Source of the DNA: Herpetosiphon aurantiacus DSM 785
GTDB lineage: Bacteria; Chloroflexota; Chloroflexia; Chloroflexales; Herpetosiphonaceae
Reading direction: 5' to 3'
Length of the DNA: 64,000 nucleotides
Assembly (NCBI GenBank): GCA_000018565.1
Contig: CP000875.1
Location: 441,199 to 505,198, forward strand
The notes beneath the pieces are model-generated. The model saw only the letters and a program-made list of their open reading frames with translations. It was not told the DNA's origin and did no database searches. Shown here piece after piece: positions 1-64,000 of the stretch. The position numbers were made by a program, and so were the translations under genes. How positions within the stretch are numbered: the stretch's first letter is position 1; the number at the start of each line of letters is the position of its first letter.

Positions 1-585
1 ACGACCATCGACCCAAACAGGTTGGGCAGTACATGACGCAACAAAATCGCCAGCGGTTTTACGCCAATTGCCTGCGCACCTTCGATGTACGGCATTGCTA
101 ATTCTTTGAGAATCAAGGCGCGATACATGCGGGCATACCACGTCCAGTTGGTCAAAATCAGCGCCAACAATAAATTGCTAAACGAACGCGACAGGATTGC
201 GCTCAAGGCGAGGGCTAGTAACACTGGTGGAATTGCTTGGAAGGTTTCGGTAATCCGACTCAGCAAATAATCGAGCCAACGCGGCCCCACGGCACAGCAT
301 GCCCCCAATACTAAGCCCAAACAGCTTGTGCCAATGCAGACGAAGCCTGCTCCAAACAACGACCAACGCCCGCCAATCAACATTCGGGCGAGCACATCAC
401 GGCCAAATTGATCGCTGCCAAGGGGATGGCTCAACGATGGCGGGGCTAAACGCTGCCCAATATTCTGCGCCAGCGGATCAACCTGCCAGAGCCATGGGCC
501 AACGATCACCGCTATCAGCATAAACAACAATCCGCCAGCGGCAAATTTGCCGCTGCGGCTTAGTTGTGGCTTGGCACGTTGCTCG
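1..585 (-). CDS. ABC transporter permease, DppC/OppC-like. Partial: C-terminus lies beyond the window start.
   Basis: Manual reverse-strand translation of about 100-260 gives RWLDYLLSRITETFQAIPPVLLALALSAILSRSFSNLLLALILTNWTWYA, the conserved OppC/DppC core. It lies directly downstream of a DppB-like gene on the same strand. Confidence 0.7.
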
Positions 586-591
586 GGCTGC

Positions 592-1542
592 TCAATTATT
601 GGCGTTTTGGCGGAGCCGTGGGTCAAGCGCTGCCATGCCGAGGTCAGCGCACCAGTTAGCGATAACATAAATTCCCCCTGCGATCAAGACTGACAAGCCC
701 AAAACTGGCATATCGCCGACCAAGGCTGCCTCAACCGCCATCCGCCCAACCCCAGGATAGGCAAATACTGTTTCAATAATTACCGTGCCAGTTAGCAAAA
801 AGGCCAATTCTAGGCTGATTGGGGTGATCAAACTGGCCGCAATGTTGGGAAGCGCATGCCCAAAGAGCAAACCATATTCGGAGCGCCCTTTGGCTCGAGC
901 CGTCACGATATACTGTTGATTTAGCACGTCGAGGGTGGTTGCGCGTACCAAACGTGAGGTTAGCGCTATATTCGGCAAGGCTAAAACGATGGCTGGCAGC
1001 AGCATGCCTTTAAATGTGGCGCTGCCGAGGGCTGGTAACCAACGCAATTTGGCCGCAAACACCAAAATCAACACCAGCGCAATCCAAAAGCCAGGAATTG
1101 CCGCGCCAATCACGGCCAAAAATTGCGCCGCATGATCCAACAAACTATGGCGCTTGATCGCGCTGATCAATCCCAAAGGAATGGCAATGCTCAGCGAAAC
1201 TGTTAGCACCAAGCCCGCCATCAGTAAGGTGGCGGGCAACCGTTCGCGATACATCGACCAAACTGGTTTGCCCGAACGATAGCTGACCCCAAAATCGCCC
1301 TGCACCACCGCGCCAAGCCAGCTGACATATTGGCTGAGCAGCGGACGATCAAGCCCTAGCTCACGTCGTTTGGCTGCAACAGCTTCGGCGGGTGGTGCAT
1401 CAAGGCCGCTGGCGCTCAACAACATTCGCGCTGGATCACCTGGAGCCATATGGATGATCAGAAATGCCAGCATGCTGACCATCCATAAGACCATTAGCCC
1501 ACTGAGCAAGCGCCCCGCAGATTGCCGCAATAGCGTGCTCAT
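592..1542 (-). CDS. ABC transporter permease, DppB/OppB-like
   Basis: 316 aa polytopic protein. The N-terminus MLAFLIIHMAPGDPARMLL is typical of OppB/DppB. Its start overlaps the upstream binding-protein gene by 4 bp. Confidence 0.85.
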   Translation of the reverse strand: MSTLLRQSAGRLLSGLMVLWMVSMLAFLIIHMAPGDPARMLLSASGLDAPPAEAVAAKRRELGLDRPLLSQYVSWLGAVVQGDFGVSYRSGKPVWSMYRERLPATLLMAGLVLTVSLSIAIPLGLISAIKRHSLLDHAAQFLAVIGAAIPGFWIALVLILVFAAKLRWLPALGSATFKGMLLPAIVLALPNIALTSRLVRATTLDVLNQQYIVTARAKGRSEYGLLFGHALPNIAASLITPISLELAFLLTGTVIIETVFAYPGVGRMAVEAALVGDMPVLGLSVLIAGGIYVIANWCADLGMAALDPRLRQNANN

Positions 1543-3068
1543 TGATTGAGTTTCAATTCCTTGGTAATCAAATAGACATCGTTGGGATTGGGCACATAGC
1601 CACTGATGCTGCCCTTGCGATAGGCGCTGATCAGTGGTGGACTGGCCAAATAAAGATTGGTTGGATCGTTTTTGACTTCGGTTTGAATCCGTTTGGCAAT
1701 CGCAATGCGTTTGATTGGGTCTTGCTCAGCGCGGAGTTCAGCGAAGGCGCTTTCAATTGCTGGATTCTTATAGCCAGCATAATTGTAGGCTGCGTCTTCA
1801 ACCAAGGTGATGCCGACTGTATATTGGGGGTCGCCCGAGGTGCCAATCGAATACATGCTGGCTTGGAAATTGCCTTTTTCCAGCACTTCGCCAATATCAG
1901 CAACTTCGTTGACTTCAACTTTGATGCCCAAGGTTTGGAGTTGAGCTTGAATCGCAATTGCCATCAAGGTTAATTCGGCGCGGCCAGGGTAGCTATGCAA
2001 CGTAAAGGCCAGCGGCTGACCATCTTTGCTGCGCATACCATCGCTGCCCACCACCCAACCCGCTTGATCAAGCAAACTCGCCGCTTGGGCTGGGTCAAAA
2101 ATTTGGGCCTCAACTAGTTCAATTCCGACTGTTGCAGGATAAAGATTGGTAGCAACTGCGCCTTGTCCATCAAGCGTTGCTTGCAACAAGGCTTGACGCT
2201 CAATCGCGAGGGCCATGGCTTGGCGCACCAAGCGATCATCAAATGGTGGATGGGCACTATCCAACATAACATAATGCATGCGAGTGCCAGCCACACTCTG
2301 AATCTCAATATCGGCGGGCAATCCACGGGCAATATCGGGCGAAACATTGGTCAGGAGATCCAAATCGCCGCTTTGTAAGGCCAAGGCACGGGCGTTAGCA
2401 TCGGGAATTTTCTTGACGCTGATTTTTTGCAGCCCTGCCTGACCATCCCAATAATTAGCAAAGCGTTCGAGTACCAACTCTTGATCTTTTTCAAGGCTGA
2501 TTGGCTGATACATGCCCGTCAAAATCGAAATGCCATTGACCGCAGGTTTATGAATAACGAAATTCCAATTGGCCAGGCTGTAGGGAATGCTGCCCTCGGC
2601 TTGGCTGGTGGTTAACGTCAGGGTGTAATCATCAACTACATTAACGTTGGTATCGGCAGGAATGAAATTTTTGGCTCCACTGAGGTTTTGCCAACTGCTA
2701 TTGAATGAATTAAGCACATCGCTGGCCTTGAGTTCGCTGCCATCGTGAAAGCGAATGCCTTGGCGCAACTTGATTTGCCAAGTCGTTGGATCAAGCGCGG
2801 TAACGTTTTCAGCTAACCATGGTTCAAGCTGATTGCTGGGCGTAAAACGCATCAAGGTTTCGCCAGCGCCGTAGGTTAGCATATTGTAGCCATTCGAACC
2901 TTGGGCTACATCGAGGCTGGTTGGCAAATTGATGCCTGTGCCGATGCGTAATTCTCCATTTGGATCGCTGGTTGAAGTCGTTGCTTGAGGTGTTTCGCTG
3001 GCTGTGCCACATGCCACCAGCATTTGTATCATGAGAATCAGCCCTAAAAGCTGAGTTAAACGCCGCAT
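1539..3068 (-). CDS. ABC transporter substrate-binding lipoprotein, family 5 (peptide/nickel)
   Basis: 509 aa with an N-terminal signal peptide carrying the lipobox LVAC-G. The size and sequence character match SBP_bac_5, and it sits in an operon with DppB/C-like permeases. Confidence 0.85.
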   Translation of the reverse strand: MRRLTQLLGLILMIQMLVACGTASETPQATTSTSDPNGELRIGTGINLPTSLDVAQGSNGYNMLTYGAGETLMRFTPSNQLEPWLAENVTALDPTTWQIKLRQGIRFHDGSELKASDVLNSFNSSWQNLSGAKNFIPADTNVNVVDDYTLTLTTSQAEGSIPYSLANWNFVIHKPAVNGISILTGMYQPISLEKDQELVLERFANYWDGQAGLQKISVKKIPDANARALALQSGDLDLLTNVSPDIARGLPADIEIQSVAGTRMHYVMLDSAHPPFDDRLVRQAMALAIERQALLQATLDGQGAVATNLYPATVGIELVEAQIFDPAQAASLLDQAGWVVGSDGMRSKDGQPLAFTLHSYPGRAELTLMAIAIQAQLQTLGIKVEVNEVADIGEVLEKGNFQASMYSIGTSGDPQYTVGITLVEDAAYNYAGYKNPAIESAFAELRAEQDPIKRIAIAKRIQTEVKNDPTNLYLASPPLISAYRKGSISGYVPNPNDVYLITKELKLNQ

Positions 3069-3143
3069 TGCTAGACCTTTCTATCTAATTATTGATATCA
3101 AGTATCAACAAAGCGGCAATTGTAGACGGCTGATCGCTGTTTG

Positions 3144-3902
3144 TCAAATAATTGTCGAGCCACCCCAGAGCTTGATCAGCTGTTGATGATAGCGTTTGAG
3201 CAAGGCTTGCAACCGTTTTGGGGCATAGCGTTGCAAGCGAAATAGCCAGCGATCACTGGCACTCAGCACAATTTCGGTTTCGCCCGCCAAATAGCGCTGG
3301 ATAATCTGTTCGCCAACTTTATTGGCCTCAGCGAGTGGGAAGCGTTGGCCAGTTTGTTGGGCCATGGCTGTGGTCATGGCGGTTTTGGTGGCTGGGGGGT
3401 AGACCCGCACAATCTTGATCGTGGTTTCGGCTGTCAGTGCCAAGCCCCAAGCCTCAAGCGCAGCTTTGCTCAGGCTATACAAGCTGGCTCCAGGCATGGC
3501 CACGCGGCTAACCGTGCTGCCAACAATCAATACTGTTTTAGGCAGTAGTTGTCGGGTGAGCCAAATTGGGTGCAGCAAATTGGCATTGAGGGTTGCAAGG
3601 ATGGCTGATTCTGGTAGCTGATCAAACGCACCGCCCGCTAGCACTGCCGCATTGTGAATCAATAGATCGAGCTGAACATAACGTTGGGTGATTTGAGCAG
3701 CGAGGGCGGCAACCGCTTCATGATCGCTCAAATCACAGACGATCGGCCAAGCTTGACCACCAAGTTGGGTAACCAAGCTGGCCGTTTGCAGCAGTGGTTC
3801 GCGGCGGCGACCAACTAAAATAATGGTTGCGCCACGTTTGGCCAAGGCCAAGGCCATGGCCTGACCAATGCCCGTGCCTGCCCCAGTAATCAACCCAACC
3901 AT
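3144..3902 (-). CDS. SDR-family oxidoreductase
   Basis: 252 aa with the Rossmann glycine motif TGAGTGIG at the N-terminus, typical of short-chain dehydrogenases. Confidence 0.8.
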   Translation of the reverse strand: MVGLITGAGTGIGQAMALALAKRGATIILVGRRREPLLQTASLVTQLGGQAWPIVCDLSDHEAVAALAAQITQRYVQLDLLIHNAAVLAGGAFDQLPESAILATLNANLLHPIWLTRQLLPKTVLIVGSTVSRVAMPGASLYSLSKAALEAWGLALTAETTIKIVRVYPPATKTAMTTAMAQQTGQRFPLAEANKVGEQIIQRYLAGETEIVLSASDRWLFRLQRYAPKRLQALLKRYHQQLIKLWGGSTII

Positions 3903-3915
3903 CGCGATTTCCTAG

Positions 3916-4902
3916 TTAGTAAATCAACGCCACAGCACCCAAGGTAATTCCAGCGCCAGAGCCAAGCAGCACCAAGCGGTTGCCACGCTGAATTCGGCCA
4001 GCCGCAACCGCTTCAGCCAAGGCTAAGGGCACGGATACCGAAACGCAATTGCCTCGGGTAGCGAGATTGCTAATTACTTGATCGGGCTGAAAGCCCAAGC
4101 GTGCTTGCACTTGCTCGATCGCATGGCGGTTGGCTTGATGGGGAATAACTGCATCAATTTCACTATTTTGCCAACCTAGCTCAGCCAAAAATCGTTCAAC
4201 AAACTGCTGCATTTCGCGCAAGACAAAGCGAAACGCCAACGGCCCCTGCATCATAAACCAATTCATGTCGGGCGTGGTATCTGCCGCGTTGGGATGCTGG
4301 GCCGTGCCGCCGCCGCGCACCTGAATCAAATCGCTGCCATTGCTCCAGGTGGCAAATTGGCTATGTTGCAGGCTGCTGCTGCCATCGCCGCGCTCCAACA
4401 CGACTGCCGCTGCTGCATCGCCAAATAGCGCTGTCGATTCCCATTCATGTGGATTGAGCGAAACTGAAGCCCGTTCGCTGCTGACTAACAGCACTCGTTG
4501 ATACACGCCACTATTAATTAATGGCGCTAACAATTGCAATGCCAGCATAAAACTCATACAGGTTGCATTCAAATCGAAGCAGGCGCTACGGCCCACTGGT
4601 GCTTGCAAGGCGTTTTGCAATAAGGCCGCCGTGCATGGGATGGCTTGATGCATTCCAGCCGAAGCCACCACGATTAAATCGATGCTATCAAGCGCATAAT
4701 TGGCGTTGGCTAGTGCTTGCTGGGCGGCTTGGGTGGCCATGGTCAAGGCAGTTTCAGCTCCAGCGTAACGGCGCTCACGAATGCCCGTGATTCGCTCAAT
4801 TAAGCCTGGATCAACGCCAAAGCGCTCGGCTAGCTCGCTGGTGGTAACAATGGTGGCTGGTAAGTACGCGCCGATTCCGGCGATGCGCAGAGGAAACTGC
4901 AT
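3916..4902 (-). CDS. 3-oxoacyl-ACP synthase III family (FabH / OleA-like condensing enzyme)
   Basis: 328 aa. The N-terminal region RIAGIGAYLP...SELAERFGVD...ITGIRERRY and active-site-Cys context SACFDLNATC match the KAS III thiolase fold. Confidence 0.8.
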   Translation of the reverse strand: MQFPLRIAGIGAYLPATIVTTSELAERFGVDPGLIERITGIRERRYAGAETALTMATQAAQQALANANYALDSIDLIVVASAGMHQAIPCTAALLQNALQAPVGRSACFDLNATCMSFMLALQLLAPLINSGVYQRVLLVSSERASVSLNPHEWESTALFGDAAAAVVLERGDGSSSLQHSQFATWSNGSDLIQVRGGGTAQHPNAADTTPDMNWFMMQGPLAFRFVLREMQQFVERFLAELGWQNSEIDAVIPHQANRHAIEQVQARLGFQPDQVISNLATRGNCVSVSVPLALAEAVAAGRIQRGNRLVLLGSGAGITLGAVALIY

Positions 4903-4921
4903 AACACTACCTCGTGTAATT

Positions 4922-6175
4922 TCAAAATCGTTGTTTTAACCAAGCTATGGCCTTGGTTACGCCTTGCTCTTGGGCTAATTGGGTCGCAAGTTGTTGCGCC
5001 GCCGCCTGATAATCATCGCGCTCAATCAAGCTACACAGCAGAGTAGCGAGCTGTGCAACTTGCAATTGGTTGGCTGGCACAGGCGCTGGCCCCGCTTTGA
5101 GATCATACACCCGCTGGCCCCAAAAATATTGGTCGCCCAAAAATGGTGTGACCAAGGCGGGCTTGCCTGCACCTAAGGCTGTAGCGGTTACGCCCGCCCC
5201 GCCATGATGCACAACTGCCGCTACCCGCTCAAATAACCAAGCATACGCTAGGCCATTGATCGCTAAACAGTTGGCTGGCAACTTGCCCTGAGCTAAATCG
5301 CCCCAGCCTTGGTTGATGATCATGCGTACTTTGGCTTTTTGGCTGGCGGTAATTAGCAATTGGCTTAATTGATTGCCGCGCTTTTGACCATGCAACATGC
5401 TGCCAAAACTAATGGTGATTGGCGCTGGGCCTGCTGCCAGAAATTGCTGTAATGCCGTTGGTGCTTGCCAATCTGCCGCTGGGGGCAGTGACCAATAGCC
5501 AGTGATCGCGCCATCGTCAAACCAAGTTGCTGGCGGCGGAGCAACCAACGCGCTATAGGCATACAAGGTTGGTGGCTGAAAATTGCGACTCCGTTGCCAA
5601 AGCTGGCCAATGCTTAGGCTTGGGCGTTGCAAAATCTGCTGCCGTGCTTGATTGAAGGCCATGCGCAAGACTTGCCATTGCAATTGCTCGGCCACGCGAT
5701 AGCTCATGCGGCGATAACTGGCCCAAGCCAGTTGCGGCGCAAAATGATGGGCGGTTTGGCTGCTAGCAGCATAAGGGTGCAGGTGTACCAACACTACGGG
5801 AATGTGCAAATGCTCGGCTAGATGCAGCGCAGGCCACATCCCCAAACTGGAAACGATCAAACAATCGGCAGTTTGGCAGGCCGCTAGTGCATCAGCGATT
5901 AATTGACGAATAATCGGTGGTGTTTGTTGAAGAAATTGTTTGATGATTGCGCTGCGACCTGCTGCCAAGCCCGCCGCCATTTGTTCAGGGTTGAGCAAGG
6001 CCGAAATTGAGCCAACCAACGGGGCAAAACGGCAGCCATAGCTTTCAACCAAGCTACGATAATCATGAGCTGCGGCGATAACGACCTGATGACCCTCAGT
6101 TTGCAACCCAAGCGCCAAGGCGATAAACGGCTGCACATCGCCGCGCGAACCAAGCGCCAAGATACAATAGTTCAT
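4922..6175 (-). CDS. GT1-family glycosyltransferase (UDP-glycosyltransferase/MGT-like)
   Basis: 417 aa. The N-terminus LGSRGDVQPFIALALGL and C-terminal HHGGAGVTATALGAGKP...GDQ match the GT-B GT1 donor-binding signature. Confidence 0.8.
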   Translation of the reverse strand: MNYCILALGSRGDVQPFIALALGLQTEGHQVVIAAAHDYRSLVESYGCRFAPLVGSISALLNPEQMAAGLAAGRSAIIKQFLQQTPPIIRQLIADALAACQTADCLIVSSLGMWPALHLAEHLHIPVVLVHLHPYAASSQTAHHFAPQLAWASYRRMSYRVAEQLQWQVLRMAFNQARQQILQRPSLSIGQLWQRSRNFQPPTLYAYSALVAPPPATWFDDGAITGYWSLPPAADWQAPTALQQFLAAGPAPITISFGSMLHGQKRGNQLSQLLITASQKAKVRMIINQGWGDLAQGKLPANCLAINGLAYAWLFERVAAVVHHGGAGVTATALGAGKPALVTPFLGDQYFWGQRVYDLKAGPAPVPANQLQVAQLATLLCSLIERDDYQAAAQQLATQLAQEQGVTKAIAWLKQRF

Positions 6176-7449
6176 TGGCGAATTACCCGACGACGTTTAT
6201 TGACCAAGCCATACTCGATTGGCGCAAAACCAATGCTCAGTTGGCAATTCGTACAACCATAATCCGCCAGATGCAGTTTAATTTGCTGCTCAACTGCTGC
6301 TCCAACCGTCGCCGTATCAGCCGCCGTCGCCAGCATCAAGGTGATCGTAAGTTGATCGTCGTGGGTTTGGGTGATTTGATATTCTTGGATGGCCGAATGC
6401 GCCAAGAGTATAGCGCGGCGCAAACTATCAGGAAAAATCGCTTGGCGCTGGCCGTGGCAGGTAAAATAACAGAGATCATCACGCCGCCCCTCGATTTGCT
6501 CAATCACCGCAAAGGCGCTGCCACAGCGACACGGCTGCGCACTCAACCGCAACACATCATTTAAACGATAGCGAATAATCGGCTGAGTGCGTCGCCATAA
6601 ATCGGTGATATACGGCGTAACGCGGCCTTGCCCTAAATCCTCAAAATCAACCGCCACAATATCTTCTTGGAGGTGCAAATTGCCGTGAGCGCACGAAATA
6701 CCCAGTAAACCTTCGGTTGCTTGGTAGATTTGCTCAATTGGAATGCCAAAGTAGTTGCTGAGTTGTTGCTGTTCGTCGCTAGCCAAGGCATCGGCGACAC
6801 TAATAATTCGTTCAGGCCGATGAGTCAATTGGCCGTTTTGGGCCGCTGCTAGCAATTGCAGCAACAAGGCTGGTGGAGCTACGATAATCGTCGGTCGATA
6901 GTCGTTGAGCACTTGAATGTGGCCTGCTAAGGCTTGGGTCAAGTCGAAATAGCGAAATTGAATCAGCCGCCCGCCCAGCTGTTGATAGAGATTGCTGTTG
7001 GCGCGTAAAAAAAAGGCGATTTTGGTGGGCTTGATTTGGTGTAACGTGCGACCTAAAATCGTGCCCGCCCACAGCAATTGCTCGGCGGCACTCACCAAAA
7101 ATAAGCCGCGATGCCCCGATGTGCCCGACGAAAGCCCGACCGTCAGATTGCCCAAACGTGGCACAAAATCACGTTGTTGCTCGGCTTGTTGGGCCAAATC
7201 GAAGGCCGCTGCGGTTGGCACTTGCAAGGTGTTGAATTCACGAAAATTGGCCATCATCAAGCCTTTATCGACGGCTGGCAAATTGCGCCAATCATTAAGG
7301 TCATGGCCCTGCCAATGCTGGCGATAGAAGGCTGAATGTTGGGCAACCCAAGCAATCAATTGGCGTGCTTTGGTAGCTTGAAAGGCTGGTAAGCGCTCGG
7401 CATTCAGCCGTTGCCACCGCCAACGTGCCTGCCCAAAATGGTAGCCCAT
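6172..7449 (-). CDS. Adenylate-forming enzyme, F390-synthetase/PaaK-like (ANL superfamily)
   Basis: The ORF track extends the start to 7656, but that would overlap the upstream gene. Met70 at 7449 lies 21 bp after the upstream stop. The sequence has the SSGTSG P-loop-like motif and matches the coenzyme F390 synthetase-like family. Confidence 0.6.
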   Translation of the reverse strand: MGYHFGQARWRWQRLNAERLPAFQATKARQLIAWVAQHSAFYRQHWQGHDLNDWRNLPAVDKGLMMANFREFNTLQVPTAAAFDLAQQAEQQRDFVPRLGNLTVGLSSGTSGHRGLFLVSAAEQLLWAGTILGRTLHQIKPTKIAFFLRANSNLYQQLGGRLIQFRYFDLTQALAGHIQVLNDYRPTIIVAPPALLLQLLAAAQNGQLTHRPERIISVADALASDEQQQLSNYFGIPIEQIYQATEGLLGISCAHGNLHLQEDIVAVDFEDLGQGRVTPYITDLWRRTQPIIRYRLNDVLRLSAQPCRCGSAFAVIEQIEGRRDDLCYFTCHGQRQAIFPDSLRRAILLAHSAIQEYQITQTHDDQLTITLMLATAADTATVGAAVEQQIKLHLADYGCTNCQLSIGFAPIEYGLVNKRRRVIRQ

Positions 7450-7469
7450 AGTCAACACATCGCTGATGC

Positions 7470-8285
7470 TCACGCCGTCGCAACCTCGTTGGCATAGATT
7501 TCTGGGCAATGGCAGGGCACAATCAACACCTCGGGGTAGGCTTGGGCGAAGGCGCTCAAACGGGCCAACGTTGTGGCCATGGCCTTGGCATCGTCGATCA
7601 TAAAATAGATGATTGGGTGGGGCAGCACTTGCCCGCGAATTGCCCGCGAATGCCAAGCGCCATCTGCTGCCAACAAGATTGGGCGCGAATTGGCGATATA
7701 CATACCGATTTGGCCTCGTGCATGGCCAGGCAATTCGACCAGCCGTAACAAGCCATCGCCAAATAAATCGTGGGTGTTGCCCAAAGCAAATAGTGGTTGG
7801 TCGCGAAATTCATGAATTAAATGCAGCCGTTGATGCCAACCTTGGGGAAACAAATGGGGAATAATCCCCCGTCGCAAGGCGTTAATCCCTTGAACTTGGC
7901 TGACCAATTCAAACGCCGTGGCTGACATGTAAATTTGGGCTTGCGGAAAATCGGCCAAAGCGGCTACATGGTCGGCGTGAGCATGCGAAAGCACAATCCA
8001 ACCAATATCTGCTGCGCTCAAGCCATACTGTGGTAATTGATTGACTACTTCTAATTCAGGCGATAATTGCAAGGGCGTGGCCTGGCGATAGAGCGACCAC
8101 GGCAACTGTTGGGTTGCGCTGATCATCGCTTGGCTATACCCGACATCAAACAAGCCCCAGCCATGTTTGGGATGCTCAATCAAGGCCACAAGCGCATGGC
8201 AATCGAGCATGCGGCGACTGCCATCGCGTAGCACATGAAATTCGGGCACGCGGCAAATTCCAGTATCCAGCAATCTGACTTGCAT
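7470..8285 (-). CDS. MBL-fold metallo-hydrolase
   Basis: 271 aa containing the HxHxDH motif LSHAHADHVAAL. Confidence 0.8.
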   Translation of the reverse strand: MQVRLLDTGICRVPEFHVLRDGSRRMLDCHALVALIEHPKHGWGLFDVGYSQAMISATQQLPWSLYRQATPLQLSPELEVVNQLPQYGLSAADIGWIVLSHAHADHVAALADFPQAQIYMSATAFELVSQVQGINALRRGIIPHLFPQGWHQRLHLIHEFRDQPLFALGNTHDLFGDGLLRLVELPGHARGQIGMYIANSRPILLAADGAWHSRAIRGQVLPHPIIYFMIDDAKAMATTLARLSAFAQAYPEVLIVPCHCPEIYANEVATA

Positions 8286-8288
8286 TAG

Positions 8289-9269
8289 TTAAACCCCCTT
8301 GGTTGGTTGTTTAAGCGCGGCGATGGTGCGTTGAATCCCCGTTTCAAGGCTGATCAATGGCTGATAACCCAAATCGTGTTGGGCTGCAACCAAGGAGTGA
8401 GTTTGGCTGCGGGCCAGCGCCAAGACGCTATAACGCGTTAGTAATGGCTCACGCCGTGTTAGCAAGCTGATACTTTCCATGATTCGTGCCACGGCTAAGG
8501 CTAGCGACAAGGGCATTGGCCGCAACTGGCTAGGCAAACCCAACTCAGCCAGTACCCGCCGAATCACCGCCCAGAGCTGGGGATGTTCGCCATTGGTGAT
8601 TGTATAACACTTGCCAAGCGCTGCTGGAGCCGTTAACGCCAACTCAATTGCATGCACTACATTGGCAACATAGGTCAAATCAACCAAATTTTGTCCGTTG
8701 CCAAATTGACGTAAGCGGCCAGCGCGGGCTGCGGCGATAATTCGTGGCAACAAGGCTTGGTCGCCCTCGCCAAAAATTGCCTTAGGCCGCAAAATCACGC
8801 TGGGCGTGGAATGCTTGAGCACCAATTGTTCTGCTTGCTGTTTGCTGGCCGAATACAGCGAAATAGGCCGCGCTGGATAGGGCATTGTATCGAGCAAATC
8901 AAACTGATCGCGGCCATTGGAAAGAACGCTTGGTGATGAAATAAACACCAAGCGTCCGACCTTCTGTGCAGCACAACCAGCTAGTACATTGGCTGTACCA
9001 TCAACGTTAATGGTTTGAAAATCGCTGCGACTGCCCCAAGGAGCCGAAAGTGCCGCGCTATGCACTACCACATCGCAACTAGCACAGGCCGCAATCAACG
9101 TAGCGCGATCGCGCAGATCGGCCTTGATTGGCTGAATGCCAGCGGCTAGTAGTTGTGGAACATGCTCCCAGCGGCGGCCCAAACCCAGCACCGTATGCCC
9201 AGCTTTTTGCAGAGCCAACGCGGTGTGCGCACCCAAAAAACCAGTAGCGCCTGTGACTAAGATTTGCAT
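8289..9269 (-). CDS. NAD-dependent epimerase/dehydratase family (3beta-HSD/OleD-like extended SDR)
   Basis: 326 aa with the N-terminal ILVTGATGFLGAH Rossmann motif. Confidence 0.8.
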   Translation of the reverse strand: MQILVTGATGFLGAHTALALQKAGHTVLGLGRRWEHVPQLLAAGIQPIKADLRDRATLIAACASCDVVVHSAALSAPWGSRSDFQTINVDGTANVLAGCAAQKVGRLVFISSPSVLSNGRDQFDLLDTMPYPARPISLYSASKQQAEQLVLKHSTPSVILRPKAIFGEGDQALLPRIIAAARAGRLRQFGNGQNLVDLTYVANVVHAIELALTAPAALGKCYTITNGEHPQLWAVIRRVLAELGLPSQLRPMPLSLALAVARIMESISLLTRREPLLTRYSVLALARSQTHSLVAAQHDLGYQPLISLETGIQRTIAALKQPTKGV

Positions 9270-9275
9270 TCTAGC

Positions 9276-9896
9276 CTACGTTCCAAATTGGCGGTCGCCA
9301 GCATCGCCCAAGCCTGGCACGATATAGCCTTGCTCGTTCAATCGCTCGTCAAGCGCCGCCAAATGAATCTCCACGTCGGGGTGAGCAGTTTGCAAGCGTT
9401 CTACCCCTTCAGGTGCGGCGATTAACCCCAAGAATTTAATTTTAGCTGCGCCCCAAGCCTTCAAAATATCGACCGCAGCAACAGCCGAGCCGCCAGTTGC
9501 CAACATGGGGTCGAGAATCAAACAGACATCAATATCTGGCTGAGCTGGCAATTTGTTGTAATAGGTGACTGGCTCAAGCGTGTTGTGGTCGCGATAGAGA
9601 CCCAAATGCCATACATGGGCGGTTGGCAAAAGGTCGATAACTGGCTCGACCATGCCCAAGCCAGCGCGTAAAATCGGAATCAAGCCGATGCGAGCACCGA
9701 TGGCATGACCTTGCATGGTTGAGAGCGGTGTTTGAATTGTATAGGGCGCGAGTGGCATATCTGCCGTTGCTTCATAGACCAAAAATTGCGAAATTTCCCG
9801 CACCAATTCGCGAAATTTCTTTGGTTCGCTTTCTACCCGGCGTAGTAAAGCCAATTTATGTAATACCAATGGATGTGACGATACATGCAAGCCCAT
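9276..9896 (-). CDS. upp: Uracil phosphoribosyltransferase
   Basis: 206 aa with full-length similarity to UPRTase, including the PRPP-binding loop DPMLATGGS and C-terminal [15 protein letters not shown]. Confidence 0.9.
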
Positions 9897-9946
9897 AACA
9901 CAACCTCATACTAAAAAACAGCAGATCGTGGTTATTGTATCCCATC

Positions 9947-9976
9947 TTGACAAACCCCTCTTAGGCGTGGTTAAAT
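9947..9976 (+). promoter_or_regulatory. Candidate sigma70-like promoter (TTGACA-N18-TTAAAT) upstream of the DUF4388 gene, implying a roughly 280-nt leader
   Basis: TTGACA at 9947-9952 and TTAAAT at 9971-9976. A second TTGACA lies at 10193-10198. Confidence 0.3.
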
Positions 9977-10257
9977 CAACCCGTCACATTGCACCTTCAC
10001 TCCTCTCTGTGGAAACGTCTTCTAGTACTTCCATCCCAACCCTAGCCTTACCCCTGCATAGCAATAAAGAGTATTGGCATATCATAGACGGATACATCCA
10101 ATTGCGACCATAATAGGGTTGTCATTTTTCTAACGTCGATGCTTGCAATAAGGCCCATTAGAAAATATTTTTTGTTCCATTTATATCAAATATTGACATT
10201 ATTTGGACAAAACCTCGACAACATCGACTAGTTGCACTGTACACAAAGGAGACGGCT

Positions 10258-10956
10258 ATGGCGCTCGAAGGTAATTTTGCTGATATGCCATTAATTGACT
10301 TGATGCATGTATTTCATCATGGGCGCAAAACCGGTCGTCTTTTGATTGCGAATGCTCCATTCAAAGCGATGTTGTGGTTTTTCGATGGTGCGATCATCAA
10401 TGCAGGGGTGGTAACCCAAAATGCCCACGAACGAGTTGCGTGTGGCGAACAAGCCGTGTTTGATATGTTGGCCTGGGATGATGCCCAATTTGTCTTTTTG
10501 CCACCCAACCCACAAGAGACGGTGTCGGTGCAAATTCAACATTCGATCGATTGGCTGATTATCGAAGGCTTGCGCCGTCGTGATCAACCGCAACGGTTGG
10601 CAGGTACAACCAAACTCCAACCAACTTCACGCCTACGCTTAGTGCCAATGTTGCGGCAAGCCAGCGATATTACCCTAACCATCGAAGATTGGCGCATTTT
10701 GAGCCAGTTGGTGCAAGAATTAAGTGTGGCCGAACTCGTCGAAGCCACAGGCTGGAATTACGATCAAACCCTCAAAGTGCTGCATCGTTTGATCGCCTTG
10801 AATTTGGTGGAGGTGTGTAGCGAGATTGTTGTTTCTCAGCGTTCGCTTAGCCCAGTTTTGATGGCGCCTAACCACGAACATATGGTTGAGAATCGGGTGC
10901 GTGGGTTGGTTCAAGCAATCAAAGCGCGGCTGCGTCGCACCAGCGCCAGTGCGTAG
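10258..10956 (+). CDS. DUF4388-domain protein
   Basis: 232 aa. The N-terminal LIDLMHVFHHGRKTGRLLI...FFDGAIINAG...GEQAVFDMLAWDDAQFVF pattern is characteristic of DUF4388. An AGGAGA RBS precedes it, and it is the first gene of a four-gene + strand module. Confidence 0.6.
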   Translation: MALEGNFADMPLIDLMHVFHHGRKTGRLLIANAPFKAMLWFFDGAIINAGVVTQNAHERVACGEQAVFDMLAWDDAQFVFLPPNPQETVSVQIQHSIDWLIIEGLRRRDQPQRLAGTTKLQPTSRLRLVPMLRQASDITLTIEDWRILSQLVQELSVAELVEATGWNYDQTLKVLHRLIALNLVEVCSEIVVSQRSLSPVLMAPNHEHMVENRVRGLVQAIKARLRRTSASA

Positions 10957-10958
10957 GA

Positions 10959-11540
10959 GTGACAATGGTCAATTATAAAATTGTGATCACGGGAGCATAC
11001 GCGGCGGGCAAATCGCAATTTATTCGTACCGTCAGCGAAATCGATGTGGTCGATACCGATGTTCCCGTGACCCATGCCGAGGAGAAAGAACTCAAACACC
11101 ATACAACCGTTGGTTTGGATTTCGGCACCTTGAGCATTGATGCCGAACAACGCTTGCTCTTATTTGGCACGCCAGGTCAAGAACGTTTTGATTTTATGTG
11201 GGAAATTTTAGCCGAAGGTTGTTTGGGCTATATTGTTTTAGTTGATAGTTGCCGACCTGCCCATTTTAACGAGACGATTGTGGTGTTGGAACGTTTTGCG
11301 GAGATGACCCCTGTGCCATTTGTGGTTGCCGCCACAAAACAAGATTTACCTGGGGCATTGCCGCCAATGTATATTCGCCGCCGCTTGGGACTACCAACCG
11401 ATATTCCGATCCTCGCTTGCGTTGCCACCGATTACCCCTCAGTGAGCGATGTGATCAGTACCTTGCTTGATCGAATCGACGTTTTAGCCCAAGATTCATC
11501 CTCCTCCTCTGAAAATAACAAGGAGCATTCTCATGGCTAG
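10959..11540 (+). CDS. Ras-like small GTPase (MglA/CvnD-like)
   Basis: 193 aa with the P-loop GAYAAGKS, switch II FGTPGQERF and the NKxD-like TKQD. It starts 2 bp after the upstream stop. Confidence 0.7.
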   Translation: MTMVNYKIVITGAYAAGKSQFIRTVSEIDVVDTDVPVTHAEEKELKHHTTVGLDFGTLSIDAEQRLLLFGTPGQERFDFMWEILAEGCLGYIVLVDSCRPAHFNETIVVLERFAEMTPVPFVVAATKQDLPGALPPMYIRRRLGLPTDIPILACVATDYPSVSDVISTLLDRIDVLAQDSSSSSENNKEHSHG

Positions 11541-11910
11541 TCGTTCGGAACAAATTAATACTATTTTAGGCCAACTTGTCACAAATAACGGTAATGATAT
11601 TAACGGGGCTGCATTGATTAGCTCCGATGGGATTTTAATTGGCTCACGGATGTCGGCGGATGTGAATGCCGACCGCATGGGCGCAATTGCCGCAACCATG
11701 ATGGGGGTTACCACCCGCGTGGTCAACGATTTGAAAATTGGTAAAGCCAATGAGGCAATTGTGAATGCCGAAAGTGGCTATCTCTTGGTTATGCCGGTGG
11801 CCGCTCAGATGATTCTAGCAATCATTCTGCGCCAACACGCCAATTTGGGCATGATTCGGATTGAAGCTCGTGAAACAGGTCGTGCCATCGCCGAACTGAT
11901 GACCGCTTAA
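11533..11910 (+). CDS. Roadblock/LC7-domain protein (MglB/CvnB-like)
   Basis: 125 aa with a Roadblock-type pattern (GAALISSDGILIGS...). It overlaps the GTPase gene by 8 bp. Confidence 0.7.
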   Translation: MASRSEQINTILGQLVTNNGNDINGAALISSDGILIGSRMSADVNADRMGAIAATMMGVTTRVVNDLKIGKANEAIVNAESGYLLVMPVAAQMILAIILRQHANLGMIRIEARETGRAIAELMTA

Positions 11911-11926
11911 TTCAAGGAGGTAGCTC

Positions 11927-12472
11927 ATGGCAGATCGTCAAAGTTGGAGCGTGAAGGGAACCGCAATTCTGACCGAGTTGGTAAAAATGATGGATGTTTC
12001 GGCTGCTGAATCGCAATTACTCGGCAGTTTGCACGATGGCGCTAAAGCACAAACCACCGCCTTCACCGATGCTTTTTACAAACGTTTGTTGGGCCACGCC
12101 GCCACTGCCGAATATCTCGATGGGGTGTCGGTCGAACGCTTAACGGGTATGCTTGGTATGTGGTTTAGTGATCTGTTTCGCGGCAATTATGATGAAGCCT
12201 ATGCTCAACAACGTTTGAAAATTGGCGAAATTCATGTGCGGATTGGCTTGCCTGTGCGTTATCCTTTGGCTATGCTCGATGTGATTATGCCATTTGGTGA
12301 GCAAGTTGCTGCCACCAGTAGCGACCCTGCCAAGGCTATAACGGCATTTCGCAAAGTATTAGCCCTCGATGTTGCCCTCTTTAATCAAGCCTACGAAGAT
12401 AATCAATTGTCGCACTTGGCCGATTTAGTCGGTGGTGAGCGCTTAGCCCGTTTGCTACTGGCTGGTCAATAA
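11927..12472 (+). CDS. Protoglobin / globin-coupled-sensor-type globin domain protein, stand-alone
   Basis: 181 aa matching the protoglobin pattern (FYKRLL...SDLFRGNYDEAYAQQRLKIGEIHVRIGLPVRY), with a candidate proximal His in GEIHVRIG. A GGAGG RBS precedes it. Confidence 0.6.
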   Translation: MADRQSWSVKGTAILTELVKMMDVSAAESQLLGSLHDGAKAQTTAFTDAFYKRLLGHAATAEYLDGVSVERLTGMLGMWFSDLFRGNYDEAYAQQRLKIGEIHVRIGLPVRYPLAMLDVIMPFGEQVAATSSDPAKAITAFRKVLALDVALFNQAYEDNQLSHLADLVGGERLARLLLAGQ

Positions 12473-12489
12473 GGTTGGTTGGGCTTTCC

Positions 12490-13128
12490 TCAATTGCGCT
12501 GTTGCAACGCCCGAATATTCGTCAGACAACCTGCAAAATCCCAAATTAAATCGTCGTGATCGAGGCGTAAGCGCTGTTCGCCAATGCTTACCTCTATCTG
12601 ATTGAGCAGTGGGATAAGTACAAATGTGCCCTGTGGCGGCGTGTTACCATCGTGTAAGCGCCGCCGCACCACGTTCATGCCCTCGCTGATTAATTGTTGG
12701 CTCAGTTGTTCAAGCAAGCTATCACCGAGCCAGAGATCGTTGATCTGTTTGGCATGAATCAGCTGTTGCCAGTTGGTGCTGATGAAGGTAATGCGCCGAA
12801 AGCGCTGGGCCATAATTGGCTGGGGCAATGCTTGCAAGGCTCCAACTTCGAGCCGCCAATAACGTTCGTGGGCACGCGGATGCTCAGGTTGCTCAGGGAT
12901 GAGTTGGCTGCGCGTGGCTTGGCTGACATGCTCAATTGGCGCATACCAGCGAATTTGACCGCCTTCGTCGCCAAAGGCTTTGGTTTGATACCATGCCAAC
13001 ATGCCAGCAGCCATCCGGCGCGGAGCATGAGCCAGCGGAACACGATACCAGTGCTCGTGTTGAATTCGCTGCCAATCGGCGTGGTTATTCAAAACGGCGA
13101 CTAAAACAGGTGTGTTGGCCTCAGGCAT
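12490..13128 (-). CDS. Hypothetical protein, co-operonic with uvsE
   Basis: 212-aa ORF with no motif I recognise, separated from the uvsE stop by 4 bp. Confidence 0.5.
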   Translation of the reverse strand: MPEANTPVLVAVLNNHADWQRIQHEHWYRVPLAHAPRRMAAGMLAWYQTKAFGDEGGQIRWYAPIEHVSQATRSQLIPEQPEHPRAHERYWRLEVGALQALPQPIMAQRFRRITFISTNWQQLIHAKQINDLWLGDSLLEQLSQQLISEGMNVVRRRLHDGNTPPQGTFVLIPLLNQIEVSIGEQRLRLDHDDLIWDFAGCLTNIRALQQRN

Positions 13129-13131
13129 ATG

Positions 13132-14025
13132 TTACTCCACATCAGAAATCTCAGGTGCAAAGCGTTGCAAATCGTTGCGTGCCCGTTCAATTGCCAAATC
13201 TCCAGCTTTAACCTCAAGCATCAGATCATATTCGCGCTGATACGGCAGTCGCAGCAGGCTGATCAATTCAAATGGATTGGCTAAATCGCTGTGTTCATGC
13301 CATGTTGGCAATAGCAATTGTTGGCGCTGCCCAAGCCGAATTTCGGTTCGTGGTGAGCTAAAATGCACTTTGGGCTTGCGCTGAACTGGCCAAGTCGCTA
13401 AGGCATAATTTAAGGCTTCAGTATCATTCAACTGGGCTGGATTGTAGAGTTGATGATGCAGCCAATCGAAAATCACGGGAATGCTGGTTTGCGCATGAAT
13501 ATGCAATGCATCGAGTAAACTCCAGACCCGCCCATCGGCTTCAAGCGCTAAAACATTGATTACCGCTGGCTCAAGTTGTTGCAAGCTGGTGACGCTTTGG
13601 GCTAAGGCACTCGCGCGATCCCCATATTGCGCCCCAATATGCACCACAATCACCGGATCATCACAGCCCAAATTAATTAAATAGGCTGCGGCGCTAGTGA
13701 GATAAGTTAGCGCATATTGGCGAATTAGGGGATCGTGGCTGTTGAGCAGCACATTGCTTGGAGCATGATAGGTTAGGCGAATCTGGGCTTGTTGGGCATA
13801 ATTGCCGATTAATTGGAATTGCTCGGCGGCTTCTGGCCATGTGTTGAGCAATTCGTAAGGCCAAGCAGGCAAACGATAACAATGAATCTGTTGTTGTTCG
13901 AGATAGCGCAGAACATCGTAAAGATACAAGACCCATTGGCTTAGCTGCTGCTGATTGGGTGCTTGTAAATCAGGGCGTTTGAGAATCCGGCCACTCAGGC
14001 CTAGATAACGCATGGGTAACTCCAC
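13132..14025 (-). CDS. uvsE: UV damage endonuclease (UvdE/UvsE family)
   Basis: Blocks align to B. subtilis UvsE: VIVVHIGAQYGD, VLALEADGR, IPVIFDWLHH, KPKVHFSSPRTE and DLMLEVKAGD. Confidence 0.8.
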   Translation of the reverse strand: MELPMRYLGLSGRILKRPDLQAPNQQQLSQWVLYLYDVLRYLEQQQIHCYRLPAWPYELLNTWPEAAEQFQLIGNYAQQAQIRLTYHAPSNVLLNSHDPLIRQYALTYLTSAAAYLINLGCDDPVIVVHIGAQYGDRASALAQSVTSLQQLEPAVINVLALEADGRVWSLLDALHIHAQTSIPVIFDWLHHQLYNPAQLNDTEALNYALATWPVQRKPKVHFSSPRTEIRLGQRQQLLLPTWHEHSDLANPFELISLLRLPYQREYDLMLEVKAGDLAIERARNDLQRFAPEISDVE

Positions 14026-14216
14026 AAAGGCTAGTTTGGGCGAAGACTTCCAGCCTTTGTGGAATGGATGCTATGCAGAACATAGCTGGTAAATCTATTC
14101 ACTCACTGTATTAGATACAAACCATGGCGATTTTTCGCATGCAAGCATGGGCAATTTGCGAAATTGGCCGAAAGTTGCATAATTATTCTTTGGATTATGC
14201 GCCTAACTAGGAGCGG

Positions 14217-14888
14217 GTGATGGTCACAACTACCCAGCGATTTCAATTGTTGGCCTTCGATTTAGATGGAACGTTGGTCGATTCGGCTCAAGGGATTGTG
14301 GATACTGTGAATCAAGTGCTGGCTGAGCATGGTTTTGCAACTGCGGCCTATAGCCAGATGGCTCCATGGATTGGCTTGCCCTTGCAGGTATTTTGGGAGC
14401 GCTTGACTGATTTTCAGCCTGAAAACTATGGAATTTTGACTGAGCGTTATCGCACAATTTACCGTGAAATTGCGATTCCAAGCAGCCGCTTATTTGCAGG
14501 CGTGGCCGAAACGATCGATCAACTTAAATCAGCAGGCTATCGTTTGACGATTGCCAGCTCAAAAATTACGCCAGTGAGCAGCGCAGTGCTGCAACAAGTT
14601 GGCTTGTTTGGCTATTTTGATTTGCTGATGGGCAACGATTCGGTCAGCCAACCCAAGCCCCATGCCGAAATGCTGGCTAAAACCTTGGCCCATTTTGGGC
14701 TGAATGCGACCCAAGCCTTGATGATTGGCGATACCATCCATGACATTACGCTTGGTCACAACGCCCAAGTTGCTAGTTTGGCAGTTACGACTGGCACCCA
14801 TGATCTGGCAACATTAACTGCCGCCCAGCCACTGGCCATTTTGAATCAGCTCCATGAACTGCCTGCTTGGTTGGCGCAACCAGCCTGA
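14217..14888 (+). CDS. HAD-family hydrolase (phosphoglycolate phosphatase-like)
   Basis: Motif I FDLDGTLVDS, plus a C-terminal GDTIHD-type motif. Confidence 0.8.
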   Translation: MMVTTTQRFQLLAFDLDGTLVDSAQGIVDTVNQVLAEHGFATAAYSQMAPWIGLPLQVFWERLTDFQPENYGILTERYRTIYREIAIPSSRLFAGVAETIDQLKSAGYRLTIASSKITPVSSAVLQQVGLFGYFDLLMGNDSVSQPKPHAEMLAKTLAHFGLNATQALMIGDTIHDITLGHNAQVASLAVTTGTHDLATLTAAQPLAILNQLHELPAWLAQPA

Positions 14889-14926
14889 ATGGTACAATAA
14901 CAACATCTCAACTTCTGGAGGATTGT

Positions 14927-15148
14927 ATGCCACAATATAAAAATCGTATGTATCGCAAGGAATGGCTCTCGGAACGCCGTAAATTGGCGCGAGCGTTGGA
15001 AGGCCTCGAACAAAATTGGGATCTTGAGGCCGAAGGCATTGTCTTACCAACTGACGATGATGGTGCTACCTTGACGGTTGAGCAATTGCGCGAACGAATT
15101 GCCGACCTTGATGGCAAGCTTGAGCGCTATCCCAACCCACAAAAGTAA
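14927..15148 (+). CDS. Small hypothetical protein (73 aa)
   Basis: A strong GGAGGA RBS lies 5 nt upstream of the ATG at 14927. The product is a charged helical peptide of unknown function. Confidence 0.45.
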   Translation: MPQYKNRMYRKEWLSERRKLARALEGLEQNWDLEAEGIVLPTDDDGATLTVEQLRERIADLDGKLERYPNPQK

Positions 15149-15155
15149 TTAAGGT

Positions 15156-15251
15156 GCCCTCACCCCAATCCCTCTCCCGCACGCGAGGCGAGGGGGGAAC
15201 CACTAAACCAAACGCCCTCGCCCGCCGCAGTGGGAGAGGGGTTGGGGGTGA
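15156..15251. repeat. Nested palindromic REP-like element (CTCACCCCAA..CCCTCTCCCGC..GCGGGAGAGGG..TTGGGGTGAG)
   Basis: Visible triple-nested inverted repeat. Related copies lie at 15308-15405, 34496-34594 and 61356-61403. Confidence 0.8.
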
Positions 15252-15307
15252 ACTTTCAAAGGTAGGTTTTCAACAATCATTGGGTAGGATGCATCGTCGA
15301 TGGTCAT

Positions 15308-15405
15308 GCCCTCACCCCTAGCCCCCTCTCCCGCACGCGAGGGGGAACCGATAAACCAAACGCCCCTCGCCCTCCGCAGTGGGAGAGGGGTTGGGGTGAG
15401 GGCAT
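15308..15405. repeat. Second copy of the REP-like nested palindrome
   Basis: Same architecture as 15156-15251, and the two form a tandem pair upstream of panD. Confidence 0.8.
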
Positions 15406-15524
15406 GAATAAACCTTTAATAAAAACTACTTGCGTTCGGCCAATCACAGCCGTATCATGGTTTATGGCGGCGACTGTTGATCGATGGGATGAACAGCGGC
15501 GACCAAACTAAGGAGTAATCAACG

Positions 15525-15902
15525 ATGATTCGTACCCTCGTGCATGCCAAAATTCACCGTGCAACCGTAACTGGTGCAGACCTCAATTATGTTGGTTCGA
15601 TAACCATTGATGAGGATCTGTTGGAAGCAGCTGGAATTTGGCCGTTTGAACGGGTTCAGGTAGTCGATGTCAATAATGGAGCACGCCTCGAAACCTATGC
15701 AATCGTGGGCGAACGTGGCTCAGGCACGATTCAACTCAACGGTGCGGCGGCGCACTTAGTCAATGTTGGCGATTTGGTGATCATCATGGCGTATGCCCAA
15801 GTTGATGCCAAACCCGAAGAGTGGGAGCCAACCGTGGTGTTTGTGAATGAACAAAACGCGATTACCGAGGTTAAGGCTTTGTTGCCTGTTGGTGGTCGCT
15901 AG
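15525..15902 (+). CDS. panD: Aspartate 1-decarboxylase
   Basis: [29 protein letters not shown] is canonical PanD, including the pyruvoyl-forming Ser. Confidence 0.9.
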
Positions 15903-15959
15903 TTGTTGTGAGGAGTGTGCCATGGATTGGGTTTTGCGACCCATCCATGGCCTTTTTTT

Positions 15960-17195
15960 ATGACTCTACTTGCTGTTGCTGATGCTCAAGCGGCGATTCT
16001 TGAGCGAATGACCACCCTCGCCAGCGAATCGATCGATCTAAATGAGGCATTGGGGCGCGTGCTGGCCGCGCCAATGTATGCCGACCGCGATGCACCACCC
16101 TTTGCCAATTCGGCCATGGATGGCTATGCGGTATTGGTCACTGATTTGAACAATGCCAGTGCTGACAATTCGGTGGCGTTGCAGATTATCGAGCGGGTGG
16201 CGGCGGGCGCTGTGCCGCAACACCAATTGCGGGCTGGTAGCGCGATTCGGATTATGACCGGGGCGCAAGTTCCTGCCAATGCCGAGGCAGTTGTGCCATT
16301 TGAAGAAACCGATGAAGGCCAAGCCAATGCCCAAACTGAGGTTGTACGCATGTTCCAGCCAACCCAGCATGGTAATAATATTCGGCCTGCTGGCGAGGAT
16401 ATGCAGGCTGGTAGCTTGGTTTTAGCGGCTGGTCAGATGTTGAACGCTGGCAGCATTGGGGTTTTGGCAACAATTGGCGCAGCGCAAGTACCAGTTTTTC
16501 GCCAACCACGGGTAGCCATTATTGCCACTGGCGATGAGTTGGTTGATGTTGGCGTTGAGCCAAAGGCTGGCCAAATTCGTAACTCGAATGGCTATGCTAA
16601 CGCCGCCCAAGTGCGTGAAGCTGGGGCAATTCCAATTATGTTGCCGATTGTGCCCGATAATGCTGATGCCTTGCGAGCAACTTTAGCGCAAGCTGTAGCC
16701 CAAGTCGATGTATTATTGACTTCTGGCGGTGTATCGGTTGGTGATTACGATTTGGTCAAGCAAATTTTGAACGAAGTGGGCAAATTAGAATTTTGGCGGG
16801 TGCGGATGCGCCCAGGCAAGCCCTTGGCTTTTGGCTCGATCAATGGCAAACCAATTTTTGGCTTGCCTGGCAATCCAGTTTCGGCCATGGTTTGTTTTGA
16901 GTTATTTGTACGGCCAGCGTTACGGAAGATCGGCGGATATCAACAATTGCTCCGTCCAAGCGTTTGGGCGAAGTTACTTGATGCCGATTTGGAAAGTAAC
17001 GAGCGTCGCCAATATCTGCGGGTGATCGTTAAAAGCAGCGCCACTGGCTTAACCGCTGAATTAACTGGGGCACAAGGTTCGGGCTTGGTTAGCTCGATGG
17101 CGAGTGCTAATGGTTTATTGATTGTGCCCGAAGCAGGTCATGGCATTAATCGTGGTGCAATGGCCGAAGTTGTGTTATTTGGGGAACTGCACTAG
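15960..17195 (+). CDS. moeA: Molybdopterin molybdotransferase
   Basis: SGGVSVGDYD and GLPGNPVSAMVCFELFVRPAL are MoeA signatures. The start is taken at the internal Met; the track start at 15915 is GTG. Confidence 0.85.
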   Translation: MTLLAVADAQAAILERMTTLASESIDLNEALGRVLAAPMYADRDAPPFANSAMDGYAVLVTDLNNASADNSVALQIIERVAAGAVPQHQLRAGSAIRIMTGAQVPANAEAVVPFEETDEGQANAQTEVVRMFQPTQHGNNIRPAGEDMQAGSLVLAAGQMLNAGSIGVLATIGAAQVPVFRQPRVAIIATGDELVDVGVEPKAGQIRNSNGYANAAQVREAGAIPIMLPIVPDNADALRATLAQAVAQVDVLLTSGGVSVGDYDLVKQILNEVGKLEFWRVRMRPGKPLAFGSINGKPIFGLPGNPVSAMVCFELFVRPALRKIGGYQQLLRPSVWAKLLDADLESNERRQYLRVIVKSSATGLTAELTGAQGSGLVSSMASANGLLIVPEAGHGINRGAMAEVVLFGELH

Positions 17196-17212
17196 TTGAG
17201 GGAGCGTAGCGC

Positions 17213-18433
17213 ATGCCGTTTGAGTCGTTTCAAGATCTGATAACAATGCTGGTGGTTATTCTCGTGCTCCAAGTGAGCTTGGCATTGTTGTTAATTGGCG
17301 TGCGCAAATGGCGACCAACGCGCTATCAACGCTATCCGCGCATTAGCCTGCCACCAACCAGCGACGAGCGCCATCAATTTCAGTTGTATATGTCGGGCGA
17401 AGAGCTGTTTCCGGCCATGCTGCAAGCGATTGAATCGGCGCAGCGCTTGATTTTGCTCGAAACCTTTATTTTCAAAGGCGATGATTTAGGCCATAAATTT
17501 CGTGAAGCCTTATTGCGCAAAGCTCGCAGCGGCGTGGCCGTCTATGTGATTATCGATGGGTTTGCCAATTTGGTGGTCCCACGCAAATTCAAAAATTTTC
17601 CGCCGGAAATTCAACTGTTGAGCTACCCAGCTTTTCCGCGTTTATCGCAGATTTTCGATATTGGTTCGTATGCGCGTGACCATCGCAAACTGTTGGTCGT
17701 TGATAACGAAGTGGCCTTTATTGGGGGCTACAATTTGGGTGAATTGTATCGCACTGAGTGGCGCGATACTCATGTGCAGGTGCGTGGCCCGATTGTCAGC
17801 AATTTGGCCGAAATGTTTGCTTCGCAATGGAACCGTTATCGCCGCCGCCTAACGCGCTTGCACATCGACCTCGAGTTGGAATGGCAATCGACAGTGCGGG
17901 TACAGCGCAACGACGCTGGCCGCTTGGTTTTTCCAATTCGTTCGATGTATCTTGATGCAATTGAACGAGCTGAACGGTTTGTTTACATTAGCAACGCCTA
18001 TTTTATTCCCGATCGGGCGATTTTAGAGGCCTTGGTGCTGACCGCACGGCGCGGAGTTGATGTGCGCATTTTGGTTCCAGCTGAATCGAACCATGTGTTG
18101 GCCGATTGGCTGGCGCGGCATTATTTTGAATTTTGCCTGCGCCATGGGATTAAAATTTTTCTCTACGAAAATGCCATGATTCACGCCAAAACCGCTACGA
18201 TCGATGGAATTTGGTCAACGGTTGGCACGGCCAATCTTGATCGGCTGAGTTTAGCGGGCAACCATGAAATCAATCTAGAAATTTATAACGCCGCCTTTGC
18301 TGAACGGATGCAAGAAATTTTTGCCTGCGATATGGCTAATGCCCGTGAATTAACCTTGGCCGAATGGATTAAGCGCCCATGGTATACCAAGGCCGCCGAG
18401 TTGGTGCTCTCGCCATTATGGCCAATTTTGTAG
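17213..18433 (+). CDS. cls: Phospholipase D-family protein / cardiolipin synthase
   Basis: Two HKD motifs (HRKLLVVDNEVAFIGGYNLG and HAKTATIDGIWSTVGTANLD) and an N-terminal transmembrane helix. Confidence 0.85.
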   Translation: MPFESFQDLITMLVVILVLQVSLALLLIGVRKWRPTRYQRYPRISLPPTSDERHQFQLYMSGEELFPAMLQAIESAQRLILLETFIFKGDDLGHKFREALLRKARSGVAVYVIIDGFANLVVPRKFKNFPPEIQLLSYPAFPRLSQIFDIGSYARDHRKLLVVDNEVAFIGGYNLGELYRTEWRDTHVQVRGPIVSNLAEMFASQWNRYRRRLTRLHIDLELEWQSTVRVQRNDAGRLVFPIRSMYLDAIERAERFVYISNAYFIPDRAILEALVLTARRGVDVRILVPAESNHVLADWLARHYFEFCLRHGIKIFLYENAMIHAKTATIDGIWSTVGTANLDRLSLAGNHEINLEIYNAAFAERMQEIFACDMANARELTLAEWIKRPWYTKAAELVLSPLWPIL

Positions 18434-18446
18434 AAATGGAGCAAGC

Positions 18447-18842
18447 ATGCTCAAACGCAACGAATCTTTAGCCTTTGGCCGCCCATTTTTGATTACGGTG
18501 ATTGCAATTGGCTATGTTTTGACGGCGATGTTGGAAGTTGCAGTCGCCTTGTATGGGCGAGTGCCAGCATTCCTTGAACAATTTATTTTGTCTGATGATC
18601 CGCTTTTGTTGATTGTGACCGCATGTTTTCAAGTAATGATGGGTTTGGCGCTCTTTCAAGGCTGGCGGGTGATGTGGTGGGTGGTGATTGGCAGCGCCTA
18701 TCTTTCAATTGGCAGCTATATTTTGGATGGGATGTTGGGTGAACGTTGGGCTTGGGGCGGGATGTTGTGGAATGTGGTTGTGCTGGCCTATATGAATTCG
18801 CGCGATGTGCAGGCCTTTTTCGGGCGCGAAGTCTATTATTGA
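18447..18842 (+). CDS. Hypothetical membrane protein (about 4 TM helices)
   Basis: Hydrophobic 131-aa ORF 13 bp after cls. I recognise no homology. Confidence 0.4.
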   Translation: MLKRNESLAFGRPFLITVIAIGYVLTAMLEVAVALYGRVPAFLEQFILSDDPLLLIVTACFQVMMGLALFQGWRVMWWVVIGSAYLSIGSYILDGMLGERWAWGGMLWNVVVLAYMNSRDVQAFFGREVYY

Positions 18843-19867
18843 GTTTGCAAAGCTTGAGCGATTAAGTGCTCATCAGTTTCATGTTGCTGCAAAAAATCGC
18901 TCAAATGCGGGCTTTGTCGCCAGCGCAAGGCCATGGGCGCGACCGCTTTGATATCGTTGGGGGTAGCACGAACCCGATCATCAGCCGCCGCCCGTGCTCG
19001 CGCCGCCTCAAGCAACACAATTTCCGCACGATGTGAAGGGATTGCCAATTGGGTAATGACCTGCATGGCATAGCGTTCAGCAGTTTTGGTTAAATGAACT
19101 TTAGGCAACAATTCACGAGCTTTGAGCACATCGAGGCGTAATTGAGTGGTTGCTTGGGCGTAGGCCATGCGAAAAGCTGTGCGATCTTGGCGAAAGGCGA
19201 TCGCGCGACGATAAATTTCTAAGCGTTCGCGGGCATTTGGCAGTGGCCCAACCCAAACCCGCAAGCCCAACCGATCCAAAATTTGCGGGCGCAGCCGACC
19301 CTCTTCGGGATTCATTGAGCCAATTAAGATCAAGCGACTCTGATAAAGCTTGACCATTGCCCCACGGCGCACAAAGGTTTGGCCTTGCGCCGCAGCATCG
19401 AGAATCGCATCGACGACGGCGTGATCAAGCAAATTAATCTCATCAACATACAGCAAATTATGATTTGCCCGCGCCAAAACCCCTTCTTCGAGCACCACCC
19501 GCTGTTGTTCGATTGCGACCCGCTCGTTTAAACCACCAACCACATCCTCTAGCCGAGCATTGAGCGGCAGCTCGATCAAGCGCATCAGATCATCTTTGAG
19601 CCGTGACTCACCGCGTGCCAAAAAATCAAGGCAGGTTGGGCAAAGGTCGCTCTCGTCATCAGGGGGGCAATTATTCTCGCAGCGCGACCGTTTGACCAAG
19701 GGCATAATATCGAGCAAGCCACGCACGGCGGTGGTTTTGCCAACGCCATAGGGGCCACTTAACAAAACCCCACCCACCGCTGGATTGACCAAGGCCAAGG
19801 TAAGCGCTGTTTTAAGCTCACGCTGGCCGACAATTCCGAGCAATGGATAGGGCAAAAGCTCATTCAT
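18836..19867 (-). CDS. ChlI/BchI-family AAA+ ATPase (magnesium-chelatase-like)
   Basis: Walker A GPYGVGKTT, Walker B LLYVDEINLL, sensor/arginine-finger regions and a Cys-rich insertion CENNCPP...CPTC. Confidence 0.75.
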   Translation of the reverse strand: MNELLPYPLLGIVGQRELKTALTLALVNPAVGGVLLSGPYGVGKTTAVRGLLDIMPLVKRSRCENNCPPDDESDLCPTCLDFLARGESRLKDDLMRLIELPLNARLEDVVGGLNERVAIEQQRVVLEEGVLARANHNLLYVDEINLLDHAVVDAILDAAAQGQTFVRRGAMVKLYQSRLILIGSMNPEEGRLRPQILDRLGLRVWVGPLPNARERLEIYRRAIAFRQDRTAFRMAYAQATTQLRLDVLKARELLPKVHLTKTAERYAMQVITQLAIPSHRAEIVLLEAARARAAADDRVRATPNDIKAVAPMALRWRQSPHLSDFLQQHETDEHLIAQALQTQ

Positions 19868-19875
19868 GGGGCGTT

Positions 19876-20163
19876 TTATTTCTCGCTAACGCTGCGGGTA
19901 GCCGCAAAAATTTCGAGAATTTCAGTGATGGCCTGTTCGCGTTCGCCCTCGTTGGGTGAGCGAATTGCATTGGTCACGCAGGTTGAGAGATGGCGTTCGA
20001 GCACCAGGGCATCGACTTTTTCGAGGGCACGCCGGATGGCCAAGGTTTGGCGCAGCACATCGATACAATAGGCATCCTCTTCGAGCATCCGTTGAACACC
20101 ACGGACGTGGCCTTCGATGCTTTTGAGTCGCCGAACTAAAGCTTCAGTTTGTTCATCGATCAT
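19876..20163 (-). CDS. CsoR/RcnR-family metal-sensing repressor (x-C-H-C type, Cu-sensing-like)
   Basis: 95 aa with the DUF156 pattern LKSIEGHVRGVQRMLEEDAYCIDVL....ERHLSTC. Cys, His and Cys occupy the CsoR positions. Confidence 0.8.
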   Translation of the reverse strand: MIDEQTEALVRRLKSIEGHVRGVQRMLEEDAYCIDVLRQTLAIRRALEKVDALVLERHLSTCVTNAIRSPNEGEREQAITEILEIFAATRSVSEK

Positions 20164-20175
20164 GAACTTGACCTA

Positions 20176-20997
20176 CTATGCCGCTTCTGCCGCAGCGCGG
20201 GCCTCATTGACTGGCCGTTTTAAGAAGGCGTGAAGCACCTTGTTAAATTGGGCTGGCTCGTCGAGGAACGGAAAGTGGCGACTTTCAGGCATTACAAACA
20301 CTTGGGTGTTGGCCATATCGCGCTGCAAGAAAATATCGGCCTGATTGGGATTAACAATATCGTCGCGAGCACCATGAATAATCAGGGTTGGAATCGTCAA
20401 TTGCTCAAGTTCAGGCCGCAAATCGGTGCGCATCATCGAGCCAACTGCGCGGCGCAAACTCTCTTCGGTGGGCTTCACGCTATCGTCGAGAATTTCGCCA
20501 TAGGCCGTATCGTTGACATTGCCTAAGAACCAGCGAAACAAAAATTTGGTGACAACTGGCACTCGCGCCATCGCTCGCGAAACATACTGATTATCGGTGA
20601 GTTTGAGCAAGCCTGAAAGCGATGTACCAACGATCGGAGCACCAATCGCCGCAACTCGGCTAATCCGATTGGGGTGGCGGATTGCAGTTTTGAGCGCGAC
20701 CATGCCGCCCATGGAGTGGCCAACCAGTGGAACCTTATCGATGCCCATCGCATCGAGAAATCGAATCACTTGATCAGAGAAATTGGTAATGCTAATGCTC
20801 TTGGCAGTACTCGTTTTATCTGAATCACCAAAACCCCAAAAATCGAACGAATATGTGCGGAAATCTTTGGAGACGAATTCCATCGTCGGCATCCAGTATC
20901 GCCACGAACCGAGCCAGCCGTGGAGAAATAGGACTGGACGACCACGCCCAAAGGTCTCGTAATGCACAACTTGGTCATCAATGACGATTACGCTCAT
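20176..20997 (-). CDS. Alpha/beta-hydrolase fold protein
   Basis: Nucleophile elbow GHSMGG and an FLHGWLGS oxyanion-region motif. The start is taken at the Met with a GAGAG RBS. Confidence 0.75.
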   Translation of the reverse strand: MSVIVIDDQVVHYETFGRGRPVLFLHGWLGSWRYWMPTMEFVSKDFRTYSFDFWGFGDSDKTSTAKSISITNFSDQVIRFLDAMGIDKVPLVGHSMGGMVALKTAIRHPNRISRVAAIGAPIVGTSLSGLLKLTDNQYVSRAMARVPVVTKFLFRWFLGNVNDTAYGEILDDSVKPTEESLRRAVGSMMRTDLRPELEQLTIPTLIIHGARDDIVNPNQADIFLQRDMANTQVFVMPESRHFPFLDEPAQFNKVLHAFLKRPVNEARAAAEAA

Positions 20998-21240
20998 GGT
21001 GATGCTCTCACGTTGCAGACTGCTGTCAACCAAACTATACCATACCGCCTAAAGCTCGGCAACGCGGTATTGCCAGCAACAATTGGTTCATGGTTGAGTG
21101 GTCGCTGTAGTGTACCCGTGATAGCACGTTTATGTCAATTCTCAAAAGTAGGATCTACAAGGGGGACTTCTGGGTCAAATGCTGGGTTGGGTTTGTCGGG
21201 TAAAATGGCAGCCTGTGGTATTGCCCCAAAGGTGAGTTGT

Positions 21241-21843
21241 ATGTCAGATTTTCGTGCTCAGATTCAGCATTATATTCGTGAACAGGCTTTGCCAATCGAT
21301 AAATATAGCCATCAGCCGCGTTTGTATCAATTAATTTCGATGATCGGCCAAGGCCTGAGCTATGATGATGATGTGGTGTATGCCGCCGCTTGGTTGCATG
21401 ACTTAGGCGTGTTTATCGGCCATCGCCCGACTGATCCTGATGCATTGGCGGCTTGGGATAATGTGGCCTATGCCTTGGAAAAGGTACCAGCCTTATTGCA
21501 GCAATGGCAGTTTCCGCCTGAGAAAATTGAGGTAGTGTTGACAGCAATTTCCCAACATAGCCCGCAGCAAACGCCAACGAGTATTGAAGCAACTTTATTG
21601 CGTGATGCTGATATGTTGGAGCAACTAGGGGCGGTAGCAATCTTGCGAATTGTCAGCAAAGTTGGGCGCGATACTCGTTATCCAACCTTTGGCCAAGCTT
21701 TGGCGACCTTAGAACATAATCTGGAGCATTTGCCGAGCCAGCTACGTTTGGCCAATTCGCAACAATTAGCCCAAGCGCGAATTGCAGTGTTGGGCCAATT
21801 TATTACGGCTGCCCAAGCCGAATCGCAAGGGCAGCCGTGGTGA
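21241..21843 (+). CDS. HD-domain phosphohydrolase-like protein
   Basis: AAWLHDLGVF provides the H..HD motif, and LLRDADMLEQLGA gives a second D. A GGTGAG RBS precedes the ATG. The upstream extension in the track was rejected. Confidence 0.55.
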   Translation: MSDFRAQIQHYIREQALPIDKYSHQPRLYQLISMIGQGLSYDDDVVYAAAWLHDLGVFIGHRPTDPDALAAWDNVAYALEKVPALLQQWQFPPEKIEVVLTAISQHSPQQTPTSIEATLLRDADMLEQLGAVAILRIVSKVGRDTRYPTFGQALATLEHNLEHLPSQLRLANSQQLAQARIAVLGQFITAAQAESQGQPW

Positions 21844-21844
21844 T

Positions 21845-22726
21845 TTAGGGCTGTTTGAAGGATTTGAGCCAATAGACCATAGCGGAGGCCAAGCCAACAC
21901 CCAGCACTAAGGCGATGCTAAACCAGAGCAATAATGATGGTTCAGACTCGGCCATCGCGATAGGCACAGGCTGAGCGGTTGGTGTTTGCTCCTTGAGCAC
22001 TGGTTGCTCCAAATCGAGCGTACCGGGCGATGAAGGATTGTTTTGATCGATCAGTGGGTTATTCAAGGGACTACCAGCCAACGCAGTGGCTTGCTCAGCG
22101 CTCATGCGAGCCATACCAGCGGTATCGCTGATTGGGATGGAGCTATAGGCCATGGGTGTTGGATAACCCTCAATCATCGCTGGGGCTGCACCACCAACCA
22201 TCGGCTCAGGTGTTTGATCCAGTACTGCCATTGTATCTTCGGCAGTAGTTGGTTGGCTCGGATCGGCTGGGCCGCTGCCACTACCACTGCCCATCGGTGG
22301 GGCTTCAGCACTCGTGTTATTGTTCTCAATTGCCATGCGATCTGAAACCCCATTGGCAGCTTCGGGGTTTGCCATATCAGCAACTGGAGCCATGGTCATT
22401 GATTGTCCAGATTGATTGGTGAGTTGCAAGCCAACCGTGAGCATTAAGGCGAATGCCCCAACCACACCGACCCAACGTATCCAACCGCCGAGCCAGAAGC
22501 TGCGTTTTGGTGCATGGATTGCTGGATCAAGGGTGAAACTGCGAGGTGGACGCACAGGCGGGAGTTCTTGCAACAATGCCTGCATCGAGCGCAACTCGGC
22601 AAATTCCACAGCTAAACCATGGTCGTGCTCAAGCTGTTGATCCAGTTGAGCTTGCTCGGCGGCGCTAAGCTGACCATCAAGGGCTGCCGAAAGAAGTTCT
22701 TGTTGTTGTTCAGATATTGGTGTCAT
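21845..22726 (-). CDS. Putative anti-sigma factor (single-pass, Pro/Ser/Thr-rich extracytoplasmic tail)
   Basis: The N-terminus LSAALDGQLSAAEQAQLDQQL matches anti-sigma N-domain style, with one TM helix. It lies immediately downstream of the ECF sigma gene. Confidence 0.6.
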   Translation of the reverse strand: MTPISEQQQELLSAALDGQLSAAEQAQLDQQLEHDHGLAVEFAELRSMQALLQELPPVRPPRSFTLDPAIHAPKRSFWLGGWIRWVGVVGAFALMLTVGLQLTNQSGQSMTMAPVADMANPEAANGVSDRMAIENNNTSAEAPPMGSGSGSGPADPSQPTTAEDTMAVLDQTPEPMVGGAAPAMIEGYPTPMAYSSIPISDTAGMARMSAEQATALAGSPLNNPLIDQNNPSSPGTLDLEQPVLKEQTPTAQPVPIAMAESEPSLLLWFSIALVLGVGLASAMVYWLKSFKQP

Positions 22727-22756
22727 TGCATACCCACTTGTGTAGTCATATCACGC

Positions 22757-23353
22757 TTAACGTTCGGCAGTTGGCAAAAGTTCCCGACTTTTAAGATAAT
22801 CGCGTAACTTTGCCCGTGCACGACTGAGCCGCGATTTGACCGTCCCCAGTTGGGTATCAGTAGCCGCCGCGATTTCTTCGTAGGCAAAGCCTTGAATATC
22901 ACACATAATTAAGACTGCGCGTTGATCTTCGGGCAAGGTTGCTAATCCTGCTTGAATCGCTGCTTGCAACTCGCGATTGATCATATGCTGATCGAGCGGC
23001 AACGATTGATCCTCGAATTGCTCGCCTGGACTATCATCATCGCCAGCGAGCAATTGATCCATCGAGGTGGTACGGCGGCGTTTTTGCGCTCGCAACACAT
23101 CGTAGCAAGCGTTGGTGGCGATGCGCAGCAGCCAAGCGGCAAACGAGCCTTCGCGAAAACGCTTGATCGCCTTAAATGCTGAGATAAAGGTATCTTGAGC
23201 TACATCGGCGGCGCTATCGCTATCGCCAAGCATACGATAAGCCAAGCCATAGACTCGTCCTTCGTACATACGCACTAATTGATTGAAGGCTTCAACGTCG
23301 CCATCCTTGGCGGCGCTAACCCATTGTCGTTCTGCATCGGTCATGCAGGCCAT
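22757..23353 (-). CDS. ECF-subfamily sigma-70 factor
   Basis: Region 2 (FNQLVRMYEGRVYGLAYRMLGD...AQDTFISAFKAIKRF) and a region 4 HTH (EIAAATDTQLGTVKSRLSRARAKL). Confidence 0.8.
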   Translation of the reverse strand: MACMTDAERQWVSAAKDGDVEAFNQLVRMYEGRVYGLAYRMLGDSDSAADVAQDTFISAFKAIKRFREGSFAAWLLRIATNACYDVLRAQKRRRTTSMDQLLAGDDDSPGEQFEDQSLPLDQHMINRELQAAIQAGLATLPEDQRAVLIMCDIQGFAYEEIAAATDTQLGTVKSRLSRARAKLRDYLKSRELLPTAER

Positions 23354-23428
23354 TCCCCCACGCCCATAACGGGTTCTGCTCCAAAAGGTGGTCGGAAGCA
23401 ATAGCCCATATCATAGCATATCAACTGC

Positions 23429-24331
23429 TCATTCGTTAGTATCAGGACCCAAGGGTTTGCGCAAAAGGTCAAGGAATAGTTGAGCGGCGTTGGTAATATG
23501 GCGGTCGCGATGATGCACGACGTTATAAACGCGGCGGGTTGGCACATTGGCTAAATGAATTTGACGCAAACGCCCAGCCGCCACTTCGCGGCGCACGGCC
23601 ATAGCTGGCACTAAGGCGATGCCCAAGCCAACCTCAACCGAACGCTTGATCGCCTCTAAATTTCCTAGCACAATTGGTTGTTTAGGGCGAATTTGCTGAG
23701 CATTGAGCAATTCGCTGACGCTGGCTTGCAAGGCGGAGCCTTCCTCGCGCAAGAGCATGCGTCGCCCGTGTAAGGCCTCGATGTTAATTTGTTTTAAGCG
23801 TGCCCATGGGTCATCAGGGCTGACAATCACGACCAATTCAGTCGTCAAAAACGGCATAATGATCAATTGGGTATGGACAATTGGCGAGCCAACCAAGGCC
23901 AATTCAAACTCGCCCGAAATGACTTGAGCCAGCAATTGTTCCGTGTTGCCTGTGCCAATATGCACCACAAACGCAGGGTGTTCCCAGTTGAAGCGTTGCA
24001 GCAAATCGGGCAGGGCATAGGTTGCCAAGGTATTGCCAACGCCCAAGAGCAAGGTACGTTCACTTTGACCAGCCGCAGCCCGCACTGCTTGCTCGGCAAT
24101 CCGTTCGAGGGCGATCATTTGCTCGGCATGCGGCAAGAGCGCCCGCCCAGCCGCTGTTAGCTCAATTCCACGACTTAGCCGCTCAAACAAACTAACGCCT
24201 AATTCGCGCTCAAGCGTTTGAATTTGCTGGCTCACGGTTGGTTGAGTTAGGTCAAGTTGCTCGGCAGCGCGGGTAAAATTGCGACTTTGCGCCGCTGCCA
24301 CAAACATCCGTAATTTTTGTAAATCCAACAT
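23429..24331 (-). CDS. LysR-family transcriptional regulator
   Basis: N-terminal HTH LQKLRMFVAAAQSRNFTRAAEQLDLTQPTVSQQIQTLE. Confidence 0.85.
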   Translation of the reverse strand: MLDLQKLRMFVAAAQSRNFTRAAEQLDLTQPTVSQQIQTLERELGVSLFERLSRGIELTAAGRALLPHAEQMIALERIAEQAVRAAAGQSERTLLLGVGNTLATYALPDLLQRFNWEHPAFVVHIGTGNTEQLLAQVISGEFELALVGSPIVHTQLIIMPFLTTELVVIVSPDDPWARLKQINIEALHGRRMLLREEGSALQASVSELLNAQQIRPKQPIVLGNLEAIKRSVEVGLGIALVPAMAVRREVAAGRLRQIHLANVPTRRVYNVVHHRDRHITNAAQLFLDLLRKPLGPDTNE

Positions 24332-24442
24332 AGGTGTTCTCGCTGTGGTGATTGTGGCCTGCACTGTAGCATAAGTTTGCGCCGATCAAAAATCGCAGCA
24401 CCTTAACGATGCTGCGATAGACACTTGGTTGGTTATTAATAA

Positions 24443-26182
24443 TTAGGGATGAATATACTTGCGTTCTTTGGTGACTAAGAGGCCATCGCCAGCATTGACC
24501 TCGACCTTGAGCATAATTTCATCGCCAGTTTTATAGGTATCAGGAATGTTAAAGCTGGCACGATATTGGCCAGAAACCTCTTGCGCGACCTCAGTATAAA
24601 AGCCACCAAGTTGTTCTTTGGAGGGGGTTTGGTAAATCATGGCTTTGGTATCGCGTTGCAAATCTTCCAACAATTGACCATCAAACTCTGGGCTGGTGAG
24701 ACCAATGATGTAGGTGGGAATGTTGGCTTTTGTGGCCTTCGCTACGATGCTGTCGTAGTTATCGCCTTTGCTGGCGGTATCCGCGCCATCGGAAATCAAG
24801 ACGATGAAGGTTTGACCTTTGGCACGACGCAGTTGGGTATAGCTGATGGCCAAGGCATCGTAAATTGCGGTTTGACCTTCGGGTTTAAGCTCGCTGATAC
24901 TTTGGCGTACTGCCCCAATATCGTTGGTGAGCGAATGGTCAACCGTTACCAGCGTCCCAAAGTGAATCAAGCCAACATTGGCGTTGGAAGGCAGGTGATC
25001 GATAAAGTCAAGCGCAGCAATTTTGGCGGCATCGAGGCCACCATCGGTTAAACCCTCTTTGCTTGGCCCCATGCTCCCACTGGTATCGATCACCAACATA
25101 ATGTTTAATGGATCTTGGACGCGTGAGAGATTGACCCACGAAAAGCCTTCAATCTGATTGTTATTTTCAAAGACTTTGACATTTTGCCGCGGCACGTCGG
25201 TGACTACCCCCGTGGGCCGCATAATACTCAAATACATATCGATTTCGGGATGGCGAGTATCATCAATCCGATTAACTTCAACTCCGTCGATATCTCCCAG
25301 CATGGCTAAGCCGTTGCTAGAAGTACCTGGCTGGAAATCACCAGTGCCTTGCTCAATTTGCGCCTGACCAAACTCGGTATCGGTCACTTTATCTTGACGG
25401 GATAAACCATAGATCACCAACCACATAATCGCAGCGGTTGTGATCGCGCCTGCTAGCCAAGCCCATTGCGAGGGCTTCTTTTTGGCGACTGGCGTAACTT
25501 TGCCCGACAACCAATCTTGAATTTGCTGACCAAGGGCTTGGGCGCTTGGGCGTTGGCTGGGGTTGGCAACAGTGGCGCGTTGCAAAATGCTCCGTAAATT
25601 GCCATCGATTGCTGGCAGCATTGCCAAGGGATTTCCCTGGGGCGCAAATTGCCCGCTAATCATCCAGGCAATCAATGCCCCAATGTAATAGCTATCAGTT
25701 TGTGGGCTGGCTGGTTCATTGATTGGCAAGAGTTGGGCGGGAACTGGCCCAGCTTGTTGGCCTGCCCGTGGATCAATTTTTGGCACAATCGTGCCTTGCG
25801 AACCAAGATCAAGCAGGCTTGGCCCATACAAATTACTAGTTGTGAGGGCAGTTCGTTGGCGATGATTAAATTCAGCGGTTTCGATCAAGCCCAAGGCATA
25901 TTGGGCGGCAACTGGTGCTGGTAAACTTCCAGCAGTATCCAATAGCTGTTGCAACGATAAGGCTTGCACATCTAAGATAGCTACTTCGCTACCAGCTTGG
26001 TTGGCAATTTGCACAACCATTTGTTGTTTGCGCAAGGCCTCAGGAATGCGGCTTTCCCACCAAATCAGGTATGGGATGCCTGCTTTCTTGGCCATAAAAA
26101 AACGGCGATGGGTCGATTGTTTGCCGCACGGGCCAATCATTTCAAATGGCGAGGGCAGGGAGGGATAGGTTAACGCAGACAT
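24443..26182 (-). CDS. Kinase-like (probable pseudokinase C-lobe) / transmembrane / von Willebrand factor A domain protein
   Basis: The C-terminal VWA has a MIDAS motif (IMLVIDTSGSMG). A central TM helix WAWLAGAITTAAIMWLVIYGL separates it from an N-terminal region with kinase C-lobe-like blocks (YYIGALIAWMISGQ, ANPSQRPSA) but no HRD or DFG motif. Confidence 0.65.
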   Translation of the reverse strand: MSALTYPSLPSPFEMIGPCGKQSTHRRFFMAKKAGIPYLIWWESRIPEALRKQQMVVQIANQAGSEVAILDVQALSLQQLLDTAGSLPAPVAAQYALGLIETAEFNHRQRTALTTSNLYGPSLLDLGSQGTIVPKIDPRAGQQAGPVPAQLLPINEPASPQTDSYYIGALIAWMISGQFAPQGNPLAMLPAIDGNLRSILQRATVANPSQRPSAQALGQQIQDWLSGKVTPVAKKKPSQWAWLAGAITTAAIMWLVIYGLSRQDKVTDTEFGQAQIEQGTGDFQPGTSSNGLAMLGDIDGVEVNRIDDTRHPEIDMYLSIMRPTGVVTDVPRQNVKVFENNNQIEGFSWVNLSRVQDPLNIMLVIDTSGSMGPSKEGLTDGGLDAAKIAALDFIDHLPSNANVGLIHFGTLVTVDHSLTNDIGAVRQSISELKPEGQTAIYDALAISYTQLRRAKGQTFIVLISDGADTASKGDNYDSIVAKATKANIPTYIIGLTSPEFDGQLLEDLQRDTKAMIYQTPSKEQLGGFYTEVAQEVSGQYRASFNIPDTYKTGDEIMLKVEVNAGDGLLVTKERKYIHP

Positions 26183-26297
26183 TGCCTCTACACTTTCTAC
26201 ATCAGGGTTAATTATCAGGTTTCACACAATGGGAGATTTTTTCTCAAAAGCGATTATATCATGCCATGCAAGTGGCTAGCTATGCGATAATACAGCT

Positions 26298-27692
26298 ATG
26301 AAGAAATTTAAACGCCCAAAAATTGTAACGCTGGCGGTACGATTGACTATCACCATGGTCGCGGTGAGTGTCGTGCCGTTGGCATTAATTGCATTAATCA
26401 TTCTGCTGGGAGTACGCATTAGCGAAGCTGATCGTCGCAGCCTAGAATTGAACAATCAGCTTGAATTATATGTGGCTTTTGCTGAGCAACTGATTGCCAG
26501 CGATGGCGATTTGCAATCAGCCAGCAATATTTTGTTGAGTCGGCCAGTTGGTAGTGGTGATGGTGCGATTCGGGTGTTTGGCAGTGCTGGCCAGATTTTT
26601 GGAGCCAATGGCTCAAACTCGGCTTTTCCCAGCCGTGCTGCAGCCAGCCAATTTGTGACCAGCATTCCAACCGTGTTTGTGGCCGAGACCCGTGGTCGGC
26701 GTTATGTGGCTGGTCAAGTGCGTTGGCAGCAAAAAGTTGTGGGGGTGATTGAGGTTTCACAAAGCGTCGAAGACGAAGATCGCTTATTGCGGGTGTTGAT
26801 ACGTTTTGTGTTTATCTCGATTGGTTTGGCTTTTGCGGCAGCCTTTTTAGGCTCTTCGTTGGTCGCTCGTTGGTTGGCTCGCATGATTGGCCAATTGCGT
26901 GAAACAGCTGAGCAAGTGGCCGATGGCGATTTGACTGAACGAGCGCTTGAACGCGGCCCCGCCGAATTTGTGCAATTGGCACGTTCAATCAACACCATGA
27001 CCGACCAATTAGCCGAGCGGTTATCGCGGATCGAGCAGCAATCTGAGGCTCAGCGGCGTTTTTATCGTGATGTTTCGCATGAATTGCGCACGCCCATGAT
27101 GGCTTTGGGTGGCTACTTGGAAAATATCGAGGATGCCGAGAACGCCGATGAACAAGCTCAATCGATTCGCGCAATGCAAGCCGAAATTGCCCGTTTGGCC
27201 CGTTTAGCTGATGAACTTTTGCGCAGCGATGCCCAACCAAGCCTGACGCTTGGCCCCAAACAAACCCTTGATCTTGGCGCGATGATTCACGAATTGGTGC
27301 AGAATTTGAGTGGGCGGGCGCAACGGAGCGGGGTTGAATTATTGGCCCAAGTTCCGCCACGCCCAATTGTGGTCGAGGCTGATCATGACCGTTTAAAGCA
27401 GGCTTTATTAAATTTGTTTGATAATGCTTTGCGAGCTACCCCACCTAGCGGCCAAATTAGCATGCGCGTTAGTTTGACCGCCGAGCAAGTGGTGATTGAT
27501 GTGCAAGATACTGGCGAAGGGATTCCGCCTGCCTTGCGCGAGGCGATTTGGGAGCGGGGCGTGCGTGGTGCTGAAGGTGGCTCAGGCTTAGGCTTAGCCA
27601 TTGTCCGCACGATTTTGCGTGCTCATGGCGGCGAAGCTGCGCTAATTCCCAGCGAGCAAGGTGCCCATATTCAGTTACGCCTGCCAATCTAA
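26298..27692 (+). CDS. Sensor histidine kinase (TM / periplasmic domain / HAMP / HisKA / HATPase_c)
   Basis: H-box FYRDVSHELRTPM, N-box LLNLFDNALRAT and G-boxes DTGEGIP / GGSGLGLAIV. Two TM helices are present. No response regulator is adjacent. Confidence 0.85.
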   Translation: MKKFKRPKIVTLAVRLTITMVAVSVVPLALIALIILLGVRISEADRRSLELNNQLELYVAFAEQLIASDGDLQSASNILLSRPVGSGDGAIRVFGSAGQIFGANGSNSAFPSRAAASQFVTSIPTVFVAETRGRRYVAGQVRWQQKVVGVIEVSQSVEDEDRLLRVLIRFVFISIGLAFAAAFLGSSLVARWLARMIGQLRETAEQVADGDLTERALERGPAEFVQLARSINTMTDQLAERLSRIEQQSEAQRRFYRDVSHELRTPMMALGGYLENIEDAENADEQAQSIRAMQAEIARLARLADELLRSDAQPSLTLGPKQTLDLGAMIHELVQNLSGRAQRSGVELLAQVPPRPIVVEADHDRLKQALLNLFDNALRATPPSGQISMRVSLTAEQVVIDVQDTGEGIPPALREAIWERGVRGAEGGSGLGLAIVRTILRAHGGEAALIPSEQGAHIQLRLPI

Positions 27693-27963
27693 TGCTTTGG
27701 ATACACAACCTTGATGTCATCAGTGTCCAGCCAAATAGCTCGAGTGAACCAAATAAGCGCTAAGCATGCTGACAGATATCAGCCATAAATCATGGTTTGC
27801 CAACGTGGAATTGATTGAATCGCCGTTGCAACCCGATATAGAGCATAACTCCTCAATAAAAAAGCTTGGCTTTACTGTAGCAAGCCTGATGAGGGTGCTA
27901 TTGCAGGTTTGTGGCAATTTCGTAGCATAAACAGAGCAGTGATAGCAAGAGGCAACCCGATTA

Positions 27964-28815
27964 ATGCGCCAGTTTGAGTATGAACAATTAATCAGTGCTG
28001 CCGATTGCCAATATTGCTATCAGGCGATGCTTGAGCGTTATCCGCTTCAGCGTGTAACCATCAACGGCCACACGTGGGAGTTTTGTGATACTGGCGGCGA
28101 TTTGCCTGCACTGTTGATTTTGCCTGGTGGTTTGGCTCGTGCCGATTTAGCCTTTCGTTGGCTGTCCCGTTGCCATCAACGCTTTCGGGTGATTAGTTTG
28201 ACCTATCCCAACACGATTCTTAAGCTCGCTGATTTGGCCAAAAATCTACTAGCCCTATTTGGGCATTTGCAAATTGAGGCGGCTTGGATTGTGGCTGGCT
28301 CGTATAGCGGCTTGATCGCCCAGGCGGTTTTGCATTATTGCCCACAGCTGGCCTTGGGTTTGCTGCTTTCGGATACAGGTGTGCCGCGCCGAACCCGCTG
28401 GATTTGGCTGACCCTGCTCCAACCGTTGGTCGCGATCTTGCCGTTGGGCTTGGTGCGGCGCTTGTTTTGGCAGGGCACACAGCAATTTTTGCAGCCAATG
28501 GCCGATAGCTTGCGGCCATTTTGGGCCGAGCGCTTGCACCACAATATTCAACAGTTGCAGCGCTACGATTATCTGTGCTTGTTGAACTGGTGGCGTGAGC
28601 TGGATTGGCATTTGGGTGCGGCTCGCTGGCATGGCAAGTTGGCAATAATTGTGGCTGAACATGATGGTTTGTTTGGGCAGCGCGATCAGCAGTTGTTGCG
28701 GCAATATTATCCAGCTGCCAGCTACCAACTCATGGCTCACGCCCAACATTGTGCTTCGTTAGCGCAAATTGATCACTATATTGATTGGGCTTTGGCTTGG
28801 ATTGAGGTTGCCTGA
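27964..28815 (+). CDS. Alpha/beta-hydrolase fold protein
   Basis: Nucleophile-elbow-like AGSYSG, an oxyanion region LILPGG and an about 280 aa length. Its stop overlaps the start of the next gene (TGATG). Confidence 0.55.
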   Translation: MRQFEYEQLISAADCQYCYQAMLERYPLQRVTINGHTWEFCDTGGDLPALLILPGGLARADLAFRWLSRCHQRFRVISLTYPNTILKLADLAKNLLALFGHLQIEAAWIVAGSYSGLIAQAVLHYCPQLALGLLLSDTGVPRRTRWIWLTLLQPLVAILPLGLVRRLFWQGTQQFLQPMADSLRPFWAERLHHNIQQLQRYDYLCLLNWWRELDWHLGAARWHGKLAIIVAEHDGLFGQRDQQLLRQYYPAASYQLMAHAQHCASLAQIDHYIDWALAWIEVA

Positions 28816-38000: not shown

Positions 38001-39239
38001 TCACAGTTGGAAGGTATCGCGAGCCAAAACCAAGGCTTCGGCCAAACGATCAATTTCTTCCTCAAGCGTGTATAGGTAGAATGATGCGCGTACCGTTGCT
38101 GGCACGCCAAAAATATCGTGCAATGGATGGGTGCAATGATGCCCAGCCCGCACTGCAATCCCTTGGGTATCGAGAATCGCTGCCACATCGTGGGCATGCA
38201 CACCTGCAAGGGTAAAGCTCAACAAGCCACCGCGCTCGGCAGCAGGTGGACCAAAAATGGTCAACCCATCGATGGCGCTGAGTTTATCCCAAGCGTAGTG
38301 GGTCAATTGGCGTTCGCGCTCGTGAATCGCCTGCATCCCAAGTTCATTCAAGAAGTCAATCGCCGCGCCAAGGCCAATCGCCTCGGCAATCGCTGGCGTG
38401 CCTGCCTCGAATTTCCATGGGAGATCGTTCCATGAGCTTTCGCGTAGCCCGACCCGTTTGATCATATCGCCGCCACCCATAAACGGCGGCATGGCTTCAA
38501 GCAATTCGCGCCGCGCCCACAGCACCCCAATCCCAGTTGGACCGCACATTTTATGCCCCGAAAAGGCCAAGAAATCGCAGCCAAGTGCTTGAACATTGAC
38601 GGGAATATGTGGCACACTTTGCGCCCCATCCAGCAGCACCAAGGCTCCAACCTGTTTGGCCGCCGCAATCACCCGTTCAACTGGATTGATCGTGCCCAAC
38701 ACATTCGACATGTGGGTCATGGCGACCAATTTGGTGCGTTCAGTCAATAGTTGATCAAGGTGGCTGAGATCAAGTCGGCCTTGATCATCAAGCTCGATAA
38801 AATCAAGCTCTACACCAGTTTGGGCTGCTAGCAATTGCCATGGCACTAAATTTGAATGATGCTCGCTGACTGTGAGCAAAATTCGATCGCCCGCTTGCAA
38901 ATTAGCACGGCCCCAGCTTTGGGCAACCAAGTTAATCGCTTCGGTCGCGTTGCGAGTAAAAATAATTTCTTTGGTCGATTTTGCGCCGATAAAGCGGCCA
39001 ATCGTGCGGCGCGTGCCTTCATAGGCTTCGGTGGCGGCTTCGCTAATCTGATACACACCTCGATGAACATTCGCATTAATCGTGCGATAATAGCGATCCA
39101 TCGCATCAAGCACTGCTAGCGGCTTTTGGGCAGTTGCGGTGCTATCCAAATAGGCTAGGCGATGGCCGTTAATCGATTGATCCAAGAGCGGGAATTGCTC
39201 GCGAATGGCCTGAATATCAAGGGTTGTTTGTACAGACAT
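38001..39239 (-). CDS. sufS: Cysteine desulfurase SufS
   Basis: 412 aa class V aminotransferase with the PLP-Lys region FLAFSGHKMCGPTGIGVLW and active-site RAGHHCTHP. Confidence 0.95.
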   Translation of the reverse strand: MSVQTTLDIQAIREQFPLLDQSINGHRLAYLDSTATAQKPLAVLDAMDRYYRTINANVHRGVYQISEAATEAYEGTRRTIGRFIGAKSTKEIIFTRNATEAINLVAQSWGRANLQAGDRILLTVSEHHSNLVPWQLLAAQTGVELDFIELDDQGRLDLSHLDQLLTERTKLVAMTHMSNVLGTINPVERVIAAAKQVGALVLLDGAQSVPHIPVNVQALGCDFLAFSGHKMCGPTGIGVLWARRELLEAMPPFMGGGDMIKRVGLRESSWNDLPWKFEAGTPAIAEAIGLGAAIDFLNELGMQAIHERERQLTHYAWDKLSAIDGLTIFGPPAAERGGLLSFTLAGVHAHDVAAILDTQGIAVRAGHHCTHPLHDIFGVPATVRASFYLYTLEEEIDRLAEALVLARDTFQL

Positions 39240-39284
39240 AACTCACCAATATCCGATTCCATAAAGGAAACCATGAATTGTTTA

Positions 39285-39940
39285 TTTGATCCACGAAGGA
39301 CACGAATGTTTGGATTTGGTATTTCTACCAAGCTTTATAGGCAATTAATAAAAAATTGCTTATTTATCCACGAAGGACACGAAGAGCACGAATGTTTGGC
39401 TCTTGTGATCTGTAAAAATTCATGGGCAATTAACGAGTTGATAGTAACGTCAACGAACTAAGCGTTTCCATTCCAACTTGCCAAGACTACCAAAATTAAT
39501 CAATAGACCAACCCGAAACTGGGTTGCTTTGAGATAATTAATCAGTTGCGCTTCTTCGAGAGTTGTCAAACGATTTAGCGCTTTTAGCTCAACAATAATT
39601 TGGTTGTAACAAATAAAATCAGCAATATAGGTTTTTGGAGTAATTGCTGTTTATAACGAATTGCCAAAGGTGTTTGGGCTGCAAACTGAATTTGGCGTTG
39701 TGCCAACTCTAATGCAAGTGCTTCTTGATAAACAGCCTCTAAAAAGCCACTACCCAACTCGCGATGCACTTCAATCGCCGCCCCAACCACCGCGAACACT
39801 TCGTCTGCCAAAAGAATCGTTGCCATCCACGCCTCCCAAAAATAGTTAGTTCGTCGCTGTAACTAGATACATAAACTAACTATTTTTGGGATCACACAAA
39901 AAACATCCTTCGTGTCCTTCGTGCCCTTCGTGGATCAAAT
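39285..39940. mobile_element. Inverted-repeat-flanked roughly 650-bp insert in the sufD-sufS spacer carrying a GxxExxY-family gene (MITE-like or IVS-like element)
   Basis: The left arm has two copies of TTTGATCCACGAAGGACACGAA(GAGCACGAA)TGTTTGG (39285-39313 and 39361-39399). The right arm has the inverted copy AAACATCCTTCGTGTCCTTCGTGCCCTTCGTGGATCAAAT (39901-39940). It ends 3 bp before the sufD stop. Confidence 0.5.
39450..39826 (-). pseudogene. GxxExxY-family protein gene with a -1/+1 frameshift at an A5 run (around 39615-39625)
   Basis: Frame A encodes [61 protein letters not shown]. The conserved C-terminal half, [62 protein letters not shown], continues in another frame, and together they total about 125 aa. 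Confidence 0.65.
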
Positions 39941-39942
39941 CG

Positions 39943-41133
39943 TTAGACTTTTTCGGCGACGATGGTTTCGACCCGTTCGCGGACAGCTTCATCAGGAATC
40001 ATATCGATGATTTCGCCGACAAAGCCCAACACGATCGTGCGCTTGGCTTCGGCAAACGGCAAACCGCGTGATTGCAGATAGAACAACTGCTCTTCGTCGA
40101 TTTGGCCGCTGGTTGAGCCGTGGCCTGCCTTAACTTCATTGGCATCAATCTCCAAGCCTGGAATTGAATCCGAGCGTGAATTTTTGCTCAAGTGCAAGGC
40201 ATTTTCGCGCAAGTCGGAGTTGGTTCCTTGTCCAGTGGCAGGGATTTTGACCATGCCATCGAAAACGGCATAGGCTTCATCATCAACCACGGTTTTGAAG
40301 TTGATTTGGCCTTCGGTATTCAAGCCAATGTGATTGAGCTTGGGCGCAACCAGCAAGTTTTGCTTGCCATTGCCATACAACAAGCCATTCCAATTGACGC
40401 TTGAGCCGTTGCCGCTCAAATTGGCTTCCAAGGTTACGTGCTGCACAGCGCTACCAACCACCACGTTGAGCCATTCGGCTTGGGCATCGCGGTTGATACG
40501 AATTTGTTGGCTGCCCAACAGATAGACATTGCTGTTCAAGGTTTGCACGCTGCTGAAGCCAACTTGGCCACCATCGCCAACCTCAATTTCAGCCCCGGTC
40601 AAGACCACTGCGCTACCGGCAAAATCAGCTGAGCTAATTTCTTCGATCACGTTGATCGAGCTATGGCGCTCGGTGACGATTAATGTGCGGGGGGCGACAA
40701 CCGTGCCAGCATTGCTGAGGTGATAGCGAATCCGCACCAACTCTTCAACCGCAACATCTTTGGCAACGTGAATAAAAATCCCGCCGTTGACCAAAGCATT
40801 ATTGAGCGCTGAAAATGGATCGCGGCTGGTTTGGACGGCGCTGCCAAGCACTCGTTGCACCAATTCGGCGTGGCTTTGAATCGCTTCGGCTAAAGGCAGA
40901 ATCGTCACGCCTTCCGCGCCAGCAAAATCAACTGAAACTTCGGCCTCAGCCAGCGTGTAATCAGCGATATTGAAGCCCTTCAAATTGGTTCGTCGCCAAT
41001 CTGGTTGCTCAGCGGTTTCGAATGCTTCCCAAGCTTCGCGACGGCGGCTGGTCAGCCAGCTTGGCTCGTTGCGACTGGCCAACAAAGCCTCAAATTGCGC
41101 CAGATCAAAGGTAGATTGCAAATTAGCTGGCAT
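39943..41133 (-). CDS. sufD: Fe-S cluster assembly protein SufD
   Basis: 396-aa SufB/D-family beta-helix protein lying between sufC and sufS and overlapping sufC by 11 bp. Confidence 0.9.
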   Translation of the reverse strand: MPANLQSTFDLAQFEALLASRNEPSWLTSRRREAWEAFETAEQPDWRRTNLKGFNIADYTLAEAEVSVDFAGAEGVTILPLAEAIQSHAELVQRVLGSAVQTSRDPFSALNNALVNGGIFIHVAKDVAVEELVRIRYHLSNAGTVVAPRTLIVTERHSSINVIEEISSADFAGSAVVLTGAEIEVGDGGQVGFSSVQTLNSNVYLLGSQQIRINRDAQAEWLNVVVGSAVQHVTLEANLSGNGSSVNWNGLLYGNGKQNLLVAPKLNHIGLNTEGQINFKTVVDDEAYAVFDGMVKIPATGQGTNSDLRENALHLSKNSRSDSIPGLEIDANEVKAGHGSTSGQIDEEQLFYLQSRGLPFAEAKRTIVLGFVGEIIDMIPDEAVRERVETIVAEKV

Positions 41134-41914
41134 TGCCGAACACTTCCTCTCGAATGAAATCGTAACCTTTTTCTTCGAGTTCTAAGGCCATGTCGGGGCC
41201 GCCTTCGCGCACAATTTGGCCGTTCATCAAAACGTGCACATAATCGGGCTTGATGTAGTTGAGCAAGCGTTGGTAGTGGGTAATCACCAACACGCCTAAT
41301 TCAGGTTTTTCAGCTTTAACTTTGTTGACACCTTCGGCCACAATCTTCAAAGCGTCGATATCAAGGCCTGAGTCGGTTTCGTCCATGATTGCCATAGCTG
41401 GCTGCAACATGGCCATTTGCAAAATTTCGAGGCGTTTCTTTTCACCGCCTGAGAAACCTTCGTTCAAATAGCGGCGGGCAAAGTCAGGAGCCATTTCCAA
41501 CATATCCATTCGGGCTTTGATCACTTTGCGATATTCAGCCATTGGAATGGCGGTTGATTTGGGATCAACGCCTTCTTGAGCGCGATGGGCATTCAAGGCT
41601 GCTCGCAAGAAATTGGCAACAGTTACGCCAGCTACCGCCACTGGATATTGGAAGGCCAAGAATAAGCCCAATTTTGAACGATCATTTGGTTCGAGATCAA
41701 GCACATCTTGGCCTTTGTACCAAACTTCGCCTTCGGTCACTTCATAGCGTGGGTGACCAGCGAGGGTGTATGCCAAGGTTGACTTGCCTGAGCCATTTGG
41801 CCCCATGATGGCGTGAATTTTGCCTTCTTCGATGGTGAGATTAATGCCTTTAAGAATTTCTTTGCCATCGACCGCAACGTGCAAGTTGCGAATGACCAAA
41901 TTGTTGGCGCTCAT
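41123..41914 (-). CDS. sufC: Fe-S cluster assembly ATPase SufC
   Basis: Walker A GPNGSGKST, signature LNEGFSGGEKKR and Walker B AIMDETDSGLD. The start is at the Met with an AGGAG RBS. Confidence 0.95.
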   Translation of the reverse strand: MSANNLVIRNLHVAVDGKEILKGINLTIEEGKIHAIMGPNGSGKSTLAYTLAGHPRYEVTEGEVWYKGQDVLDLEPNDRSKLGLFLAFQYPVAVAGVTVANFLRAALNAHRAQEGVDPKSTAIPMAEYRKVIKARMDMLEMAPDFARRYLNEGFSGGEKKRLEILQMAMLQPAMAIMDETDSGLDIDALKIVAEGVNKVKAEKPELGVLVITHYQRLLNYIKPDYVHVLMNGQIVREGGPDMALELEEKGYDFIREEVFGNAS

Positions 41915-41987
41915 GACACTCCTATTCAAGATTGCTATTCAACACAACAGCATGGCATGCCCCCTGCATCGCCAGCCGCCAAAGAAC

Positions 41988-42650
41988 TTAGTTATGCTTC
42001 TCGATCCCAATCTCATCGGCTTTGATCACAAAGTGACAGCCGTTATGACCTTCGACCATGCGCCGTTGAATTTCAACTTCATGGCCGAGCGCAGTTTCCA
42101 TCATTTGACGTTCCATGCTACACAGGCTATCGTGAGTTTGGGCTACCTCAAAATAGGGGCAGGCATACTCACTCACCACCCATCCACCGCCAGGCGATTC
42201 GGCTACATTGATCGACATCCCTTTGCGGTTCATCGTGTAGACGAATTGCATCAAACGCTCACGCAAAGCCACGTTGGCTGGATGATCGCCCGTGTAGAGC
42301 GTTGCCAAGCGTGTGCCCACCCGACTGAGCAATTGAGCCATACCTTCTGGACCTTCGGTCGCCAAAATTTCTTCCAGCAACACATTCAAAAGCACATCGT
42401 AGCCCTTAGGAAAGAGCGATTGGGCCTTAGCAGTCAGGGTATAGCGGTAGGAAGGGCGGCCTGGTCCTTGGCGAATTTTGGTTGGTGCAATGAGGCCTTG
42501 GTTGGTGAGATGGGTTAGTTGCTCGCGCACCGCAGTTGTGCTCACAGCCAGCGCATCTTCCAATTCCTTGACAGTCGCTGAACCTTTACGCTGAATGTAG
42601 CTCACAATATCGCCGGCGGGCGTTCCTTCTCGGATACCAAACACGGTCAT
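41988..42650 (-). CDS. sufR: SufR-like winged-helix transcriptional regulator with C-terminal Cys cluster
   Basis: An N-terminal DeoR/ArsR-type HTH (DIVSYIQRKGSATVKELEDALAVSTTAVREQLTHL) and C-terminal Cys residues (CPYFE...CSMERQ...GCHFV). It sits directly upstream of sufC. Confidence 0.6.
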   Translation of the reverse strand: MTVFGIREGTPAGDIVSYIQRKGSATVKELEDALAVSTTAVREQLTHLTNQGLIAPTKIRQGPGRPSYRYTLTAKAQSLFPKGYDVLLNVLLEEILATEGPEGMAQLLSRVGTRLATLYTGDHPANVALRERLMQFVYTMNRKGMSINVAESPGGGWVVSEYACPYFEVAQTHDSLCSMERQMMETALGHEVEIQRRMVEGHNGCHFVIKADEIGIEKHN

Positions 42651-42698
42651 AGATACCTCGCATTATGCCTTTGACCATACCGTCGCATAGTTATTGAG

Positions 42699-42722
42699 AA
42701 TGATTATAAATCGAGAATCATT
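42699..42722. promoter_or_regulatory. Perfect inverted repeat AATGATT-N10-AATCATT in the sufR upstream region (candidate SufR operator)
   Basis: Palindrome seen at 42699-42705 / 42716-42722, about 50 bp upstream of the sufR start. Confidence 0.3.
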
Positions 42723-42877
42723 TTCTGTCAATAAAATCGGAAAAAACCGCGTTTATTCTAGTATGGTACGATTTTGCGGTAAAAAGCGGCTGTTTTAGGC
42801 GAATTTTCAAGCCATGCCAAGTAAGCCAAGGCCTTTTTTAGCCTAAGCTCGCAGGAAATGCCAAAATGAGCAGTTGA

Positions 42878-43273
42878 TTAAGCGGCTAATAATTCTTGAT
42901 GCAGGCGTTGTAGTTGCGCCAAAGTCCGTTGAGTACGGGGGTGTTGTTCGCCAAAACGGGCGAGATCGCCTTGCAAACGAACTTCGACGGTTTGGAGATT
43001 GCGGCGGCGATTGAGCCAGCGTTGGTAATGGGCAGTGGCTTGGCGATATACAGCTTGGGCTTGGGCCAAAATTGCGTTGCCATACATCGCGCCCAGCAAA
43101 CACCACAAATGTTTATCGCTGGCCAAGGGGCGGGCATTGGCTGGATTGGTGCGCCATGCCTTGAGCAAACGTGTATTGGCATTGACAGCACTCCGAATTT
43201 GCTCAGCCTCGCTTGATGAATAGCGTTCAGCAAACCATTGCAATACTGCTTCAATTCCAGTTATTGGATGCAT
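42878..43273 (-). CDS. Hypothetical protein
   Basis: The ORF shows coding-like composition. The start is taken at the Met (MHPITGIEA...). I recognise no domain. Confidence 0.35.
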   Translation of the reverse strand: MHPITGIEAVLQWFAERYSSSEAEQIRSAVNANTRLLKAWRTNPANARPLASDKHLWCLLGAMYGNAILAQAQAVYRQATAHYQRWLNRRRNLQTVEVRLQGDLARFGEQHPRTQRTLAQLQRLHQELLAA

Positions 43274-43403
43274 CACAGACCTCCTAGCCAATGTTGGATT
43301 TGAGCATAGCAGCAAGTTGTGACAACAACTGTCACAATCTTTTGTCACAATCTTCATTCAGGGGTATAGTTGCGCTCAATCGAAGGTCACTGTTGAAAGG
43401 ATT

Positions 43404-44822
43404 ATGCTCATGGTTTGGTTGAGGGTCGCCCTAGTTGGGCTGTTGGTAGCGATCGTGCTGGGGAGCATACCCCAAGCCCAAGCTGCTGATCAAGGCTCTA
43501 CAGAACATATTTTTGGTGAAGGCGAGGGTGATCCAGCAGGTGCATTTCAGGTTCTGCGGCTGCATCCTATCCCAACCTCAATGAATTTTGGCGATGCGGT
43601 GCGTGGGGTCGCCAGTGGTGATAGTTGGTTAGTTGGGGTTGGCCAAAAAACCTTTTTTTCGCTTGATGCAGGCAATCATTGGCAGCAACTCGATCCATTG
43701 ACGCTGTTTCCGGCGGCGGCAGGCGGCCTATGTTGCCAACAAGCTTTTGCCTATGATTATGGCCGTGATTTATTTATTTGGTTGTTGCAGTATGCACCTG
43801 ATGCCCAGCGTGGGCTTGTGCGCATTGGCTACACCGATAGTGCTGGCTTGGCCGAACAAGCATGGGAATGGTACGACGTGCCCGCCGCCCAAGGCTTTAC
43901 TTGGGTTGACCCACAACTTGAACTCAGCGCTAACCAAATTTGGCTGGCGATGGAGCGGCAGGCAGTCGGCGGGGCCATTGATAGTACATGGGTCAGCCAG
44001 ATTCAAACTGATACGCTTGAAGACGATTTACCCTTTATTCGGAGTTATTCCTCAAGCACTGAGCGGGCTTGGCACTTGGTGCGGGGTGCTAAAGATATGA
44101 TGTATTTTGCAACCCACATCAATCAAACCAGCCTACGGGTGTATGCTTGGGATGAGAACCAACCAATTCCAACTAGTAGCGATCTCAATGTTGCTGAATG
44201 GACAGCTGGCGCACGCATTTGCCCAACGCCAGATCAGCGCAATTGGTGTAGCGATGATGATGGGCGAATCCGCGCAGGTTGGGTGGCTAAGGGCACTGTT
44301 GGTTTTATGTGGAATGCAGTTTCCAGCAATACCATTACCTTTCCCTATATTGATGCGGTGCGAATGTATGAACGTGATCTGAGCTTATTACCATTCAGTT
44401 TAGCGCGGCCATTTATTTTCAATGCCCAAAACGGCTTCTCGCTGCCGAGTGTGGCAGTCAATGGGCGTGATGATGTAGCGGTAAGTTTTTATCACAGCAG
44501 TACCAAACAATATCCGACGCTTTCGAGCAGCATTTTTGATGATTTTACTGCGCCACCACCAGGCTGGGCCTATTACAACGTACAAGGGAGCAGCACCACG
44601 CCAAGCCAACAGCACTGGGTTGGTCAACTCGACACCCAAGTATTCAGCCCAACAAACCTTGGCTGGAGCGTGACTGGTGCGCGTTTGAACGGCTGTGATG
44701 AGGCACGTTGTTTACAACCATTCATTGCGATTTTCAGCCGCGAGCGAGATCGTCCAGCGATTGAACGCTGGCTTAGCCCAGTGCGCTATGAACTTTTCAC
44801 CCCATTTGTTCAAATGAACTAA
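43404..44822 (+). CDS. Secreted hypothetical protein (signal peptide; Asp-box-like motif, possible beta-propeller)
   Basis: N-terminal signal ...SIPQAQA and an S-x-D-x-G-x-x-W-like SLDAGNHW. It is rich in W/G/S/T. Confidence 0.5.
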   Translation: MLMVWLRVALVGLLVAIVLGSIPQAQAADQGSTEHIFGEGEGDPAGAFQVLRLHPIPTSMNFGDAVRGVASGDSWLVGVGQKTFFSLDAGNHWQQLDPLTLFPAAAGGLCCQQAFAYDYGRDLFIWLLQYAPDAQRGLVRIGYTDSAGLAEQAWEWYDVPAAQGFTWVDPQLELSANQIWLAMERQAVGGAIDSTWVSQIQTDTLEDDLPFIRSYSSSTERAWHLVRGAKDMMYFATHINQTSLRVYAWDENQPIPTSSDLNVAEWTAGARICPTPDQRNWCSDDDGRIRAGWVAKGTVGFMWNAVSSNTITFPYIDAVRMYERDLSLLPFSLARPFIFNAQNGFSLPSVAVNGRDDVAVSFYHSSTKQYPTLSSSIFDDFTAPPPGWAYYNVQGSSTTPSQQHWVGQLDTQVFSPTNLGWSVTGARLNGCDEARCLQPFIAIFSRERDRPAIERWLSPVRYELFTPFVQMN

Positions 44823-44831
44823 ACAACAAAA

Positions 44832-44857
44832 AACCACTGGTTTTTCAACCAGTGGTT
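44832..44857. terminator. Bidirectional hairpin terminator (AACCACTGG-N8-CCAGTGGTT)
   Basis: A perfect 9-bp stem. On the - strand it is followed by TTTTTTGTTGTTT immediately after tRNA-Phe. On the + strand it follows the 43404-44822 gene. Confidence 0.6.
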
Positions 44858-44862
44858 TGATT

Positions 44863-44938
44863 TGGTGCCACCTTCCGGGCTCGAACCGGAGACCCTACAA
44901 TTTTCAGTCGTATGCTCTACCAACTGAGCTAAAGTGGC
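44863..44938 (-). tRNA. tRNA-Phe (GAA)
   Basis: Hand-folded cloverleaf GCCACTTTAGCTCAGTTGGTAGAGCATACGACTGAAAATTGTAGGGTCTCCGGTTCGAGCCCGGAAGGTGGCACCA with encoded CCA. Confidence 0.8.
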
Positions 44939-44940
44939 AT

Positions 44941-45016
44941 TGGTGGGTGATGAGGGACTCGAACCCCCGACCTACTCGGTGTAAACGAGACGCTCTACCA
45001 ACTGAGCTAATCACCC
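44941..45016 (-). tRNA. tRNA-Val (TAC)
   Basis: GGGTGATTAGCTCAGTTGGTAGAGCGTCTCGTTTACACCGAGTAGGTCGGGGGTTCGAGTCCCTCATCACCCACCA, with anticodon loop TTTACAC. Confidence 0.75.
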
Positions 45017-45036
45017 ATCTGATTGAATAACGATTT

Positions 45037-45123
45037 TGGTGCCCAGAGTGGGACTTGAACCCACACGAGATTGCTCCCACTACCCCCTCAAAGTAGCGCG
45101 TCTGCCAATTCCGCCACCTGGGC
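45037..45123 (-). tRNA. tRNA-Leu (GAG), long variable arm
   Basis: GCCCAGGTGGCGGAATTGGCAGACGCGCTACTTTGAGGGGGTAGTGGGAGCAATCTCGTGTGGGTTCAAGTCCCACTCTGGGCACCA. 87 nt, a class II tRNA. Confidence 0.7.
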
Positions 45124-45268
45124 AGGTGGTTTGCAACATTTGGTTTGTGTTGCATTTCGTTATTCAATTGTTTAGTGCCGTGGTATTATAATCAGCTTTG
45201 GCTTTCTTGTCAAATTTTATATTCCCTGCGCCAAATCTGCTCAATTAACTCGCAACGTTGCTTCAATT

Positions 45269-45700
45269 TCAGGCTTGATTATTGAAGATTTCCATCCATG
45301 GCTCGGCTGAGACAATTGGGATAAAACCAACTTGAGCATACAAGCCATGGGCATTTCTGGTTGCTAACAGCCAACGGCGTAAGCCTTGCAAATCAGGGTG
45401 AGCCAGCACGGTTTGCACCAACCATTTGCCAAGGCCATGACCACGATGTTCAGCCAAAATATAAACATCGGCCAGATAGGCAAATACTGCATAGTCAGTC
45501 ACTACACGAGCTAAACCTATTTGCTGTTGATTGTAATACACCCCGAAGCAAAATGAATGAGTTAGTGAACGCACAATTGTTGTCGGTTGGCGTTGAGCTG
45601 CCCAATACGTTTCATGTAAAGCAGCAATGATCGCCGTATGATCAAGCCGAGCTGAATCAGTGCTGATTGTATAGTCACCCTTTTGCCATTCCATAGTCAT
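45269..45700 (-). CDS. GNAT-family N-acetyltransferase
   Basis: Acetyl-CoA-binding motif EHRGHGLGKWLV. Confidence 0.8.
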   Translation of the reverse strand: MTMEWQKGDYTISTDSARLDHTAIIAALHETYWAAQRQPTTIVRSLTHSFCFGVYYNQQQIGLARVVTDYAVFAYLADVYILAEHRGHGLGKWLVQTVLAHPDLQGLRRWLLATRNAHGLYAQVGFIPIVSAEPWMEIFNNQA

Positions 45701-45756
45701 GCTCCCAAATAAAAACAGCCCCAGTTACAAAACTGAGGCTGTTGACATAAAAATCT

Positions 45757-47409
45757 TTAAGGAGCGCAACTTGGTTTGGCGTTCAGCCATGGACTGAAGG
45801 TCAAATTGACCCCAACCGCATCGCCGGTGCCAGCGCCATTCTGCTCAGGATGATATGGGCCTGAGGCATCGCCCCACCAGTTGTTGCGGGCATCAAAGCC
45901 AACATCGCCAGTTAGGCCATAGTTTTTGTGGCTTTGGAAGCTATTGCCGCTAATCAAAATCCGTGAACCATCTAAGGTTGGGTCAGTTGATTTGATTTGC
46001 AGGCCATAGGCTCCGCCGCTAAAGCTATTGCACTGAAACACAGCATTCAATGATTGATTGAATTGGGCGCGAACGTTCGTACCGCTACTACCACGGAAAC
46101 TGTTCTTCTCCAAGACAATTTCCACATCATCGGCGGTTGCGCTCAAACTCACGCCAGTTGCGCCATCGGTGGCTGTATTGTTAATCACATTACTGAATAA
46201 GCGCAGGCTCTTGCCGCCACGCACTTCGGCGCTGATTGGAGCAAAGCCAACTACGCGGCTGCGTTGCATATCAAAGTTGCCACCGCTAATATAGATGCGG
46301 CCTTTGTTCTCTTCAAAGACGCTATCTTGGATGACCGTATTGCCACCAAGGGCTGAAATCAACACGCCTTCGGAGCCACCGCCGCGCATATCAACCCAAT
46401 TCAGATTTGCTTGGCCACCATTATTAACCACGATCGATTTCCAGAAACTGTTGCCGCTCTTGCGGAAACGAGCTGCATTAGCAGTCAATGTTCCATCAAC
46501 CACCAACGATGTATTGGCATCGAGCAATACTTCCACACCATCATCAATCGTCAAGCTTGCGCCTTTGGCGATGATCGTATCGCGGCGAATTCTGACTGGG
46601 CTTTGAGCCAATGTCCAGCGCGTATTGCCACGAATCAGATCGTAAGGCAATGGTGTCGGCGTTGGCGTATTGGTTGGGGTCGCGGTTGGCCCTTCGGTTG
46701 GCGTGGTGGTTGGGGTTTCAAACGGCTCCTCGGTTGCACTGGGAGTTTCTTCAAATGGATCTTCGGTTGGCTTTGGATCTTCGCCCTCCTCGGTTGGGAA
46801 GGGTAATTCATCGGTTGCCACCGGAATATTGGTTGGGGCTGGAGTTGCACTATTTGAACTTGGCGTAGGATAACCGCCCGAACTTTGGGTTGGCGCAGCC
46901 GTGCCACGATTGCCCGTACTACTGGTTGGGAATGGTGGAATCGTCGTGCCACCAACTGGCAAGGTTGGAAACGGATCAACCGTCGAAGTTGGCCCTTGAC
47001 CAACTGGCGGAGGATACGCACCCTCATTGGTTGGCGTTGCCCGATTAGGCGCTGGCGGCCCGACCACACCCGCCACATCGGTGGGTGTTGGGCGTAGATT
47101 GGCAACTTCGGTGCTGGTTGCCACGGTTGGCGTAATTGAACCATCAGCTGGAGCTAAAGTTGCCTGAGCCAAACTTGTCGGACTAGCCGCACCAGAGGGC
47201 GATTCGATCGTCGATTGCGAATTGAGACCAAAAATTGCAGCTAAAACAAAGAACGTACCAGCCAACAAGACGGTCTGGTATTGACGAATTTTTTGCATCG
47301 CACGACTTGAACGTAGGGCGGTGAGCAACCTTGCTCGTTGAGTTGGTGGGCCACTTGGTGGCAAGTTTTGCATCTCCATAGTGCGGCATGGTAGCACAGC
47401 CTGAGCCAT
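45757..47409 (-). CDS. Secreted/anchored right-handed parallel beta-helix repeat protein with Pro/Thr-rich linker
   Basis: An N-terminal signal anchor and a PT-rich low-complexity linker (PTPTPLP, TPTTTPTEGPTATPTNTP), followed by PbH1-type repeats (NNGGQANLNWVDMRGGGSEGVLIS..GGN..IQDSVFEEN). The start is ambiguous at 47409, 47379 or 47298. Confidence 0.6.
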   Translation of the reverse strand: MAQAVLPCRTMEMQNLPPSGPPTQRARLLTALRSSRAMQKIRQYQTVLLAGTFFVLAAIFGLNSQSTIESPSGAASPTSLAQATLAPADGSITPTVATSTEVANLRPTPTDVAGVVGPPAPNRATPTNEGAYPPPVGQGPTSTVDPFPTLPVGGTTIPPFPTSSTGNRGTAAPTQSSGGYPTPSSNSATPAPTNIPVATDELPFPTEEGEDPKPTEDPFEETPSATEEPFETPTTTPTEGPTATPTNTPTPTPLPYDLIRGNTRWTLAQSPVRIRRDTIIAKGASLTIDDGVEVLLDANTSLVVDGTLTANAARFRKSGNSFWKSIVVNNGGQANLNWVDMRGGGSEGVLISALGGNTVIQDSVFEENKGRIYISGGNFDMQRSRVVGFAPISAEVRGGKSLRLFSNVINNTATDGATGVSLSATADDVEIVLEKNSFRGSSGTNVRAQFNQSLNAVFQCNSFSGGAYGLQIKSTDPTLDGSRILISGNSFQSHKNYGLTGDVGFDARNNWWGDASGPYHPEQNGAGTGDAVGVNLTFSPWLNAKPSCAP

Positions 47410-47640
47410 CGTGCAATGAAGATTCGCTGAGAAATAGGGGGGTACTTTTGGCCTAAGTTGCCCGTTGATTATGTCTATGGTACACTCAGACCCTACAAGA
47501 TTTAACCATCAGTTAAAGCAGCATTGACATGCGGTTTATCTTCTTTATGCAGCATGACATTTCAGAACTGAAGGTTCCCGCGTTGGTTAGCCGTCACAGT
47601 TGTTCTGGGCGGCGTTTCTACATGAATCGTGGAGGATTCT

Positions 47641-50600
47641 GTGCAATTTAAGGGTTTACGACTCCTAACAGCGTTAACGATGCTGTTCACGTTGATTGGT
47701 ACTTCGTTGTCCGCAACATACACCACTCCAACCAGTGCTGTATCAACCTCCCTTGTCATTAGTCAATTCCAAACCGCTGGCGGTACTGCCGATGATGAAT
47801 TTATCGAAATTCACAATATCAGTGCCAATCCAGTCGATTTGAATGGGCATCGCGTCGTTTATCGTGCTGCTGCTGGGGTAACTGATGTTTCAATTGCCAG
47901 TTGGACAAGCTCGGTTGTAATTCCTGCTGGTGGTTTCTATCTCTTAGGCCGTGCGAACTCATATGATGGTACGGTTACCGCTGATACAACCTTTGGTAGC
48001 GGTATTTCTGGTACGGGTGGGGGCTTCGCTATCCGTAACGGTGATTTGAATACTGGCACAATCATCGATTCAGTTGGCTTTGGTAGTGCGACGAATGCCT
48101 TTGTTGAAGGCACGGTTGTAGCTGCTCCGAGCGCCAACAATAGTGCTCAACGCAATAATTCAAGTTGTACTGATACCGACAATAATGCTGCCGATTTCAG
48201 TTTGTTGACTCCTTCAGCTCCTCGCAATAGCAGCAGTCCAGTTGCAACCTGTGGTGGTTTGCCAACCGATAATCCACCAACTGTTGCCAGCACTGTGCCA
48301 GCCAATAATGCCAACAATGTGGCCTTGAATGCGAACGTCACCCTTACGTTCAGCGAGCCAGTCACCACGACGGGCACTTGGTACACCATTAGCTGTACCA
48401 GTGGCGCTCGCACCGCCAGTGTTACTGGTGGCCCAACCAGCTATGTGCTTGATCCCAGCAGCGATTTTGCTGCCAGCGATGCTTGTACGGTAACGGTTGT
48501 TGCCAGCCAAGTAACCGACCGCGATGGTAGCGTTGATGCTATGGCCCAAGACTATAGCTTCAACTTCAATGTTTCGAGCGGTGTCGCCTGTTCAGGTGGC
48601 ACGGTTACCCCAATCGGCCAAGTGCAAGGCACTGGCGAAACCAGCCCAGCAAACGGTACGGTTGTTACCGTTCAAGGGACGGTGGTAGCCGATTTTGAAG
48701 GTGCTCAGCCTGCTTTGCGTGGCTTCTACCTGCAAGATGCTGGCGATAGCAACGCTGCAACTTCCGATGGTATTTTTGTATTCAACGGCGGCGCTGATCA
48801 AGTTGCGCTTGGTCAAGTGGTGCGCGTAACTGGTACGGCTGGCGAAAACCAAGGCCAAACCCAATTGAGCGGAAGCTTGACGGTTGAGCTTTGTGGCACA
48901 ACCAACACGGTTACCCCAACCCAAGTTACCTTGCCATTTGCCTCAACCACCGATGCCGAGCGCTTTGAAGGTATGTTGGTTCAATTCAACCAAAAGCTGG
49001 TTGTTTCAGAGCACTACTTGTTGGCTCGCTTCGGCCAAGTAACCTTATCGCTCAACGAACGCTTGGCACAACCAACCAACGTGGTTTCACCAGGCGCTCC
49101 AGCCTTGGCATTGCAAGCACAAAATAACTTGCACAAAATCATCCTCGATGATCCATTCAACAACCAAAATGCCGACCCAATTCTGTTTGGTCGTGGTGGC
49201 ACTGGTTTGAGCGCCGCCAATACCCTTCGCGCTAGCGATAGCATCACTGGGTTGCAAGGTGTGATGACCTACACGTGGGGTGGTAATAGCGCTAGCCCCA
49301 ACAGCTACCGCGTGCGCGTAACCCAATCGCCAAACTTCGTAGCCGAAAACCAACGCCCAACCTCGCTTGAGCTTGATGGCTCATTACGGGTTGCGGGAAT
49401 CAACGTGTTGAACTATTTCAACACCTTTGGCAATGGCAACTGTACTGGCGGGGTTGGTGGTGCTGCTACCGATTGTCGTGGTGCTGAAAATACCACCGAA
49501 TTCCAACGCCAAAAAGATAAAACCATTGCTGCGATCATCATGACTCAAGCTGATGTGATTGGCTTGATGGAAATTGAAAATGATGGCTTCGGCAGCAATA
49601 GCGCAATCCAAGATTTGGTTAATGGCTTGAACGCAGCCACTGCACCTGGTACCTATGCCTTGGTGGATGTCGATACACGCACAGGCCAAACCAATCCATT
49701 AGGTACTGATGCAATTAAGGTTGCCTTACTCTACAAGCCTGGCAAGGTTAGCTTGGCTGGTACAACCGCCGTACTCAATACTGGGGCATTCGGCGATTTC
49801 ACCACCAGCAGCGGCACAACTGGCCGTAATCGCCCAGCTTTGACTCAATCGTTTACCGAAACCAGCAGCGGCGAAACCTTCACCGTGGTGGTCAATCACC
49901 TTAAGTCGAAGGGTAGTGCTTGTACCGATAACGTCAGCCCAGTGCCAAGCGACCCCGATTTGGGCGATGGTCAAGGCAACTGTAACCTGACCCGCAAAAC
50001 TGCTGCCCAAGAATTAGTGGCTTGGTTGAATACCGACCCAACCAATGTTGATGATAGCGATTATCTGATCATTGGCGACTTGAACTCATACGCCATGGAA
50101 GATCCAATCACCGCTATTCGCAACGCTGGCTATGTCAATATTCCCAAAACCTTGCTTGGCGACGAAGCCTACTCATACATTTTCGATGGCCAAACTGGTT
50201 CGCTTGACCATGCCTTGGCTAGCACTTCGTTGTTCAGCCAAGTTGCTGATGTTCAAGAATTGCACATCAATGCCGATGAACCAATCGCCTTGGATTACAA
50301 CACCAACTTCAAGAGCGCTGGGCAAATCGTCAGCTTGTACAATAACGATGCCTATCGTGCTTCCGACCACGATCCAATTGTGGTTGGTTTAGCCTTAGGC
50401 GCGGCTCCAACCGCCAACTTCAGCACTTCAACCAAAACCGTTAGCAGCACCAGCGTCGAACAAGGCGAGGTCTTCACTTACACCTTGACGATTCGCAACA
50501 CGGGTGCAGCTGAAGGCAGCTTTAGCTTGAGCGACCTGATCAACAGCAATCTCGAAATTGTTGGCGTGACTGGCGGCTTGACGGTCAATGACCAAACCGC

Positions 50601-50799
50601 CAGCGTCAATAGCAGCCTCGCACCAAGCAGTAACAAAACCTATACCATCGCTGTGCGCAGCGTGGGCAATTTCGTGGGTAGCGTTGGCAACACCGCTGTC
50701 CTCAACAGCAATATTAACTTGACCGCCGATAGCGTGACAGTCAATGCAACGACAACCCCAAGCTTCACTGTGTACATGCCATTAGTCACCAAAAACTAA
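47641..50799 (+). CDS. ExeM/NucH-family extracellular nuclease (LTD domain, Ig-like SbsA domain, endonuclease/exonuclease/phosphatase domain, C-terminal DUF11 repeat)
   Basis: A signal peptide; the LTD (LVISQFQTAGGTADDEFIEIHN), an Ig-like block (PTVASTVPANNANNVALNANVTLTFSEPV) and the EEP domain (GINVLNYFNTFG...IGLMEIENDG...SDHDPIVVGL). The start is at GTG 47641, 5 nt after GGAGGA. Confidence 0.8.
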   Translation: MQFKGLRLLTALTMLFTLIGTSLSATYTTPTSAVSTSLVISQFQTAGGTADDEFIEIHNISANPVDLNGHRVVYRAAAGVTDVSIASWTSSVVIPAGGFYLLGRANSYDGTVTADTTFGSGISGTGGGFAIRNGDLNTGTIIDSVGFGSATNAFVEGTVVAAPSANNSAQRNNSSCTDTDNNAADFSLLTPSAPRNSSSPVATCGGLPTDNPPTVASTVPANNANNVALNANVTLTFSEPVTTTGTWYTISCTSGARTASVTGGPTSYVLDPSSDFAASDACTVTVVASQVTDRDGSVDAMAQDYSFNFNVSSGVACSGGTVTPIGQVQGTGETSPANGTVVTVQGTVVADFEGAQPALRGFYLQDAGDSNAATSDGIFVFNGGADQVALGQVVRVTGTAGENQGQTQLSGSLTVELCGTTNTVTPTQVTLPFASTTDAERFEGMLVQFNQKLVVSEHYLLARFGQVTLSLNERLAQPTNVVSPGAPALALQAQNNLHKIILDDPFNNQNADPILFGRGGTGLSAANTLRASDSITGLQGVMTYTWGGNSASPNSYRVRVTQSPNFVAENQRPTSLELDGSLRVAGINVLNYFNTFGNGNCTGGVGGAATDCRGAENTTEFQRQKDKTIAAIIMTQADVIGLMEIENDGFGSNSAIQDLVNGLNAATAPGTYALVDVDTRTGQTNPLGTDAIKVALLYKPGKVSLAGTTAVLNTGAFGDFTTSSGTTGRNRPALTQSFTETSSGETFTVVVNHLKSKGSACTDNVSPVPSDPDLGDGQGNCNLTRKTAAQELVAWLNTDPTNVDDSDYLIIGDLNSYAMEDPITAIRNAGYVNIPKTLLGDEAYSYIFDGQTGSLDHALASTSLFSQVADVQELHINADEPIALDYNTNFKSAGQIVSLYNNDAYRASDHDPIVVGLALGAAPTANFSTSTKTVSSTSVEQGEVFTYTLTIRNTGAAEGSFSLSDLINSNLEIVGVTGGLTVNDQTASVNSSLAPSSNKTYTIAVRSVGNFVGSVGNTAVLNSNINLTADSVTVNATTTPSFTVYMPLVTKN

Positions 50800-50815
50800 T
50801 TTGGCTGAACTCGAA

Positions 50816-50852
50816 GCGCCCAACACCAGCAATTGGTGTTGGGCGCTTTTTT
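50816..50852 (+). terminator. Rho-independent terminator (GCGCCCAACACC-loop-GGTGTTGGGCGC followed by TTTTTTGGTT)
   Basis: A perfect 12-bp GC-rich stem 17 bp after the nuclease stop, followed by a T6 tract. Confidence 0.85.
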
Positions 50853-50937
50853 GGTTAATCAGCCTAAAGCCGCTGGTCGGGCTTGATTGCATTTTTATAA
50901 TGAAGCAGATTGAAGTACATTGGAGCAGCAGCCAGCC

Positions 50938-51402
50938 ATGCAGTATGCAGACCGTAGCGAGTCAATCAGCGAATATCTCAAGCGCTGCCCATTCCACAAT
51001 ACCATCACAATAACGAATCGATTAACGTCCGATGGCGATCGGATTATCACAATCCTCAACAATCACACGATCGCGATCGAAATTTATTTGGCAAAATCAA
51101 ATTATTGCCTAATTAATGCAGGTTTAGGATTCAATGTTGATGATATCTACTGGCCCAATTTCCCTGCAATTTCGGTGCTTGAGTATTTAGTTAATGGCCA
51201 TCTGGTTGAAAAACAGCGCATGCTTGGTTCAACCTGTGTTGGCGTGAGTAGTTATGTGGCAATCAACACTGACATTATCTACAGTAATCGAACATTCTGC
51301 CTGCTTGGCGAGCTGCTGCATGTGTTTACAAAGGCAACGCGCTTCGTTCAATATCCAAAACTTGTGGATTCAAAATCAGTTATAGATCAACCGTTACCCT
51401 AA
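50938..51402 (+). CDS. Hypothetical protein in an A+T-richer segment
   Basis: An ORF of about 155 aa with visibly lower GC than its neighbours. I recognise no motif. Confidence 0.3.
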   Translation: MQYADRSESISEYLKRCPFHNTITITNRLTSDGDRIITILNNHTIAIEIYLAKSNYCLINAGLGFNVDDIYWPNFPAISVLEYLVNGHLVEKQRMLGSTCVGVSSYVAINTDIIYSNRTFCLLGELLHVFTKATRFVQYPKLVDSKSVIDQPLP

Positions 51403-51488
51403 CGCTCAATAGGCCAAATTGGGGCTTGCATGTGCTCATTGCAGGCTGTAAGCTAGCAGCATCATAGCGAATCAATTTGGAGAGAGAG

Positions 51489-52580
51489 ATGCTGGCTTTT
51501 TGGCATACCTATCAACGGGTCAAACATGGCAGTTGGAGCTTGGTTTTGGGCTTGGCTTTGGTAGCTTGCTCAATTCCAGTCAATTACTCCTCGGATAATC
51601 CACCAACTAGCCCACCAGCCGAACTTCAAATCGCAGCAGGATTCACAATTACCCCCATTATTACTGGCCTTGATCAGCCAACTGGACTAGCCTTTGATCC
51701 CCAAGGGCGTTTGTATATTGCCCAACGCTCAGGCACTGTGCTGATCAGCGACGGAACCAACCCACCCCGCGAGTACGCAACTGATTTCAATAAGCCCTTG
51801 AGTTTGCATTGGTATGAGCAGGCGTTGTATGTGGTTGAGCAAGGCCAAATTCAGCGCTTGAGCGACGGCAATAGCGATGGGATCGTCGATCAGCAAACGG
51901 TTTTATTGAGCGATCTGCCTGATCAAATTGAGGCGGCCACGCTGGTTTCCGATGCGCAGGGTTGGCTCTATCTCGGTGTAGGAACACGTGCTGATCATAC
52001 GGCAACCGCCGGAATTCAAGAGGGTTATATTCGGCGTTTTCGCGCCGATGGCAGCGAATCGAGCGTGTATGCAACTGGTTTACGCATGCCGTTTGGCCTA
52101 GCCTTCGACCCACAGCAACAGCTTTATGCCACCGATAACGGGCGCGAAGGCCTTGGCGATGATCTTCCTCCCGATGAGGTAAATCGAATCACGGCTGGAG
52201 CCGATTATGGTTGGCCGCGCTGTTGGGGCCAGCGCCAGCCCGATGCTGATGGCGGCGGTGATGCGGCCAACTGTTCGACCACCAACGAGCCAGTTGCGTT
52301 GTTGCCTGCCCATAGCGGTGTAACCGGAATTGTCTTCTATCAGGGCACAGCGTTTCCCGCCAGATATCACGGCGATGCCTTCATTGGCTTATCCGGTTCA
52401 TGGTATAGCCAAGAATTACGGGGCCATAGCATCGTCCGCATGGATGCCGAAACACAGCAGATTGAGTCATTCGCCAGTGGTTTTGGCCGACCTGTTGGTT
52501 TAGCGATTAGCCCGCAAGGCCAATTGTTGGTCGCTGATTATGACCGTGGCACCATCGTAATGATTGCCGCCCCACCTTAA
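51489..52580 (+). CDS. PQQ-dependent sugar dehydrogenase (SGDH/YliI-like beta-propeller) lipoprotein
   Basis: A lipobox LVAC and the motif ATDNGREGLGDDLPPDEVNRITAGADYGWPRC, which is DNG...DE.N.I..G.DYGWP. A GGAGAGAGAG RBS precedes the ATG. Confidence 0.8.
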   Translation: MLAFWHTYQRVKHGSWSLVLGLALVACSIPVNYSSDNPPTSPPAELQIAAGFTITPIITGLDQPTGLAFDPQGRLYIAQRSGTVLISDGTNPPREYATDFNKPLSLHWYEQALYVVEQGQIQRLSDGNSDGIVDQQTVLLSDLPDQIEAATLVSDAQGWLYLGVGTRADHTATAGIQEGYIRRFRADGSESSVYATGLRMPFGLAFDPQQQLYATDNGREGLGDDLPPDEVNRITAGADYGWPRCWGQRQPDADGGGDAANCSTTNEPVALLPAHSGVTGIVFYQGTAFPARYHGDAFIGLSGSWYSQELRGHSIVRMDAETQQIESFASGFGRPVGLAISPQGQLLVADYDRGTIVMIAAPP

Positions 52581-52604
52581 CAATAGCAAGAAAGTAGCTG
52601 GCAG

Positions 52605-53087
52605 ATGGCACATATTATTAGCATTGCCTGTGGTGTAACTCCATGGGCCTTCAGAATTTCAACAACAACTGCATGGGTATGGGGTAGCCTGCTGGTGGTA
52701 GCGACAATTTGGGCCAAAGCAATGGGCTTAATGTTCTACGATTGGTTCGCTGATCGCTCGGCATGGCTTGATGGCATTCGTTTAACTATCGGCAATCTGC
52801 TTGTTATTTGGTTGAGCTATGTCGTTTTCCGCTCACCCGACGCGATTTATACCAGTTTCATCGGGATTATTCTCTTGGATTATCTCACCATGAGCTGGAT
52901 TATCAAACAACGCGCGGCCAAAGCGATTAATCGTGATCCAATTGGCCAGCTCCAAGTTATTGATCATACGCCAAAGATGTATGAATCGCCAACAAAAATT
53001 GCTGTGATGATTAACTTGTTTGCAATTGCGGCGGCAATTCTTAGTAGTTTACTCTTGTTCTTCGTCAGCGTATTTGTATTGAGCTAA
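52605..53087 (+). CDS. Small polytopic membrane protein, paralog 1 of 4 (N-terminus MAHIISIACG)
   Basis: 160 aa with about 4 predicted TM segments. It shares N-terminal M..I.IACG and overall topology with the next three ORFs. Confidence 0.55.
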   Translation: MAHIISIACGVTPWAFRISTTTAWVWGSLLVVATIWAKAMGLMFYDWFADRSAWLDGIRLTIGNLLVIWLSYVVFRSPDAIYTSFIGIILLDYLTMSWIIKQRAAKAINRDPIGQLQVIDHTPKMYESPTKIAVMINLFAIAAAILSSLLLFFVSVFVLS

Positions 53088-53106
53088 ATGAGCGCAAGGA
53101 GTAGCT

Positions 53107-53586
53107 ATGCAACAGCTCGTTCTGGCCTGTGGCTACAATCCATTCGGCTATGTGATTTTCTTCTTCATCATGGTCATTCCATTTAGCCTGACTTTAGGCA
53201 TCAAATGGTTTTTTCTGGCGCAAACGCTACGCGCATCCCACCGTTCGTTATTTCTCCATAGCTTAGGATTAACCTTTATCGTAGGATTGGTGATTGGCTT
53301 CGTTTTCATCTCTGCTTATATTCTACCAACTTCTTTATTTGTAATAGAAATCGGGGGTTTCTATTCGTATCAATTTTTTATTTGGGCCATCGTTTGCATT
53401 GTCGATACGTTCTTGATTGAACGCTGGTTGCTCAAACCGAAAGCCCAAGCAATCAGCCTAACCGACGATCAGCAATTACAGGTTGAGGCAGCAGCGATTA
53501 AATATCAGCCATCCTGGGTCGCTGCCCTCCTTTCGAATACATTAATTGCGATCGTCGTCGCTTTGTTTTTTCAAATGATCGATTAA
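53107..53586 (+). CDS. Small polytopic membrane protein, paralog 2 of 4 (MQQLVLACG...)
   Basis: 159 aa with an AGGAG RBS. Its central and C-terminal region is nearly identical to paralog 3 (FVFISAYILPT.LFVIEIG.FYSYQ.FIWAIVCIVDTFLIERWLLKPKAQAISL). Confidence 0.65.
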   Translation: MQQLVLACGYNPFGYVIFFFIMVIPFSLTLGIKWFFLAQTLRASHRSLFLHSLGLTFIVGLVIGFVFISAYILPTSLFVIEIGGFYSYQFFIWAIVCIVDTFLIERWLLKPKAQAISLTDDQQLQVEAAAIKYQPSWVAALLSNTLIAIVVALFFQMID

Positions 53587-53603
53587 CTAGCAGTGAGGCC
53601 GCC

Positions 53604-54092
53604 ATGCAGCAGATTTTGATTGCTTGTGGCTCCAATCAATTAGGTCAAATTTTTGCCTTAGTTGGGGTATTAGTTCTATTTTTTATAAATTTAGGCATCA
53701 AATGGTTTTTTCTGGCAAAAACTCGGCGTTCGGCACGCCGTTCATTGTTTATCGATAGCTTTGGGTTAATGTTTATGACGGGAGTGGTGACGGTCTTTGT
53801 TTTCATTTCTGCTTATATTCTGCCAACCTTTTTATTTGTGATCGAAATTGGATTTTTCTATTCCTATCAAATTTTCATTTGGGCAATCGTTTGCATTGTC
53901 GATACGTTCTTGATTGAACGCTGGTTGCTCAAACCGAAAGCCCAAGCAATCAGCCTAAATGACGATCAGCAATTACAAGTCGAAGCTGTGCCTATGAGCT
54001 ATCAACCTGCGTGGGCCGTAGCGCTCCAATCGAATACATTAATTGTGATCTTAGTTGCTTTGTTTTTTCAAATGATCGATTCGATGAACTAG
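53604..54092 (+). CDS. Small polytopic membrane protein, paralog 3 of 4 (MQQILIACG...)
   Basis: 162 aa. It shares a 100% identical DNA tract of more than 70 nt with paralog 2 (atcgtttgcattgtcgatacgttcttgattgaacgctggttgctcaaaccgaaagcccaagcaatcagccta). Confidence 0.65.
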   Translation: MQQILIACGSNQLGQIFALVGVLVLFFINLGIKWFFLAKTRRSARRSLFIDSFGLMFMTGVVTVFVFISAYILPTFLFVIEIGFFYSYQIFIWAIVCIVDTFLIERWLLKPKAQAISLNDDQQLQVEAVPMSYQPAWAVALQSNTLIVILVALFFQMIDSMN

Positions 54093-54105
54093 TAATGGGG
54101 CGGCT

Positions 54106-54597
54106 ATGCAGCAGATCGTTATTGCCTGTGGAATTAATCCAATCGGCGCACTGATTGAGTTAGTATTTTGGATTATCGGGATTATCATGGCCATTTGGTT
54201 TATGGTGGTGTTTAAAGCTTGGGCCTTTCCCCGCAGTCAATGGTTCAATCGACGAGCACCAATGCTTAAAAGTTTTATCATGTTGATGACTGGGGCAACG
54301 GTCGTAATCCTGGTTATGACAGGCATATATTTCCTTGCGCCTGCGATCTTTAACTATCGCTGGGGATTTGTCCGCCAATATCATGTGATTCTCCTACTGG
54401 CGATTTGTGTTCACGATGCGTTGGCGATGAACTATTGGCTCAATCAAAGCTATGCCCAAACCCTAAGCCTTGATCCAAACCAACAAATGCAGGTCGATCC
54501 CGCTTGCAGCCATTGGTATCAACCGTGGGTGATTGCCTTTAGCACCAACCTATTACTTTTTCTCTGTTTGATGCCGGTGTTTCGCTTAACCAATTGA
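54106..54597 (+). CDS. Small polytopic membrane protein, paralog 4 of 4 (MQQIVIACG...), divergent
   Basis: 163 aa. It has the same N-terminal motif and topology, and the same C-terminal Q-rich linker (LSLDPNQQMQVD resembling ISLTDDQQLQVE). Confidence 0.55.
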   Translation: MQQIVIACGINPIGALIELVFWIIGIIMAIWFMVVFKAWAFPRSQWFNRRAPMLKSFIMLMTGATVVILVMTGIYFLAPAIFNYRWGFVRQYHVILLLAICVHDALAMNYWLNQSYAQTLSLDPNQQMQVDPACSHWYQPWVIAFSTNLLLFLCLMPVFRLTN

Positions 54598-54757
54598 GTA
54601 TCCAGTGTATTGCTTATGAATTAACCAACCATGCCTCGCCCAAGTAAACTGATATCTTGCTGATATTGCTGAGAGTTGCTTGAAAAAGGGAACACAATTG
54701 GCCTGCTATCCGTTATGATAGGAACAGCCGAATCGATTTTAGTGTGTGGAGCATGGT

Positions 54758-57067
54758 ATGCGCTGGATACGCTGGTGTTGGCTGCTGTTGCTGATAGCCC
54801 TACCGATCAGTGCAGCATCGAGCCAAGAGCAATCAAATAATGGGCTAGTTTGGCAGGTTGAGCCAGTTTTTGGCACAGTTTATCGCGCTGGTGAGTGGAT
54901 GGCTTTGCGGGTTAAGGTCAGCAATACTGGCGTTGATCGCATGGTCGAAATTCATATTGGCAACTACAATGTTGAGCTTGATGTGCCAGGTGGCTCGCAA
55001 AAAGAAACTTTGGTCTATGGCCAATTTGATCAGGCCTTTCGGGTGCCAATGGCCATGTATTTAAATGGTGAGAAGCGCGAAACCGCTACGCTGCAACTAC
55101 GTTCCACCGATCGCCCAATGGTCGCAACCTTGCTGGAACAGCCACTACCCCAATTAACCAAAGTGGTATTAGTTGCCACTGATAGCCAACAATTGCCCAA
55201 CGTTCAGATTGGCCTTGATATGCTGAGTGGGATTGTGCTCAATCAGCGTTCATGGGGCGAACTCACTCCTGAGCAACAGCAAGCGATCAAGCAATGGGTC
55301 AATAACGGCGGGGTGTTGGTCGCTGAGCCAAATCTGCTCGAAGATTTACCAGCCGAACTCCAACCAGCTCAAGCTACTGGCCAGCAAACGATTGCCACCA
55401 CAACCCTAAGTCAAGTGTTTGGTCAACCATTTAATGTGCCAAACTTGGATGTTGCCCTACTTCAGCCCAATCAACAAGCAGCGACCAGCCTCAAACAAGA
55501 GCAAACGCCGCTGTTGGTTAAGCGCTCGGTTGGCCGTGGCTTCGTGATTGCCAGCGCCTTTAATTTTGATCAAGCTGAAATTACGGCGTGGCGGGGCTAT
55601 GAAAACCTACTGGCGTCGCTCTTCCCCCAGCAACAAGATCTAGGCTGGATGGGTGCTGGTAGCAGTGAAAGTATGTTACGTGATAGTGCCGCGCCTGCCT
55701 TGCTGAACAATTTGCCAGCCCTCGATTTGCCGCCACTGCAAACGCTGTTAATTCTTTTGGGAATTTATATTGTTTTGGCCGGGCCAGTCACTTATCTTGT
55801 GTTACGGCGGCTTGATCGCATGGCCTTAGCTTGGCTGACGATTCCGACATTAACCTTAATTTTTGCCGTGCTAGCCTATGGAATTGGCTCGAAACAACGG
55901 GGCACTGATATTTTGGTTCACGATGTGGCCTTGATTTACCCTGACGAGCAAGCGAATGCCACGGTCTTAGGCTATGCGGGTATTTTCTCGCCAGTACGCG
56001 AAGACTATCAAGTTACAATCAACCATGGCGCATACCCTCGCCCATTGTTGGTTAACCCCAATCTGGGCACTAATGGTGGCATTAACGCCACCAGAGCGCT
56101 CTACAGTCATCAGCCAGGCGATGTGCGTAATCTCACGATCAATCAATGGTCGATGGAAATGTTTGCCTACGAACGTGATATCAGCGATGCGCCGCATGTG
56201 CAAATCGAAATCAGCCTGCAAGGTAAAAAAATTATTGGCAAGGTCAAAAATACCAGCACCTATACGTTGAGTGATGCGGCGTTTATTATGTTGGGCAATG
56301 CTCAAAAGTTTGGCACAATCGAGCCAGGCGCTGAAAAATCGATCGAATTGCAAATCAACAATAATCCCTCGATGTCTGGGGCAAGTTATTTGTTGTTTCA
56401 AAAAGAGCTTGATGAAGGCTATCAGACTGAATTTGGCCCGCCACGTGAGCTTTTGGCCAAAACCCAGGCGCTCGATATTGCCCTTCCTACCACCTATGGC
56501 AGTATCGATCGGAATGCAGTATTTGTAGCATTTGTCGATTTCAATCAAGCAGTAATCGACTTGCCGGAAAAACGCTTTGCTGCGACCCAACGTAGTCTGC
56601 TCATTCAATATCCGCAACTGCGCTATAGCCAAAATGCCGTTGAACTGACCAATAATTGGTTTAGCTATATCTTAGAAGACGACCCAAATATGGGCATGGG
56701 TTCAACCTGCACAACCAGTGCTCGTGGTGCTGGCACCAACATCTCACAAAAAACTGGCATTATTCAACTTAGCCTACCCACAACATTTAGCTCAATCGAA
56801 GCCCAGTCGTTACGGCTCTTGCCAACGATCGATGGTGGCATGGTTGCGCCCAACAAATTAACCTACGAACTATACAACTGGGCTACTAGTCAATGGGATG
56901 TCGTTGAATTCAAAAATGGAGCGATTGATCTGACCACCAGCCCCAGCACCTATTTGCAACAAGGCAACTTGCGCACCCGCTACACCCTCGATCCAACGGT
57001 TGATACCACGGCAGGGCTATGGGGTTGCTTCTCGGTTGGGCCAGTGCTTTCGGGAGTTGTCAAATGA
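54758..57067 (+). CDS. Large exported membrane protein, possible ABC-transporter auxiliary component (GldG/DUF4350-like?)
   Basis: A signal peptide, an extracytoplasmic domain of about 330 aa with a WVNNGGVLVAEPN amidotransferase-like motif, a central TM hairpin and a C-terminal domain of about 370 aa. It lies immediately upstream of, and overlaps, the ABC ATPase gene. Confidence 0.45.
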   Translation: MRWIRWCWLLLLIALPISAASSQEQSNNGLVWQVEPVFGTVYRAGEWMALRVKVSNTGVDRMVEIHIGNYNVELDVPGGSQKETLVYGQFDQAFRVPMAMYLNGEKRETATLQLRSTDRPMVATLLEQPLPQLTKVVLVATDSQQLPNVQIGLDMLSGIVLNQRSWGELTPEQQQAIKQWVNNGGVLVAEPNLLEDLPAELQPAQATGQQTIATTTLSQVFGQPFNVPNLDVALLQPNQQAATSLKQEQTPLLVKRSVGRGFVIASAFNFDQAEITAWRGYENLLASLFPQQQDLGWMGAGSSESMLRDSAAPALLNNLPALDLPPLQTLLILLGIYIVLAGPVTYLVLRRLDRMALAWLTIPTLTLIFAVLAYGIGSKQRGTDILVHDVALIYPDEQANATVLGYAGIFSPVREDYQVTINHGAYPRPLLVNPNLGTNGGINATRALYSHQPGDVRNLTINQWSMEMFAYERDISDAPHVQIEISLQGKKIIGKVKNTSTYTLSDAAFIMLGNAQKFGTIEPGAEKSIELQINNNPSMSGASYLLFQKELDEGYQTEFGPPRELLAKTQALDIALPTTYGSIDRNAVFVAFVDFNQAVIDLPEKRFAATQRSLLIQYPQLRYSQNAVELTNNWFSYILEDDPNMGMGSTCTTSARGAGTNISQKTGIIQLSLPTTFSSIEAQSLRLLPTIDGGMVAPNKLTYELYNWATSQWDVVEFKNGAIDLTTSPSTYLQQGNLRTRYTLDPTVDTTAGLWGCFSVGPVLSGVVK

Positions 57068-58017
57068 GCGAATTAGCGATCCAAACTGTTGATTTGTTGC
57101 GGCGCTATGGCAAATACACTGCTGTCAACAAGCTTAATTTGAAGATCACACTTGGTAGCATTTTTGGATTTCTTGGCCCAAATGGTGCTGGCAAAACCAC
57201 AACCCTGCGCATGCTAGCAGGCTTGTTGGAGCCAAGCAGCGGTCAGGTATTTTTGCATGGCCAACTAATTCAAAAAACCAGCACAGCTGCCGCAATCGTC
57301 GGCTATATGCCTGATTTCTTCGGGGTTTACGATGATCTGCGGGTCTGGGAATATCTCGATTTCTATGCCCGTTGCCATGGCATTGAGCCAGCCAAGCGCA
57401 AAAGCACGGTCGATGGCCTGCTCGATTTGGTTGATCTCAGCGAAAAACGCAATGCCTTTGTGCAACACCTAAGCCGTGGCATGCAACAGCGTTTATGTTT
57501 GGCCCATGCCTTGGTGCACGACCCCAAAATTTTATTGCTCGACGAGCCGGCCAGCGGCCTCGACCCCCAAGCGCGGGTTGAGTTGCGCGAATTGCTGCGC
57601 ACCCTGCGCGATATGGGCAAAACAATTATTCTTAGCTCGCATATCTTGAATGAGCTTGAAGATATTTGTACCGATTTTGGCATTATGGCCCGTGGTGAAT
57701 TGCTGGCTCAGGGTTCGCTTGAAACCTTACGCCAACGGAGCCGTCCGGCCCTGCAAATTAAAGTGCTCGATGATCTTGATCGCGCGATGCGCTTGATTGC
57801 TGCTCAATCGGGAGTTTTGCGGGTACTCGAACCAGCCGAAGCCACGCCCATGCTGATCGAGGTGGAATTTGATGGCGATGAGCAGCAAGCCTCACAATTA
57901 TTGCTCAATCTAGCGCGGGCCGAGCTACCAATTGCCGATTTTCATCGTGAGGACGATTCGCTAGAACGGCTGTTTTTGCAGCTTGTCAACAACCATGGTC
58001 TGGAGGAACGAGTATGA
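57064..58017 (+). CDS. ABC transporter ATP-binding protein
   Basis: Walker A GPNGAGKTT, signature LSRGMQQRL, Walker B ILLLDEPASGLD and an H-loop SSHIL. Confidence 0.9.
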   Translation: MSELAIQTVDLLRRYGKYTAVNKLNLKITLGSIFGFLGPNGAGKTTTLRMLAGLLEPSSGQVFLHGQLIQKTSTAAAIVGYMPDFFGVYDDLRVWEYLDFYARCHGIEPAKRKSTVDGLLDLVDLSEKRNAFVQHLSRGMQQRLCLAHALVHDPKILLLDEPASGLDPQARVELRELLRTLRDMGKTIILSSHILNELEDICTDFGIMARGELLAQGSLETLRQRSRPALQIKVLDDLDRAMRLIAAQSGVLRVLEPAEATPMLIEVEFDGDEQQASQLLLNLARAELPIADFHREDDSLERLFLQLVNNHGLEERV

Positions 58018-59105
58018 GCAATCGTGCAGTCAGCCGTCGTTGGAGCTTACAACCCAACCCAATCGTGGTCAAAGAGTTACGTTCGCGCATGCGCGGTGGC
58101 CGAGCGTTTATCTTGCTCACCGGCTTTTTGCTTGGCTTAGGTTTGGTTGGCTATGCTTTGTTTTTGCGAGCAACCAGCGGCCAAGCAGCGGGCATGCCGA
58201 TCTTTAGCGCCCAAATTGGCCAAACCTTGTTTGCAGGTTTAGCCTTTATGTTGCTGTTTTTGGTGATTTTAATTGCCCCAGCAGTAACAGTTGGCGCTAT
58301 CAGCAGCGAACGCGAACGGCTAACCTATGAAATGTTGATCGCCACGAATCTGCCATCACATCGCTTGCTGTGGGGCAAATTGATCTCAGCGCTTTCGTAT
58401 ATTGCGCTCTTGTTGCTGGCGGCGATTCCACTGGGCAGTATCGTCTTTTTATTTGGCGGGATTACGCTGCGTCATGTGCTGCAAGCAGCCGCAATTATTG
58501 TGTTAAGCGCGATCACCAGCGCCATGCTTGGCATTTGGGCTTCGGCCATGACTGGTAAAACCGGACGGGCAGCAGTAGTCAGTTATGTGATTATTGGCTT
58601 GGTGTTAGGTGGATTTTTGGCTGGAGCTGAAATCTGGACTAACCGCTCGACTGAACCTGTGCCCACTGGCCTCTTAGCCCCCAACCCGATCAGCGCCTTG
58701 GCTTCAAGCATTGGCACTTTGTCGGGGCCAAGCAATGGCGGGATGATTACCACAATGCGAGCGTTTGAAGCAGTGCCAATGGCGGCTGGCGGCGGTTGGT
58801 GGCCTGGAATGAATTCGTTTAGTGGGGGCTTGAATTTCCCAGGCTGGCAAACCTTTTCAATTGGAATTTACCCAGCCACCGATCAATTTGGCCCTGATGG
58901 CATGCCAATTATTGCCGAGCCACGTTCGGTTTGGCGCACGACCTTGATTATTTTGATTATGACATGCTTGGTGTTCTTCTGGATGGCGCTGCATGCGGTC
59001 AAACCACGTCGTCGCTGGTGGCCAACTTGGGGCGATTTGGCGATGCTGTCGGTCACCTCGTTGAGTTTGCTTGGCCTTGGCTATTGGATTGGCTGGTGGT
59101 TTTAG
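58014..59105 (+). CDS. ABC-2-type transporter permease (6 or more TM helices, NosY/GldF-like) with C-terminal extension
   Basis: A GGAGGA RBS, a start overlapping the ATPase stop and multiple TM helices. It has no substrate-binding or ATPase motifs. Confidence 0.7.
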   Translation: MSNRAVSRRWSLQPNPIVVKELRSRMRGGRAFILLTGFLLGLGLVGYALFLRATSGQAAGMPIFSAQIGQTLFAGLAFMLLFLVILIAPAVTVGAISSERERLTYEMLIATNLPSHRLLWGKLISALSYIALLLLAAIPLGSIVFLFGGITLRHVLQAAAIIVLSAITSAMLGIWASAMTGKTGRAAVVSYVIIGLVLGGFLAGAEIWTNRSTEPVPTGLLAPNPISALASSIGTLSGPSNGGMITTMRAFEAVPMAAGGGWWPGMNSFSGGLNFPGWQTFSIGIYPATDQFGPDGMPIIAEPRSVWRTTLIILIMTCLVFFWMALHAVKPRRRWWPTWGDLAMLSVTSLSLLGLGYWIGWWF

Positions 59106-59152
59106 CAATCGTGTTCAGCAATCGTTGGTAGTATTCTCGTCTCGCTGATAAC

Positions 59153-59186
59153 AAAGGCGGTTGCAAGTTTGCTTGCAACCGCCTTT
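59153..59186. terminator. Perfect 15-bp palindrome AAAGGCGGTTGCAAG-TTTG-CTTGCAACCGCCTTT between convergent genes (bidirectional terminator candidate)
   Basis: It lies between the ABC permease stop (59105) and the pckG stop (59220). The - strand side is followed by a TTTGTTATC tract. Confidence 0.6.
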
Positions 59187-59219
59187 GACGATTAGGATTA
59201 TGGCTGATCAAGCCAACGC

Positions 59220-61049
59220 TTATTCGAACGCTTCCCAGTGTTCGGGTGACCGCCACAGGCTTGAAAGAATCAGCTCGCGAATCGAGAGAAATTCTTTTGG
59301 CAAGCGGTCGTAAAGTTTGATAAACAATTCTTCGTGCGAAAGAATTTCCTTATTCCAATCGTCGCGATCAACCGACATCAACTCGTGAAATTGGTCTTCG
59401 CTGAAGTTGAGGCCACTCCAATCAAGGTCTTGGTAGCGTGGCATCCAGCCGATTGGGCTTTCGATGGCGACTGCGTGGCCGTGAGCACGTTCGACCACCC
59501 ATTTGAGCACCCGCATATTTTCGCCGAAGCCTGGCCACAAGAACTTGCCATTTTTGTCTTTACGGAACCAGTTGACACTGAAGATCCGTGGTGGGTTTGG
59601 AATGGTGCGGCCAAACTGCAACCAGTGGTTGAAGTAGTCGGCCATATGGTAGCCCACGAATGGAAGCATTGCCATTGGGTCGCGGCGTACTTCGCCAACT
59701 GCCGACATTGCTGCTGCCGTGGTTTCCGATCCCATGGTTGCTGCTTGATAGACCCCATATGTCCAGTTGAAGGCTTGGTAGACCAATGGCATCAAGGTGC
59801 TACGGCGACCACCAAAGATAAAGGCTTCAATCGGCACGCCTTGGGGGTCTTCCCAAGCTGGGTCGATGCTTGGACATTGGCTGGCTGGTGCGGTAAAGCG
59901 GGCATTAGCGTGAGCTGCTTTACGGCCACAATCAGGAGTCCATTCTTGGCCCGTCCAGTCGATTGCCTTGGCTGGTGGGGTTTTGGTCATACCTTCCCAC
60001 CAAATATCACCTTCAGGCGTGAGCGCAACGTTGGTAAAGATCGTATTTTTGCTCAAGGCAGCCATTGCGTTTGGATTGGTGTCCTCGGACGTGCCTGGAG
60101 CTACGCCAAAATAGCCGCTTTCTGGATTGATTGCATACAATTTGCCATCTTTGCCAGGTTTAATCCAAGCAATGTCATCGCCAACCGTAGTTACCTTCCA
60201 GCCATCCATTGCGGTTGGTGGAATCAGCATTGCAAAGTTGGTTTTGCCACAAGCACTGGGGAAGGCAGCAGCCACATAGGTTTTTTCACCAACTGGCGAT
60301 TCAACCCCAAGCACCAACATATGTTCAGCCAACCAACCTTCGTCGCGAGCCATATTCGAGGCAATCCGCAGGGCGAAGCATTTCTTGCCAAGCAAAGCAT
60401 TGCCACCATACCCGCTACCATACGACCAAATCGAACGTTCTTCGGGGAAGTGCACGATATATTTTTCTTTTTCGTTACACGGCCACGAAACATCGGCTTG
60501 GCCTGGTTGCAGTGGTGCACCAACCGAGTGCAAACAAGGAATAAAGTGACCTGTTTCGCCCAACACTGCATAGACATCGCTGCTCATGCGGGTCATAATC
60601 TTCATATTGACCACAACATAGGGCGAGTCGGTCAATTCAACCCCAATGTGGGCGATTGGCGAGCCAAGTGGCCCCATGCTGAATGGTACGACGTACATGG
60701 TGCGGCCACGCATTGAGCCATCGAACAAGCCGTTCAGTTTTTCCTTCATTTCCTTGGGATGCATCCAGTTATTGGTTGGGCCTGCATCGCCTTTGCTCAA
60801 GCTACAAATGAACGTGCGATCTTCGACGCGAGCAACGTCGGAAGGATTTGAACGGGCTAAATAGCTATTGGGGCGTAATTCGGGATTCAATGGAACGAAG
60901 GTTCCAGACTCAACCAAGCGCCCACACATCAATGCATATTCTTCGTCAGAACCATCACACCAATACACATCGTCGGGCTTGCACAAGGCAACCATTTCTT
61001 CGACCCAACGTTTGAGTTCTTGATTGCGTACATAGGCTGGTGCGTTCAT
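59220..61049 (-). CDS. pckG: Phosphoenolpyruvate carboxykinase (GTP)
   Basis: Full-length similarity to GTP-PEPCK, including the kinase-1a P-loop, the [11 protein letters not shown]... region and the conserved C-terminal nucleotide-binding blocks. The start is at the Met with a GGAGGA RBS; the upstream extension in the track was rejected. Confidence 0.95.
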
Positions 61050-61355
61050 AATACTGATTCCTCCAATGCTTCGCGATGTCGGGTTTTCTGTGAACCCCCT
61101 GCACGCCATCGCGAACCTGTCTATAGAATACCAGCCCACTGCTAAACTTAAGGAAAAACTTCACAACTTAAGACAGAGGGATGACAACAAAATCAAAAGG
61201 CAGAAGTCAAAAGGCAAAAAGAACCAAGCATATAATGAAGATAATTGTGGCAATCAACAATGCTTCTCAACAGGCTAGCGCAACAATTATTGGCCTCACC
61301 CCCTAGCTCCATTTTCGCTCAGTGAGCGAGAGGAACTGTTCTAGCATGAGGACTG

Positions 61356-61403
61356 AAACTCCCCTCGCCCGCCGCAGTGGGAGAGGGGTTGGGGGTGAGG
61401 GGT
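61356..61403. repeat. Partial (half) copy of the REP-like nested palindrome
   Basis: CCCCTCGCCCGCCGCAGTGGGAGAGGGGTTGGGGGTGAGGGG is identical to the right half of the 15156-15251 element. Confidence 0.7.
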
Positions 61404-61526
61404 CTAAAACCTACTCTAAATAAGGATGAGGGATGAGGGGGTAGCAAGCAGGCGATTCAAGGCTAGTGGTATGATTGAGGGAACGAAATTTGGTTCAAAT
61501 CACTAGTTGAAAGAAGAGGTTTGTTG

Positions 61527-63953
61527 ATGGAAGAGCGTTCACAACGGGCCAAGATTGGTGGTTCAGGTCGGCGTTGGCAGGTGTTTCCTGTGCTTGGTGG
61601 GGTTGGTTTGTTGGTTACGATGTTGTTGGTGACTCAAACACCTGAGCCACCTGCACCATTGCCAACTGCTACGGTTGTGGCAGAAGCCGTAGTTACGCCC
61701 AGTATTTCAACCCAACCAACCCCACAGAATCCAATTTCCTCGTTGCCAGCGGTCGATTTGGCTGGCCAGCAATTACTATTCATTGATCCAAATAATCAGA
61801 TTAAGCTGTGGGATGGCGTTGGCCTCGTGCAATCGCGCGGGACGGTTGAGCGGCTATATGGTTCAAGTGGTTGGGGATTAACCGTTGATCAGCATCGCGA
61901 TGTGCTGTTTATTCGTGGCTTCGATTGGCTTGAGGCTCGTTCGTTGCGCGATAATCGGCGCTTGTGGCAACTGCCAATTACCGCTTATGCCAATAATACT
62001 GAAACCACGATCTTGGATGTCGTGAGCGATCCGTTTAATCAATTGGTCTGGTTGGTCGAAAAACAGCGTACAACCGATGCTTTTCAGCCTGCAACGGTGC
62101 GCGTGCGTGGCCTCGATAGCCGCAGCGGCCTGGAGTTACGCCGTTATCAAACGCCGCTCGTCAACGATCCGCCCCACGTTTTGCCAATCGTGAATGGCCC
62201 TTGGCTGTTGGCCGATGGTCAATTATTGCCATTTGACCCAGCTAGCGAGGCGTTTGGCAAACCATTGATGAGCAGGCTGGAGTTTGTTCAAGTTGCGCCC
62301 GATGGCAAGCAAGCCTTGGTTTTTGGCGCGAACTCGCTCATTGAAATTGATCTGCTAACTCAACAAACGCTTAAGCAAACCGAATTAGCCACCGCGCCTA
62401 AAATTAATTCGATTGAGCACATCATCGCTTCACCTAACTTTAATTATGTATTAATTATTGGTACAGTCTTTGAAGAAACAGATTTCTCTCAGCACATTTT
62501 TGTGTATGATCGTGATGGTATCCAGGTTGGCAGTTGGCAGCGCAAATTATTAGCCGAGCGCACCCATATCGTTGATACTGATGTTAGCAATCACATTCGA
62601 TTTCTCGATGATCAACGTTTAGTGCTGCTGCATCGCACCGGAATGTTGGAAATCATTAATTTGGCAACTGATTCAATGCAATTGATCAGTCTACGCGAAA
62701 AGCCTGATCTTTTTGAACGGCTAGAGCATCTGGCTGGCTTTGAATTAATGCCTAAACTAGAATTACTGCCCTTGGTCGAAAATCCTGAGTTGGAATATTT
62801 GGAAGCTCCAGGGTTTGCCAGCGCACCACTTACACCAACAACTGCTCCAAAACCGTTTGGCTTGACTTCGATTGATGGTCAAATCACCCAGCTTTGGGAT
62901 GATGGTAGCAGCAAAACGATCAATCAATTAGTCCGCACATTGATCCCGTATTTAATCAGGCGCAATAATGCTCCACCGTTGTTTATTGATCTGATTGATA
63001 CCGATTTAGTGCTGATTGATCCGGTCAACCAAACCACCCACAGCATTGCTTTGGAGCCAATTGAAGCCAAAAGCTTGGATGATTTGGAGGGGATTAGTGC
63101 GTCGAATAGCGCAAGTATTGTAATCTGCTATAGCTATCATCTTGATTCTAGTGCCGATTCACGGGTCAATCGTTGTCGTGAGCTGAATTTGCAAACTGGC
63201 CAAACCAGCCTGTTTGCTGAACTGCCTGCCGCCACCGATCTTATTCCAATCTACTGGGATGGTCGCCAATTGACAATTGTTGGCAAAACCTATCGTGAAG
63301 CGAAGCGATCGTTTGACTATTTGGTGTGGCAAACCTTGGCTGATGATCGTTCGCAAGGCCAAATGCTTTTGCAACCGCTTGATGTACAGCAGCTTTGGTA
63401 TATGGTTGGCTCACCCACGGTTATCTATCAAAATATGCTTGGCAATATTGTGAGTTATCAGCTCTTGGATCAAAATCCTGCCTTATTGATTCAACGGAGT
63501 GCTGACCACGATATAGATGTGGATCTAGCACCCAATGGCCAGAGGGTTGTCTTGATTGAGCGTGAATACCCGCTCAACCATGGCACATTAACCATGTTCG
63601 ATACTGCCACCGGAGCCGAATTATGGCGCGATGACACAACCCGCGATCACGTTGGATTGTGGTCGGGGGATAGTCAGTTCTACCTAACCCGAACCTATCA
63701 AGCAGTTAATTCAAGCCTTAATACCTACACCCATCAAGGCAAACAAGGCCATTCGTTGCTCGTTGCCCAAGGCATCGGTGAATTTGTACCCGATTGGTTG
63801 GGGCAGCAGGTTGTATTGCGCATCTACGATGAACTCTTTTTGTTGGAGCGGGTCAACGAACATTGGCTACCCTTGAGCAAATTTCCTAACTTTCAAACAG
63901 TCTTTTCGTCGCGCTCTTGGCCAAAGATTGTCTATGTTTATCCACAACCTTAA
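61527..63953 (+). CDS. Membrane-anchored hypothetical protein (N-terminal TM, large extracytoplasmic domain, possibly beta-propeller)
   Basis: An ATG with a GAAGAGG RBS. The N-terminal TM anchor GGVGLLVTMLLV is followed by a Pro/Thr linker. The long hydrophilic domain has repeated W/D/G-containing strands, and I recognise no family. Confidence 0.45.
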   Translation: MEERSQRAKIGGSGRRWQVFPVLGGVGLLVTMLLVTQTPEPPAPLPTATVVAEAVVTPSISTQPTPQNPISSLPAVDLAGQQLLFIDPNNQIKLWDGVGLVQSRGTVERLYGSSGWGLTVDQHRDVLFIRGFDWLEARSLRDNRRLWQLPITAYANNTETTILDVVSDPFNQLVWLVEKQRTTDAFQPATVRVRGLDSRSGLELRRYQTPLVNDPPHVLPIVNGPWLLADGQLLPFDPASEAFGKPLMSRLEFVQVAPDGKQALVFGANSLIEIDLLTQQTLKQTELATAPKINSIEHIIASPNFNYVLIIGTVFEETDFSQHIFVYDRDGIQVGSWQRKLLAERTHIVDTDVSNHIRFLDDQRLVLLHRTGMLEIINLATDSMQLISLREKPDLFERLEHLAGFELMPKLELLPLVENPELEYLEAPGFASAPLTPTTAPKPFGLTSIDGQITQLWDDGSSKTINQLVRTLIPYLIRRNNAPPLFIDLIDTDLVLIDPVNQTTHSIALEPIEAKSLDDLEGISASNSASIVICYSYHLDSSADSRVNRCRELNLQTGQTSLFAELPAATDLIPIYWDGRQLTIVGKTYREAKRSFDYLVWQTLADDRSQGQMLLQPLDVQQLWYMVGSPTVIYQNMLGNIVSYQLLDQNPALLIQRSADHDIDVDLAPNGQRVVLIEREYPLNHGTLTMFDTATGAELWRDDTTRDHVGLWSGDSQFYLTRTYQAVNSSLNTYTHQGKQGHSLLVAQGIGEFVPDWLGQQVVLRIYDELFLLERVNEHWLPLSKFPNFQTVFSSRSWPKIVYVYPQP

Positions 63954-64000
63954 CGATTAGCGAGAGTGCGACCATGATGCAGAAGGTTTATCGCAGGCTT

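Follow-up and report, generated by a model that had tools for sequence, protein, structure and literature searches.

A conserved six-gene operon of Herpetosiphon aurantiacus, built on a widespread four-gene cassette, that may make a glycosylated, hydroxylated lipid-like metabolite

Within the window (the 64,000-nucleotide stretch of the Herpetosiphon aurantiacus DSM 785 genome that we analyzed), positions 3144–9269 carry six intact, closely spaced ORFs on the minus strand, all of them where a first-pass annotation had placed a six-gene run. From the upstream end, they encode a 326-amino-acid NAD-epimerase/3β-HSD (OleD-type) extended-SDR reductase (8289–9269), a 271-amino-acid MBL-fold metallo-hydrolase of a lactonase-like subfamily (7470–8285), a 433-amino-acid TIGR02304 F390 synthetase-related adenylate-forming ligase (6172–7473), a 417-amino-acid, sterol-glucosyltransferase-like GT1 UDP-glycosyltransferase (4922–6175), a 328-amino-acid KAS III-type ketosynthase of a CorB/MxnB-related subfamily (3916–4902), and a 252-amino-acid classical SDR oxidoreductase (3144–3902); the domain calls made earlier for all six genes were upheld by Pfam and NCBIfam. 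Gaps or overlaps of 3–21 bp had been described, and in agreement with this we found a 3-bp spacing between the MBL and reductase genes, 4-bp overlaps between ligase and MBL (GTGA) and between GT1 and ligase (ATGA), and spacings of 19 bp between KAS III and GT1 and 13 bp between SDR and KAS III. The mechanically called ligase ORF (6172–7656, with a TTG start) was overlong; we read the true start from the sequence as the GTG at 7473, and the resulting protein is 100% identical to the Herpetosiphon protein P0001. The same order of all six genes recurs in four other Herpetosiphon/Chloroflexia genomes (76–87% protein identity), and pairwise dN/dS values of 0.08–0.17 place every one of them under purifying selection, which together with the intact catalytic motifs suggests that all six are functional. 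Because this collinearity and constraint are joined by synteny of a four-gene core in ~40 loci, the arrangement goes beyond chance, and in Herpetosiphon the six genes form a genuine, conserved operon.

A seventh gene, upp (uracil phosphoribosyltransferase; 9276–9896, minus strand; TIGR01091, 256.7 bits, above cut-off), lies 6 bp upstream of the reductase gene and is probably co-transcribed with the six, although it is a housekeeping neighbor outside the pathway; it is 98–99% identical in other Herpetosiphon genomes and adjoins the cassette in that genus only. At the other end, between the SDR stop codon and the start of the next gene, a consensus scan alone picked out a near-consensus sigma-70-like promoter match (TTGACA-17-TACAAT, 11/12, running from 3147 to 3119 on the minus strand), which likely marks the functional limit of the operon on its 3′ side. 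Downstream on that strand come an Opp5A/NikA-like substrate-binding protein (1539–3068) and a permease (592–1542) of an ABC importer. The adjacency of operon and importer noted in the first-pass annotation therefore stands, but the importer is preceded by this promoter-like site and is linked to the operon within Herpetosiphon only, and it looks like a separate unit.

The KAS III (Pfam ACP_syn_III and ACP_syn_III_C) retains its Cys-His-Asn triad and scored 300.7 bits against NCBIfam PRK07204. It passed the cut-off of the broad PRK09352 subfamily (261.7 versus 249 bits) but fell short of that of TIGR00747 fabH (236 versus 292 bits), and its PDB scores were 203 bits for CorB and 200 for MxnB, compared with 164 for the best FabH, 133 for E. 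coli FabH, and 76 for OleA; PqsD scored 86 bits. Identity to CorB/MxnB is 35–36% (33–42% for the cassette ketosynthases overall, aligned over their full length). In the alignment, the motif N(A/S)(S/T)C(L/M)SF was common to CorB/MxnB and the cassette ketosynthases, and PHQ(A/P)S to CorB/MxnB and most of the cassette enzymes; the Herpetosiphon enzyme carries a FabH-like HQAN, not HQPS. By sequence, then, it groups with CorB and MxnB, ketosynthases that join two chains, and not with OleA; MxnB joins two long chains via two tunnels (PMC5724707). The concern that this KAS III might be a housekeeping FabH was eased both by the missed TIGR00747 cut-off and by the surroundings, in that we found no fab genes around it in the window and none flanking any of 45 related loci.

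The reductase (Pfam Epimerase and 3Beta_HSD) has a GATGFLG motif for NAD(P) and a catalytic YSASK. Its top NCBIfam match was OleD, the 2-alkyl-3-oxoalkanoate reductase, over the full length (238.5 bits, E 1e-70), a score far under the 580-bit cut-off; OleD was also the best match for the corresponding E. coli reductase (146–154 bits). Its top PDB match was NSDHL, the sterol-4α-carboxylate 3-dehydrogenase, and it also matched HpnA and SdmB. OleD and NSDHL, which appear from these matches to be its nearest characterized relatives, act on α-substituted β-keto or β-hydroxy carboxylates.

The MBL hydrolase (Pfam Lactamase_B) most resembled AttM-type AHL lactonase (70.9 bits, under the cut-off) and 4-pyridoxolactonase in NCBIfam and AHL lactonases in the PDB, where PqsE was absent among the matches at E ≤ 0.01; the likeness to lactonases is weak. 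Its metal ligands (H101, H103, D105, H106, H188, D208, and H259) were invariant in 13 cassette MBLs, and its gene always lies directly upstream of the ligase gene. That ligase passed TIGR02304 (387.6 bits, cut-off 251.9) but scored only 37.8 bits against the PaaK profile (cut-off 646), matched PaaK-like ligases in the PDB at E 1e-10 or weaker, and gave a marginal AMP-binding match of 30.1 bits over ~100 residues. These scores, together with the absence of a paa context, answered the question raised earlier of whether it might be a phenylacetate-CoA ligase. Its profile assigns it to a PaaK-like branch of the ANL superfamily that is different from the branch of OleC, and the family comprises 480 clusters (50% identity) at E ≤ 1e-30. 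Among the weak matches of the ligase are DdaG and AjiA1, and it could instead act as an amide or ester ligase like them. A natural fusion of a PAP2_3 domain to such a ligase also exists (P0194), with a PAP2 domain 41% identical to the PAP2 protein of the E. coli cassette.

The two remaining genes are accessories limited to Chloroflexi. The GT1 has a Glyco_transf_28 N-terminal domain and an EryCIII-like_C domain; its top PDB match was a sterol 3-beta-glucosyltransferase (169 bits, residues 3–411), followed by GtfB at 86 bits, and its best NCBIfam matches were the antibiotic-modifying glycosyltransferases Rgt and MGT. An orthologue with 42% identity occupies the same position in another Chloroflexi locus, L043. 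The SDR (TGAGTGIG and YSLSK motifs; Pfam adh_short and KR) matched generic SDRs only in NCBIfam, and homologues of 37–38% identity follow the KAS III gene in L043 and in a further locus, L044.

The conserved unit is thus four of the six genes: the KAS III, the reductase, the MBL hydrolase, and the TIGR02304 ligase. This core is syntenic in ~40 loci, which span at least five phyla and include members of Chloroflexi, Actinobacteria (Nocardioides), Firmicutes (Bacillus among them), Acidobacteria, and Alpha-, Beta-, and Gammaproteobacteria; it is also found on plasmids and in an accessory island of E. coli, where 674 of 5426 complete genomes (~12%) carry it and the E. coli version is the narI-tyrT cassette. 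Whether the genes keep together in other genomes had been posed as a check of the first-pass annotation, and they do; moreover, we found no fab, paa, or ole genes nearby in any locus examined. What accompanies the core varies by lineage: GT21 or GT1 glycosyltransferases in Chloroflexi and Nocardioides (the GT21 proteins best matching HpnI and belonging to the ceramide-glucosyltransferase family), PAP2_3, FA_hydroxylase, and FA_desaturase proteins in E. coli, and, in Ketogulonicigenium, a sulfotransferase; a Rieske accessory matching SdmA also occurs. XRE and TetR regulators adjoin many proteobacterial cassettes. Such lineage-specific accessories suggest that the scaffold is a hydroxylated lipid whose head groups vary, whereas the ATP-grasp and GNAT-like genes of many sister cassettes speak for amino-acid chemistry and against a plain lipid. 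In L043 an SDR and an α/β hydrolase replace the reductase and MBL hydrolase, a swap that fits roles for the latter two in ketoreduction and hydrolysis.

We found no functional characterization of the cassette in the literature searched. With modest confidence, we interpret the six genes as an operon devoted to making a lipid-like metabolite that is both hydroxylated and glycosylated. The operon is erected on this widespread core, the product of which is most likely a hydroxylated lipid. The case for a lipid draws partly on the accessories of other lineages rather than on Herpetosiphon itself. The KAS III would perform a Claisen condensation of acyl thioesters drawn from primary metabolism, the locus encoding no ACP or PKS, to give a β-keto product. 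Tentatively, and with a chance approaching even, it would join two long chains into a 2-alkyl-3-oxo acid; extending a starter acid by C2 in the manner of FabH is possible but somewhat doubtful. The reductase would convert the β-keto group to a β-hydroxyl, the MBL enzyme would supply a hydrolytic step (thioester release or lactone opening), and the ligase would adenylate a carboxylate, of either a starter or the product acid, to form a thioester, ester, or lactone. In Herpetosiphon the GT1 would then place a sugar on the lipid hydroxyl and the extra SDR carry out a second redox step, and other lineages would keep the core and exchange the head-group and tailoring enzymes. We infer both the order of these steps and how the carbon skeleton is laid out from family resemblance alone. 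The branched 2-alkyl-3-hydroxy product originally predicted is plausible, and the idea of a glycolipid gains support from the GT1, with its nearest match in sterol 3-beta-glucosyltransferase, and from the GT21 genes of sister cassettes.

The original annotation had also seen an echo of Ole chemistry, which the OleD match of the reductase favors, but judged by family membership the operon is no Ole pathway, and OleB is missing. In functional terms, each of four enzyme types has its counterpart in the other system: a condensing enzyme of the thiolase fold, an NAD(P)H reductase of the OleD family, an adenylating enzyme that depends on ATP, and a hydrolase. An ACP gene is absent from both loci, and the cassette, like Ole, would take its substrates from fatty-acid metabolism. 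The β-lactone clusters for lipstatin and nocardiolactone are related to OleABCD. A true Ole-type pathway, with condensation, reduction, β-lactone formation by the ligase, and then CO2 loss to an olefin or a lactone end product, the MBL enzyme standing in for OleB, nevertheless seems quite unlikely to us. The OleD matches in both Herpetosiphon and E. coli favor it, as does the place of the KAS III in a two-chain-joining clade (PMC5724707), but OleA structures score just 76 bits, the reductase falls well short of the OleD cut-off, the ligase, being TIGR02304/PaaK-like and giving no more than a marginal AMP-binding match, is not of the OleC type, and an MBL hydrolase occurs where Ole has the α/β-hydrolase OleB. 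A lactonase-like MBL would, moreover, undo a β-lactone, and an olefin would lack the hydroxyl that the glycosyltransferases, PAP2_3 proteins, and sulfotransferase accompanying the core require. Somewhat less unlikely is a small diffusible lactone or α-pyrone signal or antibiotic, made by a CorB/MxnB- or PpyS-like ketosynthase, processed by the MBL enzyme and, in Herpetosiphon, glycosylated for export or self-protection. Pyrone-forming CorB and MxnB are indeed the nearest solved homologues of the KAS III and share its C-H-N triad, the MBL enzyme resembles AHL and γ-butyrolactone lactonases, and both the neighboring XRE/TetR regulators and the Rgt and MGT matches would suit such a product. CorB and MxnB, however, make α-pyrones from carrier-protein-bound β-keto polyketide chains of a trans-AT PKS, whereas the Herpetosiphon locus has neither PKS nor carrier protein, encodes no source of such substrates, and shows HQAN in place of HQPS; the GT1 resembles sterol glucosyltransferase far more than it does the glycosyltransferases of macrolides or glycopeptides, membrane-lipid accessories (GT21, PAP2_3, fatty-acid hydroxylase, and desaturase) prevail, and the PAP2_3–ligase fusion also argues against it.

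KAS III enzymes catalyze condensation, not thiolysis, which speaks against a catabolic or detoxifying cassette, in which the MBL enzyme would open a lactone or ester, the ligase activate the acid for β-oxidation-like processing, and the GT1 inactivate a xenobiotic. PaaK-type ligases are typically catabolic, and the lactonase-like MBL and the Rgt and MGT resistance glycosyltransferase matches would fit, but TIGR02304 is distinct from PaaK, acyl-CoA dehydrogenase, hydratase, and thiolase are all absent, and the accessories are anabolic lipid-tailoring enzymes; we regard this reading as very improbable. Slightly less credit still goes to triterpenoid (sterol or hopanoid) modification, with a 3β-HSD-type enzyme and a sterol-glucosyltransferase-type GT1 acting at a C3 hydroxyl. 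It would account for the NSDHL, HpnA, and SdmB matches of the reductase, the nearest match of the GT1, the HpnI and SdmA matches among GT21 and Rieske accessories, and the 'sterol desaturase family' protein in E. coli. Every 'sterol' or 'hopanoid' match is far under its cut-off, though, triterpenoid pathways have no place for the KAS III or the ligase, neither cyclase nor squalene genes were found in the window regions examined or in related loci, and the cassette occurs in Bacillus and in E. coli, which to our knowledge makes neither sterols nor hopanoids. As for a housekeeping FabH among unrelated oxidoreductases and hydrolases, the PRK09352 score, the FabH-like HQAN, and upp, probably in the same transcription unit, can be cited for it; chance adjacency is incompatible with a four-gene order conserved across phyla, plasmids, and an E. 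coli accessory island, the fabH cut-off was missed, and fab genes are absent around the KAS III in the window and the 45 related loci. The E. coli strains with the cassette presumably also have a normal fabH, and we consider this explanation extremely unlikely.

For the preferred biosynthetic reading, three further systems offer points of comparison. Downstream of the Xanthomonas xanthan gum operon lie gumO, a 3-oxoacyl-ACP synthase gene, and gumP, encoding a metal-dependent hydrolase, with chd2 listed beside both (PMC2585010, PMC5554336). Judged by these published descriptions and by the UniRef name 'GumP-like' of the E. coli MBL orthologue, they are most likely the same cassette, and they are not known to act in xanthan synthesis or to serve another function. 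The pqsABCDE operon of Pseudomonas likewise brings genes for a CoA ligase and for condensing enzymes of the FabH type together with that for the MBL-fold thioesterase PqsE, a precedent for an MBL enzyme that releases a β-keto acid; the pqs operon differs in that PqsA is a classical ANL enzyme and in lacking an OleD-like reductase. Rhamnolipids, heterocyst glycolipids, and glucosylceramides rest on scaffolds made by unrelated enzymes (RhlA, PKS, and serine palmitoyltransferase), and the likeness lies in the tailoring layer only: there a GT1 or GT21 enzyme glycosylates the hydroxyl of a β-hydroxy, 1,3-diol, or ceramide-type lipid, GT21 being the family of glucosylceramide synthase and PAP2_3 including the inositol-phosphorylceramide synthases.

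The six genes that the first-pass annotation had described as contiguous on the − strand were all present as ORFs lying head to tail at the positions claimed: the reductase (8289–9269), the MBL hydrolase (7470–8285), the ligase (6172–7473, with a GTG start), the GT1 (4922–6175), the KAS III (3916–4902) and the SDR (3144–3902), separated by gaps of 3, 13 and 19 bp or joined by 4-bp start/stop overlaps, of which there are two. Pfam and NCBIfam scans likewise upheld all six domain assignments. Read from the sequence, the ligase starts with the GTG at 7473, where a GTGA overlaps the MBL stop, and its 433-aa product is 100% identical to a Herpetosiphon database protein. A longer ligase ORF (6172–7656, − strand; TTG start, 494 aa, reaching 183 bp inside the MBL gene) was dropped because the annotated and conserved protein begins at GTG 7473; automated ORF lists that carry the TTG ORF would exaggerate the ligase/MBL overlap. 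Catalytic motifs were intact in all six proteins, and pairwise comparison with four other Herpetosiphon/Chloroflexia genomes gave dN/dS values of 0.08–0.17 for each of the six genes, which are thus under purifying selection.

The neighbours of the operon on its own strand appear to lie outside the pathway. The uracil phosphoribosyltransferase gene upp (9276–9896, −), which precedes the operon by 6 bp in the same orientation, probably shares its transcript, but we ruled it out as a pathway gene because its linkage is genus-specific and its conservation (dN/dS 0.02) is at the housekeeping level. A peptide ABC importer had been noted as adjoining the operon, and Opp5A/NikA-like importer genes (1539–3068 and 592–1542) do lie downstream. 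We rejected them as members of the system, however, because a promoter-like site precedes them and because they are linked to the operon in Herpetosiphon only. This site, a sigma-70-like near-consensus match (TTGACA-17-TACAAT, running from 3147 to 3119 on the − strand) identified by consensus alone, overlaps the SDR stop codon. An Rfam scan of positions 1–12000 returned no RNA family at E ≤ 0.1, and we therefore see no riboswitch or leader in this interval. On the + strand, divergent from the operon, 10258–12472 encodes a DUF4388 protein, a small Ras/MglA-like GTPase, a Roadblock/LC7 (MglB-like) protein and a protoglobin, a set that looks like a GTPase module of the polarity or motility type with a haem sensor coupled to it. 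Some 8 kb from the operon, 17213–18433 (+) encodes a protein with two PLD motifs (cardiolipin-synthase/phospholipase D type), which in the other genomes checked was unlinked to the operon.

To survey related loci, we scanned one genome per species with the ligase as query, which yielded 32 loci, and then ran tblastn with the window proteins. The six genes, together with upp and the importer, were collinear in Herpetosiphon geysericola, H. llansteffanensis, H. giganteus and one Chloroflexia MAG (76–87% identity), and more distant Chloroflexi contigs (51–56% identity) retained the Herpetosiphon order of reductase, MBL, ligase, then GT1, P450 or nothing, then KAS III, with the SDR following in some. 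Outside this group, tblastn found a four-gene core of KAS III, reductase, MBL hydrolase and ligase together in Xanthomonadales (Frateuria, Dyella, Rhodanobacter and Oleiagrimonas), Alphaproteobacteria, a Bryobacterales MAG, an Enterobacterales MAG and ten Nocardioides/Pimelobacter genomes. Further carriers, from a plasmid search and from annotated records, were Bacillus mycoides, Paenibacillus, Pontibacillus, Paraburkholderia, Ketogulonicigenium and E. coli. Gene order is therefore kept in other genomes, and in every locus having both genes the MBL gene stands immediately upstream of the ligase gene. The ligase family itself comprises 480 clusters at 50% identity (E ≤ 1e-30). Of 5426 complete E. 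coli genomes, 674 carry the cassette, with narI on one side and the tyrTV tRNA genes on the other; ABU 83972, NRG 857C and UPEC isolates are among these carriers. We propose to view the Herpetosiphon operon not as a six-gene oddity of one genus but as the glycosyl variant of this widespread orphan four-gene cassette, which would be a lipid cassette. Genes of the fab, paa, ole, PKS and carrier-protein kinds were absent from the window locus and from all of the related loci.

Against PDB sequences, the KAS III scored 203 bits with CorB and 200 with MxnB, compared with 100–164 for FabH enzymes (133 for E. coli FabH), 86 for PqsD, and, far under the CorB/MxnB values, 71–76 bits in two fragments for X. 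campestris structures of OleA, the non-decarboxylative head-to-head thiolase of OleABCD (3row, 3s21/3s23, 4kti and others). Identity to CorB/MxnB was 35–36% for the Herpetosiphon enzyme and 33–42% across cassette ketosynthases, about the same range as the 35–47% that cassette ketosynthases of different phyla share with one another. (In the identity matrix, E. coli FabH serves as a rough outgroup only; the PDB scores carry the evidence.) The C-H-N triad aligned, with its C in NATCMSF, its H in PHQAN and its N in GNCVS. An N(A/S)(S/T)C(L/M)SF motif was common to all cassette ketosynthases compared and to CorB/MxnB, and PHQ(A/P)S occurred in all cassette ketosynthases compared except one and that of Herpetosiphon, which has PHQAN. 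By its triad and its closest sequence relationship, the KAS III is thus a putative CorB/MxnB-type enzyme. A housekeeping FabH, which would have undercut the proposal of specialized chemistry, was rejected: the protein passed only the broad PRK09352 subfamily model, reached 236.1 bits with the TIGR00747 fabH model against a cut-off of 292.1, and had no fab/pls context, with no fab genes near it in the window or at any of 45 related loci. MxnB, only 25% identical to OleA, resembles it in having two tunnels, through which it binds two long chains and condenses them (PMC5724707). The CorB/MxnB systems differ from the cassette in their supply, however, as they use two PKS-supplied, carrier-protein-bound beta-keto chains, whereas the cassette loci contain no PKS or carrier-protein gene.

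The best NCBIfam match of the reductase was OleD (2-alkyl-3-oxoalkanoate reductase, NF042422/NF042423), over the full length with 238.5 and 227.6 bits, yet under the 580-bit cut-off; HpnA came next at 113 bits, and the E. coli cassette reductase scored 146–154 bits against OleD. On these scores, OleD is the closest family of the reductase, which is not itself a member. The best solved relative was NSDHL. Because the substrates of both OleD and NSDHL are beta-keto or beta-hydroxy carboxylates with an alpha substituent, the reductase provides the strongest hint of an alpha-branched product.

The ligase matched TIGR02304 at 387.6 bits (cut-off 251.9) over profile positions 17–426 of 430, and its translation carries SSGTSG, YQATEG and C-terminal NKRRRV motifs, which marks it as a bona fide member of this F390 synthetase-related family. 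PaaK, DdaG, BagE, AjiA1 and the true F390 synthetase are only distant relatives, and the PF00501 match of the ligase was limited to 30.1 bits over residues 165–265. Assignment as a phenylacetate-CoA ligase in a paa context, another outcome that would have overturned the first-pass reading, found backing in neither score (TIGR02155, 37.8 versus 646.3 bits) nor context, as no locus contained paa genes. In the MBL hydrolase, the HxHxDH motif and the downstream His/Asp/His di-metal ligands were invariant among 13 cassette MBLs; the protein was closest, though weakly, to AttM/AiiA-type lactonases and 4-pyridoxolactonase (70.9 bits against AttM, cut-off 390; PDB lactonases at E 1e-9 or weaker).

These assignments bear on the Ole-type chemistry that had been suggested for the operon. 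The cassette works somewhat as OleABCD does, having the same four enzyme roles. Family membership, in contrast, failed for all four enzymes: the KAS III is distant from OleA; the reductase falls under the OleD cut-off; the ligase is of the PaaK-like TIGR02304 kind, whereas OleC is a classical ANL, LACS-like beta-lactone synthetase; and an MBL-fold hydrolase stands in place of OleB, the alpha/beta-hydrolase that acts as beta-lactone decarboxylase. The first-pass annotation had anticipated this last replacement, and Pfam found no alpha/beta-hydrolase among the six ORFs. The accessory enzymes call for an end product that carries a hydroxyl, and a true Ole outcome with an olefin product is unlikely for that reason.

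A presence/absence matrix combined with Pfam and NCBIfam scans sorted the cassettes into four types by these accessory genes. Type A (Proteobacteria, Acidobacteria and Firmicutes) adds an ATP-grasp protein (PRK06849) and an Acetyltransf_6/GNAT-like protein of ~380 aa, often with a Rieske oxygenase and an XRE regulator and, in two loci, a methyltransferase. Type B (Chloroflexi and Nocardioides) adds one or two GT21 enzymes (the ceramide-glucosyltransferase family; top match HpnI) and/or a GT1, sometimes with a P450 and an SDR. Type C (E. coli) adds a PAP2_3 protein, sometimes annotated as inositol-phosphorylceramide synthase, a fatty-acid hydroxylase (top match OlsE) and a fatty-acid desaturase, and type D (Ketogulonicigenium) a sulfotransferase and a TetR protein. 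Among these, the Herpetosiphon operon counts as a variant of type B in which GT1 replaces GT21. Its GT1 has GT-B architecture, with Glyco_transf_28 N-terminal and UDPGT/EryCIII-like C-terminal Pfam domains, and its top PDB match was yeast sterol 3-beta-glucosyltransferase (169 bits, full length), compared with 86 bits or less for glycopeptide/macrolide glycosyltransferases. In the 642-aa database protein P0194, a PAP2_3 membrane domain and a TIGR02304-type ligase are naturally fused, the former at the N-terminus and 41% identical to the PAP2 of the E. coli cassette, the latter at the C-terminus; the protein is thus a Rosetta-stone link of the ligase to a membrane lipid-phosphate enzyme. A Chloroflexi MAG (L043:9001–16984) has the order ligase, GT1, KAS III, SDR, alpha/beta-hydrolase and two GT21 genes; with an SDR and an alpha/beta-hydrolase instead of an OleD-like reductase and MBL beside the ligase, this arrangement suggests functional replacement of the latter pair. 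The accessory patterns, the fusion and the MAG locus therefore indicate a hydrophobic scaffold with at least one hydroxyl, to which lineage-specific head groups are attached.

In the pathway that we propose, the KAS III would use acyl thioesters drawn from primary metabolism to form a beta-keto product, and the reductase would convert it to a beta-hydroxy compound. The MBL hydrolase would carry out hydrolytic release or ring opening, the ligase would activate a carboxylate, the SDR may supply a second redox step, and the GT1 would glycosylate a lipid hydroxyl. For the skeleton, we put a two-chain (2-alkyl-3-oxo) structure at slightly under an even chance; a linear, C2-extended one is less probable though still a serious contender, and some other chemistry takes up the remaining probability. 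The original interpretation is partly supported, and the observation behind it is confirmed. A broader proposal, which we consider rather unlikely, is that the four-gene core represents an overlooked pathway, widespread among bacteria, to ceramide- or mycolate-like lipids that have two tails and lack nitrogen. Two fatty acyl chains would be joined by a CorB/MxnB-type ketosynthase, and the beta-hydroxyl would be set by an OleD/NSDHL-type reductase, giving 2-alkyl-3-hydroxy acids or derived 1,3-diols whose sphingolipid-style head groups and tail modifications differ by bacterium. The head groups would be a sugar (GT1/GT21), a phospho-alcohol (PAP2_3, of the IPC-synthase family), sulfate or amino acids, and the tail would undergo hydroxylation and desaturation.

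This broader proposal would extend to extraintestinal/uropathogenic E. coli lineages and the xanthomonads, in which gumO/chd2/gumP appears to be the same cassette; the E. coli cassette MBL is named 'GumP-like'. No role has been shown for these Xanthomonas genes in xanthan synthesis or elsewhere (PMC2585010, PMC5554336), and a full-text literature search on the ligase family, the cassette enzymes and their hosts returned no functional study, only gumO/gumP papers reporting no known role. If our reading is true, the operon is the variant for glycolipids of an orphan lipid pathway found in hundreds of bacterial lineages, whose carriers include roughly one complete E. coli genome in eight, plant-pathogenic xanthomonads and Bacillus cereus-group plasmids. 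The operon would then point to a new class of envelope lipid with interchangeable head groups, relevant to membrane biology, host interaction and natural-product discovery, and would at last provide a function for the TIGR02304 family of ligases and for the MBL that is its constant partner.

With the E. coli copy, the pathway can be tested directly in a tractable organism. In strain ABU 83972 (NC_017631.1, 1486371–1493252; L036:3001–9882, with a further copy in L034), it is a seven-gene island between narI and the tyrTV tRNA genes that encodes the KAS III, reductase, MBL, TIGR02304 ligase, PAP2_3 protein, fatty-acid hydroxylase and fatty-acid desaturase, all with generic annotation; the CFT073 tag c1693 corresponds to its PAP2 gene. 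TIGR02304-type ligases also occur without KAS III, reductase or MBL, in Suttonella ornithocola (L007:8477–10435) and on the Pseudomonas amygdali megaplasmid pMPPla107 (L035:8905–10203). Both have a weak ATP-grasp-like tblastn match within 8 kb, and these solitary ligases may represent a different use of the family.

Follow-up and report, generated by a model that had tools for sequence, protein, structure and literature searches.

The gap between sufD and sufS in Herpetosiphon aurantiacus DSM 785 holds a nuclease pseudogene of the GxxExxY family (PF13366) enclosed by inverted arms that are built from tandem 9-nt units. Taken alone, this copy is an ordinary pseudogene, and its interest lies in the family-wide pattern that it exposes. 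Among the members of the GxxExxY subfamily tested herein, such a palindrome layout is the norm, and the arms are specific to these genes when compared with gene ends in general. Furthermore, the cassette has been swapped between Herpetosiphon lineages as a block bounded by the arms. Our best reading, which we hold with slightly better than even confidence, is that the insert represents a promoter-less selfish nuclease cassette that resides in a dispersed foldback repeat and would spread by a homing-like cycle. The position of the gene in a palindrome loop, its co-oriented upstream neighbor, and the block swapping provide testable hypotheses on the target, the expression, and the life cycle of a large family of proteins that has no known function and is rarely named, as GxxExxY or PF13366, in the literature we searched.

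The insert in the sufD-sufS spacer and its pseudogene

All positions given below refer to the window, which is the 64,000-nt stretch of H. aurantiacus DSM 785 DNA that was analyzed. The suf genes lie on its minus strand in the order sufR, sufC, sufD, sufS, sufU, a 76-aa ORF, and sufB, with a 703-nt gap (39240-39942) separating the sufD stop codon (39945-39943) from the sufS ATG at position 39239. The features found within and near this gap are collected in Table 1.

Table 1. Features of the sufD-sufS insert and a related repeat in the window
Feature	Position in window	Strand	Description
sufD	39943..41133	-	Upstream co-oriented host gene; protein ABX03063.1
5' arm	39901..39940	-	ATTTGATCC, then 9-nt units CACGAAGGG, CACGAAGGA, CACGAAGGA, then TGTTT
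Pre-gene hairpin	39834..39891	-	Perfect 18-bp stem TCCCAAAAATAGTTAGTT / AACTAACTATTTTTGGGA with 22-nt loop
Ribosome-binding site	39832..39837	-	GGGAGG, 5 nt ahead of ATG; partly in hairpin stem
GxxExxY / PF13366 nuclease pseudogene	39450..39826	-	Frame 1, 39826-39632; frame 3, 39635-39450 including stop codon
A5 run, one A lost	39632..39636	-	Orthologs read CAA AAA ACC (A6) in alignment
Proximal 3' arm	39363..39400	-	Three inverted units; coding strand AAACATTCGTGCTCTTCGTGTCCTTCGTGGATAAA
Distal 3' arm	39284..39313	-	Two inverted units; end is GTGGATCAAAT
sufS	38001..39239	-	Downstream host gene; protein ABX03060.1
Gene-less repeat-family member	31190..31291	-	AACCACGAAGAACACAAAGAGCACGAAGG, and about 50 nt on AATTTGTGTAATTCGTGG; directly after a gene end

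The 5' arm begins 2 nt past the sufD stop codon and is composed of three CACGAAGGN units. It is followed by a pre-gene hairpin, which lies between this arm and the ribosome-binding site and whose 3' half extends into that site. Downstream of the gene, the proximal 3' arm contains a 32-nt core that is unchanged in the related contigs L007, L008, and L009, whereas the distal 3' arm, together with a 77-nt spacer, forms an additional copy that is absent from these relatives. The arm ends read TTGATCC...GGATCAA. A repeat search returned two inverted-repeat pairs, one of 30 nt with 87% complementarity (I1) and one of 23 nt with 96% (I2). When up to two mismatches are allowed, a 15-nt arm core occurs six times in the window compared with 0.06 occurrences expected, and a fourth arm-like copy (31253-31291) forms part of the gene-less family member listed in Table 1. 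Two Logan contigs (L005 and L006) end inside the 5' arm at position 39912, as is expected of a multi-copy repeat.

Several searches for additional features yielded nothing of note. The insert has no matches in Rfam, and a promoter and terminator scan, which is based on sigma-70 and may not suit Chloroflexota, produced nothing above the expectation from shuffled sequences. A plasmid search with the 3' arms returned chance matches only, none of them from Herpetosiphon. No transposase was found beside the arms among the called genes of the listed loci or in an ORF screen of loci carrying the arm motif described below, and no integrase is present among the called genes of the listed loci or of four other datasets that cover this region (L001 to L004). 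No direct repeat that would mark a target-site duplication is visible beside the arms, and the empty sites of relatives (L208 and L209) are too diverged for their flanks to be aligned.

The GxxExxY gene is read in two frames that meet at a run of five A residues, and restoring one A yields a 125-aa product. The genes for the closest intact proteins, P0001 (95% identity) and P0002 (93%), occupy the corresponding sufD-sufS spacer of contigs L007, L008, and L009, where the run comprises six A residues. The identical A5 run is present in L001 to L004, but these datasets match the window with 99.84-100% identity across 12-21 kb and therefore represent the same strain re-sequenced rather than independent lineages. 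Thus, the deletion is real for DSM 785, as confirmed only through re-sequencing of this strain. The window copy lacks the uninterrupted ORF of a functional family member, and we conclude that it is a true pseudogene that arose by a single-base deletion in the DSM 785 lineage.

It is scarcely credible that the frameshift is instead a sequencing error, or that programmed -1 frameshifting keeps the gene functional in DSM 785. Such a reading would draw on the position of the shift at a homopolymer and on the fact that the frame would be recovered by a -1 slip on the site C CAA AAA C. However, the same A5 run was recovered in four further assemblies of the strain, and the site is not a canonical slippery heptamer of the form X XXY YYZ. 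Five A residues are also insufficient for efficient transcriptional slippage. Moreover, orthologs have an A6 run and an open frame, and their extra A makes a shift unnecessary.

These results bear on an initial sequence-only reading of the region, which had described an insert bounded by arms of 9-nt units in inverted copies and had left it open whether the split gene was a pseudogene, a candidate for programmed frameshifting, or a sequencing error. All of its statements about the sequence hold, and the A6 run and open frame of the orthologs settle the last question in favor of a pseudogene: the A5 run shared with L001 to L004 speaks against an error, and the features of the site make programmed frameshifting unlikely. 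The 18-bp hairpin at 39834-39891 and the arm-like copy at 31253-31291 had escaped that reading.

The frame-restored product of 125 aa matches PF13366 (PDDEXK_3) with an E value of 2e-42 and 144.5 bits (cut-off 22), covering profile positions 3-117 of 117, and TIGR04256, likewise across the entire profile, with an E value of 8e-43 and 145.5 bits (cut-off 35). Both the G-x-x-E-x-x-Y motif and the PD-(D/E)XK catalytic residues are present. In an alignment of 34 sequences, D70, E80-x-K82, and Q94-xxx-Y98 are invariant, and the AlphaFold model has a pLDDT of 87.8. The protein models as a predicted Cas4/RecB-like PD-(D/E)XK nuclease. It shares the D, ExK, and QxxxY motifs with the Cas4 and RecB-family nucleases, but at 125 aa it is about half their size. 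Because C73 is the sole invariant cysteine, the four-cysteine Fe-S cluster of Cas4 is probably absent. No cas genes occur among the called neighbors listed, and searches of PDB sequences, PADLOC, and PHROGs gave no match. The PF13366/GxxExxY family comprises 15,054 clusters at 50% identity (E value of 0.001 or lower).

A palindrome layout common among the tested GxxExxY loci and its gene-less counterparts

We examined 80 GxxExxY loci from metagenomes whose proteins are 50-68% identical to the query, of which 72 could be tested for their flanks. An inverted repeat between the 200-nt flanks (score of at least 26) is present at 59 of these 72 loci, and at 0 of 72 shuffled controls. If the flanks are instead defined by ORFs and restricted to 150 nt, 35 of 62 GxxExxY genes are enclosed by an inverted repeat compared to 3 of 103 other ORFs in the same loci (about 3%); the same 150-nt test applied to ORFs in the motif loci described below gives 9 of 718. 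The upstream neighbor is co-oriented with the GxxExxY gene at 55 of 58 loci (p = 2e-13), with a median gap of 101 nt, whereas the downstream neighbor is co-oriented in 25 cases and opposite in 30. This bias in orientation fits a promoter-less gene that rides on the transcript of the upstream gene.

Where arms are present, they always consist of tandem units, with a period of either 9 nt (94 spacings) or 10 nt (61 spacings), and they usually start with (A)TCC. The sequence of the unit varies by locus and includes CACGAAGG, CGCAGATT, CGCGAATT, CACGAATT, CGCTAATT, and CRCGGATT. The closest relatives of the query mostly carry CACGAAG units, and more distant ones carry CGCAGATT or CGCGAATT. This correspondence between unit type and nuclease clade comes from metagenome contigs without host taxonomy, in which co-evolution is not separable from shared ancestry. 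The arms can lie extremely close to the neighboring genes. For example, the 5' arm in L225 occupies the entire 30-nt gap from the upstream stop codon to the ATG, and at L146 and L154 the start codon is provided by an arm unit.

About a fifth of the loci have no arms. Among these is the gene for P0118, which is tightly placed between genes for a DNA methyltransferase and an SNF2 helicase, and this context suggests that some family members have other roles. We found no otherwise identical palindrome that contains a GxxExxY gene in one case and is empty in another, and no identical cassette in two contexts or at two sites of one genome; P0118 and P0006 each appear in one context across samples. 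Similarly, an all-against-all blastn comparison of the loci recovered orthologous pairs and no clear transposed copy. Viral contigs contributed only two relatives, which argues that carriage by phages is not a major route. When 17 loci that represent various unit types were scanned against Rfam, the only matches were to miRNA hairpins and fell below the threshold. A description of the GxxExxY gene-in-palindrome layout did not emerge from our literature search, which was incomplete.

The arms are also dispersed without the gene. A scan with the motif ATCCACGAAGRRCACGAA, using one genome per species, identified at least 115 stretches. Among the matches listed, those in Chloroflexota come from several Herpetosiphon species, Anaerolineae, Caldilineaceae, Dehalococcoidia, and Roseiflexus, and those elsewhere come from Planctomycetota, Acidobacteriota, Verrucomicrobiota, Bacteroidota, delta-proteobacterial MAGs, Sumerlaeota, Latescibacterota, and others. 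Of the 137 motif instances among the matches listed, 112 either run on into a third unit or face an inverted partner within 200 nt, which indicates that these are genuine members of the repeat family. Most motif loci among these matches are gene-less hairpins with loops of 14-130 nt. A GxxExxY gene lies beside the motif at 5 of the 115 loci among the matches listed, with CACGAAG units upstream on the coding strand or CTTCGTG...GTGGAT right after the stop codon. Other cargo is seen occasionally at motif loci, such as a membrane protein, an HD-like protein, and a probable HicB-like ORF, the last of which was read from sequence alone.

The split of tandem, convergent, and divergent gene pairs around the gene-less hairpins does not differ from the background, and we therefore do not claim that these hairpins mark gene ends. 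The hairpins can also be swapped between near-identical backgrounds. L225 and L227 are 99.7% identical over about 1,750 nt, but the hairpin that follows an AlbA_2-domain gene, which is gene-less and made of CACGAAG units in L225, has given way in L227 to one composed of CACGGAT units. A PF05635 (23S_rRNA_IVP) gene preceded by GGACTGAG units was found in L227 and L228 only.

History and block exchange of the cassette at the suf locus

An intact copy of the gene occupies the same site in six other Herpetosiphon lineages, namely four named species and the contigs L007 and L008. The species are H. geysericola, H. giganteus, H. llansteffanensis, and H. gulosus, where the position of the last gene (encoding P0136) is deduced from adjacent accession numbers. 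Within the allele classes described below, dN/dS ranges from 0.05 to 0.12, and the intact copies are therefore under strong purifying selection. The pre-gene hairpin is kept in six Herpetosiphon loci with five pairs altered on both sides, and was not found in the other loci fetched, so that it is confined to this genus.

More distant relatives document both decay and absence of the cassette. In a sister lineage (L206/L207; SufD 69% identical), degenerate 5' units and a 3' arm persist in a 627-nt spacer, along with a remnant of the gene that is 24 codons long. Deeper Herpetosiphonaceae-like lineages (L208 and L209; SufD 63% and 48% identical, respectively) have spacers of only 88 and 70 nt, with neither arms nor gene. 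These empty spacers, the remnant, and the genus-wide presence of the gene indicate that the insertion is older than the genus Herpetosiphon. Because the empty sites lack the arms as well, arms and gene came to the suf locus together or successively. The frameshift in DSM 785 and the truncation in L206 represent at least two independent decays.

These comparisons also clarify the claims of the sequence-only reading on mobility. Its proposal that non-suf DNA had entered the spacer is borne out by the empty spacers of L208 and L209, and the arms, for which it had proposed a genome-wide motif search, belong to a dispersed repeat family. In contrast, a recent, precise insertion in the manner of a MITE is contradicted by the age of the insertion and by the strong purifying selection on the intact gene elsewhere. 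It had also been reasoned that an intact, conserved gene in all relatives, with no arm repeats elsewhere, would point to a resident accessory suf gene. In relatives, the gene is indeed intact and conserved at this position. The arm repeats, however, are also present elsewhere, and so a resident accessory suf gene does not follow. The family-wide layout and the block swapping were beyond what the sequence-only reading could reveal.

Two classes of alleles exist at the site, which are 90-95% identical within a class and 68-72% identical at the amino acid level between classes, whereas SufD is 94-100% identical across both. Class A is carried by H. aurantiacus, H. gulosus, L007, and L008, and class B by H. 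geysericola, H. giganteus, and H. llansteffanensis. The comparison of L008 with H. giganteus is particularly informative. A stretch of about 2,085 nt that includes sufC, sufD, and the 5' arm differs at only 12 positions (99.4% identity), and about 380 nt of sufS contain 0 differences. Between them, the region from the pre-gene hairpin to the 3' arm (4160-4681 of L008) is only 62-90% identical. The corresponding dS values are 0.034 for sufD and 0.86 for the cassette gene. The L008 allele was also recovered from a second sample (L009), and the isolate genome of H. gulosus carries a class A allele adjoining SufD, which together make an assembly chimera unlikely. Thus, the cassette has been swapped between lineages as a block bounded by the arms. 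Ordinary between-strain recombination at a divergent allele could also account for this block replacement.

Explanations for the cassette and comparison with known systems

According to the explanation that we favor, the cassette would lack its own promoter and be expressed by read-through transcription from a co-oriented upstream gene, a role presumably served here by sufD. The arms would be members of a family of dispersed foldback repeats, most of which are gene-less hairpins, and would supply the homology that permits a block of gene plus arms to enter or replace other copies by recombination. Conceivably, the arms might also form the symmetric target of the nuclease. The cassette would then pass through a cycle of invasion, maintenance, decay, and loss, much like a free-standing homing endonuclease. 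Insertion into an essential operon may be tolerated owing to the location of the cassette at the end of a host gene and to the long stem that closes it. The purifying selection on the cassette gene may, however, reflect a benefit to the host instead of selfishness.

This last point underlies a competing explanation that we judge unlikely, in which the gene encodes a resident nuclease of benefit to the host (for example, in repair or defense), the palindromes are terminator or stability hairpins, and the two allele classes reflect diversifying or balancing selection rather than mobility. The low dN/dS values speak for such a benefit, and the position of the gene is conserved throughout the genus, some family members reside in methyltransferase-helicase operons, and two old allele classes persist across species. 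However, deeper relatives do without the gene, and it has decayed independently by frameshift in DSM 785 and by truncation in L206. Moreover, PADLOC provides no match for defense, the contexts of the gene are unrelated across phyla, and the arms are specific to GxxExxY genes rather than to gene ends generally. We consider it similarly improbable that the insert is an RNA element resembling an intervening sequence, wherein the arms pair in the transcript, RNase III cuts the duplex, and the cassette mRNA is excised or separated from the suf mRNA. A predicted fold of the 716-nt insert pairs the 5' arm with both 3' arms (-222.6 kcal/mol, z = -7.4), the cassette is almost always co-transcribable with the upstream gene, and the other small family with tandem-unit flanks, 23S_rRNA_IVP, is named after intervening sequences. 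Yet the element is located outside rRNA, the insert matches no Rfam family, and arm mismatches at 58 loci comprise 79 G.U and 84 A.C pairs on the sense strand. The lack of a preference for G.U provides no indication that pairing of the sense RNA has been selected, and instead points to symmetry at the DNA level or to shared ancestry of the repeats. Of the RNA stem envisaged in the sequence-only reading, the long stem closed by the arms around the insert is therefore retained as a prediction, whereas the intervening-sequence-like function lacks specific support. A role of the RNA is compatible with the favored selfish-cassette explanation, as the reason why the insert is tolerated.

We give less weight still to an arrangement like that of RAYT genes and REPINs, in which the nuclease would spread gene-less hairpins in trans and its gene would stay in place as a domesticated helper with its substrates on both sides. 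Many copies of GxxExxY genes are present per genome, which sets them apart from RAYT genes. The arms are tandem arrays of 9-10 nt units that recur across phyla rather than short palindromes with a GTAG head, and the protein has a PD-(D/E)XK rather than an HUH/Y1 transposase fold. In favor of the arrangement, the same repeat is dispersed as intergenic, gene-less hairpins that far outnumber those carrying the gene (5 of 115 motif loci among the matches listed), and RAYT genes are likewise flanked by inverted copies of their REP repeat (PMC3116915). Finally, we see next to no prospect that the gene is an accessory member of the suf operon that takes part in Fe-S cluster assembly. Although it lies inside this operon in the same orientation and is conserved throughout the genus, homologs flanked by the same arms adjoin unrelated genes in other phyla, related suf operons lack the gene, and the copy in the type strain is a pseudogene.

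By analogy, the cassette appears to work most like a free-standing homing endonuclease gene or a RAYT-REPIN pair, and it lacks defining features of a MITE, a RAYT system, an integron cassette, and an rRNA intervening sequence. Small free-standing homing endonucleases with a PD-(D/E)XK fold exist, such as I-Ssp6803I. As with homing endonuclease genes, a small ORF for a nuclease (predicted from sequence and structure) interrupts a symmetric sequence, is present or absent at one site (empty in L208 and L209), is replaced as a block (L008 versus H. giganteus), and decays by frameshift and truncation. In contrast to those genes, the cassette lies outside any intron or intein, it would target a dispersed repeat instead of a single conserved gene, any cleavage by its product is putative, and purifying selection on it is strong and long lasting.

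Other systems share individual features with the cassette. Foldback transposons and Galileo have internally repetitive terminal inverted repeats (PMC3573991), and here too the inverted repeats are long and composed of tandem subrepeats whose number varies by copy, but the former occur in eukaryotes, span kilobases, and encode a transposase, for which no counterpart was found here. The intervening sequences of 23S rRNA (S23p/four-helix-bundle, PF05635) likewise place a small ORF within inverted repeats that could form a long stem in the host transcript, and similar tandem-unit flanks and presence/absence polymorphism were seen for PF05635 genes. However, the cassette lies between protein-coding genes, encodes a protein of another family, and shows no G.U signature. 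MITEs resemble the arms in having terminal inverted repeats, many intergenic copies, and the capacity to form hairpins, whereas the cassette contains a conserved ORF under selection, no related autonomous transposase was found for it, and its suf copy is ancient and orthologous across the genus. Integron cassettes (attC) are also small promoter-less ORFs that are co-oriented with upstream transcription and bordered by imperfect palindromes, but the cassette described herein has no GTTRRRY core sites and occurs singly rather than in arrays.

A broader possibility, which we advance only tentatively and regard as rather doubtful, is that GxxExxY nucleases, together with the palindromes of tandem 9-10 nt units, constitute an undescribed class of mobile elements that spans phyla. 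The small Cas4-like nuclease would recognize the symmetric repeat array and propel its own gene, and conceivably gene-less hairpins too, into further copies of the repeat. The pattern of the units is N-C-R-C-N-R-A-K-K, which includes CACGAAGG, CGCAGATT, CGCGAATT, and CACGGATT. If this is true, then the system would be a PD-(D/E)XK counterpart of RAYT-REPIN or a homing endonuclease that targets a dispersed repeat, and it would explain why a family of about 15,000 clusters has no known function.

The selfish-cassette explanation would also mean that selfish DNA is tolerated inside an essential operon. In this lineage, the suf operon additionally tolerates a PIN toxin pair and SufB inteins. The arms also have practical consequences for annotation, since their translation yields spurious peptides of the HEGHEG or FVSFV type, and short-read assemblies break at them.

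Gene families associated with the repeat arms

The kind of repeat vehicle that carries GxxExxY genes may be used by a second protein family. A gene for the four-helix-bundle protein 23S_rRNA_IVP (PF05635) lies at L227:2426-2840, where it is preceded by tandem GGACTGAG units. This gene is present in contigs L227 and L228 and absent from L225 and L230, with an upstream identity of 99.7%. At another locus (L162:1586-1915), CACAAG units are likewise found before a PF05635 gene.

At L146:1150-2100, a full GxxExxY gene is preceded in tandem by a truncated 5′ copy and followed by three repetitions of a "3′ arm plus spacer" unit, an arrangement that resembles the duplicated 3′ arm of the sufD-sufS cassette in the window. 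Moreover, the ATG start codon at the L146 locus is supplied by an arm unit, GAATGAACGC. Some family members, such as P0261, P0280, and P0294, reach 250-295 aa and comprise two tandem GxxExxY domains. At a separate locus (L033:216-340), the sequence immediately beside a GxxExxY gene whose 3′ arm is of the CACGAAG type, GGTTCAAGTCCCCC, resembles the terminal 3′ portion of a tRNA gene.

The gene encoding the family member P0118 lacks arms. It begins 20 nt past a gene for an N6_N4 DNA methyltransferase of ~960 aa, and a SNF2/helicase gene (~1000 aa) follows 10 nt on. This arrangement is seen in more than 10 samples. P0118 may serve as the nuclease component of an operon with a restriction- or defence-like role.

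Locations of an arm-less gene, a gene-less element, and additional suf operon contents
Feature	Location	Strand	Context
Arm-less GxxExxY gene (P0118 locus)	L211-L220		Between DNA methyltransferase and SNF2/helicase genes
Gene-less element of the cassette's repeat family	Window 31190-31291	Minus	Immediately past a gene end
76-aa ORF with hydrophobic stretch	Window 37372-37602	Minus	Between sufU and sufB
80-aa ORF and PIN-domain gene	L206:5855-6479, L207:3881-4505		Sister lineage, between sufU and sufB
Intein within SufB	L208:6818-8203, L209:6618-8215		Two deeper relatives; Hint and LAGLIDADG_3 matches

Additional contents of the suf operon

The suf operon has gathered three kinds of selfish element in the lineage studied here. 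The small ORF between sufU and sufB, for which no Pfam match is on record, is retained at 76 aa in H. geysericola, and an ORF of 70 aa occupies this position in the deeper relative L208. In the sister lineage, its place is taken by the 80-aa ORF and PIN-domain gene, which are like a toxin-antitoxin pair.

Gene-less and nested arrays

In the gene-less element of the window, CACGAAG/CACAAAG-type units are opposite a different type, AATTTGTGTAATTCGTGG (corresponding to CACGAATT/CACAAATT units). Because two unit types face each other, mixed-type hairpins therefore exist. Intergenic DNA of Herpetosiphon species also holds nested arrays of several unit types (L060:4940-5190, L086:3945-4295, L034, and L013), including CACGAAG, CGCGAAG, CACAGATT, CACGAATT, GGCTATAGG, and GGGGTCAGG, which recall the STRR repeats of cyanobacteria. 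Both the inner sequence and the number of units differ between orthologous sites in two species (L012 versus L046).

The arms are a hazard for annotation. Their translation yields spurious peptides such as PSCPSCPSW and MIHEGHEGHEE (window 39886-40071, plus strand; L063:6490; L115:1897), and genuine genes are predicted too long when ORF finders run on through the arms.

Follow-up and report, generated by a model that had tools for sequence, protein, structure and literature searches.

Organization of the Tandem Array

The window analysed here, a stretch of 64,000 nucleotides from Herpetosiphon aurantiacus DSM 785, harbors four consecutive paralogous open reading frames on the plus strand, namely c1 (Haur_0422, 52605–53087), c2 (Haur_0423, 53107–53586), c3 (Haur_0424, 53604–54092) and c4 (Haur_0425, 54106–54597), which encode proteins of 160, 159, 162 and 163 amino acids, respectively, and are all annotated as hypothetical in this strain. 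Each gene begins with ATG behind a purine-rich stretch, and no upstream extension is possible for any of them. The N-terminal motif reads MQQ[IL][VL][IL]ACG in c2–c4 and MAHIISIACG in c1, the most divergent paralog. The amino acid identity is 70% between c2 and c3, 28–32% between c4 and c2/c3, and 26–34% between c1 and the others; c1 was accepted as a paralog despite this low identity because the profile-profile comparison of the c1 group with the c2–c4 group gave a match of 95.8% probability (E = 8e-9), and the paralogy of the four sequences is not a matter of chance. The four tandem membrane protein genes of the preliminary description were confirmed, together with their spacing and their Cys-Gly and Q-rich motifs.

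The gene upstream of c1 (51477–52580, plus strand; Haur_0421 by gene order, ABX03072) encodes a GSDH/NHL-type six-bladed β-propeller with a lipoprotein signal (..GLALVAC/S), and its RefSeq start is probably 51489 (363 aa). The spacing of GSDH-c1-c2-c3-c4 is operon-like, with gaps of 24 (GSDH/c1), 19 (c1/c2), 17 (c2/c3) and 13 nt (c3/c4). A strong terminator-like hairpin on the plus strand (50813–50849), whose 17-bp stem has a T run behind it, lies 3' of the upstream nuclease gene and is the 5' boundary of a probable GSDH-c1-c2-c3-c4 transcription unit. Downstream of the array lies a module composed of a 773-aa DUF4350-like membrane protein, an ABC ATPase and an ABC-2 permease, and no convincing terminator was seen at the junction between c4 and the 773-aa gene.

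Predicted Structure and Conserved Residues

The two AlphaFold2 models, one of c1 and one of c4, with pLDDT values of 77 and 75 and pTM values of 0.63 and 0.64 for the pair, display the same architecture of four transmembrane (TM) helices plus a hairpin, in line with the roughly four helices per copy suggested earlier, and in both models the Q-rich motif before the last helix forms a β-hairpin between TM3 and TM4. Across this 4-TM family, the Lys and Arg residues average 6.0 per sequence in loops 1 and 3 versus 1.3 elsewhere, and the N and C termini are both predicted to lie outside the cell. Under this predicted topology, the invariant Cys-Gly directly before TM1 would be on the outer face, while the KAxGL...R motif and the conserved β-hairpin QAIxLDxxGQLxV, the best-conserved soluble motifs of the family, would be cytoplasmic. 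TM3 holds an invariant Asp and TM4 a near-invariant Asn, and the conserved polar residues are predicted to sit in the cytoplasmic half of the membrane. The predicted extracytoplasmic part is small, consisting of about 11 N-terminal residues, a loop of 10–13 residues and a few C-terminal residues. The residues invariant family-wide are C, G, K, D and V, and the family alignment contains no conserved His or Met as a haem ligand.

The N-terminal IACG was also considered as a lipobox, which would require a signal peptide whose positively charged n-region and h-region of 7 residues or more precede the Cys. Lipoprotein-type processing was rejected because the segment before the Cys is too short, with only 7–8 residues and almost no positive charge; in distant family members Met or Leu occupies the position before the Cys, at odds with a lipobox.

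Distribution of the Family

The 4-TM family is an orphan restricted to Herpetosiphonaceae. An exhaustive HMM search of 1.84 billion representatives matched nine clusters, word-indexed searches returned 21 and 11 matches, and all organism-named matches belong to Herpetosiphon or Herpetosiphonaceae. No more distant members were found with a broader profile, and a scan of metagenome contigs added one locus of an already known type. Scans of c1–c4 and 25 family members against Pfam, NCBIfam and PADLOC gave nothing reproducible, the family profile matched no PDB sequence at E ≤ 10, and fold comparison gave no match to known structures, which bears out the earlier statement that the motif is not assignable to a known family. 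The Pfam hmmscan of the 25 members at E ≤ 10 likewise gave no DUF4149, DoxX/DoxD or cytochrome b match. Two homologs in H. gulosus are labelled DUF4149/TMEM205-like (PF13664) in UniRef, a group that resembles the present proteins in size and in having four TM helices; with no DUF4149 match at this threshold, the label was not reproduced. No mention of Haur_0421–0425 was found in the literature.

Orthology, Selection and Gene Conversion

Three paralog lineages (c1, c2/3 and c4) are conserved as 1:1 orthologs across Herpetosiphon species, c3 being an additional paralog of the H. aurantiacus subclade, so that the other species carry three stable orthologous paralogs and not a fast-turnover array. 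Independent duplication of family members is seen alongside these lineages, and the copy number is 1, 2, 3 or 4 depending on the lineage. A single copy does occur in a relative, a Herpetosiphonaceae MAG, as the preliminary description had considered, but the family is not a housekeeping one. In H. llansteffanensis and one other strain, c4 is represented by a frameshifted or truncated ortholog; therefore, not every paralog is essential. The ω values of the array genes (0.15–0.30) represent purifying selection overall, and their dN is mostly 0.2–0.37 versus 0.06–0.13 in most flanking genes, about 2–4 times faster, with the ABC ATPase at 0.02–0.04.

The longest exact match between c2 and c3 is 73 nt, in agreement with the stretch of more than 70 nt recorded earlier, and joins 53389–53461 in c2 to 53886–53958 in c3, both on the plus strand. 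The encoded segment (IVCIVDTFLIERWLLKPKAQAISL) leads from the last part of TM3 into the cytoplasmic loop, and at this position the c3 orthologs of sister strains read ..INRWSIKPNVQ... The tract comprises 24 consecutive identical codons (permutation p = 8e-4, with the amino acid identity pattern held fixed). The sister-strain c3 orthologs are 68–76% identical to the c3 of the window inside the tract and 94–100% outside it, which directly shows the gene conversion between copies 2 and 3 that had been proposed. The dS between c2 and c3 is 0.22 in codons 91–125 versus 0.7–0.9 elsewhere, and between species the dS of the tract region is ordinary. The tract arose in the DSM 785 lineage by genuine gene conversion, with c2 as the donor and c3 as the acceptor. 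An RNA element or nucleotide-level constraint was rejected as its cause, as no Rfam match was found and the between-species dS is normal. An assembly artefact, the other concern raised previously, is excluded by the finished genome and by the recurrence of all four exact proteins in independent assemblies; the genome was finished from 11x Sanger reads (PMC3368417).

A recent duplication, offered earlier as the alternative to conversion, does not hold, since the dS outside the tract is close to between-species values; the c2/c3 duplication is old (dS about 0.8). The stronger N-proximal divergence that had been reported is borne out, codons 1–30 of c2 versus c3 having a dN of 0.55, a dS of 0.79 and an ω of about 0.7, versus ω values of 0.01–0.27 in the remaining segments. 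In this "diversified" N-terminal part, the c3 orthologs are 94–98% identical between strains. The locus thus offers a clean, well-dated small case of tandem duplication, asymmetric divergence and short directional gene conversion, and the 73-nt identical tract probably leads short-read assemblers to collapse the gene pair into a chimera. The three-gene arrays and the c2::c3 chimera seen in the strains behind L013 and L015–L017 may be such collapses or else true products of unequal crossover.

Conserved Neighborhood and the Propeller Lipoprotein

The preliminary description had overlooked that the only neighbor conserved across divergent lineages is the gene of the GSDH-type lipoprotein propeller, which adjoins family members in all lineages with context available. 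It is followed by c1 in five Herpetosiphon genomes; by a 32-nt gap, a single 4-TM gene and then an unrelated phosphatase in the Herpetosiphonaceae MAG, which has 68% GC; and it lies between two family members (4TM-GSDH-4TM) on a JGI contig. The outer flanks differ among the Herpetosiphon, MAG and JGI arrangements, and the spacing between GSDH and 4-TM genes is 24–52 nt. Between these lineages, the GSDH proteins are 58–63% identical and the 4-TM proteins about 24%, and the next-nearest GSDH homologs (43–46% identical) have no 4-TM family neighbor. GSDH::4TM fusions were absent among the long GSDH homologs, whose additional residues form a Pro/Thr linker or, in the case of P0186, about three unrelated TM helices at the N terminus.

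Haur_0421 possesses the six-bladed GSDH propeller domain, with Pfam matches to GSDH (PF07995, E 1.4e-21), DUF7133 and NHL and PDB sequence matches to 2ISM, 3DAS, 1C9U and 2G8S; its annotation reads PQQ-dependent sugar dehydrogenase. It shares with the soluble PQQ sugar dehydrogenases (sGDH, Asd/YliI and AA12) the six-bladed fold, the Arg residue of the Arg/Asn dyad and an Arg motif of the WGRP type, which reads FGRP here. Unlike them, it is lipid-anchored through a lipobox, has lost the CxxC pair and lacks several residues of the PQQ signature (bioRxiv 10.64898/2026.07.10.737718): the homolog alignment has Q-IEAA in place of GGH..R, RM in place of RN and WY in place of WN, where the correspondence of residues was set by motif and HMMER offset and not by structure. 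The first of these replacements leaves no equivalent of the catalytic His (sGDH His144; this and the other residue roles are from PMC6881810).

Discussion

The main idea of the preliminary description was immunity, under which each paralog would shield the membrane of its producer from a cognate membrane-acting toxin or bacteriocin, the array diversifying in an arms race. Tandem immunity arrays of bacteriocins or polymorphic toxins do resemble c1–c4 in consisting of tandem small polytopic membrane paralogs with fast amino acid evolution and gene conversion between copies, and the elevated ω of TM1 between c2 and c3, the ABC-2 transporter downstream and the predatory host would suit such a role. 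However, as had been noted at the outset, no toxin gene is evident: Pfam scans of about 20 neighboring ORFs of the window and the gene content of the related loci revealed no toxin, bacteriocin or polymorphic-toxin gene. The PADLOC HMMs for anti-phage defence systems gave no match at E ≤ 0.1 for c1–c4 or four neighboring proteins. The three stable 1:1 lineages in place of presence/absence turnover, the purifying selection, the near-identity of the c3 N-terminal part between strains and the propeller lipoprotein as sole conserved neighbor also speak against immunity, which we regard as highly improbable. The alternative mentioned with it, a family of paralogous receptors or anchors, agrees better with the context. 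The proteins might instead be accessory parts of the downstream module, such as exporter subunits, possibly related to gliding or the envelope, as the same strand and gene order are kept in 5/5 Herpetosiphon genomes, the junction after c4 has no convincing terminator, and an unrelated Chloroflexota contig carries a GSDH homolog followed directly by an ABC-2 transporter. We consider this decidedly unlikely: the ABC module is missing at both non-Herpetosiphon loci that carry the 4-TM family, about 900 bp separate c4 from the 773-aa gene in three Herpetosiphon species, the gap holds an unrelated 243–245-aa ORF in L002 and L003, and the 4-TM proteins have no similarity to the ABC-2 permease, for which reason an origin of the array from that permease was also rejected.

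Small membrane partner subunits of extracytoplasmic dehydrogenases exist, such as the DoxD/DoxX-type 4-TM proteins and the small subunits of membrane-bound PQQ dehydrogenases. The present proteins resemble them in length (about 130–170 aa), in having roughly four TM helices and in a gene adjoining that of an extracytoplasmic PQQ/GSDH-fold enzyme-like protein, and might by analogy tether a PQQ-dependent sugar dehydrogenase to the membrane, transferring its electrons to menaquinone. The annotation and GSDH match of the conserved neighbor agree with such a function, and the Asp and Asn conserved within the membrane could form part of a quinone site. Against it, the propeller lacks the catalytic His and the RN and WN residues of the signature, no His or Met that might ligate haem is conserved in the 4-TM family, the family has no similarity to the known subunits in sequence, profile (with no DoxX/DoxD or cytochrome b signal in Pfam) or fold, its conserved motifs are predicted to be cytoplasmic, and its conserved polar residues would lie in the cytoplasmic membrane half, away from an extracytoplasmic cofactor, so that quinone reduction appears very unlikely. 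A further explanation is that these are lineage-specific small membrane proteins with an unrelated role of their own, for example a structural one specific to the envelope or filament. Because the pairing is seen in three lineages, every locus coming from what is probably one bacterial family, the adjacency to GSDH may be residual, inherited synteny; the orphan status of the family, the loss of c4 in some strains and the minimal predicted extracytoplasmic exposure are consistent with this. The gene order beyond the GSDH/4-TM pair nevertheless differs among the three lineages, the JGI contig is rearranged yet keeps the pairing, and the spacing is tight, and we hold inherited synteny to be somewhat unlikely.

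The reading to which we incline, tentatively, is that c1–c4 are lineage-specific integral-membrane partner subunits of the GSDH-type propeller, and we infer from the conserved adjacency a physical or functional partnership. The 4-TM family is coupled genetically to one clade of lipid-anchored GSDH-type six-bladed β-propellers, and would most probably serve as the membrane partner in the form of a homo-oligomer in single-gene lineages and, in Herpetosiphon, of a hetero-oligomer of the three fixed paralog lineages c1, c2/3 and c4. Speaking against this reading, very little of the 4-TM protein is predicted to be exposed on the lipoprotein's side of the membrane, the best-conserved soluble motifs would be cytoplasmic, and c4 is lost in some strains. 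In the H. aurantiacus subclade, an old duplication of the middle gene gave rise to c2 and c3, which diverged mainly in TM1 and loop 1, and later, in the DSM 785 lineage, 73 nt spanning the last part of TM3 and the first part of loop 3 were copied from c2 to c3. As the catalytic His and the two Asn of the PQQ signature are lost, the pair is more likely to act in binding, relay or transport than as a quinone-reducing dehydrogenase.

A more specific form of the partner-subunit reading, which we consider unlikely as a whole, is an undescribed Herpetosiphonaceae-specific two-component envelope module, in which the former PQQ propeller would act as a ligand-binding head and the hetero-oligomeric 4-TM bundle, through its invariant intramembrane Asp/Asn and cytoplasmic β-hairpin, would relay binding across the membrane or conduct a substrate, the paralog expansion tuning the subunit composition. 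Unless a function emerges, the wider impact stays limited, because the family occurs in one bacterial family only and has no known phenotype. If true, the partnership would provide the first context for a protein family without Pfam, NCBIfam or structural relatives, and would represent a propeller of the PQQ-dehydrogenase fold that has lost its catalytic residues and gained a dedicated membrane partner in a predatory gliding lineage of Chloroflexota.

Array Genes and Protein Architecture

Four tandem forward-strand genes were observed at 52605–53087 (c1, 160 aa), 53107–53586 (c2, 159 aa), 53604–54092 (c3, 162 aa) and 54106–54597 (c4, 163 aa), separated by 19, 17 and 13 nt and each preceded by a purine-rich stretch. 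All four products carry the motif M-x-x-[IL]-x-[IL]-A-C-G at the N-terminus and a Q-rich motif ahead of their final hydrophobic segment. The four-paralog feature of the preliminary description is real and was accurately described. The proteins are identical to ABX03073–ABX03076 of Herpetosiphon aurantiacus DSM 785, all annotated 'hypothetical protein' (Haur_0422 is named for ABX03073, and the remaining array Haur numbers were inferred from gene order), and the GSDH gene upstream, ABX03072, bears the annotation 'PQQ-dependent sugar dehydrogenase'. The original GenBank protein of Haur_0422 has 130 aa versus 160 aa in RefSeq; both the orthologs and the conservation of the N-terminal IACG motif favour the 160-aa form, which starts at 52605, and other species may start at a TTG codon three codons farther upstream. 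c2 and c3 share 70% protein and 78% DNA identity, c4 shows 28–32% identity to c2/c3, and c1 shows 26–34% to the other three; c1 is a true paralog of c2–c4, because the profile of its orthologs matches the c2–c4-group profile (95.8% probability, E = 8e-9).

Two independent AlphaFold2 models, of c4 with 23 aligned sequences (pLDDT 77, pTM 0.63) and of c1 with 25 (pLDDT 75, pTM 0.64), agree on four long helices, with the Q-rich motif forming a beta-hairpin between the third and the fourth. Among 25 family members, mean Lys+Arg was 3.5 in loop 1 and 2.5 in loop 3, with 0.16 in the N-terminus, 0.9 in loop 2 and 0.24 in the C-terminus; by the positive-inside rule, this concentration in loops 1 and 3 would give an N-out/C-out topology, with the KAxGL...R motif and the hairpin predicted to be cytoplasmic. 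In c1 numbering, C9, G10, K38, D92 (TM3) and V118 are invariant family-wide, and R51, Q115 and N137 (TM4) nearly so.

Family Distribution and Orthology

A word-indexed search of 5.8e9 clusters gave 21 matches to this 4-TM family and an exhaustive hmmsearch of 1.84e9 representatives gave nine at E <= 1e-3, while a broader family profile recovered zero new members and a metagenome-contig scan added one locus of known type. All organism-named matches belong to Herpetosiphon or Herpetosiphonaceae, and the protein family, which is unclassified, does not extend beyond a single bacterial family. The loci of four compared Herpetosiphon genomes, L001 (a MAG), L002 (H. llansteffanensis), L003 (H. geysericola) and L004 (H. 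giganteus), are all syntenic with the window, in the order beta-helix protein, secreted LTD/Big_5/Exo_endo_phos nuclease, GSDH, array, 773-aa membrane protein, ABC ATPase and ABC-2 permease. In each of them the array consists of c1, a single c2/3-type gene and c4. By accession order H. gulosus likewise has three array genes, and a MAG close to DSM 785 carries four. In a neighbour-joining tree, c1, c2/3 and c4 formed three orthologous clades (bootstrap 46.5%, 77.5% and 78%), and the non-Herpetosiphon members formed a separate clade (97.5%) containing an independent duplication (94.5%).

Duplication and Gene Conversion of c2 and c3

The sole repeat in the array region is the c2/c3 unit (300 nt, 83% identity, 497 nt spacing), and Rfam gave zero matches on both strands of this region. 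The longest exact c2/c3 match is a 73-nt tract (53389–53461 = 53886–53958), in which 24 consecutive codons are identical (permutation p = 8e-4). Between c2 and c3, dS, dN and omega were 0.79, 0.55 and about 0.70 for codons 1–30; 0.79, 0.21 and 0.27 for codons 31–60; 0.68, 0.12 and 0.17 for codons 61–90; 0.22, 0.012 and about 0.05 for codons 91–125; and 0.88, 0.17 and about 0.19 for codons 126–159. The duplication is old, because the background c2/c3 dS is similar to that between species (0.5–1.0), which speaks against the recent duplication that had been proposed as one origin of the tract. An assembly artefact, which had been named as a possible flaw, is rejected, since the DSM 785 sequence is a finished one based on 11x Sanger reads, its error rate being < 1e-5 (PMC3368417), and nucleotide-level constraint is ruled out because the same codons diverge synonymously between species at ordinary dS (0.46 versus L001, about 2 versus L003). 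The decisive evidence comes from the c3 orthologs of sister strains (P0042, P0043, P0045 and P0048), which are 94–100% identical to the window c3 in the three other segments but only 68–76% identical in codons 95–119, where they read ..VDTFLI[ND]RWSIKPNVQ.. and the window c3 carries the ..VDTFLIERWLLKPKAQ.. of c2. Gene conversion, the other proposed origin, is therefore confirmed, and its direction is established as c2 to c3 in the DSM 785 lineage.

c2 and c3 also share a second, shorter identical stretch of about 27 nt (53193–53219 and 53690–53716), which codes for LGIKWFFLA where TM1 ends. The only c2/3 gene of H. gulosus looks c2-like up to this stretch and c3-like beyond it, and the stretch might be another recombination junction. 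Three-gene arrays were also observed in three short-read metagenome assemblies about 99% identical in DNA to DSM 785, where the middle gene (P0039; L015 4001–4489, L016 1750–2238, L017 261–749) encodes an exact c2/c3 chimera, in which c2 supplies residues 1 to about 117 and c3 the C-terminus, joined within the 73-nt tract; this most likely reflects assembly collapse of the 497-bp repeat unit, with a real unequal-crossover deletion as the less likely alternative.

Selection and Possible Gene Loss

Between species, the array genes showed omega of 0.15–0.30 and dN of 0.11–0.37, versus 0.04–0.17 and 0.02–0.13 for the flanking genes; purifying selection therefore acts on the array genes, yet their proteins evolve roughly 2–4 times faster than most flanking genes. 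The c4 ortholog of H. llansteffanensis (L002 11006–11497) is broken by a frameshift into two ORFs of 92 and 67 aa, and that of another strain (L013 5512–5829, present in two assemblies, L013 and L014) is truncated to 105 aa, which points to pseudogenisation in some lineages or to sequencing errors; because of these frameshifted or truncated orthologs, at least c4 is taken to be dispensable in some lineages.

The Linked GSDH Propeller

The GSDH/DUF7133/NHL six-bladed propeller gene (51477–52580, +) lies 24 nt upstream of c1 and its product carries a lipoprotein signal (..GLALVAC|S); a strong terminator (50813–50849) stands between the propeller gene and the nuclease gene, and the stretch from GSDH to c4 contains no convincing one. 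In a 68%-GC Herpetosiphonaceae MAG, the single-copy homolog P0024 comes 32 nt after a GSDH gene and precedes an unrelated phosphatase gene, and on a JGI contig the homologs P0026 and P0027 lie on either side of one. The GSDH proteins of these distant loci are 58–63% identical to that of the window, and their 4-TM proteins only about 24%. No 4-TM gene adjoins the next-nearest GSDH homologs, which are 43–46% identical and come from Roseiflexaceae and other Chloroflexota. Because the pairing persists in distant loci with differing surroundings and is absent for these homologs, the GSDH/4-TM pair is the one block that all three arrangements retain.

In sGDH the catalytic base is His144, with Arg228/Asn229 on either side of the PQQ ketones (PMC6881810), and a nine-residue PQQ signature includes His, Arg-Asn and Trp-Asn (bioRxiv 10.64898/2026.07.10.737718). 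Aligned with more canonical homologs, the 4-TM-linked clade shows Q-IEAA / D-VEAA for GGH(x)(T/S)R, TR(A/S)DHT for SxCNxC, GLRM for GLRN and GSWY(S/T) for GSWNRS, and R203 of the window GSDH lies at the offset expected for Arg228. Motif correspondence suggests that the linked propeller has lost at least three PQQ-signature residues and is unlikely to be a canonical PQQ dehydrogenase. In P0186, a GSDH homolog of Malonomonas rubra, an N-terminal extension of ~75 residues with roughly three hydrophobic helices replaces the lipobox and linker, which shows that propellers of this family are membrane-tethered in different ways.

Other Neighbours of the Array

The gene upstream of the terminator (47629–50799, +) encodes a secreted protein of 1056 aa whose domains are LTD, Big_5, endonuclease/exonuclease/phosphatase and DUF11. 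It is probably an extracellular nuclease, a point of interest because the host is predatory. Between the terminator and GSDH, a TTG-initiated ORF of 160 aa without a Pfam match (50920–51402, +) was found by tblastn only in H. geysericola (76% identity), being absent from L001, L002 and L004; a 160-aa gene is called at this position in L015, and the window ORF looks like either an accessory gene of variable occurrence or a doubtful call. An extra soluble ORF of 243–245 aa lies between c4 and the 773-aa gene in L002 (11528–12259) and L003 (11526–12263; no Pfam match, tested for L003), a gap of comparable size, about 900 bp, occurs in L004, and DSM 785 and L001 lack the ORF. Downstream, the 773-aa protein gene (54746–57067, +; signal peptide, central TM segments, only a weak DUF4350-like match, E 0.002) overlaps by 49 nt the start of an ABC ATPase gene (57019–58017, +), followed by an ABC-2 permease gene (58014–59105, +); this module is 85–93% identical across Herpetosiphon species, and it may consist of a GldG-like auxiliary protein and its transporter. 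GSDH and ABC-2 transporter genes occur together a second time on an unrelated contig (L011 4001–7947, GCA_013538855.1), where genes for an ABC ATPase and two ABC2_membrane_6 permeases come directly after a GSDH homolog of 43% identity.

Functional Interpretation

The preliminary description suggested that the array proteins might confer immunity to toxins, but the defining feature, a linked toxin, was not found, and both the stable orthology and the purifying selection contradict this reading, which is now very improbable. A link of the array to the 773-aa/ABC-2 module that follows it is rather improbable, and a role of the 4-TM proteins as a quinone or electron-transfer subunit is quite improbable. 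That the 4-TM genes and GSDH have no functional link at all is unlikely, at a level that still deserves weight. The best-supported reading, held tentatively, is that the family comprises lineage-specific membrane partner subunits of the lipid-anchored, catalytically degenerate propeller, with the reservations that the pairing has a narrow phylogenetic base and that the predicted extracytoplasmic surface of the 4-TM proteins is very small. Repeated independent duplications, giving one, two, three or four copies, point to an oligomeric assembly, and the one informative genetic association of the 4-TM family is that with the GSDH propeller gene.
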